Shown: positions 1-64,000 of the stretch, one piece after another | Layout of the letters: each line of letters opens with the position of its first letter | How positions within the stretch are numbered: the stretch's first letter is position 1 | From: Squalus acanthias | Taxonomy: Eukaryota | Length of the DNA: 64,000 nucleotides | NCBI GenBank assembly: GCA_030390025.1 | Contig: CM059432.1 | Coordinates: forward strand, 64,482,001 to 64,546,000 | Reading direction: 5' to 3' | Program-made: the position numbers and the translations under genes | The notes under the pieces: generated by a model | Told to the model about the DNA's origin: nothing | Databases searched by the model: none | Seen by the model: the letters and a program-made list of their open reading frames with translations, nothing else

Positions 1-1176
1 GCTCAGTTAGACGACATAACCAAATACTTTGTGAAATACAATCATTACTGTGCTGCTGTGGCCAAGGAAATGTCATTTGTGGAAACCGACTGCCCAGGGT
101 TGAATATAGGAGATATTTTAATGGACAGGTATTTTGGAGTTTTACTTCATTAATTTTGGGTTTAATGAGAAATTATGCAGAACTTTCTTTAAGGCAACAA
201 AATAAGTGGGTTGAAGACATGATAGACTAAAATGTACATGGACGGTGAAAGGACTAAGATTGATCGGGAGTAACTCCCCTTTCCTGTTTTTTCCATCCAT
301 CAAGGTATTTTGACTCCCAACTGCACAATGTAGCCCATTGATCTGTTTATGTTATAGTATTTTTTCATTTCATTATAATATTGATATACTGTCAGCATTT
401 GTGCAAAAGCCATCAATTTTTCCAAGTGTAAACGGCCTGTGAACTTACAGCATGACAAATTTATTACAGTGCTTTATGTGGTTCTTGGGAGAAAACTATT
501 GCAATTCTAAATCAAAGTAGGCTTTTAAACAAAGGTATTGATCAAATCCTCTAGGTGTACCTATCAAGTAAGATTTACCCCCCAGAACCTTTATTAAGAG
601 TTGTTGTAAACAGTTTTCAGCACTTAGCTATGGAAGTTTAAAGGAGGAGAAAATTCTAGGAGGAATACTTTTTGTTTAAAGTACCCCCCTAATTTGTATT
701 AAAAAAATATACAGTTATGAAAATATGTGTTGTCTTTTAAAAAATGACAAATTATCCTGCCCTGATGGAGATGCGCATTTCAAGGAGAAAGAGCAATGCA
801 CCCTCGAGCAAGTTTGCAATATCTCGGAGCAAATCTAGGTCGATAAAATCCTGGAAACTGTGCTACAAGAGAAGTAGCACCCCAATATCAAGGATCACTC
901 TTAAGATTCTTTTACAATGGTGCTTTTCTTTTGGATTGGATTGTAAGAGAGTGCTGTCCATTTACCAGCTCCCTGCATTCACATTGCTAAAAATGGCTCC
1001 CTTATCCCAATAGCAGAATTGTATTAGAGCCAAAAAATAATACTGTAATAGGATTGGGCGGAGTCAACACGGATTTATGAAAGGGAAATCATGTTTGACA
1101 AACCTGCTCGCTTTCCACATTTGCATTGCTAAAACTGGCTCCCTTATCTCAAAGACAGAATATTGATCCACCTCTT

Positions 1177-2487
1177 TAAGAACATAAGAACATAAGAAAT
1201 AGGAGCAGGAGTAGACCATTTGGCCCTTCGAGCCTGCTCCGCCATTCAATAAGATCATGGCTGATCTTCTACCTCATCTCCACTTTCCTGCACTATCCCC
1301 ATATCTCTTGATGCCCTTAATATTCAAAAATCTATCGATCTCTGTCTTGAATATACTCAATGACTGAGCCTCCACAGTCCTCTGAGGTAGAGAATTCCAA
1401 AAGATTCACCACCCTCTGAGTGAAGAAATTTCTCCTCATCTCAGTCCTAAATGGCCGACCCCTTATTCAGAGACTGTGACCCCTGGTTCTAGACTCCCCA
1501 GCCAGGGAAACATCCTCCCCGCATCTACCCTGTCAAGCCCTGTAAGAATTTTGTATGTTTCAATGAGATCACATCTCATTCTTCTAAACTCTAGAGAATA
1601 TAGGCCTAGTCTACTCAATCTGTCTTCATAGGACAATCCCCCCATAAAGAAACCAGTCTGGTGAACCTTCGTTGCACTCCCTCTATGGCAAGTATATCCT
1701 TCCTTAGGTAAGGAGACCAAAACTGTACACAGTACTCCAGGTGTGGTCTCACCAGGGCCCTATATAATTGCAGTAAGACGTCTTTACTCTTATACTCAAA
1801 TCCTCTTGTAATAGAGGCCAACATACCATTTGCTTTCCTAATTGCTTGCTGTACCTGCATGTTAACTTTAACTTTCAATGATTCGTGTACAAGGACACCC
1901 AGATCCCTCTGAATACCAACATTTCCCAAAATCTCACCATTTAAAAAATATTCTGCTTTTCTATTTTTCCTACCAAAGTGGATAACTTCACATTTCTCCA
2001 CATTATATTCCATTTGCCATGTTCTTGCCCACTCACATAGCCTGTCTATATCCCCTTGAAGTCTCCTTGCATCCTCCTCACAACTTAAATTCCCACCCAG
2101 CTTTGTATCATCAGCAAACTTGGATATTACATTTGGTCCCCTCATCCAAATCATTGATGTAGATTGTGAATAGCTGAGGTCCAAGCACTGATCCTTGCGG
2201 TACCCCACTAGTTGCAGTATGCCAACCCGAAAATGACCCGTTTATTCCTACTCTCTGTTTTCTGTCTGTTAACCAATTCTCAATCCATGCTAGTATATTA
2301 CCTCCAATCCCATGAGCCCTAATTTTGTTTAATAACCTCTTGTGTGGCACCTTATCGAATGCCTTCTGAAAATCCAAATACACTGGTTCCCCCTTATCTA
2401 TTCTGCTAGTTACAACCTCAAAAAACTCTAACAGATTTGTCAAACATGATTTCCCTTTCATAAATGCATGTTGACTCTGCCCAATCC
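1177..2487 (-). mobile_element. CR1 LINE, 5'-truncated, RT C-terminal part plus 3' end with (TTCTTATG)n-type tail
   Basis: ORFs 2111..2461, 1615..2208 and 1463..1720 encode frameshifted CR1 RT ([35 protein letters not shown]); aagaacat repeats at the 3' end. Confidence 0.93.
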
Positions 2488-2949
2488 TAATTATTATTTG
2501 TGGCTCTAATACAATTCTGCTAAATTAGGAGAAGGGCCTTTCCAATGAATATAATTTACAAGAATTTGCAGACACATTTGACAATGTTCTTTAATGTGAT
2601 TTTTAAAGAAAAATGAGGTTCATTGAGCGACTGGCAAATTAGCCGTCTGCATTGAAGCATGGTTTGATGAAGGGTGATTAAATATGGAGAAGGCTTTGTC
2701 TTGAGGATGGTGACAAAAGAAGTTCTGCAGGAATCTTTTTGGGGATCGCAGTTAAAGAACATTGTCAAATGTGTCTGCAAATTTTGTAATTATATTCATT
2801 GGAAAGGCCCTTCTCCTGATTTAAATATTTCCTCAAAGAATTATTGGGGCCCGATTTTCCTCCTCCCGCTCCACCTGAAGTGCATTCCCTCGATACAATG
2901 TGAACCCGCCTATATTTTCAGGATCAGACATTAGCATAGACCCAATGTA

Positions 2950-3409
2950 CCACGGATAATGAAGCGGTCCGTGCCCGCATGCAGCAAGACACCATCTAGG
3001 ACAAAGCAGCCCACTTGATTAGCACCCCATCCACCACCTTAAACATTCCACCACTGGTGCACCGTGTCTGCAGTGTGTACCATCTGCAAGATGCACTGCA
3101 GCAACTTGCTAAGGCTTCTTCAACTGTACTTCCCAAATGCACGACTTCTACTACCTAGAAGGACAAGAACAGCGGGCGCATAGGAACACCATCACCTCCA
3201 AGTTCCCCACCAAGTCACACACCATCCTGATCATTGTTCCTTCATCGTCGCTGGTTCAAAATACTGGAACTCCCTCCTTAACAGCACTGTGGGAGTACCT
3301 TCACCACACGGACTGCAGTGGTTCAAGAAGGTGGCTCACCACCTCCTTCTCAAGGGAAATTACGGATGGGCAATAAATGTGGGCCTTGCCAGCGATGCCC
3401 ACATCCTGT
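2950..3409 (+). mobile_element. LINE family B (CR1/L2-group non-LTR element) 3' fragment with an internal deletion
   Basis: Homologous to 41763-42866 and to the reverse complement of 30999-31800; ends with gggcaataaatg...gatgcccacatcc. Confidence 0.85.
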
Positions 3410-4307
3410 AAAGTTGCTGCAGTGCATCTTGTAGATGGTACACACTGCAGCCACGGTACGCCGGTGGTGGAGGGAGTAAATGTTTATGGTGGTAGATGGG
3501 GTGCCAATCAAGCGGGCTGCTTTGTCCTGGATGGTGTCGAGCTTCTTGAGTGTTGTTGGAGCTGCACTCATCCAAGCAAGTGGAGAGTATTCCATCACAC
3601 TCCTGACTTGTGCCTTGTAGATGGTGGAAAGGCTTTGGGGAGTCAGGAGGTGAGACACTCACCACAGAATACCCAGCCTCTGACCCACTCTTGTTGCCAA
3701 AGAACTTATGTGGCTGGGCCAGTTAAGTTTCTGGTCAATGGTGACTCCCAGGATGTTGATGGTGGCAGATTTATCAATGGTAATGCCATTGAATGTCAAG
3801 GGGATGTGGTTAGACTTTCTCTTGTTGGAGATGGTCATTTCCTGGCCCTTATAAGGCGCGAATGTTACTTGTCACTTATCAGCCCAAGCCTGAATGTTGT
3901 CCAGGTCTTTCTGCATGTGGACATGAACAGCTTCATTATCTGAGGAGTTGGGAATGGAACTGAGCACTGTGCAATCATCAGCGAACATCCCCACTTCTGA
4001 CCTTATGATGGAGGGAAGAACGTTAATGAAGCAGATGAAAATGGTAGGACCTAGGACACTGCCCTGAGGAACTCCTGCAGCGAGGCACTAGGGCTGTGTG
4101 ATTGGCCTTCAACAACCACAGCTATCTTCCTTCGTGCTAGGTATGACTCCAGTCAGTGAAAAGTTATCCCCCTGATTCCCATTGACTTCAATTTTATTAG
4201 GACTCCTTGATGCCACACTCGGTCAAATGCTGCCTTGATGTCAAGGGCAGTCACTGTCACCTCACCTCTGGAATTCTGCTCTTTTGCCCATGTTTGGACC
4301 AAGGCTG
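3410..4307 (-). mobile_element. LINE family B, RT part of the element interrupted by the CR1 at 4308-8475
   Basis: Encodes ALDIKAAFDRVWH and MEYSPLAW...QDKAARLIG; colinear with 31300-32180. Confidence 0.9.
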
Positions 4308-4540
4308 TAAGAACATAAGAACATAAGAAATAGGAGCAGGAGTAGGCTAATTGGCCCCTCGAGCCTGCTCCGCCATTCAATAAGATCATGGCTGATCTGA
4401 TCCTAACCGCCAATCTACTATCACAGAACCATCTCCTGAACCTAACAGAATTGGACACACAAAATAGGAGCAGGATCAGGCTACACGGTCCCTGGGCCCG
4501 CTACGCTACCCACAGGGCCATGACCGATCTGAACCTAGAC

Positions 4541-7340
4541 TCATGTCCAAATTCCTGCCCGCTCCCCGTAACCCGTAATTCCCTTTACTTCTAGGAAACT
4601 GTCTATTTCTGTTTTAAATTTATGTAATGATGTAGCTTCTACAGCTTTTTGGGGCAGCATATTCCATGGACCTACCACCCTCTGAGTGAAGTAGTTCATT
4701 CTCATCTCATTTTTGAAAGTGCAGCCCCTTATTCTAAGACTATGCCCCTAGTTCTAGTTTCACCCATCATCGGGAACATCCTCCCGGCATCCACCCGATC
4801 CAACCCCTTCACAACCTTATATGTTTCAATAAGATCGCCTCTCATTCTTCTGAACTCCAATGAGTAGAGTCCCAATCTACCCAACCTCTCCTCATATGTC
4901 CATCCCCTCATCTCCGGGATTAACTGAGTGAACCTTCTTTGTACTGCCTCGAGAGCAAGTATGTCTTTTCTTAAGTATGGACACCAAAACTGTATGCAGT
5001 ATTCCAGGTGCGGTCTCACCAATACCTTGTACAACTGAAGCAATACCTCCCTATTTTTATATTCTATCCCCTAGCAATGAAAGCCAACATTCCATTGGCC
5101 TTCTTAATCACTTGCTGCACCTGCATACTAACCTTTTGAGTTTCATGCACCAGGAGCCCCAGATCCCTTTGTACTTCAGTACTTTCCAGTTTCTTGCCAT
5201 TAAGATAATAACTTGCTCTACTATTTTTCCTGCCAAAGTGCATAACCTCACACTTTCCAGTATTGTATTCCATCTGCCAAATCTCTGCCCACTTACTTAG
5301 CCTGTCTATGTCCCCTTGCAGATTTTTTATGTCCTCCTCACTCACTACTTTCCCTCCCATCTTAGTATCATCTGCAAACTTTGATATGTTACACTCGGTC
5401 CCCTCCTCCAAATCGTTAATATAGATTGTAAAGAGTTGGGAACCCAGCAGTGACCCCTGCGGAACACCACTAGTTACTGATTGCCAGTCTGAGAATGAAC
5501 CATTTATCCCAACTCTCTGCCTTCTGTTAGATAGCCAATCCTCTATCCATGCCAGAATATTACCCCCAATCCCGTGATTTTTTATCTTAAGCAATAATGT
5601 TTTGTGTGGCACCTTGTCAAATGCCTTTTGGAAGTCTAAATACACTACGTCCACTGGTTCCCCTTTATCCACCCTGTATGTTACTTCCTCAAAGAACTCC
5701 AGCAAATTTGTCAAACATGACTTCCCCTTCATAAAACCATGCTGACTTTGTCCTATTAAATTATGATTATCCAAATGTCCCGTTACTGTCTCCTTAATAA
5801 TGGACTCCAAAATTTTACCGACCACAGATGTTAGGCTAACCGGTCTATAGTTTCCAGCCTTCTGTCTACTGCCCTTTTTAAATAAGGGTGTTACATTAGC
5901 AGTTTTCCAGTCTGCTGGGATCTTTGCTGAGTCCAGGGAGTTTTGGAAAATTATTACCAATGCATCCACAATCCCTACCGTCACTTCCCTCAAGACCTTA
6001 GGATGTAAGCTATCAGGTCCAGGTGATTTATCCGCCTTGAGTCCCATTATTTTACCGAGTACCACTTCCTTAGTGATTTTGATCGTGTTTAGCTCCTCCC
6101 CCCCTATAGCCCCCTGTTTGTCCAGTGTTGGGATATTCTTAGTGTCCTCTACTGTAAAGACTGATACAAAATATTCATTCAGTGTATTTGCCATCTCCAT
6201 ATTTCCCACCATTAATTTCTCGGTCTCATCCTCTAAGGGACCAACATTTACTTTAGCCACCCTTTTTCTGTTTATATAACTATAAAAACCCTTACTATCT
6301 GTTTTTATATTTTTTGCTAATTTACTTTCATAATCTATCTTCCCTTTCTTAATCAATCTTTTTGTTATTTTTTGCTGTCTTTTAAAGTTTTCCAAATCCT
6401 CTATCCACCCACTAGATTTGGCTACCTTATAAGCCCTTGTTTTTAGTTGAATACTATCCTTAATTTCTTTAGTTAGCCACGGATGACTGTCTTTTCTTTT
6501 ACACCCTTTTCTTCTCAGTGGAATATATATTTTTTGGAAGTTGTAAAATAACTCCTTAAATGTACACCACTGATCATGTATCGTCTTACCCTTTAATCTA
6601 TTTTCCCAATCCACTCTACTCAATTCCGCTCGCATACCTTCATAGTCTCCTTTATTCAAGCTTAGCACGCTTGTTTGAGATCCAACCTTCTCACCCTCTA
6701 ATTGAATATGGAATTCAACCATGTTATGGTTACTCATTCTAAGGGGATCCTTTACTAGGACATTTTTAATTAATCCTGTCTCGTTACACAGGACCAGATC
6801 TAAGGTTGCTTGCCCCCTGGTCGGTTCAGTTACATACTGCTCAAGAAACCCATCCCTAATACACTCAATTAACTCATCCTCAAGGCAGCCCTGCCCAATT
6901 TGATTTGTCCAATTAATATGATAGTTAAAATCCCCCATAATTATAGATGTTCCCTTATTACAAGCCTCAACTATTTCCTGATTGATACTCCGTCCAACAG
7001 AGTTGCAACTGTTCGGAGGCCTATAGACTACGCCCACTAGTGTTTTTTTCCCCTTATTATTCCTTATCTCCACCCAAACTGTTTCATTATCCTGATCTTT
7101 TGACCCAATATCATTTCTCTGTATTACAGTGATTCCTTCCTTTATTAACATAGCCACCCCACCTCCCCTTCCTTCCTGCCTGTCCTTCCTGATCGTTAAA
7201 TAACCTGGTATGTTTAATTCCCAGGCATTGTCACCCTGCAGCCATGTTTCTGTAATAGCCACAAGATCATACCCATATGTAGTTATTTGTGCCATTAACT
7301 CATCTATTTTGTTACGAATGCTACGTGCATTCAGATAGAG
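4541..7340 (-). pseudogene. CR1 ORF2 (APE endonuclease + reverse transcriptase), frameshifted near 5070 and 4746
   Basis: LYLNARSIRNK, ITETW, YRPP, GDFN (EN); KSPGPD, NYRPVSLTS, DFQKAFD, GVPQGS, FADD (RT); 743-aa open stretch at 5064..7295. Confidence 0.93.
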
Positions 7341-7526
7341 ATTTCAAATATGTTTTGTGACACTTAGTTCCTGCTTTTGCCCTTTTTATTACTTTACCTT
7401 TTACTCCATACCTTCTGCCCCTTTCTGACACACTCTGGTTTTTAATTTCCCCACTGCTACCTAAGTCTATGACCTTCTCTGTTGTCATTTTTATTATTTG
7501 CTCTCTAGGAATCTCCCCCCGACTAG

Positions 7527-8471
7527 TTAATTTAAAGCCCTCTCTACCGCCCTAGTTATATGATCCGCCAGGACTCTAGTCCCAGCACTGGCCAAGTGAA
7601 GCCCGTCCCAACGGAACAGCTCCCTCCTGCCCCAGTACTGGTGCCAGTGTCCCAGGAAGCAAAACCCATTTCTCCCACACCAGTCTTTGAGCCACTCATT
7701 TAACTCTCTAATTTTATTTGTCCTAGCCAAATTCGCTCGTGGCTCAGGTAATAATCCAGAGATTATTACCCTTGAGGTTCTGTTTTTCAATTTGACCTCT
7801 AGCTGCTCATACTCCTTTAACAGAAGCGGCTTCCTTGTCCTATCTACGTCATTTGTACCAACATGGACCACGACAACTGGATCCACCCCCTCCCACTGCA
7901 AGTTTCTTTCCAGCCCAGAGGAGATGTCCTTAACCCTGGCACCGGGCAGGCAACACAGCCTACGGGACTCTCGCTCTCGGCTGCAGAGAACTCTATCTAT
8001 CCCCCTAATAATACTATCCCCTACCACTACAACATTTCTATTTACTCCCCCCTCTTGAATGGCCCCCCGTTCCACGGTGCTGTGGCCAGGTTGCTCATCC
8101 TCCCTGCAGTCCCTGCTCCTGTCCCCACAGGGAGTAAGAACCTCGAACCTGTTGGACAAGAGCAAGGGATGCAGCTCCTCCAACACTACCTCCTGGATCC
8201 CCATACCTGCCTCACTCGTAGTCACACCATCCTGTCCCTGACCATGGGCTACATCTGAATTAATTAACTTCATAGGTGTGACCACCTCCTGAAACACAGA
8301 GTCCAGGTACTTCTCCCCCTCCCTGATGTGTCGCCGTGTCTGAAGCTCAGACTCCAGCTCGTCAACACGGAGCTGGAGTTCCTGTAGCAGCAGACACTTG
8401 TCACAGATGTAATCACCGTGAGCCTCAATGGGGTCCACTGGCTCCCACATCTCGCAACAGTAACACATCAC
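7527..8471 (-). CDS. CR1 ORF1 protein: Cys-rich zinc-finger-like N-terminus, coiled coil, SGNH/GDSL esterase-like domain
   Basis: 314-aa open frame: CYCCEMW...YICDKC, LQELQLRVDELESEL, VVVGDSII, PGAR, VHVGTND, DGLHL. Confidence 0.88.
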   Translation of the reverse strand: MMCYCCEMWEPVDPIEAHGDYICDKCLLLQELQLRVDELESELQTRRHIREGEKYLDSVFQEVVTPMKLINSDVAHGQGQDGVTTSEAGMGIQEVVLEELHPLLLSNRFEVLTPCGDRSRDCREDEQPGHSTVERGAIQEGGVNRNVVVVGDSIIRGIDRVLCSRERESRRLCCLPGARVKDISSGLERNLQWEGVDPVVVVHVGTNDVDRTRKPLLLKEYEQLEVKLKNRTSRVIISGLLPEPRANLARTNKIRELNEWLKDWCGRNGFCFLGHWHQYWGRRELFRWDGLHLASAGTRVLADHITRAVERALN

Positions 8472-8475
8472 CTGC

Positions 8476-10467
8476 TAATGAGGTCTGTAGCCAAGTGGTC
8501 CTGGCAGAACCCAAACTGAGCATCGCTGAGCAGGTTATTGGTGAGTAAGTGCCACTTGATAACACTGTCAATGACACCTTCCATCACTTTGCTGATGATT
8601 GAGAAGAGACTGATGGGGCGGTAATTGGCTGGATTGGATTTGTCTTGCTCTTCGGGGACAGGACATACCTAGACAATTTTCCTCTTTGTCGAGTAGATGC
8701 CAGTGTTTAGCTGTACTGGAATAGCTTGCTAGAGGCATGGCTAGTTCTGGAGCACAAGTCTTCTGCACGACAGCCGGGATGTTGTCTGGGCCCATAGACT
8801 TTGCTGTATCCAGTGCGCTCAGCCGTTTCTTGATATCACATGGAGTGAATCGAATTGGCTGAAGACTGGTTTCTGTGATGTAGGGACCTCAGGAGGAGGC
8901 CGATATTGATCATCCACTCGGCATTTCTGGCTGAAGATGATTGTAAATGCTTCATCCTTGTCTTTTGCACTCACGTGCTGGGCTCCACCATCATTGAGGA
9001 TGGGGATATTCATGGAGCCTCCTCCTCCTGTTAGTTGTTTAATTGTCCACCACCATTCACGACTGGATGTGGCAGGACTGCAGAGCTTTGATCTGATCTG
9101 TTGGTTGTGTGAGCGCTTAGCTCTGACTGTAGCATACTGCTTCCGTTGTTTAGCATGCATGCAGTCCTGTGTTGTAGCTTCACCAGGTTGGCACCTCATT
9201 TTTAAGTACGCCTGGTGCTGCTCCTGGCATGCTCTTCTGCACTCCTCATTGAACCAGGGTTGGTCCCCTGGCTTGATGGTAATGGTAGAGTGAGGAATAT
9301 GTCGGACCATGATGTCACAGATTGTGATGGAATACAATTCTGCTGCTGCTGATGGCCCACAGCGCCTCAGGATGTCTAGTCATGAGCTGTTAGGTCTGTC
9401 TGAATAATCTCATTTAGCATGGTGGTCATGCCACATAACATGACAGCAGGCGACCTCTGTGTGAAGATGTGACTTCATCTCCACAAGACTGTGCGGTGGT
9501 CACTGCTACCAATACTATATTGGACGGGTGCATCTGCGACTCGTAGATCGGTGAGGCCGAGGTCAAGTAGGTTTTTCCCTCGTGTTGGTTCTCTCACCAC
9601 CTGCCACAGGCCCAGACTGGCCGCTATGTACTTCAGGACTCGGCCAGCTCGGTCAGTATTGTTGCTACTGAGCCACTCTTGGTGATGAACATTGAGTTTC
9701 CCTACCCAGAGTATTTTCTGTGCCCTTGCTACCCTCAGTGCTTCTTCCAAGTGGTGTTCAACATGGAGGAGTACTGATTCATCAGCTGAGGGAGGGCGGT
9801 AGGTGGTAATCAGCAGGAGGTTTCCTTGCTCATGTTTGACCTGATGCCATGAGACTTCATGGTGTCTGGAGTCAATCCCTCCAGGCTGTATACCCCTGTG
9901 CTGCCATCTCTGCTGGCCCAGTCCTGCTGGTGTAACAGGACATACCCAGGGATGGTGATGGAGGAGTCTGGGACTTTGGCTGACAGGTATGATTCTGTGT
10001 ATATGACTATGTCAGGCTGTTGCTTGACTAGTCTGTGGGACAGCTCTCCCAATTTTGGCACAAGTCCCCAGATGTTAGTGAGGAGGACTTTGCAGGGTCG
10101 ACTAGGGTGGGTGTGCCTTTGTCGTGTCTGAATCTGATGCTGGGTGGTCCGTCCAGTTTTATTCTTATTATTGTTTTTTGTAGCGGTTCGTTACAACTGT
10201 GGGTTTTGAGTCACATATAGGCCAGACCAGGTAAGGGCGGCAGATTTCCTTCCCTAAAGACATTAGTGAACCAGATGGGTTTTTATGACAATCAAGTAGT
10301 TTCATGGTCACTATTACTGATACCAGCTTTTTATTCCAGATTTATTTCATTAATTGAATTTGAATACCGCAACTGCCGTGGTGGGATTTGAATTAATGCC
10401 TCCGGATCATTAGTCCAGGCCTCTGGATTACTAGTCCAGTAACATAACCATTATGCTGCCGTACCCC
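8476..10467 (-). mobile_element. LINE family B 5' part: tRNA-derived head, short leader, endonuclease and linker region; no ORF1
   Basis: Frameshifted peptides LLTNIWGLVPKLGEL, DIVIYTESYL, SSDHRTV, PWFNEECRRA, MGPDNIP; colinear with 32180-33552. Confidence 0.88.
10375..10467 (-). promoter_or_regulatory. tRNA-derived internal Pol III promoter (A box CAGCATAATGG, decayed B box ATTCAAATCC) at the 5' end of the family-B LINE
   Basis: Minus strand GGGGTACGGCAGCATAATGGTTATGTTA-CTGGA CTAGTAA TCCAG-AGGC-CTGGA CTAATGA TCCGG-...TTCAAATCCC; second copy at 52960-53055 has consensus boxes. Confidence 0.75.
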
Positions 10468-10854
10468 ATATATAATTGATTAACACATCCATTAAAATAG
10501 CAGACAGATCAATGTAATTCAAACCCATTAAGCATTTGTCTGTTAATTAAACTAACAGTAAATTCTAGTTGTACATGAATATATGAATACATTCAGACCT
10601 GCGGAATGAATGAACTTTGCATAGTCCAATTGCATAAAACTATGCAAGGTGCCGCTACCAGTATGGATTTGAATATTAACAGACAACACAATTTTGTGAA
10701 TATTGTTCGATTATTCAATTAGTGAAATTCAATCCTGTTTGAAATATATAAACACAGAGGATTATTCATGTAAATTCATGACTTTACAAGTTGCTTTTGG
10801 CAAGGTGATTAAAGTATCAGCAGTACTTCCAAACTTGTACTGCACAGAGAGATT

Positions 10855-11718
10855 GGCCGCGATTTTATCGATCGATGCGGCTTGGGAGCGGATCAGGTGT
10901 CTTCCGGGTTCCAGTCCTGCCCCCAACTACATCCGGCCCACAGACGTGATTTTACGTCAGTTGACCTTGTTAAGCCTGTCCTTCAATTAAGATGAAGCCG
11001 GTCAGAGGACGTCATTTGATGACGCGTCATCTGACAATTTTCTTAAAGGGACCACGCACAATTTTTCTTTGACAGCTCATTTCTCAGTGTTTGACAGCAT
11101 TGAGGTGCTGCAAACACTGACAATGACTGTTCACAGGTGAGTTCTTGCACCCAGGCTCTCCAGTGACTCGCTCCTAAGGCTAGAACAGATGGCAGCTGCA
11201 GGTGAGGTTGCAGAAGCGATCTGTCACTGGTGAGAGAGGTTCTCCCAATGAGGTGGGACTAGACAGCCAAATCAAAACCTGTTACCTACAGAAAAGAGTA
11301 CATACATTAAAAATGATTTTCCCAACATTTTCTTACCTCTGAAACTCACCAGTGCACCATTGGATCCTTCACACCACTTCTGCAGCTGTCATCAATGCAG
11401 AAACATTACAGCAGACTCACAACACGCCACACTTACCTGGCATGGTGGCCGGACATTGGGAAGCCCTGAAGTAGAATTGTCAAAATTGAAAAAGAGCCTG
11501 TTAACTGCCTGTTAACAACCTTTAACAGGCAGTTAAGTGGCTATAATCCTCTTCCTGCCGCTAGGTGTCGGGTCCATGTGCAAATTGGGAACACAACACT
11601 TGGGAAGATTGATTGGAGGCGGGTTGACAGCAGGTTTCCTGCCAGCTGTCAATCATTGCGATTTTGCTGCATGCCCCGCCTCCAAACCCACCCCCTGAGC
11701 GCCGGCAAAATTCCGGCC
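10855..11718. mobile_element. Non-autonomous PIF/Harbinger-type DNA transposon (MITE)
   Basis: Termini GGCCGCGATTTT / AAAATTCCGGCC (imperfect 12-bp TIR), 3-bp TSD ATT on both sides. Confidence 0.75.
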
Positions 11719-11949
11719 ATTATGTGAAAAGAGGAACATAGTTCATTGGAGAATTCATACTCGAGGATGATCTCGCGATTTGACTAGATGATACTGATTG
11801 GCACTCGTGCTTAGGACAAAAAAGTGTTTTTCATCACCTATGGCCTCCTTATTGTACGTCACCTTGCTACCTGATTAAGGTCATGAATTTGTTTTCAACA
11901 ATCCTGTTGCATTCAGAATTTTGTTGAGCTTTCATTCAGTTTGAGATAT

Positions 11950-12444
11950 TCTGATCCCACATATCGTGCTCTCCCAATATCGGGAGCATTCTACTGGCCA
12001 ATAAAATTTGGCCTAGGCTCTCTGCACTACTTAAAGGGGAGGTGCTTTGCTGCAGAAGCACCTCATTGTCAGCCTGCATTAAGTCCTGGGCCAACAGGCG
12101 AGAGGGAGGGCGAGGGGTTTTTCCGATGCGGCACTGGAGGCCTTGATCCTGGGGGTTCACAGATGACGTGAGGTCTCTACCCGCAGTGGGGCAGGAGGCC
12201 TTCCAGCTGAATGCCAGAAGGATGTGGGAGGAAATAGCTGAAGCTGTCACTGCCACGAGTGTTGTCCCCAGGACCTGGATCCAGTGCCACAAGAATGTAA
12301 TGACCTCACACGGCTGCGCTGCCGACCTGTCCAAAATGGCGGCTGCCGTGGGACCCGCCGGAAGTGGGCAGAAGCGAAGCGCCCGCCATTTTTTCACCAA
12401 AACCGGCCTTAACAGCCGGAGCTAAGGGACCAAATTTCACAGCC
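11950..12444 (-). mobile_element. Internally deleted derivative of the Harbinger element at 54143-57698, retaining the Myb/SANT exon and one terminus
   Basis: 12310-12444 matches the reverse complement of 54143-54277; ~11995-12312 matches the reverse complement of ~57200-57520. Confidence 0.88.
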
Positions 12445-12699
12445 ATCATCTTTAAATTTACTGAATTGTGCTAACAAAATAAACAATTCTGCTTGAGTAA
12501 GACATGATTACCTTTGCAATTTAGTTTTTTTTTCTCTATTTTGCTTCCTCAATTGTGATGAGCATGTGATGTCAAAATCATTGGGAATTCATCAATATAC
12601 ATTAGTATAGGCCATGTGCCTCATTATCATTTGTTGAGGCAATAGATCTGGATCAACCTATGATTAACTGTCTTAACTTACTCCTAATGGGAGGTTAAG

Positions 12700-13369
12700 G
12701 GGCTGGATTTCCACTAGAGGAGGGTCAGTGCAGGACTTTAGCCCAACTTTCCAATACCTCGCACCCCACCCCCATCCCATTTTCCAGATTTGGGGGTTAT
12801 TAAGCCTGCAGGGTGGGCTCACAGCGGGGTCCCCAGCATGAAGAAGGAACTCGCTGCCGCCGGAAAGGGAAGATGCAGGTATTGCTGTAGCGAGATCGCT
12901 GACAGTAGAAGAGATCGAATTGAAGAGCACAGAAATGCCTCGATGATCTGCTGGCCAAAGCATAACAAAGATCAGTGCTTGGGGCCTGAGGAGTGGGAAA
13001 GGTACCCACAACCAGGCTCTCATCTCCAAAAAGGACACTCACCTTTCACTGCTGGCCCAGGGACTACCAGCACGTCTCACTTAGTGGTACCTTGAGTTGG
13101 CAGTGCCAGTGGCAGAAGGCAGTAAAATCAGCCCAGATGCTGGGTCCCGCCTCCCTAACATAGTTAACATGTAGGGAGTAGTAAATGGGCGGCCGGTGCC
13201 ACCCCTGCTTGGTGGGCGGGGGTAGGTGGGGGGGGGAGCGGGGGCAGGTGGAAGGGTTGATGAAATTCCAGGTCAGGAAGGGGATGTGACGATAGCCGCC
13301 ACCACGCCTGATTTTCCTTGATTTTCTTCCACCATACCACCCACAGCATAGCAGAAGAAAATCCAGCCC
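12700..13369. mobile_element. Harbinger-type MITE
   Basis: TIR GGGCTGGATTT / AAATCCAGCCC, 3-bp TSD AAG. Confidence 0.78.
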
Positions 13370-13724
13370 AAGATGTTGCAGTTTGGAATTCTGAGCTTTC
13401 CTGTCTGAGCTATAGTTAAAACCACTTCCTGCCATATAACTGTCTAAAGTGACAGGATTTAATACTTATTACATGTGTTAGTAGCATCTAGTAACTGAAC
13501 GTTAATATTGAACCAACCATTATTTCTACATATAATTTTATTAACAGGTTGACCAGTTTGAACAATCAATGATGGAAAAAGAAGATTCTAGACAAGAAAT
13601 GACCATGTCAATTATTAGTGCAAATACTAAGTATATTTGACATTACTTTGTAATGGAAACATTAGCCTGTTTAAACTAAACAGTTTAATGCATGAATTAA
13701 CATAACAAAGTAATTTCATACAAA

Positions 13725-14120
13725 TACAACAACTTGCATTTATATAGCCCCTTTAACATAGAAAAACATCTCAAGCAATTCCTAGAGGCATAATCAAAAA
13801 TAAATGGATGTCGAACCAAAGAAGGAGATAGTAGGAGGGTGACCAAAAGCTTGGTCAAAGAGATGAATCTTAAGGAAGGTTAAAGGAGGAGAAGGACTTG
13901 GAAAGACAGAGAGACTTAGGCATGAAATTCCAGAGCATGGGGCTTAGTAGTGGGGTGGAGGGGAGGGATTGCTCAAGAGGCCAGTTTTGGAGGAACAGAG
14001 TGCAGGGAAGTTGTAGGGATGGAGGAGGTTACAGAGATAGAGTAGGGCGAGGCCATGATGGGATTTAATGGATGAGGATGAGAATTTTAAATTGAAGGGA
14101 TTGGGAAACCTGGAGCCAGC
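13725..14120 (-). mobile_element. L2 LINE 3' fragment
   Basis: caacaacttgcatttatatagc... terminus shared with 24260 and with the reverse complement of 35700-35760 and 39100-39152. Confidence 0.7.
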
Positions 14121-14622
14121 ATGTATTCTCATCACAATAACCTTAGAAGATAAGAACAGAAGAACCTATTGAAGCAGGCAAAGTCAGTTAGGTCCAAAAA
14201 CCCTTTTAGAAAAATTAACAGTACTGATTTCCCTTAATAACTCTGTGATTCATAGCACAGCAGTGGTTGATTTCATATTGTTGTACAGCTCTAAAGTATC
14301 CTGTCTGCCTAAGTGGAGAATGGAGTGAAAGATGTTTTAAGTACTGTATAAAGGATTGTTTTTGGAAAATGGAAGCTTAAAATGTGAATTAAACACATCA
14401 TTATGGCTTTACAAAGCATCTGTATAACCTTAAGGCCAAAAAAGCTATTCAGTATGAAGGACAAAGACAATTACATACCCAAAAGGCTTAAATAAAATGA
14501 TAAAGCAGAAAAAAAATGTTGATATGAAATGCTTTTTAGGTGAATGCTCCATTTTGATCCATACATCATTTTAACAGTTATTAAAATGTAAGACTAGTCA
14601 ATACTGTTGATTTTTTTGTCAG

Positions 14623-14739
14623 ATAGTCTACATGGGCTGGGTAGAAGACCGCGAACCAGACTCGCTGCAGGATAAACTATATACACCAAAGTATCTAGCC
14701 GTGAGAGGCTCTTGCCTATACAAATTTACAGCGCCTCCG
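14623..14739 (+). CDS. SNTG1: Gamma-1-syntrophin internal coding exon (IVYMGWVEDREPDSLQDKLYTPKYLAVRGSCLYKFTAPP), PH-domain region
   Basis: tttttttgtcag acceptor, GTATGT donor, 117 nt, phase 0/0. Peptide matches my recollection of vertebrate SNTG1 (IVYMGW...LRGSCLYKF.APP). Upstream exons not found in the window. Confidence 0.92.
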
Positions 14740-16659
14740 GTATGTGATTCTGTTCAGTTTTGACTGATTCAGCATACATTTTTAATTTAGTATACAACTG
14801 AAAATATGCAGTTAATATATTTTATTGAGTATGATAAGATATTACATTGATGCATGCAGTACAATGTGAATTGTAAGTTACGGCTTGAATTTTTATATTT
14901 TATCTTCTTTAGTCATGATGAAGGAACAGCTTAGTTACCTTTTGACAAGTCCAGACTAAATTTATTTCAGGTTTCTTATGCAGATGTAAATTGAAGCAAG
15001 ACTCTTATTTATTTTAAGCAAAGCGCAATAGCAATTACCAAGATCACCATAACAGAAATTTCAATTCAAACAAATTTTACTCTTCGATAAACATATTTAA
15101 TAATTTAAGATTAAATAGTGCTAATAATCATTTAGCTAATTATTATTGGTCCTGTTCATGCTGCTGTAGTCACAAATATTGAAAAACTAGGTTCAGCTAG
15201 AATGCAATATCCATTGAACTCCCTTGCTTCACTAACACAGGTACTGCATAACCTTTGCTCATAAAAGCCTGCTGCAATGCTTCAGTGTCTATTTGGCTCT
15301 TTGTGAATAACAACCACTTGCTTTATTTTTCTAAAAGGAGAAATTCAAAATGTTAGAGCCTTCATCGTTATGAGCCCAATCCATATGTTGTCTCAAAAAT
15401 GTACCATTTGAAAAGATCCTCCAGTTGGTGCACAGATTTAATTCTGTTTAAATCCCTCACACAGTTTGTAATTAAAAGATGGGTCACCAGGATATGCAGA
15501 GTCCTCTATTTATCTCTTCATTTAGTGGTGACTACATGTAATCAATAGATAATTAACTAGGAACAATATTCTCTTGGCTAGCTATGTCTATCAGTAATTA
15601 TTACAGAACACAGATGGATAAAATTTGAATCTGCCATGATACTGTTTCTAATTGATGGGTCAATATGTATATATTGATATTTCCATGGTTAGGCTCTCAC
15701 CATCACTGGCTACTTACAATTGATAGATAAAATGCTGTCATCCGAGTTATTACGTTTACTTAGTGGTTCCTATAATAAGTAGGAATCGGGAAGGGTCCCC
15801 ACCTAACACTATTGTTGGAGTACTGTCACCACAAGACTGAAGTATTTCAAGGAGAAGGCCCACCATCACCTTCTCTGGGCAAGTAGGGATGGGCAATAAA
15901 TGCTGGCCTTGCCAGCAATGCACACATTCCAAGAATGATTTTTTAAAATGGATTCAGCTGCTTGTAATTCCCATTTTTTCTTGTTTAAGCTGTTACTCCC
16001 AGAGTACAGGTAGTTCCATGCTGCATGGAAGATAGCCTTTTTTTTTAGTTAGAAATGAAATAGAATCTCTTATGCCTCCATTCTTTATGCTGTTGCTTCT
16101 TAATACAGTCATACTTGTGGTCATTAAGTATCTTCAGAAATAACAACATGTATCCAAAAATTGTCATCCTAAATGCAACACAATATTAACCCACTCTATC
16201 AGAAAGAAGTCAAAGCACAATTAGAATAATGTGACTGATAAACCAGAAATTAATTAGATTTGGTCAAAAGCTCATAAGCAGAAATGTATATTGGGTAATT
16301 ATGCTAAGACAGGACTTTCAATTCTTTGGTTTATTGGCTGCTCTTTAGAATTTATTTGACATACTGGCAGAAAAAATAAAACAGTTATCAATCAGTAATC
16401 TTTCCCTCCTGCCAAAAAAATCCTTTTGAGTTAACTATTTCTAAATATAATGTTATTTGTTTGTACCTTTGGTGAAGTTGTAGTTATGGTAAGTGACACC
16501 AATGCTAGGAAAGGAAGTACTTCTGCACTTTTTGCACCTACTGACAGTATCAAGAATCCCAAGTCAGGTATAATACAAACTTTACGCAGAATAGAGCTCC
16601 TTTTTTCTCCTCCAATAATGTACCTTCAATTAAAAAAAAACACACTGCAAATAAAATCA

Positions 16660-16960
16660 TCGAATCATAGAAGTTTACAGCACAGAAGGAGGCCATTCGG
16701 TCCATCGTATCTATGCTGGCTGAAAAAGAGCTATCCAGCCTAATCCCACTTTCCAGCTCTTGGTCGTAGCCCTGTAGGTTACAGCACTTCAAGTGCATAT
16801 CCAAGTACTTTTTAAAAGTGATGAGCATTTCTGCCTCTACCACCCTTTCAGGCAGTGAGTTCCAGAACCCCACCACCCTCTGGGTGAAAAAAGTTCTCCT
16901 CAACTACCCTTTAATGCTTCTACCAATTACTTTAAATCTATGCCCCCTGGTTATTAACCT
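16660..16960 (-). mobile_element. CR1 3' end fragment
   Basis: ORF 16550..16903 RRTFFTQRVVGFWNSLPERVVEA; gatggcctccttctgtgctg...ttctatgatt tail. Confidence 0.85.
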
Positions 16961-16962
16961 CT

Positions 16963-17180
16963 GGATGCTGGAATTCTGAAATAAAAACACAGAAAATGCT
17001 GGAAATACACAGCAGGTTGGCCAGCATCTGTAAAAAGAAAAAACAGATTATGACATTTCGGATATGCACCCTTCATCTTAACCCATTCTGAAGAAGGGTC
17101 TATGGCCGAAACATCATAACCTGGTTGTTTTTCTTTACAGATGCTGATCAGCCTACTGTATATTTTCAGCATTTTCTACT
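16963..17180. mobile_element. Inverted pair of Penelope-derived short elements with hammerhead-like cores
   Basis: Arms are mutually reverse complementary (gaaaatgctggaaatacac / gtatattttcagcattttc); CTGAAGA-agggtc tat ggcc-GAAAC at ~17088-17111; same family as 36391 and 39790. Confidence 0.6.
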
Positions 17181-18647
17181 TTAAAATTTCAACCTCAGAA
17201 GAAAAGAATGCCTGCTACTATATAAGTATGAATTTTCCACATCTTTGAGTTACCTTTGAATGAGCCTGGAAATTTGATAGTAACTGTAGATGAATTATGG
17301 ACAGTTTTTTATTATATATGCATCCTTTAGAAACCGCATTAAGATCGTCCAAACTAATTTCATGAAGAACCTTTAAACATGACACAGGAAACTTTCATCC
17401 TAACAGTCTGGATCTTATTTGAAACCAGGTTACAGGTGAAAGATCAGTCACTACCCACTGCATAATTAGAGCCTGGACTAAATTCAACTGTTCTACAATA
17501 CAGATCAAGCATGCAACTGCTTTGGAATCTGTTCCTATTTATATTTATATTTTCCTTTGTGTGTTATCTAAAACCATCATGAGACACCAATGACAGTAAA
17601 AATATTTTTCCTTTAACTTTAAATACAGGGGGAAATATGCCTCTTTGTTTTCTGGCTGTTCCACGCTCCCCAATGACTGAGAAAGGGTCAGTCCAGTATA
17701 TACCAGTGAGTAGGAAACTGCTTCAGTGGCTTGTATGGTCAGGCTGACCCCTCAACCTGCCCGCAACCAGAACAGATGACAACTTCACGCCCCAGTGCAG
17801 CATTTCTATTTGCTGTGGTGGGTCACTGCTGCCTTACGATTTTTAAAAAAGCTTTCTTTAGACGGATCTTAGTTCCACTGGAGGCGGCTGCACTGCCTCA
17901 TGTGATTTGCAGCACTGTCCTTGATGTTGGAATGCTGTCAATGGCTCCACTCTAATGTTAAGGGGGATTAGCTTTTCTTTAGGAAACTTTATTGGCAGAA
18001 GTGAGCCAATGGTTGGCGGATGTTTTCTTTCCAAATGTGTAAATACTGACAGCAGGATAAAACCAGTTTGAAAATAATCAGCATTTTGTTATTACTAATA
18101 TTCAGTACTTAAGTAAGAAGCCTATTAAAGGCTAGCCAGGCAAGTTAGAAATTTGAGTCCTTTAAAAAAAAATGATTTCATGTCTGTGACTTCTGCGCAA
18201 GGCCAATTCTTCACCTTGGACAGCTTGCCAAGGAAATGTACTGAGCGGAGGAGTGTTGGCTCCTCGCGGAAAAGGGAAGTCAAAGGGTGAACTAACCCAA
18301 GCTGCTATCATATCGTCCCTAGCAGAGAGCAGGCTGTCCACATAATCTCTTAGCCAGGATGAGGACATGATGGTGGGGGAGATAAAGTGGGGAAAAATTA
18401 ACCTCAAAAGAGGGATGGGAGATTTTTATTTGTGGTTATAAAACCTATGACTCAATATGGTCCATAAACCAGTTAATTTTTCAATCCTGTCTAAATGTTA
18501 TCCATTTTAAAAAATTAAAAATAAATTAACATTTTGCATTCTATTGATTATCACAAATACTAATCTTGTTCCAGTCATGTTGTCCGTATGCTGCATTAAA
18601 GCTAAATGACCCAAATGATTAATCATCTAGATCATTTCTTTCCTCAG

Positions 18648-18719
18648 GTAACCACATGGGATTGGACGAAAGCTGTGAGGAGTTACACAGTATATGAAAT
18701 TATGTGCAAAATCCTTAAG
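18648..18719 (+). CDS. SNTG1: Gamma-1-syntrophin coding exon (VTTWDWTKAVRSYTVYEIMCKILK)
   Basis: tttctttcctcag acceptor, GTATGA donor, 72 nt, in frame with flanking exons. Confidence 0.92.
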
Positions 18720-19018
18720 GTATGAGCAAGCAGATTCTATTAGTATCTGCAGAACTGGACTGAAGTGCTCTTTGAACTACCAGCAAACATTATTTTGAAC
18801 CACATAGAAATCCAGGAAATTTCAGTGAATTGCCATTGAGCTCTGACACTCGTGCTTCAAAGTGTTGGAACATTACATTATTCGTTTAATTTAACGGGCT
18901 GAAAAAGTCTGAGAGTTCAGAAAATTATGCTGCTTTGAATTAAATTTTACAATATTCTAATTGATTTTGTTACGGTTTACATTTTGTGATATTTAAACTA
19001 GAAGTACAGCTACTAATA

Positions 19019-19584
19019 CAGGAAACTGTTGTTTATCCGGCACCCAAATATCCGGAATTCTCGCTTAACCGGCAAAAATCATCCTCCGAAAACTCCTCTC
19101 AAATAACCGGCAATGTTGCCGAGTCGCAGTCCGAGTCTCCGCAAACGCCGAGTACTCCGAAAACTCCTCTCAAATAATCGGCAATGTTGCCGATCCCGAG
19201 TCCGCGAACGCCGATTTAGTCAGTAGGGGTAGTTTTCAAAAGTGCCACTACTCGGCCTCCTGGCGCTGTCGGAAGTCCGAAACACTGCAGTAGCAGGAGT
19301 TGATTCTCCTGCGCTGCCGGGAGTCTCACTTACTGTTAAGTAATTAAAGAGTTATGGATTACTCTCAACTGGCAGTACTGTACTTAATCAAGCATCTTCC
19401 ACCATCCATTTAACACAACATTCTGTAGGTGAGTACCCAACTACTGTATACTGCACATTTCTTGATTTTTTTATTTTTCTTTGTTAAAAATAGCCTCGGT
19501 AGATATAACTCTCTGTTATCCGGAACTTTCGATCAACCGGCACCACGCCGGTCCCGTCGGTGCCGGATACCAAAGAGTTTCCTG
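19019..19584. mobile_element. Tc1/mariner-superfamily (Tigger/pogo-like) MITE
   Basis: TA|CAGGAAACTGTTGTTTATCCGGCACC ... GGTGCCGGATACCAAAGAGTTTCCTG|TA: imperfect ~26-bp TIR with TA TSD; CpG-rich; internal ~39-bp direct repeat. Confidence 0.82.
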
Positions 19585-21129
19585 TATTGAGTATTGGTAA
19601 AAATGATGCATCTTCATACTATTAGGTAACTTTTGTAAGGCAAGGCCTCAGTGCAGAGCCTTGCTCAATGGGTGTGTGGATTAGAAAATTGATCACAGCG
19701 GTCAGCACATCTGATTCAAGGTTCTCTCGATTTTTCCAGGTGATCAATTTTAATGGGTTAGTGCCTCTGTTAAGGTAGCAAATTAAAGAATTTCATACAA
19801 ATGTGTTGAGTGTTTCTACATTAATATTCAAAAAGCCTCTTTTCAGGCAATTTGTTTCAAGAACTTTTGCTAAAATGTTGTTTTGTTACAGGTGAAGCAT
19901 GAGCAGGAATTGAAAGGCAGAGTTTGATGTATTTGTTTTTGTGCTGTATTGGTGTGCTGTGAAAGAAGGGAATGAATTAATGGTGCTCTGCAGCTTTAAA
20001 ACAGTTTTGTCAGCTGAACTGGCTGAATGTATTTGTCTTCTATTGATTGAATTCCTATGTGTTTTGTTATTTATTTTCTTTCCTTTTACATTTAGAAATC
20101 CATCCAAACACATCAACTGGGTTAACCAGATTATAAAGTAGCGAAACTAACTTGTGAAAAATGTGCCCTCCTTCATAGCTCTAAGAGTCTTTGCGAGACA
20201 AAGTTAAGTCGCAGTCACATGGTAATAAGGAAACTACAACCAGAAGATGGGAAGTAGTGTGTTGTGTTGGGGAATTAAAACCAACAAGTTATGTTAGGCA
20301 TAACAGCTAATGAGTGATGCAAACAGATGGATTATAGGTCTAATTCACCACTGCTTTCTCCAGGAAAAAACACTCCTCATCATGTATCATATTTAATCAA
20401 TTTGCACATATATTCCTTATTAAGAAGAAGCAAAAATATAAGTAGTTGGGGAAAATAGCTATCATCAAAGCTTGCCGCTGTTCCATGAGAATCAACTCAG
20501 CAGGCCCATTGCTCATATAGTGGACAATGGGCATTATTGTGGAGGTAGCTTTGAGATGCAGAGCTCTTGGAGTTGAGAGGCTATTATAGAGCAAGGAAAT
20601 GTTGTTTTCAACGATTTGGACAGTTACTGTGGTGATGAATGAGCTTATGAATGATGACAGAGAGGATTTGTGTCCTGCGTATTAACCTGTTCACTAAAAT
20701 TCCTGCATTTGCTGCAAGTAATGGCAATAAAAGAAAACTACTCCAGTGATACCCACACATGGGGTTCGATATTAGGGAAAATCTTGTGGACCACGTACGG
20801 TGAGTGGACTAACCAATAGTCCTCATAGGGATCGTAGGAGGCCACTCAATTAAAGGTCCACATTTGTTTTGGGAGGATTTTTGTGGGGCAAGGAGGAGCA
20901 GAAGTGCTTGCTGGTCATCTCCGCATGTTAGTCGATTTCTCAACCTCCCACAATCGCTGATCTGCAGTGGTGCACCCGTTTGGTGCCTGCAGCTTAAATA
21001 AGGTCCAAATCTGAAAATTGCTTTTAGGCAGTGCAGCCGCTCCACTGACTTCAAACCTGTTTCGGGCAGCAGTCGAATTTGCCCCACATGCGCTCTACTT
21101 CAGTCACTACCTCTCACTAACTCTAGAGC

Positions 21130-21520
21130 ATTCCCCAGCCTCACAACCCTCTGTGTAAAATGTTTCTTCTGCTCTCTGTCCTAAATCTTTTACATTTAAT
21201 TGTATATTTATGTCCCCCTGTTCTAGATCCCTCAATTACTGCAAACAGTCTGTTTCTATCTACACTATCCCACCCCTTCATAATTTTATACACCTCTCTA
21301 TCAAATCACCTTGTAATCTCCTCTCTTCTAAGGAAAACACCCCCAATTGTTCAAGTCTTTTTGTGTATTTGTATTTCCTCATACCAGTCAGTATCCTAGT
21401 GAATTTGTGCTGTATCCTTTTTACTGCCTCAACATCTTTCCTATCGTGTGGAGCCCAAAACTGCATGCAGTACTCCAACTGTGGCCTTACAAAGGTTTTA
21501 CAGAGATCCCCCAGGACATC
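21130..21520 (-). mobile_element. Old CR1 RT 3' fragment
   Basis: ORF 21278..21478 EYCMQFWAP...LGVFSLEERRLQGDLI. Confidence 0.8.
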
Positions 21521-22002
21521 TCAGCTTTTATATCCGATACTTTTCGTCAAAAAAATCAGATAGTCGAAAGCAGCCCACTCAGGCAGTAAATTTGAAATAT
21601 CGGCCTTTCTGTTAAAAAGCTACCTTTCCATGATACGATGCTGAGTTTAAAAAAATAAGTTTCAGAGGCTGAAACTTAAAGTAACTGGCCTGTGGGAAAA
21701 GAGAAAGGTTCACATCATTTTTCATCACAGTGATGCAATGTGCAAGCAATACACCAATGCTCTTATGATGCAGGGATATCTTTTCAGACAAATTGCATCA
21801 TCGTTTGAAAGTGAATTTAGAAGAAAGACTAGCCAACACTTTTTGTTAAAGATTCATTTTCTGCAATAGTCTGCTTGTAATTTAAATATAAACACCTTTC
21901 AGGCATCAAGTGTTGCATTTGCAATATACATCCTTTATGTGTGTGTTAGGTGGAAATATTAATTGATGTATGCCAGATTATATAACTTCAGGTTTTCATC
22001 AG

Positions 22003-22155
22003 GACAGTGATCTGTGGGACCGGCGGAAGCACTGCTTTAGTGTTCAGACAGAAAATGGAGAGGACCTTGTCTTCAGTGTGGAATTAGAATATGAACTCAT
22101 TCTCTGGGAAAAGGCCTTTCAGACAGCAACCTTCTTGGAGGTGGAACGAATACAG
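22003..22155 (+). CDS. SNTG1: Gamma-1-syntrophin coding exon (DSDLWDRRKHCFSVQTENGEDLVFSVELEYELILWEKAFQTATFLEVERIQ)
   Basis: ttttcatcag acceptor, GTATTA donor, 153 nt; lies within ORF 21970..22185. Confidence 0.93.
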
Positions 22156-24259
22156 GTATTACCAAAGCTAAGCTATCATGGATAAATAAACATGTGAATG
22201 GATATATAAAAGTAAGCTTCAGGCTCCCATTAATATGTATTCCTCACATTCCTCATTGGCACTGTTCATTTCTATCATTTCACCTACACACAAAATATTT
22301 TCAATTACTGAGAGCAGCCAGTCACTCTTTTGAACAGGTTGTGTTGCTGAAGTCAATGAAAATGACAATCAGGAGAGATGTAAAATGGGCTGCCGATTCA
22401 CGATCACTCATTTTACACTGTGGCAGAAAGTCAAGATTTACTCCGCAGGGTCAAACAAGCAATAAAGCATTGCAGCAAAGAGCAAAAGTTACACAATGAA
22501 ATGGAGGGAGGGAGAGAATCAAAAGCTAAGTTGAAATTCCAGATGAGCCTAACCAAACAATAGTTGAGAAGAACAGCAGCAGCTTGAATGGGGCTAATAG
22601 TTAGGCAAAAGGAATTCTAACATAAGGCTTGACTACTTTCACCTTCAAATAAATGCATTTACCCAAATCTAACATTTGCCCTGAAATTAAAGGGCCAATT
22701 TTAACACCCCTCATTCCCCCCAACACCATCCCTCCCCCCACCCCACCCCCGGCCTGGTGGGAAAGGTGCAAGTTGGAGCTTAAGATGGCGGGTGGAGAGG
22801 TTTATGTTATGTTCCCGACGCATTCCTGCTCCCCACACCATTGTTGATTCCCTACTTTGAGGCACAGGGGCACTCCCAAAAGAGCAGAGGCCTAATTTAA
22901 ATGGCAGTGTTGTGTTCTGATGATGTCAACAGGACTCACAGGCCATTTTAACCATGAGCCCAACTAAGGCCCACACAGTCTCCAACACACCAGCGAAAGC
23001 AAGAATCCTGGCCACAGGAGGCTAAGGTAAGGGATTTTTATAAAGGTTCCTTGTGGGTCAGGAGAAGCAGGAGTGCTCCTCCTGGCCTGACCATGGTCAT
23101 CCTCTGCCCCAGGCTTCCCCCTACCCCATGATCACGGACATGCCGACCTCCACCTAAATCATTACTCACCTTGCCAGGCCTGTATCCATGGGTCCCCAGT
23201 GGTGGCCTAACCTCCCCCTCTAATTTTAACTCTTGCCCGGCGGCGGTGATGTTATTCCCGCCGGCTTTGGGTGAGAGGCAGAGTCGAATCATGTAACTAA
23301 GGCGTTCGAGGGGACCGGACGGTTCGTCGCCTGCTTCAGTCCCACAAAGTCGATTCTCGCTCCGAATCGGGGCTGCAATTTCTCCTTTGATTATCTTATG
23401 TTTTGTTGCTGTTGGACAGTGTAGGAGTGCTTTGTGCATTAAAGACATGTGGGCCCTAAAATGCCCCCATGGAACATTAGCTTGAAAACATTTAATGCAT
23501 TTGTCTGAAATTCCTCCCTTTGCTATTTTAGTAAAGATGTTAGCCTATTTAAAATAATTGGTTTACTTCCTAAAGTAGCAAAGAGGGGAATGTCAAACCA
23601 ATACATTAAATATTTGTACACTAGTATTCCACTGCCGAATTTTGAGGCTGCTGTTTGCATTACAGTTACCTATTAAATCTTTCTTATTGTTCTGCCACTG
23701 ATTAAATGTTTTCCAACTCCAGTAAATGTCTAAAGGGATTAGATTGAAAGTTGTTTCTGTAAGATTTGCCATAAACAAAAGTGAAGATTTAAAAAAAAAC
23801 TTTTGAAGATGATGCTTTTAAAAATGTTTCATTCTGATATGTGATTTTTTTTTACATAGTCTATCTATGGAACAAAGAAAGGCACAATTGTGCAAAACAA
23901 AAAATCAGTAATAGGAACCATCCAAGTTCGACGGGGGTATTAAACGGCCGCCCGATATACACTTTGCCCGATTTGCCTTTCCACATAGTAAAAGAAAGTC
24001 AGACAGGGTGTGCAACGGGCGGACAATCGCACATTGTCCATTTTACACCCCCGCCGAAGTTGAACGTTCCGCCCATAGTTTCCTGTGCAGAAAATGATAA
24101 GATATTGGGTCACGGCCAGAGATTTTGACTACCTCAGCCCTAGTCAACTTAAACCCAAGTCCTCTATCACTTTATTTTAAATAGACTCACTAGTCTCCAA
24201 TTGCTCCTTTAGACTCACACAATTCAACACATTTTTAAATATAGGATTTACTTTATTTC

Positions 24260-25030
24260 AACAACAAGAATTTACATTTATATAGCACCTTTAATGTAGA
24301 AAGATGTCTCAAAGTGCTTCACAGAAATATAATCAGACAAAAAATGGACACCAAGCCAAAGATAGAGATATTAGGAGGGGTGACCAAACGCTTGGTCAAA
24401 GAGATGTTTTTAATGAGGGTCTTCAAGGAGGGGAGGGAGATGGAGAGACAATGAGGTAATTATGAAGAGTAGCATCTGGATGGCTGAAGACATAACTGCC
24501 AATGGTGGGGTAAAGGGAAGGGCAGGTGCACAAGAGATCAGAATTGGAGGAATGCAGAATTCTGGAGGGTTGCAGGGCTGAAGAAGGCAACAGAGATAGG
24601 GAGGGGTGAAGATGTGAAGGGATTTAAACATAAGGATGACAATTTTAATTGGAGGCTTTGGGGACCGGGATCCAATGTAGGTCAGCGAGGATAGAGCTGC
24701 AGGATAGGATATGGGCAGCAGAGTTTTGGATGAGCTGAAGTTTGCAGAGAGTGGAGGATGGAAGGCCAGCCAGGATAGCATGGAAATAGGCTCGAGATGC
24801 CAAAGTCACAGATGAGGATTTCAGGAGCTCATGGGCTGAAGCAGGGGTGGAGGAGGGCAATGTACAGAGGTGAAAGTAGGACATTTTGCTGATGGAGAGG
24901 ATATGGGGCTGAGGTTACAATCAGTCTGGTTCATCCTGAGACAGTAGCTGGGGAAGGGATGGAATCGGTGGCAAGGGTACAGAGTCTGGGGCGGGGGTCG
25001 AAGCTGATGGCTTTGGCCATCCCAATGTTT
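24260..25030 (-). mobile_element. L2 LINE 3' fragment
   Basis: LAGLPSSTLCKLQLIQNSAA...LADLHWIP in ORF 24645..24884; L2-type terminus. Confidence 0.8.
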
Positions 25031-26139
25031 AATGTAAGCACATTTGAATTTGAATGAAATTTTGGAAAGAGAGTTAGGGGGCAGCTCGTTTTACACCCCA
25101 CAGAGTTCCTGTTCTATTGAAATCAATGGAAATCAAAATTGGGTGAAGTGTACAACAGGCTGCCGATTCACTATCGCCTATTTTGCAATATGAATTTCAT
25201 CCCCATAGTATTTAGTTTCCCTCTTAGTCCAATTGAGAAGTAAAATGCATGCAAATAAATCCTTGGCAGTCTATGGGGATTATGCACATCTTTATAACAA
25301 CATAAGAAAGCATTGAGCAAAAAAAGATTATTTGGCCCCTTAAGTCCCTTCCTTTCACAGATGACATGCAAGCCACTCTAATATGGATTCTACCCAACCC
25401 AACTCATTTTATTTCTTCATAAAGGGCTCTGCAACTTTTTTCCTCAAACATCAAATTTAAATTTAACACAATTCCAGAACCTTTTTGCCTCCAATATTAT
25501 TTATCTTTGACCAGGTCATTGTCAATGTCACCCTTAAGCTGTCAAACCAAAGTAATGGTTCTCATTCTCATTTCCACTTCTTATTCTCCACACAGTCCTT
25601 CCCTGTTGAGATGGCCAAGATCAGAAACGTAAGGTGTTATAGCTTGTCAATTATGGTGAAGCAAATGGCCTAGAATCTGATGCATGCTGCCCCTGAACTC
25701 AGAGTGTTAAAATTGGCAATCAATACAATTGTTCTAACATTTTGGTGAAATAGCACTGCTGATATAATCGATGAATATTTGCAATACAATACACTTTTGT
25801 TAGCTGCATTCTTCAAAGAGAAAGACTCTCCTGTCTCATTTGGCTACAACTTTTGACTTAGTGTGCAATAGCTATCGCACTTCACAAAATACTGGTCATA
25901 TTGCAAAGTCCAATTGATTTAAGACTTTAAATAAAAGCACTGCTATTTTCATTTCAATTCTGCCACTCGTTTTTCCTGGAGTACTTTTTTGCTATTACTA
26001 TAGCCAGTCTTTTGAAGTCAATTCATTTTTAAAAGCTTTTGTTTTAATGACTTAGTTCTTGGAATGTGGCTAACACTGGCAAGACAGCATTTATTGCCTA
26101 CCCTTTGTTACCATGAGAGCACTAAGAGTCAACCACATA

Positions 26140-27420
26140 GGCCGGAATTTTCTCCAGGGAGGCGGGTTGGGGGCGGGGGGCCTTCGAGGTGGGCGGGAAA
26201 CCCGGTCTCCCAACTTTAACAGCAGGGCCTGATTTGAATGTGAGGTCTCAGATTCCCGCCCGCAGCCAGCCAGATTAAGAGGCTGGCTGGCTGCTGGCGG
26301 GTAGGCCTGCAGATGTGAGGGGTCAGTCCGGGGGAGGGATCGCGGGGTGGGGGGGGGGGTCGGGGGGTCGGCAGTTGGGGATCGCTGGAGGGGCTTTTGG
26401 GGGGTCAGCAGTCGGGGATTGCGGGGGGGGGAGGTCGGGGGGTCGGCAGTCAGGGATCACGGGAGGGAGGTCAGGGGTCGGCAGTCAGGGATCACGGGGG
26501 GGAGATCGGGGGGGGTCGGCAGTCAGGGATCACGGGGGGGGAGGTCGGGGGTCGGCAGTCAGGGATCACGGGGGGGAGATCGGGGGGGTCGGCAGTCAGG
26601 GATCACGGGAGGGAGGTCAGGGGTCGGCAGTCAGGGATCACGGGGGGGAGATCGGGGGGGTCGGCAGTCAGGGATCACGGGGGGGAGGTCGGGGGTCGGC
26701 AGTCAGGGATCGCGGGGGGGAGGTCGGGGTCGGCAGTCAGGGATCGCGGGGGGGAGGTCGGGGGGTCGACAGTCAGGGATCACGGGAGGGAGGTCAGGGG
26801 TCGGCAGCCAGGGATCGCGGGGTGGAGGTAAGCAGTCAGGGATCGGGGATCGCGGGAAGAAGTCGGCAGTGGAGGATCGGGGATCGCAGGTAGGGGGGTC
26901 CGGCGGGTCGGCAGTGGAGAATCGGGGATTGCGGGCGGAGGGGGGTCGATGGGGGGTGGTGGCAACCGGAGCATCGGCAGGGGGATCTCGGCCAGGGGGG
27001 TTGGAGGATCGGCGGGGTGTGGGGCGTGAGTCGCCCGGGGATCGTGGGGGGTCAGGGATTGGGGATCGACGGGGGGGAGAGAGGATCGGGGTCGGCCACC
27101 GGAGGATTGTGGCCGGCCTCAGCATCATCAGTGGGGTGGGAGGGGGCCTCATGGTGGGGATCGAAGGCCTGGGAAGGCGATCGGAGCCCTCGTGGGGGTG
27201 GTCTCTGATCGCGGGGGGTGGGTTAGGTAGGGACCCTGGATCCAGGTGGCAGGAATAAAGCCACTTCCCTCCTGGATGCAGCAGTCCTCTGTTTAACTGC
27301 CGGGTTTCACGAATTATGTAAAACCCGTTCACATGCAGTTAAATTCAAAATGGAGCTGTAAAAAGAGGCTTCCTGCCTCATTATAATATTTAAATTGACA
27401 TACCGCCCCTGGGAGCTGAG
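26140..27420. mobile_element. GC-rich Harbinger-type non-autonomous element hosting a G-rich minisatellite; right terminus not found
   Basis: Left terminus GGCCGGAATTTT; 27300-27410 resembles the subterminal region of the element at 46738-47980. Confidence 0.55.
26330..26950 (+). repeat. G-rich minisatellite, unit ~33-36 bp (GGGGGTCGGCAGTCAGGGATCACGGGGGGGAGGTC)
   Basis: More than a dozen visible copies of TCGGCAGTCAGGGATC separated by G runs of variable length. Confidence 0.95.
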
Positions 27421-28899
27421 GAAGCAATCTCTTTTCGTGGCTCAAATGTTGTTTGTGATTGTGAAGTGTGACTAGTAGCCACGGTAACTAATTAAGTTAT
27501 TCTTGCTTTAAAATTAATGAACACTATTTTGTTTCCAATTTATTTGTTTAAATGGTGAATGGGTCAAATCTGATTCAAGTTAAAAATCCTTGATTTTACC
27601 TACATTTGCAGATCTAATAAAAATAAAAATTGCTCATGGCAGTCGATCAGCATCTGAAAAAAATAGGTTAGTGTTTTGGATGTAGCCCCTTCTTCAGAAT
27701 TTCCTCATTTTAGATTTCCAGCATTTGCAGTTTTTTTCTTCTTTACCTTTGTAATCCTTTACTTGTTTTAAGCTTATATATTACTGTCACTGTGATTTGG
27801 TTATATAACTAAATAAGGAATATAATGTCCTGGCAATAAAAGCTTTGAATAGCATTTTTGAATTGCCAGAAACACTTTTGTTGCAGCTTATACAAGAACA
27901 ATAGCTATAAAATGAAATGACTAGAAACTCAAATTCCTCAGGTTATGTACTACACATACATGAATACATTGTTGTCTCGGCTCTCACCCTGTCTCACTGA
28001 TGTCCCAGTGGGATGTAGGACTGGCTTGCCAAGATTGGTGTTGACTATTTCACAACACCCTTAACTATCACACTTGCCTCTGTTCCATTGTCGTGTGGAT
28101 GATAAGATACCTAGAGGGATCTGTTGGCTAAGCCTTACTTGGATTTTCAAAAGTTAAATAGAAATTAAAGCATCTAGAATGTTGAAACTGCTTTCATAAG
28201 CAACAAAGACATCTAGAGATGGTGGATTGTCTCCTACATAATGGTTTCTACAACACACACACATATACACACAGGGCTTTCCAGATGTATTACTTCCTCA
28301 CTTTAAAAACAAACAAAGGAATACAAAAAAGCTAAGGATGAGGAAAGAATATGTGGCTCACTGAAGCTCATCCCCTAACTCTCTCATGACAACGTCCAAC
28401 TGCATTTTAAATGCCAGATTATTCCAAAATCTTTAAATTTTATTTTGTCCAGTTTTACTTTTCTGGTTGATGATGAAATATCTGGTCTATGATTCTATGA
28501 AGAAATAATACTTTAGGTTTGCCTATCTATACCATTTAATATTTTATATAGCTTAATGAGACACCTATTAACCTTTTTTATTCTAGAGTGTAAAGCATGA
28601 GCTTCACTTAATTTTTAAATAGCATTTTTAAAGGAACTCCCATGAGTCTCAAATGTTTACACATTTGAATTGCACTGCAGCAGAATGATACATTCTAGAT
28701 TTTATTTCAGTGAATTGATTAAAATATAATTCACAGAAGGCTCCTTGGATTCTCCAGGATTAGACATTCTAGAGAATTTAGATACAGTTTCCTTTTCCCA
28801 GCACATGGTAAATAATCAATTGCATTTTAAATTAGAAGAATAAGTATCTGAAGTTTAATAGCGTTTATTAAATTTTAAATAGTAACAAATGTGTTTATT

Positions 28900-29140
28900 A
28901 TTTTACGCAGTGAGTTGTTATGATCTGAAATGCATTGCCTGAAAGGGTGCATAAATAAATAAATGAAAGCAGACTCAATAGTAACTTTCAAAAGGGAATT
29001 GGCTAAATAGTTGAAGGGGAAAAATTTACAGGGCTGTGGGGAAAAAGCAGGGGAGTGGGACTAATTGGATAGCACTTTGAAAAAGCCGGCACAGGCACGA
29101 TGGGCTGAATGGCCTCCTTCTGTGCTGTAAGATTCTATGA
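28900..29140 (+). mobile_element. CR1 3' end fragment
   Basis: Ends gatgggctgaatggcctccttctgtgctgtaagattctatga; similar to 51680-51895. Confidence 0.75.
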
Positions 29141-29569
29141 ACCCTACTGGAAAAAGGAATTTAACCCTCAACCTTTCAATTAAATATAAAATGTATTGTG
29201 CATTTTTTTTTGACGTACAACTGAGGAGGTTGAAGAACAGTACAAACATTCCTAGCCTAACTGTACACATGAAGATGCAATTCTACATGTTTGGAAATAG
29301 TAATCTATCAGAATGAATTAGCCAGGGAAATTAAACTATGTTTGAGCTGCTAAGTGATTATAAACTATCACCAGTCACTATCCCTTGAGGGTACCTTGTA
29401 AAAAGTCACAAAGTTATGTCAAGCTAATGTGTAGAACTTATTCTGGCTGAAAAAAAAAATCCAATTAATGTCTAGAGCTGTGGTTTATGACCTTTGGTGC
29501 CTGTGTGATTTTCAGATTGTTTTCTCTGTTGCTTTCACATCCACTTCATTCCAGTCTTTTTCTTCCTTT

Positions 29570-29880
29570 ACATCAGGAGGCATTGGAGAGGTGATCTTAA
29601 GATAGTTAAGGGAATGGAAAAGATAAAGCTGGATTACTACTTCAAATTACACAATTATTACAATGAGACACGGGTTCAAACTAGTAAAAGGTAAATTTAG
29701 GATTGATGTCAGGAAATTCTTCTTCACACAAAGAGTGATCAATGTATGAAATAGACTTCCAGATAGAGTAGTGGAAGTGAATACCCTGGAATCATTTAAG
29801 AGACAATTGGATGCTACAATGGAGAGACTTTAGGATCTTACTGGACGGATGAATTTAGATGGACCGAATGGCCTTCCTCT
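29570..29880 (+). mobile_element. Old CR1 3' fragment
   Basis: aggaggcattggagaggtgatct...aggaaattcttcttcacacaaagagtgatc...gaccgaatggcct. Confidence 0.65.
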
Positions 29881-30064
29881 ATAATTATCTTGTGGCCATT
29901 CAAATAGTATATGGTAAGATGACCTGAAATATTTATGAAATTGAACTGTGTCTCTTGAGGAGAGTTAATCACTGGGAGATTTTCCTGAGATGTGTTTCAG
30001 TGCAATCTCTCTGTGACCAGATAGTTGTACTGCATGTGCAATATTTTGTTTCCTACTATTTCAG

Positions 30065-30157
30065 TGTAAGACCTACGCATGTGTGCTGGAGAGTCACCTC
30101 ATGGGACTGACAATAGACTTCAATATGGGTTTTGTATGCTTTGATGCTGCATCAAAG
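30065..30157 (+). CDS. SNTG1: Gamma-1-syntrophin coding exon (CKTYACVLESHLMGLTIDFNMGFVCFDAASK)
   Basis: ctatttcag acceptor, GTAAGA donor, 93 nt. Confidence 0.93.
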
Positions 30158-30998
30158 GTAAGATACTAAGTTTAAGTTCGCCTTTTCATTAACATTAATT
30201 TAGTTGAAAATGACCACAATGCTCTTTCTGCTCAATATTCAAGCACTGCAGGCTCAATTGAATTTGCAATGCTTTATCACAAAGCTGCCACAAAAGTTGA
30301 ATCAGAGCATATTTTAATTAGATTTCTTCACAAAAAACCTTCATGTCAGATACTTTACACCACATGGAAACCTAAATTTGAATTAATACCCTGTAGTGTA
30401 CGAACTATAATAAGTCTGTATTTTTAAGTATATTTCTTGCTAAGCTCTTTTACGATAGAAAGTCATTTTCTTTATATTTAATTAAACTTTGTAAAGTCAG
30501 TTGAAATTTACTGTCATGTCAGTTAATATGGTAAATTAATCAACATTAATAGTAAAGGTCTCTTAATAATTTCTTATTATTGACTATTCAAATCCATTCA
30601 TATAATTTCATATTCAAATATGAACATAAATCAATCAGTTCCTTTTCATATAACATGTAAAAATATTTATATAGTTTGTGAACCTATCCAGCTTACTCAC
30701 TGAGCACAGAGAGCTTTATTCACTGTGCTAATTAAAGTCATATATCACCGCTACTAGACAGACAACTCACAGGGTAGGTTTACCTCTTCCCTACACCCAG
30801 GGAATTGGCATTCCAAGACACAAGGGAGAGGGAAATGGGCCAGAGACCCATTACACAGATCTCTGCTCCCCTTATGCTGCTCCTGGATTTTCTGGGGCTT
30901 TTGCTGGCGATGTAAGTGGGCCTGCACCTGTAGGAGGTGCAGGGCTAATGATCTGGTTTAAATGAGATGGGAGGGGATGTTCACGACCCCCTGCCAAA

Positions 30999-33552
30999 GC
31001 GTCGCAGGCAAGGCCAGCATTTATTGCCCATCTCTAATTGCCCTTGAGAAGGTGGTGGTGAGCCGCCTTCTTGAACCACTGCAGTCCGTGTGGTGAAGGT
31101 ACGCCCACAGTGCTGTTAGGGAGAGAGTTCCAGGATTTTGACCCAGTGATGATGAAGGATCGGTGATATTATTCAAAGTCAGGATGGTGTGTGACTTGGA
31201 GGGGAACTTGGAGTGGTGGTGTTCCCATGCATCTGCTGCCCTTGTCCTTCTAGGTGGTAGAGGTTGTGGATTTAGGAGGTGCTGCCGAAGAAGCCTTGGT
31301 GAGTTGCTGTAGTGCATCTTGTAGATGGTACACACTGCAGCTACGGTACGCCGGTGGTGGAGGGAGTGAATGTTTAAGGTGGTGGATGGGGTGCCAATCA
31401 AGTGGGCTGCTTTGTCCTGGATGGTGTCGAGCTTCTTGAGTGTTGTTGGAGCTGTGGAGAGTATTCCATCACACTTTTTTGTGCCTTGTAGATGGTAGAA
31501 AGGCTTTGGAGAGTCAGGAGGTGAGACACTCGCCACAGAATGCCCAACCTCTGACCTGTTCTTGTAGCCACAGTATTTATGTGGCTGTTCCAGTTAAGTT
31601 TCTTGTCAATGGTGACCCCCCCCATGATGTTGATGGTGTGGGATTCGACGATGGTAATGCCGTTGAATGTCAAGAGGCGGAGGTTAGACTCTCTCTTGTT
31701 GGAGATAGTCATTGCCTGGCACTTGTGTGGCACGAATGTTACTTGCCTCTTATCAGCCCAAGCCTGAATGTCGTCCAGGTCTTGCTGCATGGGGGCATAG
31801 ACTGCTTCATTATCTGAGGAGTTGTGAATGGCACTGAACACTGTGCAATCATCAGCGAACATCCCCACTTCTGACCTTATGATGGAGGGAAGGTCATTGA
31901 TGAAGCAGTTGAAGATAGTTGGGCCTAGGACACTGCCCTGAGGAACTCCTGCAGTGATGTTCTGGGATGTGATGATTGGCCTCCAACAGCCACAACCATC
32001 TATCTTTGTGCTAGGTATGCCTCCAACCAGTGGAGAGTTTGACCCCTGATTCCTATTGACTTCAATTTTACTCTTGCTCCTTGATGCCACACTCAGTCAA
32101 ATGCTGCCTTGATGTCAAGGGCAGTCACTCTCACCTCACCTCTGGAATTCAGCTCTTTAGTCCATGTTTGGACCAAAGCTGTAATGAGGTCTGGAGCCAA
32201 GTGGTCCTGGCAGACCTAAACTTTGCATCGGTGAGCAGATTATTGGTGAATAAGTGCCGCTTGATAGCACTGTTGATGACACCTTCCATCACTTTACTGA
32301 TGATTGAGAGTAGACTGATGGGGCGGTAATTGGCCGGATTGGATTTGTCCTGCTTGTTGTGGACAGGACATACCTGGGCAGTTTTCCACATTGATGGGTA
32401 GATGCCAGTGTTGTAGCTGTACTGGAACAGCTTGCTAGAGGCACGGCTAGTTCCGGAGCACAAGTCTTCAGCACGATAGCCGGGATGTTGTCGGGGCCCA
32501 TACCCTTTGCTGTATCCAGTGTGCTCAGATGTTTCTTGATAGCACGTGGAGTGAATTGAATTGAAGCCGCCTTCCCCATGAAAATCCACCCCTCTGTCTC
32601 TGTCTATCTTTCGGTCGCTCTCTCACTCCTAATGGAAATGTCGTGCTTCTAGCCCTTTAAGCTGCAGCAACCTTTGAACAGCTGCAGTTAGAACCGATTC
32701 CTCCCCCCCCCACCCCCGTCCCACCCCCTCCCAGCAATATAGATGGTGGGGCCCTCAGGAGGAGGCCGAGATGGATCATCCACTCGGCACTACTGGATGA
32801 AGATGGTTGCAAACACTTCAGCCTTGTCTTTTGCACTCACGTGCTGAGCTCCTCCATCTTTGAGGATGTGGATGTTCATGGAGCCTCTAACAAATTAGTT
32901 GTTTAATTGTCCACCACCATTCACGACTGGATGTGGCAGAACTGCCGAACTTTAATCTGGTTGTGGAATCACTTAGCCCTGTCTATAGCATGCTGCTTCT
33001 GCTGTTTAGCATGCATGTAGTCCTGTGTTACAGCTTCCCCAAGTTGGCAGCTCATTTTTAGGTACGCCTGGTGCTGCTCCTGGCATGCTCTTCTACACTC
33101 CTTATTGAACCAGGGTTGGTCCCCTGGCTTGATGTTAATGGTAGAGTAACGGACATGCCAGGCCATGAGGTTACAGATTGTGGTGGAATACAGTTCTGTT
33201 GCTGCTGATGGCCCAAAGTGCCTCATGGATGCCCAGTTTTGAACTGCTAGATCTATTCTGAATTTACCCCATTTAGCATGGTGGTAAGTGGCATACAACA
33301 CGATGGAGGGTGTCCTCAATGTGAAGACGGGACTTCATCTCCACAAGATCTGTGCAGTGGTCACTGCTACCAATATTGTCATGGACAGGTGCTTCTGCCA
33401 CAGGTAAATTGGTGAGGATGAGATCAAGTAGGTTTTTCCCCTCGTGTTGGTTCTCTCACCACCTGTCGCAGGCCCAGTCTGGTAGCTGTGTCCTTCAGGA
33501 CTCGGCCAGCTCGGTCAGTAGTGATGCCTCTGAGCCACTCTTGGTGATGGAC
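30999..33552 (-). mobile_element. LINE family B, 5'-truncated within the endonuclease region, carrying a templated insertion at 32564-32742
   Basis: [45 protein letters not shown] in the ORF track; 3' tail as in the other copies. Confidence 0.92.
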
Positions 33553-34821
33553 ACCCCCCCAACCGATGATCCTGTGGCCGGCCCAATCATCTGGTGGTCA
33601 GCCCCGATCTCTTGCTTGTCTCCCCCGTCAACCCACCCCGGTCCCTCAACTGCCCTGATTCTTGCTTCCCCCCTGCACCCCCCCCCCCCTCCCTGGTCTC
33701 TCGATGGGTCCCCGATCTCTTGCTTCCACCTCCCCCCGGTCCTCTGGAGGCCGGCACTGGCCCCCACCCGTTCCCTCCCTCCCTCCTCCGTGCAGCCTAG
33801 TGCCGCAGGCCTACCCACTCACAGCCAACCAGCCTCTCCATCTGGCTGGTTGCAGGTGGGAAACAGAGGCTTCAGATGCAAGTCAGGCCCTGCCATTAAC
33901 CGGCAGGGCCTGTGAGAAACCCTGTTCTCCCGGAATTCCCATCTGCATCAGAGCCCCTCCCACCCCCAAGCTGCCTTCCCCATGAAAATCCACCCCTCTG
34001 TCTCTGTCTATCTTTCGGTCGCTCTCTCTCTCCTAATGGAAACGCTGTGCTTCTAGCCCTTTAAGCTGCAGCAACCTTTGAACAGCTGCAGTTAGAACCG
34101 ATTCCTCCCCCACAACCCCCGCCCACCCCCGCCCCACCCCCTCCCAGCAATATAGTATTAATCAGAGCAAGATTGCCTCTGTAAACCCACCCTAAATATT
34201 AAATTAGCCCTCCCCCCACACAAGGAAAATACAGTCAGATGCTGGTGGGATCACATGGATGGATGGAAATCCTTTATTGCCATTTTTCTGATGGGCCCAG
34301 GAAAATCCAGGCCAGTGACCCACCAGCTTGCGAGCAACATCAGGACTTACCCTCTGTGGCTGTTTTTAGCTGTTTATGCCATTTCTCCGGGGGTCCGCGA
34401 AAATTATAGGCATATATATTAAAATGTTTAGTTCAATATTGAATGCAGCCCAGCAGTGCTTCTCTCAAGTGGCCATTCATTCTGTGTGAATCTCGGTAGT
34501 CAGAAACAGTGGCCTATCCAATTGTGTGGCATTAAATCCAAGCTCAGTTCTATCTTTACATGTATTGCACCACTTCCACTATGGGTCACTGGATACCAAT
34601 TGAAAGCAGGAGTCTTGGGTGATTTTTATTTGCTCCTCTTTAGCCTGGGACAGCTGAGAATAAATGCAGAGGTACAATCCCAGCAAAGATTAGCTAATTT
34701 AGATGGGTTGTTTCAAGGCAAGGTTGACTCTACAACCCACAAACAAATTTACAAGCCTGGCTCATGAGTGTAACAAGAATCATATCCAATGCTTCTGTAT
34801 CTAGTATATCATAAAGAAAGG

Positions 34822-35267
34822 AGAAAGAACTTGCCTTCACACAGCATCTTTCACATCCTCAGAGCATCCCAAATAGCTTCAAAGCCAATAATTACTTTTG
34901 GAGCTGCCTTCACTGTTATATAGGCAAATACAGTAGCCAATTTTCAAATGGCAAAGTCGCACATACAAAAAAATGAATGAATGACTAGATAATTTGTTTT
35001 GTTTTGAATTTATGGTGCAGTTGAGGTCAAGACACCAGGATAACCTCTTGTCCTTGAAATAGCACCATGGAATCTTTTATACTCATCTGAACAGATAGGT
35101 GTGGCCTTAATTGAACGTCTCCAATGAAAGACACCTCCCACAATACAGCACTCCCTCAGCACTGCCAAGTTTCAACCTAGACTATGTGATCAGGTCGTAG
35201 GAGTGGGGCTGGATCACACAATTTATTGAGACTGAGATGAAAGTGCTACCACTGAGCTACACTGACA
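34822..35267 (-). mobile_element. tRNA-headed SINE with a Deu-domain-like core and L2-like tail (DeuSINE/SacSINE1-like)
   Basis: Minus strand starts TGTCAGTGTAGCTCAGTGGTAGCAC (A box); core gctgagggagtgctgtattgt; homologous to 46085-46427. Family name from recollection. Confidence 0.65.
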
Positions 35268-35314
35268 TTCGAAAGGTGGCACAAACTGGATTTAACAATG
35301 TGAAAAATGGTTCA

Positions 35315-35760
35315 CTCATCACCCCTGTGCTCGATGACCTACATTGGCTCCAGGTTAAGCAACGCCTCGATTTTTAAATTCTCATCCTTGTTTTCAATAT
35401 CCCTCCATGGCCTCGCCCCACCCTATCTCTGTAACCTCCTCTAGCCCCACAACCCCCCGAGATATCTGCACTCCTTCAATTCTGGCCTCGAGCATCCCTG
35501 ATTATAATCGCTCCACCATTGGCAGCCGTGCCTTCAGCTGCCTAGGCCCTAAGCTCTGGAATTGCCTCTCTAAACCTCTCCGCCTCTCTACCTCTCTTTT
35601 CTCCTTTAAGACACTCCTTAAAACCTACCTCTTGGTCATTGCCCTAATATCTACTTATGTGGCATGGTGTCAAATTTTGTTTTATAATGCTCCTGTGAAG
35701 CACCTTGGGATGTCTTACTACGTTAAAGGCACTATATAAATATAAGCTGTTGTTGTTGTT
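35315..35760 (+). mobile_element. L2 LINE 3' fragment
   Basis: ITPVLDDLHWL, STIGSRAFSCLGPKLWNCL; tail aaaggcactatataaatataagctgttgttg. Confidence 0.82.
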
Positions 35761-36390
35761 AAATCGCTACGAATGAATAGATAGATCATTCCATAATAAT
35801 TAAATACATTTATAATGACTAGAGAAAAAATAAATAAATAGCTTTACAAAAAGGTATTTGTGTGCATTCGTGCACTTGCCTTTTGCTAGTAACAGATTTA
35901 TTACTAAAATAAGGTTTAATACTATGGGAATTAGAAGAAAAACCTGGAAGCATTTTGCCATGGATTTGATGGAATCACACCCCAAATACCTTAAAGCAAT
36001 TTTTTCCTTCCAGAGCTCTTTGGAACTCAGTTGCTGACATTTCATTATAAGTGACTGTCCCTGAGATTGAAAAATAGCTCCTGTCGCCTGGCTTTGTGTA
36101 AAACAGAGACAGCTCAATCAATGAAATACCAAATGTCTCAGTACAAGAGTGCAATGAATGAATGAATGAATGAATGAATTTTGCAGTGTAGAAATGGAGA
36201 GAGAACTCAATTAATGAAAGATTCAGTTTTCCAGAGTCGAATAGAGATCAGTAAACCAGGAACTCAACTTGTTTGCTCAGAGTTTGAGTAAGAAATGAGT
36301 GAATGAAGAGTGAGGACGATAATCACAGTGATTTCACTTGACTCTCCTGCCAGTTAAACTAAACTAATTGTAACATATTGTTGTTACATA

Positions 36391-36525
36391 CTGTTCTGAT
36401 GAAAGGTCTTCGACCTGAAACGTTAACTTTGTTTCTCTCTCCACAGATGCTGCCTGACCTGCTGAGTATTTCCAGCATTTTCTGTTTTTATTTCAGATTT
36501 CCAGCATCCACATTATTTTGCTTTT
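36391..36525 (+). mobile_element. Penelope-derived short element with a hammerhead ribozyme-like core
   Basis: CTGATGA-A-AGGTC ttc GACCT-GAAACGTT at 36396-36424; near-identical to the terminal region of the Penelope fragment at 39790-39930. Confidence 0.7.
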
Positions 36526-36678
36526 GTAACATGTTGCATGTTTGATTGAAGATTAGCCCTCCTGCATTGAGTAAATAATGTATTTACAAAATTAAGATGC
36601 GCTATGAAAGAAAATGTCAGCAAGTGTCACCCAACAACCTCTTTACCATTGACTGTTTTTTTCCACGTACTTTTACAG

Positions 36679-36789
36679 GCTGTTCTCTGGAGATACAAAT
36701 TTTCACAGCTGAAAGGTTCTTCAGATGATGGAAAAAGCAAGATTAAGTTTTTATTCCAGAACATCGACACTAAACAAATTGAAGCAAAG
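36679..36789 (+). CDS. SNTG1: Gamma-1-syntrophin coding exon (AVLWRYKFSQLKGSSDDGKSKIKFLFQNIDTKQIEAK), syntrophin-unique region
   Basis: acttttacag acceptor, GTATTG donor, 111 nt; contains the LKGSSDDG syntrophin motif. Confidence 0.94.
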
Positions 36790-38324
36790 GTATTGTAGTG
36801 TGAAACTGGTGCCAGACCAGACAAATCTGTGTTAATGGTGTTTAAAAAAAATTAAGGTGCATTTATATTTTTTGAGGCACTGGGATATTTTCATCAAATT
36901 GAAAATAAGAGGGAGTAACTGTCCACTTCACTCAGCAGAGTAAGAAAAACGAGGTGAACTGTTGAACTGTCCCAAGAGAACATTCACCTGAAAAGTGCAT
37001 ATGTTATTCAGTTAAATACTTAGGCATCCCCCAGAGAAGTGATTCCAATGCCTCCGTTTTCAGCTGGAGAACGGGCTATTGAGATCCCCTAGGGAGCATG
37101 CCACATAGATTCCCCCTGTGCACTGTAAATCTAAAATCTATCCAGGTTGGCTTCTGCAAATTAGACCGCTGACATGACACAAATTGATGAAATTATGCGG
37201 AGAAAGTATATTAAAAAAACTACATAATAAATAGGTTTTGCCCCATGTGTATTGGGAAGGCAGTTTTTCACAATGGAACTTTGACCAATAAAAGACAATT
37301 ATTCACGTGAAATTCTATGAAGAGCTGTCAGAGATAGATGTTCACCCCAGGTGTCTGGACTGGATTTTTTTTATTCATTCGTGAGATGTGAGCATCGTTG
37401 GCAAGGCCAGCATTTATTGCCCATCCCTAATTGCCCTTGAGAAGGTGGTGGTGAGCCGCCGATTCAGATCCAGGTCAAGTCCCAGAGGAGATCATGCTCT
37501 GGCTAGGGAAGAGGCAGATTGAACTCCAAAGTTAAAGTGACCTGAGTTGCACTTGCTGACATGCCCATCTTTAATCTATGGAATTCCTGACCTCTGGCAC
37601 AGTTTGGATATTTTAGTTTTATTGGTGTTGAAAAATCATAAATATGCAAAAACTAGGAAGCAATCCACATTGGAGAATGTTGATGAACATGCTCTGATTT
37701 TGTACACAGTGATATATATCTTCAATCCACGCATCACCAGTTACTTTCAAGACCAGACATTTCTTTGTAACATTTCATGGACACTGCGATGCTGAAAATT
37801 TTCCAGTGTTACAGTAATAATAGTACTGAGCTGTCAGGAATAGCTTTATTTCTATAATATCAATGTTATATCAATAAAATATATCCTTTAAAATTCATAA
37901 ATGAAGGCAAAATAGTTCAAGAAAGTTTACTTCTGCCTTAACTTGTCTTTCCCGTTTCCCTGTTTTCCCACTTCCTCTTTTATTAAACTCTTATTTTAAT
38001 TTTAATTTTCTGACTAATAATCTATAGGAGTGATTCCGTTTCCCCAACACTCCCATTGAGGAGTGATGCTTACAGCAAGTGCACCAATTAATCAACTCCC
38101 AGAACACTGAAGTGTTTCATGGTTTCATGATAGGAACAACTAGTCAAACCTATGGCACCTTTTACCAACCAGCATAATAAGGGCCCAATTATCTCATTGG
38201 TAGCCCAAGATACTATGCAAAATTAAAATAAAGGAGAGGGTTGTTGAAGGTAGTGCAGCTGATGTTGTGCATATTGACTTTCAATAGGCGTATAATAATG
38301 AGCCACAAAATAAAAGGACTTCAA

Positions 38325-39152
38325 GCTATAGAAGGAGATACTAGGAGGGGTGAACAAAAGCTTAGTCAAAGAGGTGCACTTTACGGAGGGTCTTAAAGGA
38401 GGAGAGTGAGGTGGAGAGGCAGAGCATTTTAGGGAAGAAATTCCAGAGTGTGGGGCTTAGGTGACTGAAGGCATGGCTGCCAATGGTGGGGCAAAGAGGG
38501 ATGATGTACAGGAGGCCTGAGTCAGAGGAAGAGTGAGTTTGGGGGTGCGGGGTGGGGGTTGGGGAGGTGGTGGCAGAAGGACTGAGGCAAACGCGGAAAC
38601 ATGTGATGTTACAGAGGTGGAAATATAGAATTAGGCAGTCTTAGTGATGGAGAGGATATGAGGTCAAAAGCTCAGCTCAGGGTCATGGTTGCCCATACCC
38701 TATCCGTACCAAGTCTCGCTCACCCACCTCCCCTGTCTTTGCTAACCCACTGTGGCTCCCCATCCCCCACTGCCTCAAATTTCAAATCTCATCTTTGGGT
38801 TTAAATCTTTTCATGACCTCACCCCTCCCTATCTCTGTAATCTGCTCCATCCAAGAATTCGGCATTTCCAAATCCATCCTCTTATGTATCCCAAAATCTC
38901 TTCACCCTATTATTGACGGCCATGCCTTCAGCTTTCTAGGCTCTATGCTTTGGAATTTCCTCCCTAAATCTCTCTTTAACTCCTTTATCTCTTTTAAGAC
39001 ACTCTTTACAACCCACCTCAGGCCAAGCTTTTAGTCATCTGTCCTAATATCTCCTTCTCTAGCTTAGTGTTGATTTTTGTTTGATTTTGTAAAGCACCTT
39101 TGGATGTTTTCCTACATTAAAGGTGCTTTATAAATGCAAGTTGCTGTTGTTG
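38325..39152. mobile_element. Two L2 3' fragments in opposite orientation (minus 38325-38690, plus 38700-39152)
   Basis: IIDGHAFSFLGSMLWNFLP in ORF 38795..39034; homology to 24350-24910. Confidence 0.7.
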
Positions 39153-39517
39153 TAATATTGTTAGTTTTCCATACGCGGCTGCAGTTATCAGTCTGCAATT
39201 ACTGGAAGAGTGTGTGGTACACATGGATTAATATACATTTTTATCATAAGGACGAGCACTCCTGTTCCTCCTGGCCCTACAAGGAAAATTTAAAAAAGTA
39301 AAAGGACTTAACCTCTTTATGCCTCTTCTGGCCCCAACTCCTCTTCCCATTAGGTTAGCCTTGTGCATAAGCCACAACTACTTTCCCGCTCAGGTTGATG
39401 GTTGTAATAGCAATCAGGCCCCGATGATGTCAACCAATCCCAATTTGCATATTTAAAGAAGGAACCCGTCGACTTGTCAACATGTGTCCTTCTCGCCTGC
39501 TCAGACGAGCAGGTTAA

Positions 39518-39755
39518 AGTTAGAGCCTGCAGGATCAGTGGGGGGGTCGGCGGCCGAGTCCCAAGGGTGATTTTAAGTTAGAGCCTGCAGGATCAGTGGG
39601 GGGGTCGGCGGCCGAGTCCCACGGGTGATTTTAAGTCAGAGCCTGCAGGATCAGTGGGGGGGTCAGCGGCCGAGGCCCACGGGTGATTTTAAGTTAGAGC
39701 CTGCAGGATCAGTGGGGGGGGGGTCGGTGGCTGAGGCCCACGGGTGATTTTAATT
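39518..39755 (+). repeat. Minisatellite, 4 copies of a ~58-bp unit, inside a Harbinger-type MITE end
   Basis: AGTTAGAGCCTGCAGGATCAGTGGGGGGGTCGGCGGCCGAGTCCCACGGGTGATTTTA repeated four times. Confidence 0.93.
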
Positions 39756-39789
39756 GCCTGCCAGGCAGGCAGGGTTAAAATTAGCCCAA

Positions 39790-40495
39790 TACAAAAAGAA
39801 AATACTGCAGATGCTGGAAATCAGAAACAAAAACAGAAAATGCTGGAGACACCCAGCAGGCCAGGCAGCATCTGTGAAAAGAGAAACAGAGTTAACGTTT
39901 CAGGTCAATGACCTTTCATCAGAACTGGAATAAAGCAGGAAATGGAACAGATTTTTAAGCAAGTGTAGGAGCTGGGAAAAGGGGGAGGGGATGAAAGAAC
40001 AAAAGGGAAGGTCTGTGATAGGATAGAAGGCAGGAGAGGTGAAGAGACATTAAGAGATATTCAAGGCAAAAGGAGATGGTAATGGGACAGGTTAAGAAAC
40101 AAAAGATGGCTCTAGATGAAGTGTAAATTGTGCTGGCAGAATGAAAGACAGCTGCCATGTGGGAGAGAAGAAAAGAAGACACAAACAAAAAGTGTGGAAA
40201 AAATTATTTATATATGATAGGGGCCAGGTTATGATCTGAAATTGTTGAACTCTATGTTGAGTCCGGAAGGTTGTAAAGTGCCTTATCGAAAGATGAGGTG
40301 CTGTTCCTCGAGCTTACGCTGAGCTTTAGTGGAACAATGTAAGAGGCCGAGAACGGTGAGGTCTGAGTGGGAGTGAAGCGGAGAATTAAAGTGACAAGCG
40401 ACCGGAAGCTCGGGGTCCCCCTCACGGACTGAACGGAGGTGTTCCGCAAAGCGGTCACCCAATCTGCGTTTGGTCTCCCCAATGTAGAGGAGACC
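39790..40495 (-). mobile_element. Penelope-like element 3' fragment: GIY-YIG endonuclease C-terminal part plus terminal region
   Basis: LYIGETKRRLGDRFAEHLRSV...PVACHFNS...RKLEEQHLIFR*GTLQPSGLNIEF. Confidence 0.88.
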
Positions 40496-40600
40496 GCCCT
40501 TTAAAATTAGCCCTTTTAGTTCCTGCTTCAAATTGTTTTGCCACAATGCTATGTTTTAATATACATTTTTTTTTTCTCCCTTTATTTTTTTTTGATGCAG

Positions 40601-40732
40601 GAGCTGGAATTTTCCAACCTTTTTGCAGTACTGCACTGTATACACTCCTTCTTTGCTGCCAAAGTTGCTTGTATGGATCCTCTCTATGTTGGAAGTCAGC
40701 CTATTGCTGGGAAGGCCAAGTATAGTAACTGA
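40601..40732 (+). CDS. SNTG1: Gamma-1-syntrophin last coding exon (ELEFSNLFAVLHCIHSFFAAKVACMDPLYVGSQPIAGKAKYSN*)
   Basis: Long T-rich acceptor ending gatgcag; HSFFAAKV syntrophin C-terminal motif; TGA at 40730-40732. Confidence 0.93.
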   Translation, partial: ELEFSNLFAVLHCIHSFFAAKVACMDPLYVGSQPIAGKAKYSN

Positions 40733-41762
40733 CAGACTCCGGTTCTTTCTATCCAGTTGGGAAGAGTCGTTGCTGCTCTGCTGAAGATAAATATTTAACA
40801 TGGCACAGCCATGGCGGATTTCAATACAAGACTTCCAGTTCAGGAGAAAAGTTGTTAGCTTGCATTCATCTCCTGTGCCATAAGTTGCAAACAGTCACTG
40901 AATGAATTGAACTGAAATCTCTCGAGTTTGCGGATATGGTAGCTTTTCCCATTTCAGTACTACGCTGAAGTTTCCTCATGGACTGTAGCCAAACATTATC
41001 ATGGGATACTTCCTGAGTGAGGGGTGTCACTGAAGCACTTAATGTACATAAGATTTCTTATTGGAGGTATCTCTGCAAAAGCACCCCTGCAATTAAATGT
41101 ACTTCTGGTGTTCCAAAGATGGAAATTTTTATGAATTTACAAGACATATAAGTGTTATAGATATGAGGTTTATGCAAGATAATAGTGATAAGGAATATGA
41201 TTAGAAATTAAGGATTCAAATGGGCAAAGCGGATCATTTTTATGTAAAATAATTTTTGTAGTGGAAATGCCCTTATTTTTACAATAAGCCCTGAGCGTTT
41301 ACTGTTTCCATGTTAAGTCTCTGAAAAAACAGAAATCTGAACTCATGAGCAACATAATGAGAATTTATTCAATGTGATAGATAAAAAATAACATAATAAT
41401 TTATTCTTCTGTGAACCATATGCACAAGCTGCTAAGATCTAGCGAACATTTCTCTACTATGATCATCATTAGCTAAAGTATAACATAATTTTAATTCTTT
41501 AAGAAATATACCTGTAAATTTCATATTTATCGTACATTTTGAAGTACAACCATTCTGATAAAAATTGCTGGTGGAATTTTAACAATATGTGAGCTAGTTT
41601 TTTTAACTCCTAATAATAATAATAACTGAACATCCAATATGGCTTTAAAAGTCTTGAAAAAGAATGGATTGAAATCATTCTATGTAAAATTTGCATAAAC
41701 TGATTCACTTTTGTTAAAATTGCAGGCAGAGAAATTTCACAGATTTATAAATGGGTGTGTGT

Positions 41763-42866
41763 GCAGCATTTGACCAAGTGTGGCATCAAGGAGCCCTAGT
41801 AAAATTGAAGTCAATGGGAATCAGGGGGAAAACTCCAAATGAAGATGGTTGTGGTTGTTGGATGTCAATCATCTCAGCCCCAGGACATCACTGCAGGGCA
41901 GTGTCCTAGACCCAACCATCTTCAGCTGCTTCATCAATGACCTTCCCTCATCATAACGTCAGAAGTGGGGATGTTCGCTGATGATTGCACAGTGTTCAGT
42001 TCCATTCGCAACTCCTCAGATAATGAAGCAGTCCGTGCCCGCATGCAGTGAGACCTGGACGACATTCAGGCTTGGGCTGATAAGCGGCAAGTAACATTCA
42101 CGCCACACAAGTGCCAGGCAATGACTATCTCCAACAAGTGAGAGTCTAACCACCACCCCTTGACATTCAATGGCATTACCATCGCCGACTCCCCCACCAT
42201 CAACATCCTGGGGGGGGTCACCATTGACCAGAAACTTAACTGGACCAGCCACATCAATACTGTGGCAACAAGAGCGGGTCAGAGGCTGGGTATTCTGCAG
42301 TGAGTGTCTCACCTCCTGACTCCCCAAAGCCTTTCCACCATCTACAAGGCACAAATCAGGAGTATGATGGAATAATCTCCACTTGCGTGGATGAGTGCAG
42401 CTCCAACAACACTCAAGAAGCTCGACACCATCCAGGTCAAAGCAGTTCGCTTGATTGGCATCCCATCCACTACTTTAAACATTCACTCCCTCCACCACCG
42501 GCACACCGTGGCTGCAGTGTGTACCATCTACAAGATGCACTGCAGCAACTCGCCATGGCTTCTTTGATAGCACCTCCCAAACCTGCGACCTCTACTACCT
42601 AGAAGGACAAGGACAGCAGACGAATTGGAACACCAACACCTGCAAGTTCCTCTCCAAGTTACACACCATCCTGACTTGGAAATATATTGCCGTTCCTTCA
42701 TTGTCTATGGGTCAAAATCCTGGAACTCCCTGTGGGAGTACCTTCACCACACAGATTGCAGCGGTTCAAGAAGGTGGCTCACCACCACCTTCTCAAGGGC
42801 AAATAGGGATAGGCAATAAATGCTGGCCTTGTCAGCGACGCACACATCCCAGGAGCGAATTAAAAA
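41763..42866 (+). mobile_element. LINE family B 3' part (RT and tail), sense orientation ~1 kb after the SNTG1 stop codon
   Basis: Colinear with the reverse complement of 30999-32110; in-frame stops. Confidence 0.9.
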
Positions 42867-44699
42867 ATTACATAATCTGATTCCACCATATAAGTGGGCA
42901 ACATTAGAGACATTTTTGTATGTGTTCTGTTAATCCTCTAAGCATGTGAGGGTTGATTTCACGTATCATTACACATGCTGAGGTACCTCTCACTTTACAT
43001 TGGAAAATCACAGCAGTAGACCGGTACCTCACCAAATGCCACCACTTGGAAAATCTACCCTGTGTTGTGCCAAAAAGAGACATTTCAAATTATTTTGCAT
43101 TTTTTGTTCTGCCAGTATTAGCTGTTTCTTTGAATTATTTGTTTTATGTGTCCCTCTTGTTCCACAACTATGAATACTTGATCCAGTAAATGCCTACAGT
43201 ATTTTGTTTTAAAGAGATCAGCTGAATCATCTGCTTGGATCTCCTTTGATCTGTTACCATTGACTATCATATTTTCCATGTCATGTATATTTTTTACTTT
43301 CAGTCAATTCTGAGGTAATTTGAGGCCAAAGCCTAAAATATACAAGCTAGATGTTAAAATTAGATATTATAACTCTCTCTAAAGATATCTCTACAATCTT
43401 TATTACACTATCGCAGACCGGCTCCACTCGTGTGAGATAAACATTTTTACTTTCATCTCTTAAGATCACTGGGGGAATCGTTTGCTAGTCACCAACCTAC
43501 AGAGCTGTGTTTGGTCCAAATTGCTTCCTTCAGACAGCAGCTGCAATCTCTCATCTTTCCATTTCATTTTATTATGTGCCACACAACAACTCAAGTGTTT
43601 CCACTATTTGAAAATGCTTCAAACTGAGCCTCCCATCATGTCTTTCCACCTTCATCTAATTACTGCAGTGTCATAGAATTCACTTACTCTAAAAGTATCT
43701 GCAGTTGTTTTTGTGAAAACTCAGCAACATTTTCACTGCTTTCCTGGGCAGTTCGTGCTAAATCAAATTTATCTGTTATGCCTTCACTGCCACTGGGCTA
43801 ATCTTATGAACCACAAGAGATGTATGAGATCATTGTACTTGACATTTTATACCCAAAAGGGATTAAACTATCATGTCTATTAGGTTTATTGGTCCAGAAT
43901 GTTGATAATTTCACAAGGATGTTGGTCTGAAATGCTCTTTTATTCTTAGAGAATATTGTGTAACTTTTGTTCCCATTTTCTTTTGCGTATTCATGCTTGG
44001 CTATTTAACAGAAGAGCACTCCTTTGTCAACAGTTATTTCTGTTCTGTTATTGAATTCACAGTGCTCGGGTAGCATTGAATGAACCTAATATAATAGTTA
44101 CATTGTAAAGTCCATTGCAGTTAATGGACACATGAGCGCGTTAATCAATAATCTGAGTGAAGCATTAACTCTATTGGCTTTCAGAACACAAACTGACTTT
44201 GGTGCTGTACTGATTTTAGGTCAGAAGAGTAGGAACCTTTTAAGCTATTTTCAGAAGAATGAATCTAAATTCATTTACAATGGAATAGGATTATGATATT
44301 TTTCCTGATCTTGTAAATCTCAGTATTTTTCAATAGTGTCACATGTCAGGTCTTCATGCCAGGTTCAGGCTATCTGAAAAAGTCAGACGGAGCAGACTTG
44401 GAATGTTAAACTGATGCTGTGATTGTATATAGAGGATATTCATTAGTACATTTCTAGAGTGCACTATAGACACCCAAACAATGATTTTATACTAAACTAG
44501 TTCAGCTTGGCCCAAGCTTGCTTAGATATTCTGCTTTTTATTTTTTTTTAAATTAGAGCTACAGACCTGAATCATCCGAAAACACAAGTGACACCTACAG
44601 AAAATGAATCAACCTCCTGTGGCATTGCACATAAGGAGTCAAGACCAAGAGCACATTTCAGCTCCAGCAGGGTTAGAAGATGACAATTGGACCAAGGTG

Positions 44700-45075
44700 G
44701 CTGAGGGGAGAGAAAGCAGATGGGAGGGAACCAAAAGAGAGTGAGAGAGATGGGGAGAGGGGAGAAGGAGAGAGAAGAGGGCGGAAGTAGAGAGGGAGAG
44801 AGGGGAGAGGCTCTGGAATTGGGGTGAGGAGGAGAGAGGGAGGGGAGGGGAAAGCAAGCGGACAGGAAGGGGAGGCAGAGAAGGAGAGATGAAGAGAGAT
44901 GAAAAGAAGAGGCAAAAGATGGGAGGGGGCAAAGCAAGATGTGGAAGAGGGAGAAAGGAGAGGAGAGGGAAGAGGATGGGGGAAGTGGAACAGGAAGATG
45001 GGGGAGAGTGAGATGGGGTAGAGGGAGAGGTGGGTGGAGTAAGGGAGTGGAGGAGGGGTGAGAGAGGCAGGGACA
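44700..45075 (+). repeat. Low-complexity polypurine (GA-rich) tract
   Basis: ~370 bp dominated by G and A on the + strand. Confidence 0.85.
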
Positions 45076-46026
45076 ACAGGGGGGCCTTCGATGATATTGC
45101 AATTCGCAGGGAGGGAGGTTGTTGGGGTAATTTTCTCCTCAGCAGGGACCCTGGCAAGCTATTTTCTCATCAACTGGGGGGTGGGGTGGGAGTAGGAAGG
45201 GAAGGGCATCCTGTTCAGGGGGGTGATGGCCATTTTCTCACCAGCATGGGTGAGGGGGTGGAGAGGTTCTATGGTCCATTTTCTCCTCAACAGTTGGAGG
45301 AAGGGATTTTCGTGGCTTATTTTCAGATCATCAATGGCAGGGGGAGTGGGGGTCAGGAGTCGCAGACCACTTTCACCTCAGTGGGATGGAAGCATTGAGC
45401 AATTTTCTTCTCATGGTGTGTAAACCAGTCTTTTTCTCATCATTTGGCATTAAGGGGGCCTGTGGGCACCTCGCTCCTCAGTGGGGGTGGATTCAGTTCA
45501 TTTTCTCTTCTACGGAATGGGACCTTTTCCTAATCAGAGTTGATTTTGTTCATGTTTTTTGGTTTTGCTGTAAACTATAAGTTTAAATAAACTCTGTTAC
45601 AAGGTGGTTGTTATGTTCAGGGCATTTTATGTATGTGCACTTCAAAACATTTTCATCTTCTATTTCACCAGTATACGCTCTTATGAGTTGCCGAGTTTAT
45701 TTGCATCTCGTGTTTCGGTTACCTATTGTTCCTCACCCATCGGTTGCTGCTTCCAAGGAAAACAATTTTCTTTTTCCTTGGGTTCTTCTCTGTAGCATTG
45801 ATCACCATTTGTGTGCTTGGGTCGACAATTCACACTGTTCTTTGCTGCCAGGGTTGTCAGGAGATCTTTATTTTTTCTTTTTCTTTTGCACCTTGTTACT
45901 GTATTTTTTCCTTGTGCATTTTTGATTTTTGTTTGGGAAGCTCCTGGAGCGATCCAACAATTGTAAATTGAGTGTCTTCAGGGTGAGCCTGTCATTTAAC
46001 ATGATGTTATGTAACATTATACTGAC

Positions 46027-46041
46027 AGCGCCACCTACTGG
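46027..46041 (-). promoter_or_regulatory. Candidate CTCF-binding motif
   Basis: Minus strand CCAGTAGGTGGCGCT fits the CCASYAGRKGGCRS core consensus; motif match only. Confidence 0.5.
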
Positions 46042-46084
46042 TGCAATGCCCTCTGATGCTGTGACCTTACACCTTTTTTAATAT

Positions 46085-46427
46085 AAGAACTTGTATTTAT
46101 ATAGCTCCTTTCACAACCTCACAATGTCTCAAAGCGCTTTACAGCCACTGAAGTACTTTTCAAGTGCGGTCACTGTAGTCTGTAGGAAACGCGGCAGCCA
46201 AATTGCGCACAGCAAGGTTCCACAAACAGCAATGAGATAATGACCAGATAATCTGTTTTAGTAATGTTGGTTGAGGAATAAATATTGGCCAGGACACTGA
46301 TGAGAACTCCCCTACTCTTTTTCAAAATAGTTCCATGGGATCTTTTACCTCCACTTAAAAAGGCAGAGGGAGCCTCGGTTTAATGTCTCATCCGACAGTG
46401 CAGTGCTCCCTCAGTACTGCACTGCAG
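46085..46427 (-). mobile_element. Deu-domain-type SINE, 5'-truncated
   Basis: Homologous to 34822-35165. Confidence 0.65.
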
Positions 46428-46737
46428 CGCCAAGTTATAACAGATAATAAGCAAAGTAAGCAACGTTCTCTCATTTATATTGGCTGAAACAGTAATCGCA
46501 CCACATCTGTAGTTACATCATTGGATCCCGACTTTTGAATCGCAATGAGGCCGTCACCTATCTGGTGTGAAGACCTCACAGGCTGGCTTAAACGCACCTG
46601 CGAAAGTGGTGCATGATGCGAGGTCAGCATGGTCCCAGTGAGTTGCACAGTGCCGTAATTTGAAATCCCGCATGTCACGTTCTTGTTCAAATTGGGCCTA
46701 TAAATTTTAATTTGTGAAATTTACCACAATTTTATAA

Positions 46738-47980
46738 AGGCGGAAATTTCCAGGGTGGTAGCGGGCGCAATCAGTGGTGGGTCGGGTGGGAAAGTTGTTA
46801 TTTTTAACAGTGGGTCAGGAACTTGCTGTCATCTCGTCCCCACGCGCCTTTCCCCCAGGCGCATCTGTCATTGCGGAGCCGACTCGACCGGCAGCGGCGG
46901 GCGACCCAATTGAGATGATTAACAGCTAGTTGTCAGACTCTTAACAGGCTTTTTAACTTACTTTTAAAATTTAACTGCACGGCCACGGGAACCACGCTGC
47001 TCGGGAAGCACATCTGTCAACCTGAGGCGGAAGTTCTGTGACCATTGCTCCAGCTGATTGCTTGACAGCATCAAATGTACAGTAAAAACTCCCACCTGAC
47101 AGATGATCACTTTCCTCAGGCAGAAGCTGTTGCTCAGTCCATTTCCAGCACAGATTCTGCAGGCTGCAAGTCTTTCCAGCAAAGTCTCCATCCAGTCTCA
47201 CCTCATTGGAAGAACTCTCTCACCATTGACAGAATGATTCTGTCATCTGTACTTCACCTGCCATCTATTCCAGGCTGTTTTGGTCTCCTGAGGAGGTCTC
47301 TTCTGTCCATTGGAAGGCAAGAGGACCCCCCCGCATGCTCTGACTCCCTCCATAACCATATATTTACCTGCCGGGTTTCCCGAGCTCTGAAAAACCCGGC
47401 CTCCATGGGTTAAAAATAAAAATGCTGTTAAAATGGAGGTACGCACCCTCCTTAAGAACATAAGAACATAAGAAGTAGGAGCAGGAGTAGGCCACACGAC
47501 CCTTCGGGCCTGCTCCGCCATTCAATAGGATCATGGCTGATCCGAACCTAGACTCATGTCCACCTCCCTGCCCTCTCCCCATAACCCTTAATTCCCTTAT
47601 CAGCTAGGAAACTGTCTATCTCCGTTTTAAATTTATTTAATGTCACAGCTTCCACAGCTCTCTGAGGTAGCAAATTCCATAGATTTACTACCCTCTGAGT
47701 GAAGAAGTTTCTCCTCATCTCAGTTTTGAAACGGCAGCCCCTTATTCTAAGATAATGCCCCCTAGTTCTAGTCTCACCCATCAGTGGAAACATCCTCCCT
47801 AAAAGCTTTTACTGAATGACCCGCCTCCTAAGAGCGGATTGGTCGCCCGCCCCCCCACTCGCCTCCATTAAAACCGGAAGTGGGCGGGTTGGTGTTGGGT
47901 TAGGGTTGAGTTTGAGATTTTAAAATTGTATACTGCCCACCTGCCCCCAACCCACCATCCTTGGGGGTTAAAATCCCCCC
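46738..47980. mobile_element. Harbinger-type non-autonomous element interrupted by a CR1 3' fragment
   Basis: Termini GGCGGAAATTT ... AAAATCCCCCC; GC-rich subterminal motifs shared with other MITEs in the window. Confidence 0.55.
47453..47799 (-). mobile_element. CR1 3' end (closely related to 4308-8475)
   Basis: ORF 47554..47793 FPLMGETRTRGHYLRIRG...GYGERAGRWT*; aagaacat tail; TAA at both junctions. Confidence 0.9.
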
Positions 47981-50295
47981 CTCCCCCCCCCCCTCCCCGC
48001 CCACAGTCTTCATGAAAAAACGAATGTCAAACTTGTTTTATATATGGGAGGGAGAAGAGTTGTGCATCATGGTGATGTCATACTCAAGTGATGTACAGAG
48101 ATGGTTCAATGTGATCTATGTTACTGCATTGTATGTTTGCAAACAAGCTACAAGAGCTTTGCAAATTGTCTTAAAAACGGAACCCATTTAAAGTTTGTGA
48201 TTGTGGTGTACGTTATGGAGAGAACAAAATCCATGATCACAAATAAAAGCTGCAAATTATTATTTTCTAATATGCTGCAATCTTTTTAATGGCGACAAAT
48301 TTTAAAAGTGTCAGACTTTTATGACTTCTATCTGAAAACTACTGTTTAAATTCTTTAGATTTGGTGCTACTGAAATGATTGTAGTACCCTTAGAGTGCAG
48401 CACTTTGGAACATGGTATTTCACCCATTTTGTTTACAGCCAAGGTTCTGATACAAAAGAAACCATGACCCCAATGTACCTTTACAGTCATTCAAGATTAA
48501 TTGTTATACTGGTACCGATAATATCTTGGTAGAAATTAGCCCCGATTTTAACCTAATGCAGCCGGTGACAATGGGGATGCTTGATTTACGCCCAGTTTGA
48601 TTTTCGACTCCAATAAGCCAGTGGACCGTAAAATCGGGCAGGTTGTAAATTGGGTGCCCTTTTCTTGCAGAGTATGTTATATTAAAATTGAGGCTCAAAT
48701 TCCTTTGCATCTTTGCTACTCAGGCACACACCAGACGTGAGCATTTCTACCAAAAGGGCATTTAGTTCTTTTTGAATATCTGCTAAATGAAGCTGAAAAT
48801 TGATTAAAGTATGATACTGAGATTAGGCAACTTGCTTATGTTAAATGTTGAACATTAAATGTTCATTTAGAATAATATTTAATGAATTTGGAATGAATTT
48901 GTTATCATTAAATATTTTTACATATTCTAAGAAGCGTAACACAACTATGGACATCCACCCATTAAAGAGTGATTCTTTTCTATTTGATTCACAAATGGTA
49001 CACTTCAATAATGTATTTTTGGATAAAATCTTGTATCTTAGTCCTCATTACATAGTGCTTTACTCTGAAGAAATTTTCTTGTTTATACAACAGCCACTGC
49101 ACTTTAAAGTCATTCATTATGTGAAGAGCTTTTGAGATTTTTCTGAGAACTGTAATAATGTCCTATGTAAATACAAAACTTTTTACTTTCTTTTGTAACA
49201 TTGCATCTAACAACAATATTATGGGGATAAAAACAGAATAATTGTACTCAGAGATTTGATATCCATTGTATCTTTTGACTTTTCTCTCCTAGTGTACAGA
49301 ATCACCTCAAATCCACAAGGACACACATCCATTTTATAACCAGACTGAGAAGGTGGCAGACAGCTGACTTATTCTAAATCCCCCTTTAATGTTCAACACC
49401 TAACATAAGCTAGTTGGTAGGTGAAGTAGATGAAACCTGCCTCAGTTTACTTTGCTGACAAATTTTCTTCCTTCCCTGTGGGAAAACAAAATGCATTTTT
49501 CTTGCGATAAAGCTCACCCAGTTCCTAGAACAGGATTAAGAAACATGTCAAGCTTATCCTACACAACATTTCTGTCAAATCTTTTTATGTGAAATTATTG
49601 TTTTTCAACTTATAGCTTTCAACTGCTTTCTCAGATTTTTTCATTTTTGTTTATCATTACCAATCATCCCCAATACTGTAACTTAAACTGCTACAAAAGA
49701 AGCATTCCTAATATTAATTCCGAACTATAGATTTTCACAAAATATATTCTACCTTGAACCCATGACTTTCTGAAGAGCATCACTAACTGTAACAAAAATA
49801 CAGGCCTCAAAATGACCTGGGCCTCATCCCTGGCACTTATGCTGGGATTGGGCCTGCTTTCCAGTACTGATCCTGCGGGAGTATGCAGAGTCAGGGATAG
49901 AGGACCTAATTTACATGGAGCTAGTGAGTGGATGATCCATTACAGGCACATCTCAGCGAGAGTTGACAGGCAAGCTGCCTGCCTCACGATACCAGAGAAT
50001 GCAACGTTGGTTCTGGGCTGGGGGTGCTCCCCCTCCCACAGGGGGCGAGATGGTAAAATTCAGCTCTGTGATTTTTGGAGCGCTACTGCCTTGTTCCTGC
50101 TGGACGGAGGCCGTGAAAATCGGCCTCAATGTTTTATAATGAAGTAGATGTGGTGTGATGGTAACGCTGACATAATTGGGATAATTAATTATTTTGTAGT
50201 TGTCTGAGCTCATGTGTTTAATGGCTATTTTAAAATACATTTCATGTATTTAGACAACATTTATATTAATTTGAGGGTGGTGTGATTGGGCTAAA

Positions 50296-51895
50296 GACAA
50301 TTATAGAGGATGTACGAGAAAGGCTGGGTATGCTTAGAGTGGACAAGTCACCTGGTCCAGATGGCTTGCATCCTAGGTTGCTAAAGGAATTGGGGGAGGA
50401 GATAGCGGAAGGGCTTGCCATAATTTGCCAATCTTCCCTAGATGCAGGGGAGGTGCCTGAGGATTGGAAAGTGGCAAATGTGACACCATTTTTCAAGAAA
50501 GGGTGTAAGGACAATCCTAGTAACTACAGGCCGGTCAGTTTCACATCAGTGGTGGGTAAAGTTTTAGAAACAATAATCAAGGAAAAAATTAACGGGCACT
50601 TGCAGAGGTTTAAGCTAATTAAGGAGAGCCAACATGGATTTGTAAAAGGCAGATCGTGGTTGACTAATCTAAATGATTTTTTGATGAAGTAACAGAGAGG
50701 ATTGATGAAGGGAATGCAATGGATGTTGTCTACATGGATTTTAGGAAGGCGTTTGTCAAAGTACCACATAGAAGGCTGGTTAACAAAATTGAGGCTCATG
50801 GAATAGGTGGGTCAGTGGCAGCTTGGTAAGGAATTGGCTTAAGGACAGAAAACAGCGAGTTGTGGTAAATGGCTGTTTTTCAGACTGGAGGATGGTAGAC
50901 AGTGGTGTTCCCAAGGGTCAGTGCTGGGGCCACTGCTTTTTTGATATATATATAAATGACCTGGATATTGGAATACAGAGTAGAATTTCTAAATTTGCCG
51001 ATGACACCAAACTTGGGGGTGTGGCAAACAGCGATGATGATACCAATCGACTGCAACAGGACATAGAAAGGCTAGCAGAATGGGCAGACAAGTGGCAGAT
51101 GGAATTTAATACAGAGAAGTGTGAGGTGATGCATTTTGTCAGAAGGAACAGGGAGAGGCAATATACACTTAATGGCACAGTTTTACAGAGTGTGCAGGGA
51201 CAGAGGGACCTGGGAGTTAATGTGCATAGGTCCCTGAAGGTGGCAGGACATATTGAGAGAATGGTTAACAAAGCATATGGGATCTTGGGCTTCATAAAGA
51301 GAGGTATTGAGAACAAAAGTAGAGAAGTTATGCTGAACCTTTATAAAGCGCTGGTTAGGCCACAACTGGAGTATTGCATCCAGTTCTGGTCACCACACTT
51401 TAGGAAGGATGTGAAGGCCCTTGAGAGGGTGCAGAGGAGATTTACCAGAATGGTTCTGGGGATGGGGGATCTTAGCTGTAAGGACAGGTTGGAGAAGCTG
51501 GATTTGTTTTCATTAGAGCAAAGGAGGTTGAGGAGTGATTTGATAGAGGTGTACAAGATTATGACGGGTTTGGATAGTTTAGACGGGGAAAGGCTGTTCC
51601 CACTAGTTGATGGTACAAGGACTGGGGACACAGATTTAAGGTTTTGGGCAAGAGATACAGGGGGGATGTGAGGAAAAACTTTTTTACGCAGCAAGTGGTG
51701 ATGACCTGGAATTCGCTGCTGACGGAAGCGGAGACACTCCATGTTTTCAAGGGGAGACTGGATAGGCACTTGAGGGAAATAAACTTGCAGGGCTATGGAG
51801 ATAGAGCGGGGGAATGGGACTGACTGGATTGCTCTACAGAGAGCTGGCGTGGACTCGATGGGCCGAATGGCCTCCTTCTGTGCCGTTATGACTCA
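50296..51895 (+). mobile_element. CR1 LINE, 5'-truncated RT region plus 3' end
   Basis: ORFs 50282..50692 and 50823..51671: KSPGPDGLHPR, NYRPVS, FADDTKL, LVRPQLEYC. Confidence 0.93.
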
Positions 51896-52583
51896 ATTTA
51901 TGGCTGTTCTACTGTCAAATTCTGATTTTATGTACTTATTTAGTTAATTAATTAACTGGTGATTGGCCCATTGGTATTTAGGGCAGACTTATTTAATTTA
52001 TTGATTGGTAGTTTGTGCTGAACCCTGATTGTATCTATTGAGGGAACATTCATTTAATTGATTGACAGATTCCCTATGGAGGCTGATTGTATTCATTGAG
52101 AATGTATATATTGAATTTATTAATTTGAGGCGGAAAGCATGCTCTGTGATGGAATTTTTGGAGGCCTGATTTATATTTATTTATTAGTTGGATTGCCGCT
52201 TGCTCTGAAGCAATCTTTGAAGGCCTGACTCATTTGTTTCCTGGCTGAAGCCCAGCTCACTGCGAAGCCTGATGGAGGTTTTGCAGGGCAGAATTATTGA
52301 TTTGGTAGTTGAAGACCATGCAGCCCAAAGCCCAGTACAACTTTTGGAGGCTGGAATTATTTCTTTATTTCAAAGCTGGAGCGCCGCTGGCTCTGAAGGC
52401 CCATGAGATTTTCAGTGGTTCCATTTATTCAAGCAGGAGTAAAGTTTTCATGTAAGCGCAATGATGGGGCTGACTCCAGTGTGGAAGCTGAAGCACCGAC
52501 TGGGCAGGAAGGCCACTCGATGAAAGGGAAGGTTTTGAGTTCGGGAATGGGCTGTCGCAGCAGCTTGGGTGGTTTTTAAAATG

Positions 52584-53055
52584 TATTTATTCATTCACAG
52601 GATGTGGGCGTCACTGGCAAGGCCAGCATTTATTGCCCATCCTTAATTGCCCTTGAGAAGGTGATGATGAGCCGCCTTCTTGAACCGCTGCAGTCCATGT
52701 GGTGAAGGTTCTCCCACAGTGCTGACTTTGTCGTATACAACTGAATAGCTTTCTCAGCCTTTTCAGAGGGCAGTTAAGAGTCAACCACACTGGAGTCACA
52801 TATAGGCCAGACCAGGTAAGGACGGCAGATTTCCTTCCCTAAAGGACATTAGTGAACCAGATGGGTTTTATCTGACAATCTGGTAGTTTCATGCTCACTA
52901 ATACTAGCTTTCTTAATTCTAAATTTATTTAATTAACTGAATTTAAATTCACCCAGCAGCCATGGTGGGATTTGAACTCCCGTTTCATGGATCATTAGTT
53001 CAGGTCTAGCATGGATTACTAGTCCAGTAACATAACCACTATGCTAGCATACCCC
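52584..53055 (-). mobile_element. SINE-like non-autonomous derivative of LINE family B: tRNA-derived head fused to the family-B 3' tail
   Basis: 52730-53055 matches 10185-10467; 52600-52724 matches 30999-31115; A box TAGCATAGTGG (53036-53046), B box GTTCAAATCC (52968-52977). Confidence 0.88.
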
Positions 53056-54624
53056 AAGCTGCAAAGGAAGGAATAACTGAGTGCCACAGAAGGCAGGCAG
53101 CAGCAGTGGTGTGACAGCAGGGACAGGAAAAGCAGAGGATGGCTGGGAAAGGCCCAACAGGGCACAGGGACACGGCCACCAGTAAGAGAAAGAGAAGCAG
53201 GGCTGCAGGGAAGGAGATCAGGAGGCAACGGTGGGGAAGCTCAGAAAGCTCAAAGGGCTGACTGTCAGCAAAAGGCTTGAGGCTGACAGCAGGAGACTGA
53301 AAAAAGGTAATAAAAATAAATAAGATGAAAAATAAAAGTTAAGTGAAAGAAATTTAATACAAAAATACCCAAAACTTGCATCCGCATCAAACAAAAAACA
53401 ATATGACTAACAGATGGAGAGAGCTAGGAAACTAGTCTACAGTTTCATCAGCTAGCGAGAGCCTTCAACTACACTGTGACAGGCTACTGTTTACATCGGA
53501 AATGTTTACATCGTTATATCATGTTTTTCCATTGTAAATGTTTACATACTGATTTTCAATGTGAAACGTTGACATTAAAAGCATTACTCAGATTGGTGAT
53601 GCAGGAAGCAATGTTTGTAGACAGGAAATGTGCCATATGCAAGATTTTAAATTATTTATACATTGTAATCCATAATACATTCGAAATCTTAAATCTGTGC
53701 ACACTTCCTGTCTTCAAAGTCATACTTTCTGTTGTCACGGTTTTACCACACTTTCATGTCAAAGTTTCTATGTGCACATTAATAATGGAAACTACCTATG
53801 TAATCTGTAAACTTGTCGCACTGTGATCATACCCTCCCACAAGTGGCGGTGCTGTAGTGCTTCAATTTGCATCTCAGCTTCTCAGCCTATACTGCAGAGA
53901 AACTCTTGTGTCTAACCAACTCTACTTCTCAGATTCCCAAAGAGCTGTATGTTTTATTATGTGACTACAAATGTAATAATATAAAGCCTAAGTATTAGAT
54001 GAAAATAAGGATGGAGTATGAATTTAAAGATTAAATTATGTCTGCACACTCTAATCCAATATTCTCCCACCCTCCAATTCCACTTCACTTGAAGACTACA
54101 TTGATTAGTAATCTCATAAATCGATCAAGTATTGGAAATAGTGGCTGTGAAATTCGGCCCCTTAGCGCCAGTTGATAAGTCCGCTTTCGGTGAAAAAATG
54201 GTGGCCGCCTCGCTTCCGCCCACTTATGGCAGGTCCTGTGGTGGCGCCCATTTTGGACAGATCAGCAGCAGCCGTCGGCTGCGCTCGCTGGAGAATTGGT
54301 AATGAGGCAGATTGTGATGTCAATGACTGTGCCACGCTGATTTAATGCACAACCTGCCATTTTCGACATCGCCATTCCATTCAATGCCCTCTCCAAATCA
54401 CAAACAGCTGAACAGGCGTTCAGCAGCAGGAGGACCCCCACCAGTGCTATTTAAAGGAACAAATTGCAGCTGACTTGCTTTTTGATTTGTACTGACTTTC
54501 TAGAGTTTCTAAACAGATTTCTAGAGTTGTTTAAAGTTGGTGAGGTGACAGGGAGTGTTGCTCCAAGTGGAGAATGCCTTGCTTCTGATTTCAAGGGTTC
54601 TGCTCATACCACTTGCTCCCAGTC

Positions 54625-55765
54625 ATGGGGACTCTACTTGCAGTCCCCCTTGCGCTTGAGTATGACAGGGAAATGGAGTAGAGGCAGCGAAGAAGAGGAC
54701 AACATGCTCGCAGAGGGAGGAGGAGGAGGGCTCTCAGCAGGAAGCCTTACCCACCTAGGGTCTTCAGGGAGCACTTCTTCAACCTGCACTTAAGCCAGGA
54801 GCAGTGTATTAGGAGGCTCTGCTTCACCAAGGAGGTGGTCACAGAACTTTGCCACCTCCTGGAACCAGACCTGCAGCCTTAGAGCAGAGCGATGACAGAG
54901 CTGCCTTTGGCCCTCAAGGTCACCATGGCCCTCAATTCTTTCGCCACTGGATCCTTTTAGTCTGGAGCAGGAAACATAGCTAACATCTCCCAATTTGCTG
55001 TCCATCACTGCAATCGGGAGGTCACAGAGGCTCTGTACTCCAGGAGAAGGGGCTTCATTGTCTTCTCTCTTAAGAGAGAGAAGCAGGAGGAGTGCACATG
55101 TGGCTTTAGTATCGGGCTTTCTCATGGTGCAGGGTGCCATCGACTGCATACTCGTGGCTTTTGCGAGCACCACATAATCAATCCTGAGATGTATTGCAAC
55201 CACAAAGGCTACCACTAACTTAATGTGCAGTTGGTGTGCGACCACGCCCAGCACATCATGATGGTGAATGCCTGGTATCCTGGTAGCAGTCATGATGCCT
55301 TCATCCAGTGACAGACCGATGTGCCAGCAATCTTCCAGCCACCACGTCAAACTCGAGGGTGGCTGCTTGGAGACAAGAGCTTTCCACTCTACACCTGGCT
55401 GATGACTCCCCTCCACAACCCCACAACTCGTGGCCAGCGCTCATATAATGAGAGCCCTGCTGCCATGAGGAACCTTATCGAGCAGATCATCGGGGTTCTG
55501 CTGCCATGACCCGTCGGGAGGAGCCCTCCAATACACGCCAGGGTGGGTGTCCCATTTCATGGTGGTCTTCTGCATCCTCCACAAGTTGGCCATCATGAGG
55601 GCGCAGCCCTTTCCACCCAGGGTTCTGGGACCACCTCAGGAGGAAGAGGAGCAGGAGGAAGAGGAGAAGGAGGAAGAGGAGGAGGATGAACGGAGGAGGC
55701 AGACAGCAGATCCCTGTTCCAGACAGGATGTCCGTGAACACCTCATAAGACTCCGGTTCCAATGA
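54625..55765 (+). pseudogene. Harbinger (HARBI1-like, DDE_Tnp_4) transposase pseudogene
   Basis: KVTMALNSFATGSF, VQGAIDC, LNVQLVCD, YPGSSHDAFI, GWLLGDKSFPL, RNLIEQIIGVL, FCILHKLAI, acidic tail; several stops and frameshifts. Confidence 0.9.
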
Positions 55766-55919
55766 ATGAAACCCTAGATCCCCGTTGCTCACCACGTCCC
55801 CAACTTACCGTCCCTCTGTCATGGAACATCACAACATCTTCCTGGGCACAAATGAAATGAGAGCCACCACAAAACAAACATAATTTATAAATTTATCAAT
55901 TCCAACACAACACACGTCA

Positions 55920-57430
55920 ACTAATCACCCTTTTGCATTCCCTTAGTGTCTTACTTTTGTGTTCCATTGCCTACTCTACTGCTTCTATGAAGTGCTACCC
56001 CAATGGCTGCACCATGGCTGGTGGAAGGCTGCTGATTTTCCATGGGTGAGACTGCAGATGGACTTGCAGGATGACCTTGAGCAGCTCTGGGCCTAGAAGG
56101 GCTGACTGTAGACTGCACCACCTCGGCATGGGTGGCAGCAGTCTGGGCTGGCTGGTGACAGGCAGGAGCAGGGTCACTGGCGGAGTGGCAGTGGTGGGAG
56201 TAGGAATGTTGTCATCCTGAGAGAGGACAGCAAGTTCTTGCTCCACTGACCCACTGCCACTCCCATGGGGCAGCGCATCAACATTCCTAGCCATCTGTTG
56301 GAGCACAGATTGCTGGCCTGCTGTGAGACGCTCCAACCCCTTTCCACAATCGTAAACCCAGCCATAATGGTAGCAGTCTGATCTTGCATGGCAGCAAGCT
56401 GAGACTGCATGACAGCAGTCTGAGCCTCTACTGCAGCACTCAGACATTGGGTCACTTCCGCTTGTGCTGCAATGGAACCTGCGAGATCGGCCATCATGCC
56501 CAGCATCATGGTTGGGTCCACAAGTGTCTTAATGGAGTTACCCATCATTACCATCCTGGAAATCATGGACTCCAAGCTCCGCGCAAAACCCCGTGTTGGA
56601 GCCGGACTCCTCCATGCTCCTTGACACTGACACGAGGCTCTCTGGGAGGCTTGCCATTGCACCAAGCATTTCCGAGTGCATGGCCATCACCCTTCTTCTG
56701 AAGGCTGCCCCATCGAGGTCATCATTTGAGGCCTGTGCAGCAAAACTCGTGTGCAAACTCGCCCTCCGAGGAGCTGGCACCCGAGCTACCCTTTCCCCCT
56801 GGCCTGGCTGCAGTGGGGACTCACCATGTGAAAATCCCGCCTCTATACTGCCCTTCAAAGTCTGCGCAGGTGTGAGATGTGGGTGTGAGTCTTGCAGCAG
56901 TGGTGAGTTTGTGAGGGTGAGATGAAGCTATGATTGTGAGGTGTGATACTTGGATATGCAGTTGAAGTACCGTAACCTACAGGGCTATGGACCAAGAGCT
57001 GGAAAGTGAGATTAGGCTGGATAGCTCAGACATGATGGGCCAAATTGTCTTCTTCTGTGCCGTAAATTTCTATGATTCTATTCTATGAGTGGTGATTGCT
57101 AGAGATTGTTGGTAGGTAAGTGATGGGGGTGTGGTGTGAGGTTAGTGCTGCAATTTGTGGGATATGGTATTTGAAGATGCATTCACTCACCTTGACCACT
57201 CGTGTGAGGTCATTAAACTTCTTGCAGCACTTGCTCCAGGTCCTGGAGACAACACTCGTGGCACTGACAGCTTTGCTGTTTCCTCCCACAGCCTTCTGCC
57301 ATGCTGCCTGGAAGGCCTGCTGCCCTCGCTGCGGGTAGAGGACCTCACATCGTCTGTGGACCCCCAGGAGCAAGGCCTCCAGTGCCGCATCAGAAACCCT
57401 CCTTGCCCGCTGTCTTCCCTGTTGGGCCAT
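55920..57430 (-). pseudogene. Harbinger accessory Myb/SANT-like DNA-binding protein pseudogene (spliced; exon 1 ~57430-57191, coiled-coil-rich C-terminal exon ~56870-55920)
   Basis: RVSDAALEALL...VLYP...LWEE...VSATSVVSRTWSKCCKKFNDL followed by an AAG|GTGAGT donor; heptad-like Ala/Gln/Met-rich fragments in ORFs 56538..56858, 56174..56665, 55995..56447. Confidence 0.8.
56950..57087 (+). mobile_element. Short CR1 3' end inserted in the Harbinger Myb-gene intron
   Basis: Matches the reverse complement of 16665-16800; ttctatgattctattctatg tail. Confidence 0.75.
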
Positions 57431-58635
57431 GACTTCATCCGGACTGACAATGAGGTGTTTCTGCAACAAAGGATCTCCCCTTTAAGTAGTACAATGGTCC
57501 TGGGCCAAATTTTATTGGACAGTAGACTGCACCTGATATTGGCACCCCCTGTTCAGTGCTAAGCCAACCAGCAGCGAGTTAGCACTGAGATCAGCGCTCC
57601 AATCATTCTAATGAGCCGGTAGCACGAATTATGCGTGCTGCCTGCACCACTTTGAACGGGCGCGGGCACATTGCGCTTCTCGCTCCAATTTCACCCCCTA
57701 CAATGCCAATATTGCCATTCCCAAAAGTCACCCCTCAGCACTCATGCTATATAAGGCCACAGCACCTTGTTTGCTTGAATCCTATAAGGATCATTTTGTA
57801 CACTGACTTGAACAAGCATTCTGTTGTCATAATCATTTACAATTTCAACTGCTAGTCTGATCTAAAGCCCAGTGTCACAGAACAAAATAGAAATAACATC
57901 CTCAGCAATGAACTTCTGAGCCTTTATGAATAAATGTCTAGAAATCTTTGAGTTCTATGGAATGCAATTATCTAATCCTAACCTCATTTGCCCTCAATTC
58001 TTTACCTTTTGAATTCAAGTTTTATATATGGTAATACATCATGTTCATTTGTAATGTGAAAAAAATACATTTCAGCTTAATAAATAGACTATATACTAGA
58101 ATTAAATGATAATAACTCTTGAGGAAAGTGCTTTAAATCTCAAGTGTGCTTCATGCAATAAATTTAATAAATATTCACAATAAAATCAAATGTCCCATTT
58201 AATTGACTTTATGTTAGCTTCACTGGGCATATTAAACTATATTGTTTTTAAATTTTGTATTGTGAACCTGTAGAAGTGAAAGTGAATAATACTGATTCCA
58301 AGGCAGATGGATACTCAGTTTGTATCTATCAATCCTAAAAGTACCTCGTTCAGTATTTAGTCCAAGCATGTCCTGAATTGGACAGTATCAAATTTTGTCT
58401 TACATGTGGAACCTAATTTGAAGTGAGGCTAAAAATCCTGTTCTCTGCAGCATAATTTATTTTGCTATATTTTCTCCGCATCCTCTATTAACATGCACAC
58501 CATCAGATTAAATTGAGAGAGTATGGTACTCTTGCTTTTAAGTATGCTGTTGATACCACTTCTGTTGACTTGCTAGGTTGCACACCTGAAGGCTACCCAG
58601 ACTTTTCCAACCAAGAACTTCATTTGTAGACACTA

Positions 58636-58918
58636 GGGCTGGATTTTGTCTTGGGGTCGGGTTGGGGTCGTGTAATCCGCATTTCGTGTTTCCCCCCCGA
58701 CTCCAGATTAATGTGGGTGCCTGATGCAATGTTCACTTAATTGGGCAATTAAATTGGAGCATGTGGGAACCCATGAACTAATTAGTGTTTTCAGTCTGAA
58801 ACCCGCCTCTGATGATGTCATCAGTACTGACTGCCTAGTCTCAGAGACTGTTGGTGAGAGAGGGGTTGCCTGGCTTATGATGTGAGTGGACCTGGATGAT
58901 GCAGAAATGGGGGTGGGG

Positions 58919-58959
<41 letters not shown>

Positions 58960-59418
58960 TTTTTTTGCCAAGTAAGTCCTCCCAGGCAGTCTCTTAAGAC
59001 ATTCAATGCAGCAGCGTCAGAGGCAATGTTCAGACCTAATACTACTAGCACCACTACCACCTTCATCACATCTGCGTTGTAATAGTGGACTTGCAGCCGA
59101 AAGTCAGCTATCCACTTGTGCTCCCGCCAGGTTTTCACTGGAGTGTTTCAGACCAGGCGTGCTTCACGTCAGAAGAGGGTTAAACTAGCAACAGCATTTC
59201 AAAATCGCATTACAGAGCCAATTTAGAGCTTGTTAAGGGCTTTAATGGCCTCTCCCGCCTCTTGGAGGCGGGACGGAATCGGGAACCCCGCGACTGATTA
59301 TGTCAAAATTGCGTGGAGGCGGGATGGAGTCGGGATAGGGTCGGAAACCCCGACCCCGCAAATTTAACCCCCCACACGCCTCCAAACCCGACTCCATGGG
59401 TCATTCAAAATCCAGCCC
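58636..59418. mobile_element. Harbinger-type MITE containing a (GA)n microsatellite at ~58922-58954
   Basis: Perfect inverted termini TAGGGCTGGATTTTG / CAAAATCCAGCCCTA; same TIR core as 12700-13369. Confidence 0.78.
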
Positions 59419-60744
59419 TATGGAAGCATTTGTATGAATGTCAACCAAGTCTAGTCTCCCAATTCAAAGTTTTCAAGTGTTTTTTTACAGAATTGGGTTT
59501 TTAGCAGTGAGAAGAAGAACCGTATAATCAAAATAATTGATGAATGGCGATGCTGCAAGCACTAGTTTTACGCAGCACTGCACAAATGATCCATTCATCA
59601 AACCATTCTCTTCTGTTAGTATCAGTCCATTGAAAATTGGTGGGAGTCTTGGCAAAGATAGCTCACTTGGTAGACTTCACCATGACCATTTTGCCTAAAA
59701 AGGATAAAGTCAAAAGATGAATTCTCTGAGAGCTAACAGCTGGATGCATCCGACGTAAATGTACATTACCTTACTCCCAGGCCAGATCACTGCCTCGGCA
59801 GAGGCCTCGCCCAGAAAACATTGTTTCATGCCCTAACAAAAATAAACAGTGCATTGCTTTAGGATTGCATGTGGGGCTCACCAGGAGTGCAGATTGAGAA
59901 ATTGGGGGAGCAATTTCCAGAGTATGCTTATGTAAAATGAACCTGTGATATTATGCACACACCTGAACCTACGATTTTCCAGTTTGAACAGTGCATTGTC
60001 AGCGCACTATAGCTCTTGCACTAGGGGGTCTACCAATCAGACTGTGACTGCAATTTTTCATTAAATGATACTTTAAGTAGACATTTAAGAACCTGCAGAA
60101 GTGACAGTGAATAATACTCTGATTACATGGCATGCTGATATTCAGTTTGTATCGATCAATCCTATATGTACCTCGTATTTACATCATATATTTTCTCCAA
60201 GCTGACTGTGCTGCATCCATACCACAGCAGGGCCGTGATTGTACCTGTGCTCCAACTCTGTATGTGGGTGGTACAAAGGTATTTTAACAGCTCTGTCACC
60301 AAAGGTGGAGCAGAGGGAGTGGGAATACACAGAAGGCCAAAATCAGTGGAATTTTATATGCTATTTTGTGAATTGGCCAACATTGTTCTCTCAACCATCA
60401 TCACCAAAACCAGATTATCTGGTCATTCATCTCATTTGCTGTTTGTGGGACCTTATTGTGTGCAAGTTAGTTGCTATATTTGCCTAGATAACAACAGTGA
60501 CTGTACTGCAAAAGTGATCTGTTGGTTGTAAATCACTTTGGGACTTACTGTAGAAATGAGAAGGTGCTATATAAATGTAAGTTCATTGTTTCTTTCGTTG
60601 TAGCGGATACTTTTTACAGTGCATTAGTGTGACCATCTGCTTTGATAACTTTATCTTCTGCAACAGAACTTCTGAAATGGCTTCCTTCTTGAGAAACTTT
60701 GTGAAGATATGGATGGAGAACTGGCAAGTGTTTCGTAACTTTAT

Positions 60745-61200
60745 TTTATGAATATACCAGTGAGCTGAGCGTTGTGCCCTCCTTGGTCTGCCAGCTGGCT
60801 GCTGGCTCTCCTGTTCCACCTCCTCTCCTCTTGTGCACCCTCCTCATTCTGTGGGGCTGCAGGTGCTTCCTCCACTTCACCATCATCACCAATACCTTCA
60901 GGTTCTAGAAGCAGCAAGCCTTTTTTCATGGCAATGTTATGAAGCATGCAACATGGTGCATGATGCTGGAGACTCTGGCTGGGCTGCATCAGAGTGTTGC
61001 ACTCAATTTATCCAGGTACCGAAGACATAATGCCAATGTTATATGTCATTTCTTGTAGTTGCATGACTCTCGTTATATCTATTCTCCCTGTCTGTCTGGA
61101 AACCTCGGTGGACACATCAGCTGTGAGTGGAGGGGATAGCCCTGCATAGCAATTAACCACCTTGATATATGGCCTTGGGTCATGAGGGCTCGAATGGTGG
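60745..61200 (-). pseudogene. Highly decayed Harbinger transposase C-terminal remnant
   Basis: WLI...GYPL, RYNESHATTRN, CCMLHNIAMK followed by an acidic tail (ORF 60741..60989). Confidence 0.72.
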
Positions 61201-61981
61201 ATTGTTGCATGATATATATCTGGTGAAAGTCAAAAGGAACTGTATCAACTCAAATTTTATTCATCAAAGCGTAGTGCTCTGTATCAATTTTTCTTGCAAC
61301 AGAATTTTTATTTTTTCTGTCATTGTTACAATTATTGTATAGGGCACTTTATCCAGTAGGAACACTCTTGATCTTATTTTGATCAAGTAGTTTAGTTGAT
61401 TTTAGTGTTTTTTGCTGATGCTATTATCCTCTCCAAATTTAGGTCAGTGCACAGGAAGCTGTCCAAAAGTCTCTGGCTGTCATTTGTATTGGATTTGCCA
61501 GATTACTTGCAACTATAGAGCTCACACTGGCTTGCTTCCAACATCTTTTCCTAAAGGTGCAGTATTAGCATCGGCTCTTGCTTCCTGTTAAACGCGGAGC
61601 AAAACCTAAGAAGCCCTTGGTTTCAAATCAGAAATAAAATCTAAAGAGATTTCAAAATCTCTTCAAAAGTCTCCAGAGATGCCATCCAGTTAGATTAAAG
61701 GGAGTCATTTTATCTGCAGGGATCAAACAACTCTGCTTTATCCTGCTATCCTTTGCATCTATAAACGATAGTGTCCAAAAATGCTGCTTTAAAATCAGTA
61801 GGTCTGAGTTATTAAGAGTTATTTAAAGCAGATCAAACCCCTTTTCCTGTTTTTTTAATTTTGCAATTTGAACACTCTGACTGAATTTCCTTTTCAAAAT
61901 AAAATGTTGACAATTTTTTATATCTGGATATTTATCACAGTGGATTGAGAAATGTAACAATTTACATCTGATATTAAAGTA

Positions 61982-62610
61982 GGGGCCAAAATTCTCCGGG
62001 ATCTGATCCCAGTGGTTATGTCGGGATTGCTCCTACTGGTGCCCTCCAGTGCTGACCCCACTAGAGTTTGCGCTGTCAGTGGGAGGGCACCTCACTTTCA
62101 TGGGATAAATGGGCACAAGTGCCACTTCGTATGTCCCATGCACCCTGAACATTTGGCCACCACCCACCCATGGGGGAGAGTGGGTTTGCCCAGTTCCCCC
62201 TCCCCCGCAACCCCAGCCATGTTCCCTTCGGCCCTCCTGGGCAAGGGGTCTGATCTGTTATTTATTTTTAATGAAGTTCTTTTCTTTGTCTGACCTCGAC
62301 CACATCTGCCCTTGTGAATGCTGGTACACCTCATTCAACGTATTCGCCTCAATTGATGCGCTGGATCCCAGTCCAGCCTAAGGGCAGGAACTCCCAGTGT
62401 AGGGAATCCCAACCCCTGGCTCCATCTGCTTGTTTTCATTTGCCTTTTAAGAGGTGGTGGGTGGTTTCGCCCTTAAAGGGAAAGCAAGAAACTCTGGAAA
62501 ATGGCAGGGATCCGGTGCAACTGGGATTTCCGCATTTTCCTGGGCAGTCCACTGGTCTCCGGCTGGAATTGCGGTGGGAGACTGGTGAATCCTCAAGCAA
62601 TTTTACAGCC
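61982..62610. mobile_element. Harbinger-type MITE, related to 49803-50127
   Basis: Termini GGGGCCAAAATT / AATTTTACAGCC; first ~120 bp similar to 49803-49920. Confidence 0.5.
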
Positions 62611-62715
62611 ATATAATCTAAAAGCTCTAAAATACCTTCAGTACTCAATTAAATATACAAATTCCTGAAAGGTGGAGCTGAACAGAGACCTAAGAGTTCA
62701 AGGGGTAAAAAAAAG

Positions 62716-63318
62716 GGGGCGCTACCTTCACCGGGGCGCTAATTTTAGCGCCCTGAAAAAGTTGGCGCCCCCGCGGCCAATTTTCCCAGGTAGCGCCCCG
62801 AGAGGGAGGAGGAGCGCTACTGGAAGCGCCCCGCGTCCCTCTTGGGCCGCTGTAAGCCAATATCGCGGCACATTGCACCACAGTACAGCAGGCCTTCCTC
62901 CCTTATTAAAGGGGAGGGACCTGGCGCAGCGTGTCCCGGCGCCCAGCTGGGCCACCAGGGATCAGGAGTGCCGGCAAACGAGCCCGGCACTCAAGAGGAG
63001 TGCTGGGCTCACAGAGAGCAGCCGGCACCCCGCGGGGGGGCTTCACTGGTGCCAGGGACAGCAACGGGGGTAGGTGCTGGCAGGCGACCAGCAACAAAAA
63101 TGGCCGTCTGCCACCTCCCCTTTACCTAGCAATGCTCCGGCCGCAGGTAGGCCCCCCTGACCCTGGCGGACATAGCGTCCGGTGGTAAGTCGGGGGGGGG
63201 GGGGCGCCACCCAATATTACAGCTGAACCGCGAGTGGGGTGCTGCGCCCAGGTGCTAGTTGATTTGCGCCCCGTTTAGGGCGCTAACAGGAGGCGCAAAT
63301 CAACCGAATTTAGCCCCC
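62716..63318. mobile_element. CpG-rich young Harbinger-type MITE
   Basis: Very GC/CpG-rich island with repeated GGCGC/GCGCC subterminal motifs, ending GAATTTAGCCCCC. Confidence 0.5.
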
Positions 63319-63329
63319 CAAATATATAA

Positions 63330-63680
63330 TTCCTTGAAAGTGCAGGTGCAATGAGTTAAAACCATAAAAAGGCCAACAGCATTTCGGGTTTTATAAAAAA
63401 GGGCATAAAGTACACAAATGAAGGGGTAATGATAAATTTGTAGATTCGAATAATTAGCCCACAGTTAGAGCACTGTGTGCAGTTTTAAGTGCTCCGTTAT
63501 AGAAAGGACATTAAAGCCAAAAAGGACATCCAGTGTAGATTTACCAGGATGATGCCAGGGATGAGAAACAATAGTAATGAGGAGAGATTTGAAATACCAG
63601 GACAATTTGCACTGGAGCTAAGAAGGGGTTTTAATCATTTTGTTTTTAAATTATGAAGCATTTTGATAGAATGAATAGTA
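63330..63680 (+). mobile_element. Old CR1 RT fragment
   Basis: aaggccaacagcatttcgggttttata...ccacagttagagcactgtgtgcagttt...agatttaccaggatgatgccaggg. Confidence 0.65.
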
Positions 63681-64000
63681 AAAGATTGGGGGAGGGGGGT
63701 GATTTTCGACAGCGTGTTCAGGTGCTAAAGAACCTCCGAGGTTGCCGAGGTGGGGTCTTTAGCTGAAACGGCGGTTTAGCCCGTGTTTAGCGCAAGACGC
63801 CATTTTGGTAAAGGAGTTAAATTGTGCGCTAGGAAATGCCACCCAGAGGCTTGTTAAGGGGCTGATTGATACTTAAATTGCTTGCTAGTGCTTATTGAAG
63901 AGGCTGCATGGCACTTTGGTGACTAGTGCTTGCCCTAACGTCCTCTCTTAACAGCAACCAGCTGTTTGGGAGTAAACTAGTCATTGCTGAGGATTTTGAG

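Follow-up and report, generated by a model that had tools for sequence, protein, structure and literature searches.

The window, by which we mean the whole 64,000-nt stretch of the Squalus acanthias genome (3.7 Gb) analysed here, holds two minus-strand pieces of one copy of a LINE family, termed family B, split by a nested CR1 element (Table 1). As a reference we used the family majority, the column-majority of 17 near-full copies, which is about 3315 nt long and from which the copies diverge by 3-7%. Window positions 10466-8476 (minus strand) align to family positions 2-2086, and positions 4310-3412 (minus strand) to 2084-2983. Because the two pieces abut in family coordinates with a 3-nt overlap (2084-2086) around the nested CR1, we regard them as a single split element, of which about 330 nt are missing at the 3' end relative to the majority. 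The original prediction of a LINE of about 2.9 kb, interrupted by a CR1 and without its 3' tail, is borne out, as are the tRNA-like start with A box, B box and anticodon-like arms and the APE endonuclease, starting at 10088, downstream of a leader. That leader had been estimated at about 280 nt, but the window version has lost 52 nt and 12 nt, the non-coding leader of the family measures about 240 nt, and at the family level the last ~105 nt before the endonuclease motif are coding in the endonuclease frame. The 52-nt deletion takes out an anticodon-like hairpin (family 304-320) that is present in other copies.

The endonuclease is matched by PF14529 in the window copy and the reverse transcriptase (RT) by PF00078 on another family copy (31398-32096), giving the order endonuclease, then RT, in one frame. 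The nested CR1 encodes an esterase ORF1 (PF13472) and an endonuclease-RT ORF2. It is young, with its ORF1 esterase open, an open stretch of 759 aa in ORF2 and 95% identity to a copy in locus L088. Other 5'-truncated copies or 3' fragments of the LINE family lie at 30999-33553 (minus), 41763-42867 (plus), 2940-3408 (plus), 37365-37460 (minus) and 15796-15938 (plus), and the fragment at 2940-3408 adjoins the broken 3' end of the window LINE copy, tail-to-tail. A short head-plus-tail derivative of the family occupies 52586-53054 (minus), its 3' piece being longer than in most.

Table 1. Features of the LINE copy and of the element nested in it, in window coordinates.
Feature	Position	Strand	Basis or remark
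5' piece of the LINE copy (family ~1-2086)	8476..10467	-	87% to family majority
3' piece of the LINE copy, covering the RT region (family ~2084-2983)	3410..4310	-	92% to family majority; RT motifs in translation
tRNA-derived head, type-2 Pol III promoter-like	10375..10467	-	Sharp 5' end common to copies
A box, first base decayed in window copy	10448..10458	-	Comparison with family majority
Anticodon-like arm 1 of the head	10423..10439	-	Rfam tRNA alignment
Duplicated anticodon-like arm (20-nt duplication, not in older subfamily)	10402..10418	-	Subfamily comparison
B box, first base decayed in window copy	10385..10393	-	Comparison with family majority
Non-coding leader; 52-nt deletion at 10197/10196 (family ~273-324)	10185..10374	-	Majority alignment
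Ala codon (GCT) in frame at family 337, with which the hairpin loop is predicted to pair	10182..10184	-	Sequence comparison
Basic, Arg-rich N-terminal extension in the endonuclease frame; 12 nt lost in window copy	10089..10181	-	
Single ORF, decayed by frameshifts and stops, from the APE endonuclease through a linker into RT	8476..10088	-	PF14529 on 9475-10011
Nested younger canonical CR1, outside the family	4311..8475	-	ORF1 esterase 7527-8474, ORF2 5064-7343

The head in the young and older subfamilies

Copies elsewhere show that the head is the fixed 5' end of the family in both its young and its older subfamily. Among 29 other copies picked by their endonuclease, 16 reach head position 8 or less (three of them split by later insertions), and the remaining 13 have lost their 5' end at various points between positions 47 and 368 and are flanked by unrelated sequence; no second common 5' end was seen among the 29. 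When loci were picked by the RT instead, 29 of 39 end before the endonuclease start. The 10 that reach it comprise four with a contiguous full head, two with a full head split by other repeats, two with a partial head and two truncated within the leader, and nothing besides the head is common to them upstream. The upstream flanks of 18 full-head copies have a mean identity of 26% over 60 nt, compared with 84% inside the head. The original prediction had named headless full-length copies, or an upstream ORF1 or another 5' UTR, as the observations that would speak against it; neither an ORF1 nor an alternative 5' UTR was found in the 29 endonuclease-anchored and 39 RT-anchored loci, and the head is common to the full-length copies. 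Putative hidden ORF1s in loci L066 and L087 were rejected as later insertions of other repeats. The common head, the unrelated flanks and the lack of an ORF1 or alternative 5' UTR together support, from the comparison of copies, a SINE-headed LINE of autonomous type. The older subfamily (five copies, 71-76% identical) has a single anticodon arm and the same order of head, leader and endonuclease, and the architecture is real, family-wide and old. In contigs from four runs of other organisms, whose RNA status is guessed and which attest presence only, coverage increases at base 1 of the head, and for three of these runs contigs bridging the leader into the endonuclease were among those listed.

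Of 29 other loci picked by the head, 13 continue into the LINE, and 16 are short elements of ~430 nt that consist of the first ~329 nt (98%) and the last ~100 nt (97%) of the LINE. Their junctions are of several kinds, lying at about 329 in young elements and at about 299 in 21 of the 30 older loci. Such differing junctions fit deletion products, suggesting that the short elements arose by repeated internal deletions of the LINE. The family has an A-rich 3' tail, a fixed 3' end and no LTR. None of 18 copies had a target-site duplication at both ends, the only repeats being five chance 6-8-mers away from the tail; such duplications are often absent from CR1-group elements.

The RT is 32% identical to that of the nested CR1 and, in a midpoint-rooted tree built without named references, clusters apart from it, in a group (85/99) together with single-ORF proteins of invertebrate type. 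These relatives, amphioxus and brittle-star matches among them, are closest by identity (44-47% in the RT), their sisterhood being unresolved in the tree. Among named proteins, those of the shark Heptranchias perlo are closest to the ORF, with 71-80% identity. About 260 residues of the LINE ORF are contained in a gene model for a shark aldo-keto reductase (P0007), either through mis-annotation or through exonisation. Unlike the nested CR1, the family departs from the strict CR1 layout of ORF1 plus ORF2, and as a coding 3.3-kb element it lies outside the SINE2 size class (100-700 bp, non-coding), into which its ~430-nt derivatives fall. The best reading of these comparisons is a single-ORF, CR1-group LINE of sharks that would replicate as one 3.3-kb unit with a tRNA-derived head.

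Promoter-like head, T-runs and the polymerase

The head is of SINE2 type, and its A and B boxes fit the consensus in the family majority, from which those of the window copy each depart at the first base. ARAGORN called no tRNA in the window, and the Rfam tRNA model gave 15.4 bits (E 2.6) on the window head and 24-25 bits on older-subfamily copies, all below the cut-off of 29. Compared by local alignment with 20 distinct tRNA genes of the genome, which do not cover all isotypes, the head matched tRNA-Leu best (z 5.5). Folding of four heads revealed no cloverleaf (z -1.3 to 0.6). A separate tRNA-headed SINE family (L236) has a similar T-arm. A long tandem array with a ~2-kb period (L240-L264; G000:C1, from about 100.83 Mb) matches a tRNA T-arm motif; ARAGORN calls tRNA-Leu in its loci, and similar ~1.8-kb tRNA arrays occur on C29, C2208 and C1484. 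Among metagenome relatives, ARAGORN found no tRNA in the 42 loci scanned out of 80, and these relatives are too distant (25-47%) to inform on the nearest group.

Oligo-T terminates Pol III transcription (PMC4494074). The family majority contains 7 runs of three or more T where 20.0 are expected, with none of 3000 shuffles as low, and its runs of A, C and G are normal by the same comparison. With protein and codon usage kept, the ORF has 5 T-runs compared with 11.1 expected (P 0.0065); the junction effect is weaker (P 0.03) once CpG contexts are removed. Four-T runs are missing from the majority altogether, an absence that alone is not significant (P 0.20 with dinucleotides kept, 0.13 with codons kept). 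All 46 related ORFs contain them, and their three-T ratio is at least 0.79 compared with 0.31 in the shark family, a comparison that sets the shark majority sequence against single copies of the relatives. The Phe content of the ORF is below that of all 90 full-length relatives. A T-poor RTE control from the same genome shows no depletion (10 T-runs against 10.3 expected) and has only one four-T run; the nested CR1 has 10. The T-run depletion is thus specific to the family, as transcription by Pol III would need, and we consider it fairly probable, judging from these sequence patterns, that the family uses an internal Pol III promoter and that its body has been selected against T-runs.

Transcription by Pol II is the strongest competing explanation, although we consider it unlikely. 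The captured SINE head would then serve as a Pol II 5' UTR, or the RNA would come from host Pol II read-through; in either case it would be capped, and entry into the frame would come from re-initiation independent of AUG or from the hairpin working on capped RNA. LINEs are normally Pol II transcripts, according to two reviews (PMC10886601, PMC5786205), and the family has an A tail and, near its 3' end, a poly(A)-signal hexamer, which is compatible with Pol II too. A length of 3.3 kb is also long for Pol III, whose processivity restricts such elements to about 1.3 kb in the account of Kojima 2024 (PMC10886601), and the lack of four-T runs is weak evidence alone. Against Pol II stand the family-specific three-T depletion and the conservation of the head, in which the subfamilies agree best around the A box (40 of 46 bases) and the B box (24 of 26), compared with 28 of 48 just downstream. 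Furthermore, the eight AUGs in the first 330 nt of the family majority would hinder scanning, and no upstream ORF is conserved between the subfamilies.

An AUG-less frame and an anticodon-like hairpin

The family majority has a single frame at 331-3249 (973 codons), preceded by a stop at 328. The original prediction had noticed no in-frame AUG just upstream of the endonuclease in this decayed copy. The absence stands, and decay is not its cause, as the majority itself has no in-frame ATG before position 1189, past the endonuclease domain. The first 286 codons of the frame are thus without AUG, and all but 2 of 90 relatives have an internal Met within the first 260 residues. The common non-CpG variants at 370-456 do not alter the protein read in the endonuclease frame. 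Counted from the Ala codon at 337, 24 of 36 codons keep their amino acid between the old and young subfamilies, nine of them through a synonymous change, largely in Arg codons; the old-subfamily majority, derived from five decayed copies, has two stops in the extension, on CpG-type codons. Because the variants are synonymous in this frame and the amino acids are kept between subfamilies, these substitution patterns indicate that the basic N-terminal extension is translated, with neither an AUG nor a strong near-cognate start conserved. Conservation as protein extends upstream as far as the Ala codon, which precedes the endonuclease by about 36 codons. Apart from a weak AAG, the near-cognate codons are not conserved, and an ACG start was rejected, since four of five old copies have ACA where the young majority has ACG.

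A hairpin at family 304-320 has a 4-5-bp stem and a 7-nt loop with a central AGC, the anticodon of the GCU at 337. It lies 28 nt upstream of this codon, across an A-rich, variable spacer. Between the old and young subfamilies, 29 of 30 bases are the same over 300-329 and 5 of 5 over the codon region 337-341, as against 4 of 7 in the spacer, and a G-C to G-U wobble variant in 10 of 46 copies leaves the stem intact. Of control windows, 0.5-1.9% contain the motif in its strict form and 32-49% in a relaxed version. As the motif was spotted post hoc and its relaxed version is common, the hairpin is weak evidence taken alone. The leader folds no better than shuffles (z 0.3 and -1.1) and has one long stem with one compensatory pair, as arises by chance in 9%. 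In the older head (L265-L294) the loop of the anticodon arm has the same seven bases as the hairpin loop, so that the hairpin may derive from a tRNA arm.

The related LINE proteins provide a comparison beyond the sharks. The start sites of their gene calls are scattered, and five clusters read far upstream. All five of these clusters, which have long in-frame extensions, carry Ala or Val seven residues ahead of a conserved PR, and their upstream peptides back-translate to the shark hairpin motif at 28-30 nt, in three frame offsets. Such a fit was obtained for 7% of 1200 random peptides and at 1 of 30 neighbouring offsets. In the Val cluster the middle bases of loop and codon, both set by amino acids, have changed together, consistent with a compensatory change. 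Overall, back-translation of predicted proteins fits the motif in five of six testable invertebrate-type relatives; the sixth, a seemingly spliced Amphiura gene model, has Ala at the same place but does not fit, nor do two more distant proteins (P0209 and P0213). The fitting clusters are 52-68% identical to each other and are thus not independent evidence. No further close relative with a long extension was found in a profile search of 1.84 billion representatives, no longer protein with an endonuclease query, and no DNA of the nearest relatives in scans of viral and bacterial contigs. About 140 nt upstream of the Ala codon, back-translation of the P0140 cluster allows a B box, judged by eye and without a null, which is a weak hint of tRNA heads in relatives too.

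The shark leader resembles pseudoknot I (PKI) of the dicistrovirus intergenic-region (IGR, type 6) IRESs, for which an anticodon-like stem-loop, a variable A-rich spacer, an in-frame triplet and a non-AUG start have been described (PMC3517527, PMC12221177). Ala codons dominate at IGR IRES starts, and three pairs suffice in the PKI of CrPV chimeras (PMC3517527). In the viruses, PKI is formed by five pairs and follows PKII/PKIII, which take a simplified form in type 6c (PMC12221177), whereas the shark leader has three pairs, and neither PKII/PKIII nor an Rfam IRES match was found in it. Unlike in the dicistrovirus IGR IRES, the paired triplet is the Ala codon itself. Without PKII/PKIII or an Rfam match, we read the hairpin as a PKI-like start signal, which it probably is, and not as a named type 6 IRES. 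The comparisons lean slightly towards a loop that pairs with the Ala codon as a tRNA mimic and sets the frame without cap or initiator tRNA.

It is also conceivable, though quite improbable, that a Pol III-driven RNA starts translation in another way, by a near-cognate codon or a different type of IRES, and that the match of loop and codon reflects descent and chance. This would be in keeping with a pairing of only 3 bp, the lack of any compensatory change in the loop-codon pair among shark copies, the frequency of the relaxed motif and a Val case that is a single inferred event. However, the weak AAG is the only near-cognate codon conserved, and the motif fits at the homologous residue in three different frame offsets. 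Much less probable again is entry from an AUG-initiated upstream ORF (family 275, 76 codons, +1 frame) by a -1 frameshift. This ORF is open and overlaps the endonuclease start in the young majority, and where a stop interrupts it, in one sub-lineage, a new ATG in the same frame follows further downstream. We rejected it because a 1-nt indel and an in-frame stop break it in the older subfamily; moreover, the frequent variants at 370-456 are not synonymous in its frame, and no classical slippery heptamer was seen. Least probable of all, and largely refuted, is the view that the long copies with a head are no self-copying unit but formed repeatedly as chimeras, by template switching between a SINE RNA and an ordinary LINE. 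The short element with the same first 329 nt is abundant, but all long copies have one colinear join, none of 68 loci contains a LINE with another 5' end, the head has diverged together with the ORF in both subfamilies, and the short elements have several junctions.

Proposed mechanism, known systems and meaning

The translation of an uncapped RNA was a problem raised by the original prediction, for which the tRNA mimic is a candidate mechanism. TFIIIC would bind the A and B boxes of the head, and Pol III, reading through a body selected against T-runs, would make an uncapped RNA. The anticodon-like loop would pair with the in-frame Ala codon and mimic the tRNA-mRNA pair, as PKI of the dicistrovirus IGR IRESs does. 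The mimic would set the frame, the endonuclease-RT protein would be made without cap or initiator tRNA, and this protein would copy its own RNA by target-primed reverse transcription, which is established for APE LINEs. Since an uncapped Pol III RNA and a cap-free start explain each other, we tentatively rank this pair first, ahead of Pol II transcription and of Pol III with another start. More speculatively, the family may represent a retrotransposon that avoids Pol II, cap and AUG alike, with a PKI-like mimic common to a marine-invertebrate/amphioxus LINE lineage and with SINEs as its deletion products.

Ingi/Vingi elements are also tRNA-headed and belong to clades other than that of the shark family. 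A LINE with a tRNA-like sequence is likewise described for RTE-1_DAn and relatives (PMC5786205), again in another clade. Zenon resembles the shark family in having one endonuclease-RT ORF and no ORF1, and its internally deleted derivative Persaeus is built of LINE 5' and 3' ends like the short shark elements, but their 5' end is described as being without tRNA homology or a Pol III promoter (PMC6740152). Bov-tA, SINE2-1_ACar and SINE2_Gav combine a tRNA head, a LINE 5' part and a LINE tail like the ~430-nt shark elements (PMC5786205, PMC4494074); in these accounts the head was added to a non-coding derivative, whereas in the shark family the full coding LINE itself has it. As origins of such bipartite SINE2 derivatives, one paper lists RTE, Ingi, Vingi and R2 and no others (PMC5786205). 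HE1/HER1, CmiSINE and SacSINE1 with L2-2_CM are tRNA-headed SINEs with a LINE tail in cartilaginous fishes (PMC3747384, PMC5499810); their descriptions set them apart as V, CORE or Deu types with only the tail in common with a LINE. Identity with HER1 was dropped as unsupported. Searches of the literature brought up no report on the shark family, on coding LINEs driven by Pol III or on PKI-like starts in LINEs; because subscription journals, Repbase and Dfam lay outside their scope, the family may already be named in Repbase or Dfam. What is newly seen, at the level of sequence, is an AUG-less frame conserved from an Ala codon together with an upstream anticodon-like hairpin.

Reviews divide retroposons by polymerase, with coding LINEs transcribed by Pol II and non-coding SINEs by Pol III (PMC10886601, PMC5786205). 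A tRNA-headed unit of 3.3 kb that is also coding does not fit this split, and it gives a direct route for the origin of SINEs. The translation start of LINE ORF2 proteins is an open question to which the ~340-nt shark leader speaks, and Luke et al. 2013 wrote that ORF2 would have to be reconsidered if non-LTR elements contained IGR-type IRESs (PMC3894237). A PKI-like leader in a LINE would also bear on the unknown origin of factorless IRESs.

What the first reader, a model, noticed from the sequence alone, without database searches (positions are those of the whole stretch)
52584..53055. SINE built from both ends of the family-B LINE (head + tail, ORF deleted)
The same tRNA head and leader found at 10185-10467 is joined directly, at ~52724, to the last ~140 nt of family B. 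This copy has consensus A and B boxes. Sharing both ends with one LINE points to SINE birth by simple internal deletion of a Pol III-headed LINE, rather than the usual tRNA + LINE-tail fusion. A shorter tail-to-leader join (gcatttattgcc...taagagtcaaccacat) occurs at ~26060-26138.
Basis: partly seen in the sequence, partly recalled or inferred. Interest (0 to 1): 0.7.

Follow-up and report, generated by a model that had tools for sequence, protein, structure and literature searches.

The report
Gutted copy of tRNA-headed LINE
This 473-base repeat is a shark jumping gene (a LINE that starts with a tRNA-like promoter) that has lost its protein-coding middle; related copies are cut at many different points, so it looks like one of many shortened copies, the raw material from which SINEs could arise, rather than a proven SINE family of its own.

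Summary
The anatomy is real. On the minus strand, a tRNA-like head and leader (83% over 270 nt to 10468-10208) join at 52725/52724 to the last 141 nt of family B (89-91%), which include the ORF's last 26 codons. The head at 10468 belongs to one near-full-length LINE, interrupted by a CR1 insertion.

In contigs of four runs, 134-708 contigs per run leave the element at 52724 and continue into the LINE body. No displayed contig bridges this junction. The displayed head-to-tail joins fall at 13 other tail positions. A short-tail join near 52653-56 recurs in 3-4 of 4 runs and at 26060, so an amplified subfamily may exist, but this copy is not of it.

Family B lacks sense-strand T-runs, unlike the neighbouring CR1 and most of 32 distant relatives. 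That fits Pol III transcription but does not show it. The relatives show no head, so the LINE itself probably captured it.

Verdict: a SIDE-like deletion product of a tRNA-headed LINE; new variant of a known kind; interest 0.5.

The parts
52969..53056 (-). tRNA-like head: A box 53046-53036, anticodon-like arm with an AGT loop 53027-53012, a second copy of that arm 53003-52988, B box 52977-52969
   Evidence: Motif scan. Rfam tRNA alignment of the sister head shows D arm and anticodon arm at 15.4 bits, below threshold. A 21-nt tandem duplication lies in the sister head at 10398-10439.
52793..52968 (-). [quoted passage not shown]
   Evidence: Alignment to 10468-10208
52744..52792 (-). Rest of the leader. 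Missing from the 10185 copy. Here it is diverged and lacks about 12 nt near 52790.
   Evidence: An 11-mer is shared with 26126. Loose ends at 52790, letters between joints and majority letters at 52745-52760 in contigs.
52725..52743 (-). LINE-type sequence that lies between leader and endonuclease in the LINE
   Evidence: An 8-mer also at 10199-10192, and a 9-mer found only here and at 10125-10117 in the window. Two alignments are possible.
52643..52724 (-). Deletion junction (52725/52724), then the last 26 codons and stop of the LINE ORF
   Evidence: LINE copies at 31115 and 3282 and 134-708 contigs per run continue into the RT body here.
52584..52642 (-). LINE 3' UTR and terminal repeat; a T4 run follows just downstream
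8476..10468 (-). Parent-type LINE copy, 5' part: head, leader, AP endonuclease, start of RT
   Evidence: Pfam Exo_endo_phos_2 on 9475-10011
3412..4310 (-). Continuation of the same LINE copy (RT) beyond a CR1 insertion
   Evidence: The two edges rejoin to the sequence that is uninterrupted at 32225-32140
26050..26138 (-). Second, decayed leader-to-tail join with a short tail, cut at its 5' side by another element

Best explanation
The element is a short internally deleted copy of family B, a roughly 3.2-kb single-ORF (endonuclease + RT) LINE whose own 5' end is a tRNA-like head. About 2.8 kb of the middle is gone. The loss happened either in DNA after a full-length insertion, or when the RT jumped from 141 nt into the tail to the leader during target-primed reverse transcription; these cannot be told apart here. 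The product keeps a Pol III-type promoter, has no internal T4 terminator and keeps the 3' end that the LINE RT is expected to recognise. Any such deletion is therefore SINE-like from birth. This junction appears to be one of many independent ones, while a short-tail junction near 52653-56 recurs and may have amplified. Shown: shared ends, retained ORF end, varied junctions, T-run lack. Inferred: deletion as the route, a private junction, Pol III transcription, mobilisation.
For: (1) LINE-type sequence on both sides of the junction. (2) The 10468 head is contiguous with endonuclease and RT over about 2.9 kb once a CR1 insertion is set aside; it is the only family-B copy in the window that reaches the 5' end, and it has the head. 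(3) At 52724, 302, 708, 697 and 134 contigs in four runs go on into the LINE body; none of 32 displayed pieces bridges the junction. (4) Displayed head/leader-to-tail joins fall at 13 other tail positions between 52631 and 52693 (10 of 15 displayed joint rows, 12 of 12 displayed letter rows). (5) Two of those contigs, from two organisms, carry LINE pre-endonuclease letters before the join. (6) Head and tail are no further from the LINE copies than LINE bodies are from each other. (7) Family-B sense strand, one pass of 3176 nt: 0 T4 runs vs 4.8 expected, 7 T3 runs vs 22.8. CR1 ORF2: 9 vs 9.0 and 35 vs 35.4. In 32 distant relatives the T3 ratio is 0.62-1.66 against 0.31 here, with 6-44 T4 runs each.
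Against: One search shows only 15 of 1843 joint rows, 12 of 649 letter rows, 24 of 2358 loose-end rows and 32 of 267,495 pieces. An amplified set with this junction could be hidden, and high-copy sequence breaks into contigs too short to bridge. I saw head-to-endonuclease continuity directly in one copy only. The T4 lack is not significant against dinucleotide shuffles in the non-redundant set (p 0.117; T3 p 0.010). The head does not reach tRNA thresholds and does not fold better than shuffles. There is no target-site duplication (longest direct repeat 4 nt in 30-nt flanks) to show insertion as one unit.
Confidence: 0.7

Rival explanations
1. Ordinary route. An independent tRNA SINE lineage (head + body + family-B tail) exists. 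The 10468 LINE, or a minority of LINEs, gained the head from it by template switch or recombination. The finding is a SINE-LINE chimera made when the RT switched from LINE RNA to SINE RNA.
For: No head-like A+B motif upstream of 32 distant relatives (0 of 32; 0.2 expected), so the head was captured at some time. A short-tail form recurs in 3-4 of 4 runs. Module exchange among SINEs is documented (PMC5786205, PMC7245038, PMC4824008).
Against: The finding keeps LINE-type sequence past the point where the short-tail form joins its tail. T-run lack along the whole coding strand is not expected from a one-off chimera. Heads are no more divergent than bodies.
Confidence: 0.16
2. One reading: this copy belongs to an amplified SINE family with this one fixed junction, born once by deletion.
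For: Intact A and B boxes, no internal T4, a T4 just downstream and a complete tail. One contig of another organism runs 8 nt past the junction (record 28), too short to count as bridging.
Against: No displayed contig bridges the junction. The majority letters at five places in 52745-52760 differ from this copy. Joins shared between runs lie 60-85 nt nearer the 3' end. The window's second join (26060) differs.
Confidence: 0.12

Closest known systems
Persaeus SIDE from the CR1-group LINE Zenon, Lepidoptera (Wang et al. 2019, PMC6740152; parts 1-3 of 5 read)
   Same: Both ends of a single-ORF LINE are kept, including the ORF end; variable break points; repeated independent origins.
   Different: Persaeus has no tRNA homology and no Pol III promoter, and it is amplified up to 115,283 copies. 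Here the kept 5' end is tRNA-like, and amplification of this junction is not shown. Whether family B is Zenon was not tested.
SINEs with bipartite LINE parts: Bov-tA, AfroSINE, SINE2_Gav, SINE2-1_EC, SINE2-1_ACar/Vingi (Kojima 2018, PMC5786205; parts 1-4 of 5 read)
   Same: tRNA head + LINE 5' part + LINE 3' part.
   Different: There the head is added to a deleted LINE by template switch, and only the RTE and Vingi clades are reported. Here the head already sits on the coding LINE.
RTE-1_DAn and relatives (one sentence in PMC5786205)
   Same: A LINE that holds a tRNA-like sequence matching SINE2 elements.
   Different: Named as RTE. Position, promoter role and short derivatives are not described in the text I read.
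Described cartilaginous-fish SINEs: HE1/HER1, SacSINE1, SINE2-1_CM (passages of PMC3747384, PMC5499810; Ogiwara 1999 not read)
   Same: tRNA head and a LINE-shared tail, in sharks.
   Different: They are described with V, Deu or CORE bodies and share only the tail with their LINE. I could not align their consensus sequences, so non-identity is partly recall.

Membership tests
SINE2 (SINEBase definition, PMC3531059 passages) | Short (<1 kb), interspersed, non-coding | tested here: met
   473 nt, not in a tandem array; only the last 26 codons of the ORF remain
SINE2 (SINEBase definition, PMC3531059 passages) | [quoted passage not shown] | tested here: inconclusive
   Rfam tRNA 15.4 bits over 55 nt on the sister head; no hit on this head; no tRNA set on hand for a direct identity count
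SINE2 (SINEBase definition, PMC3531059 passages) | At least 100 copies of the same structure | tested here: inconclusive
   Junction not bridged in the displayed contigs; tables truncated; contigs give no copy number
SINE2 (SINEBase definition, PMC3531059 passages) | [quoted passage not shown] | not testable with these tools
   A/B-like boxes and no internal T4; contigs show no start or strand
SINE2 (SINEBase definition, PMC3531059 passages) | 3' end shared with a partner LINE | tested here: met
   89-91% to three family-B tails
SIDE / bipartite non-autonomous LINE | 5' and 3' ends both homologous to one LINE, middle missing | tested here: met
SIDE / bipartite non-autonomous LINE | Retrotransposed as a unit (shared junction among copies) | tested here: inconclusive
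   Not seen for this junction; joins at 52640-52656 recur in 3-4 of 4 runs
CR1-Zenon LINE clade (for family B) | RT phylogeny places it with Zenon | not tested
   No named reference set. Nearest full-length hit is a 959-aa endonuclease-RT protein at 43%. CR1-Zenon-like LINEs are mentioned for the whale shark (10.1101/443036, passage).
CR1-Zenon LINE clade (for family B) | Single ORF, no ORF1 | tested here: met
   About 370 nt from the 5' end to the endonuclease motif in the 10468 copy
MetaSINE / UCON3-domain SINE | Meta or UCON3 domain after the tRNA head | tested here: inconclusive
   No likeness by eye to bivalve Meta sequences (part 1 of 4) or to UCON3 rows; 0 hits for five short motifs in the hagfish supplements; no formal alignment

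The most novel reading that the evidence does not exclude
Family B is a protein-coding LINE transcribed by RNA polymerase III from a captured tRNA(Thr)-like head, with its coding strand purged of terminators. Because promoter and RT-recognition tail sit at its two ends, every internal deletion yields a ready-made SINE. Shark genomes would then hold a full series, from one-off deletions like this copy to amplified short-tail subfamilies, showing SINE birth without any fusion step.
Probability: 0.35. Interest if true: 0.8.

Novelty: new variant of a known kind. Interest (0 to 1): 0.5.

Why it matters
The published model (PMC5786205) has a small-RNA head added to a deleted LINE, and SINEBase defines non-autonomous LINEs as Pol II transcripts. 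A LINE that carries its own tRNA head removes the fusion step and blurs SINE and SIDE. It also makes two questions testable: which deletion products win amplification (minimal tail length, junction position), and whether a 3-kb Pol III RNA can be translated into an RT. The single copy is a decayed repeat with no sign of host function. Its value is as a data point for the family.

Tried and rejected
Whole-genome counting: no genome is held.

A 20-nt head pattern found nothing in viral, prokaryote or metagenome contigs.

Peptide searches meant to sample junctions in predicted proteins: none. Two hits: one tail-only, one repetitive and probably unrelated. The endonuclease N-terminus found 1 protein, fused to an unrelated gene model, with no leader.

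Summed contig depth dips at 52733-52755 in all four runs. I did not use this as evidence, because contig depth cannot rank parts and this copy is diverged there.

The first T-run test wrongly included a 179-nt foreign insert (32564-32742) and its sister (33968-34155). One search exposed this and one search is the corrected test. Both remaining T4 runs lie in one copy and are absent from the aligned position in the others.

The first A+B scan of relatives failed its positive control and was redone. The redone pattern still misses the 10468 head, so it would miss decayed heads. ARAGORN at a lowered threshold gave noise.

Folding of head, leader and tail gave no significant z-score.

Literature: nine searches listed no paper that, by title or abstract start, describes a shark LINE with a tRNA head. 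Repbase, Dfam and subscription papers could not be searched. Supplements of PMC5499810 were not available and could hold relevant consensus sequences.

Full report
Setting. The window is repeat-rich animal DNA. A protein hit at 69% identity over a third of a family-B RT piece comes from the horn shark Heterodontus francisci, so the host is most likely a shark. No whole genome is held, so genome-wide counts were replaced by contigs of public runs.

Observation. The element runs 53056 to 52584 on the minus strand. Its 5' 270 aligned nt match 10468-10208 at 83%, starting at the same base. Its last 141 nt match three family-B 3' ends at 89-91%. Between them lie about 50 nt of leader that the 10185 copy lacks (an 11-mer of it recurs at 26126) and about 19 nt of LINE-type sequence. 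That stretch holds an 8-mer also at 10199-10192 and a 9-mer found in the window only here and at 10125-10117. It can be read as one extra 65-nt deletion or as a small local one; both keep LINE sequence 5' of the junction. On the 3' side the last 26 codons of the ORF remain. A 2-4 nt microhomology is possible but not resolved. There is no direct repeat in the flanks.

The head. A and B boxes fit recalled consensus patterns at 53046 and 52977, though the pattern occurs 3 times in the window against 1.6 in shuffles. Rfam aligns D arm and anticodon arm of the tRNA model to the sister head at 15.4 bits, below threshold, with an AGT anticodon loop, that is Thr-like. The finding's head gets no tRNA hit and ARAGORN finds none. 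The anticodon arm is duplicated. tRNA origin is likely, not proven.

The parent. The 10468 head leads into an AP endonuclease after about 370 nt, with no room for ORF1. The copy breaks at 8476, where a long CR1 (esterase ORF1, endonuclease-RT ORF2) is inserted, and resumes at 4310. The two edges rejoin to the sequence that is uninterrupted at 32225-32140. Head, endonuclease and RT thus form one element over about 2.9 kb of an estimated 3.2 kb. The other family-B copies in the window are 5'-truncated; a profile search found no further full head. Direct evidence for head-on-LINE is therefore one copy. Earlier scan notes claim it for many loci of this genome; they are unchecked AI notes and not counted as support.

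Junction test. I laid contigs of 4 of the 24 listed runs, from four organisms (three DNA, one guessed RNA), on 52480-53160 at 80% likeness; 44,773, 118,936, 93,132 and 6,457 records were laid. At 52724, 302, 708, 697 and 134 contigs leave the element, and their consensus is the LINE body found at 31115 and 3282. None of 32 displayed pieces (of 267,495) bridges the junction. Of 15 displayed joint rows (of 1843), 10 join head or leader to tail and 5 lie within the head. All 12 displayed letter rows (of 649) join head or leader to tail. Together they give 13 tail positions from 52631 to 52693. Joins at 52640, 52642 and 52653 stand in 4 of 4 runs and 52656 in 3 of 4, each with 1-10 contigs per run. 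The 26060 copy joins at about the same tail position as the 52653-56 group. Two contigs from two organisms carry LINE pre-endonuclease letters before the join; these letters are also complementary to the tail at that point, so a fold-back reading is possible. Limits: the tables are truncated; sides are 20-56 nt; joins with longer tails or deeper 5' break points cannot show on this reference; contigs give no copy numbers.

Relative age. Ungapped identity is 91% for head versus head, 89-92% for tail versus tails and 86-89% for LINE body versus body. The short copy is not an older, separate lineage by this rough measure, which rests on two heads.

Pol III plausibility. One pass through family B (3176 nt) has 0 T4 and 7 T3 runs on the sense strand, against 4.8 and 22.8 in base shuffles (p 0.006, <0.001) and 2.1 and 13.6 in dinucleotide shuffles (p 0.117, 0.010). 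The antisense strand and CR1 ORF2 are at expectation. Of 80 metagenome loci fetched with an alignment of distant relatives, I used the 32 with a long match and at least about 300 nt upstream. Their T3 ratio is 0.62-1.66 against 0.31, and each has 6-44 T4 runs. None has an A+B motif within 800 nt upstream. They are distant (best segments 24-43% identical to the alignment's first protein), so they show only that head and T-avoidance are not general in this RT group. The head was therefore probably captured in or near the shark lineage.

Mechanism. Step 1, inferred: a single-ORF LINE captured a tRNA- or SINE-type head. Step 2, inferred from shown anatomy: internal deletion, in DNA or by an RT jump, repeatedly yields head + tail elements. 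Small deletions are common in these copies (about 50 nt at 10200, about 12 nt at 52790), so DNA-level loss is plausible. Step 3, open: some products amplify; the 52653-56 type is the candidate. This copy has a tail twice as long and looks private.

Comparison. It works like the Persaeus SIDE (PMC6740152, parts 1-3 of 5 read) but keeps a tRNA-like promoter. [quoted passage not shown] Seen as passages only: PMC7245038 (plus a supplement search), PMC5499810, PMC1513397, PMC3747384, PMC3531059 and 10.1101/443036. For PMC4824008 I saw passages, section 9 and part 1 of 4 of its supplement. Ogiwara 1999 was not read. Nine searches listed no description of this arrangement in sharks; Repbase and Dfam may still hold the family.

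Verdict. Observation confirmed, interpretation partly supported. New variant of a known kind; interest 0.5. The striking claim belongs to the LINE family and remains untested by experiment.

Noticed in passing
window 4311-8475 (-): Long CR1 LINE with a GDSL-esterase ORF1 piece and a 759-aa open endonuclease-RT frame, inserted into the RT region of the head-bearing family-B copy with no clear target duplication. This CR1 copy is therefore younger than that family-B copy.
   Followed up: yes
window 52560-52569 and 53053-53062: A 10-bp inverted repeat flanks the element instead of a direct repeat. 6 of 5000 random flank pairs reach this. It could be a hairpin target or a short inverted copy made at insertion.
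   Followed up: partly
window 10182-10189 and 52682-52689: 8-nt complementarity between the LINE's pre-endonuclease sequence and its tail. 2 of 12 displayed contig joins fall at it. End-to-end RNA pairing might guide some deletions; about 6% by chance on my rough arithmetic.
   Followed up: no
window 2988-3412 (+): A second, 5'-truncated family-B copy abuts the head-bearing copy tail-first at 3412, in the opposite orientation.
   Followed up: partly
window 32564-32742 and 33968-34155: A 179-188 nt repeat (91% alike), one copy inserted inside family-B LINE sequence; not identified.
   Followed up: partly
window 10030-10200 (-): A short second open frame overlaps the start of the endonuclease frame. 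No ATG is evident for the main frame in this copy, so how the ORF is translated is unclear.
   Followed up: no
window 52869-53012: Many contigs diverge from this copy between 52869 and 53012 (loose ends in 152-2053 contigs; a skip joint in 7-19 contigs per run), which suggests head subfamilies that differ between organisms.
   Followed up: no
window 23470-23631: A long AT-rich inverted repeat that scores weakly against plant miRNA models; probably a MITE-like hairpin.
   Followed up: no
window 26350-26829 and 39517-39753: G-rich minisatellites of 35/72 nt and 58 nt period; the first lies inside the element that cuts the 26060 copy.
   Followed up: no
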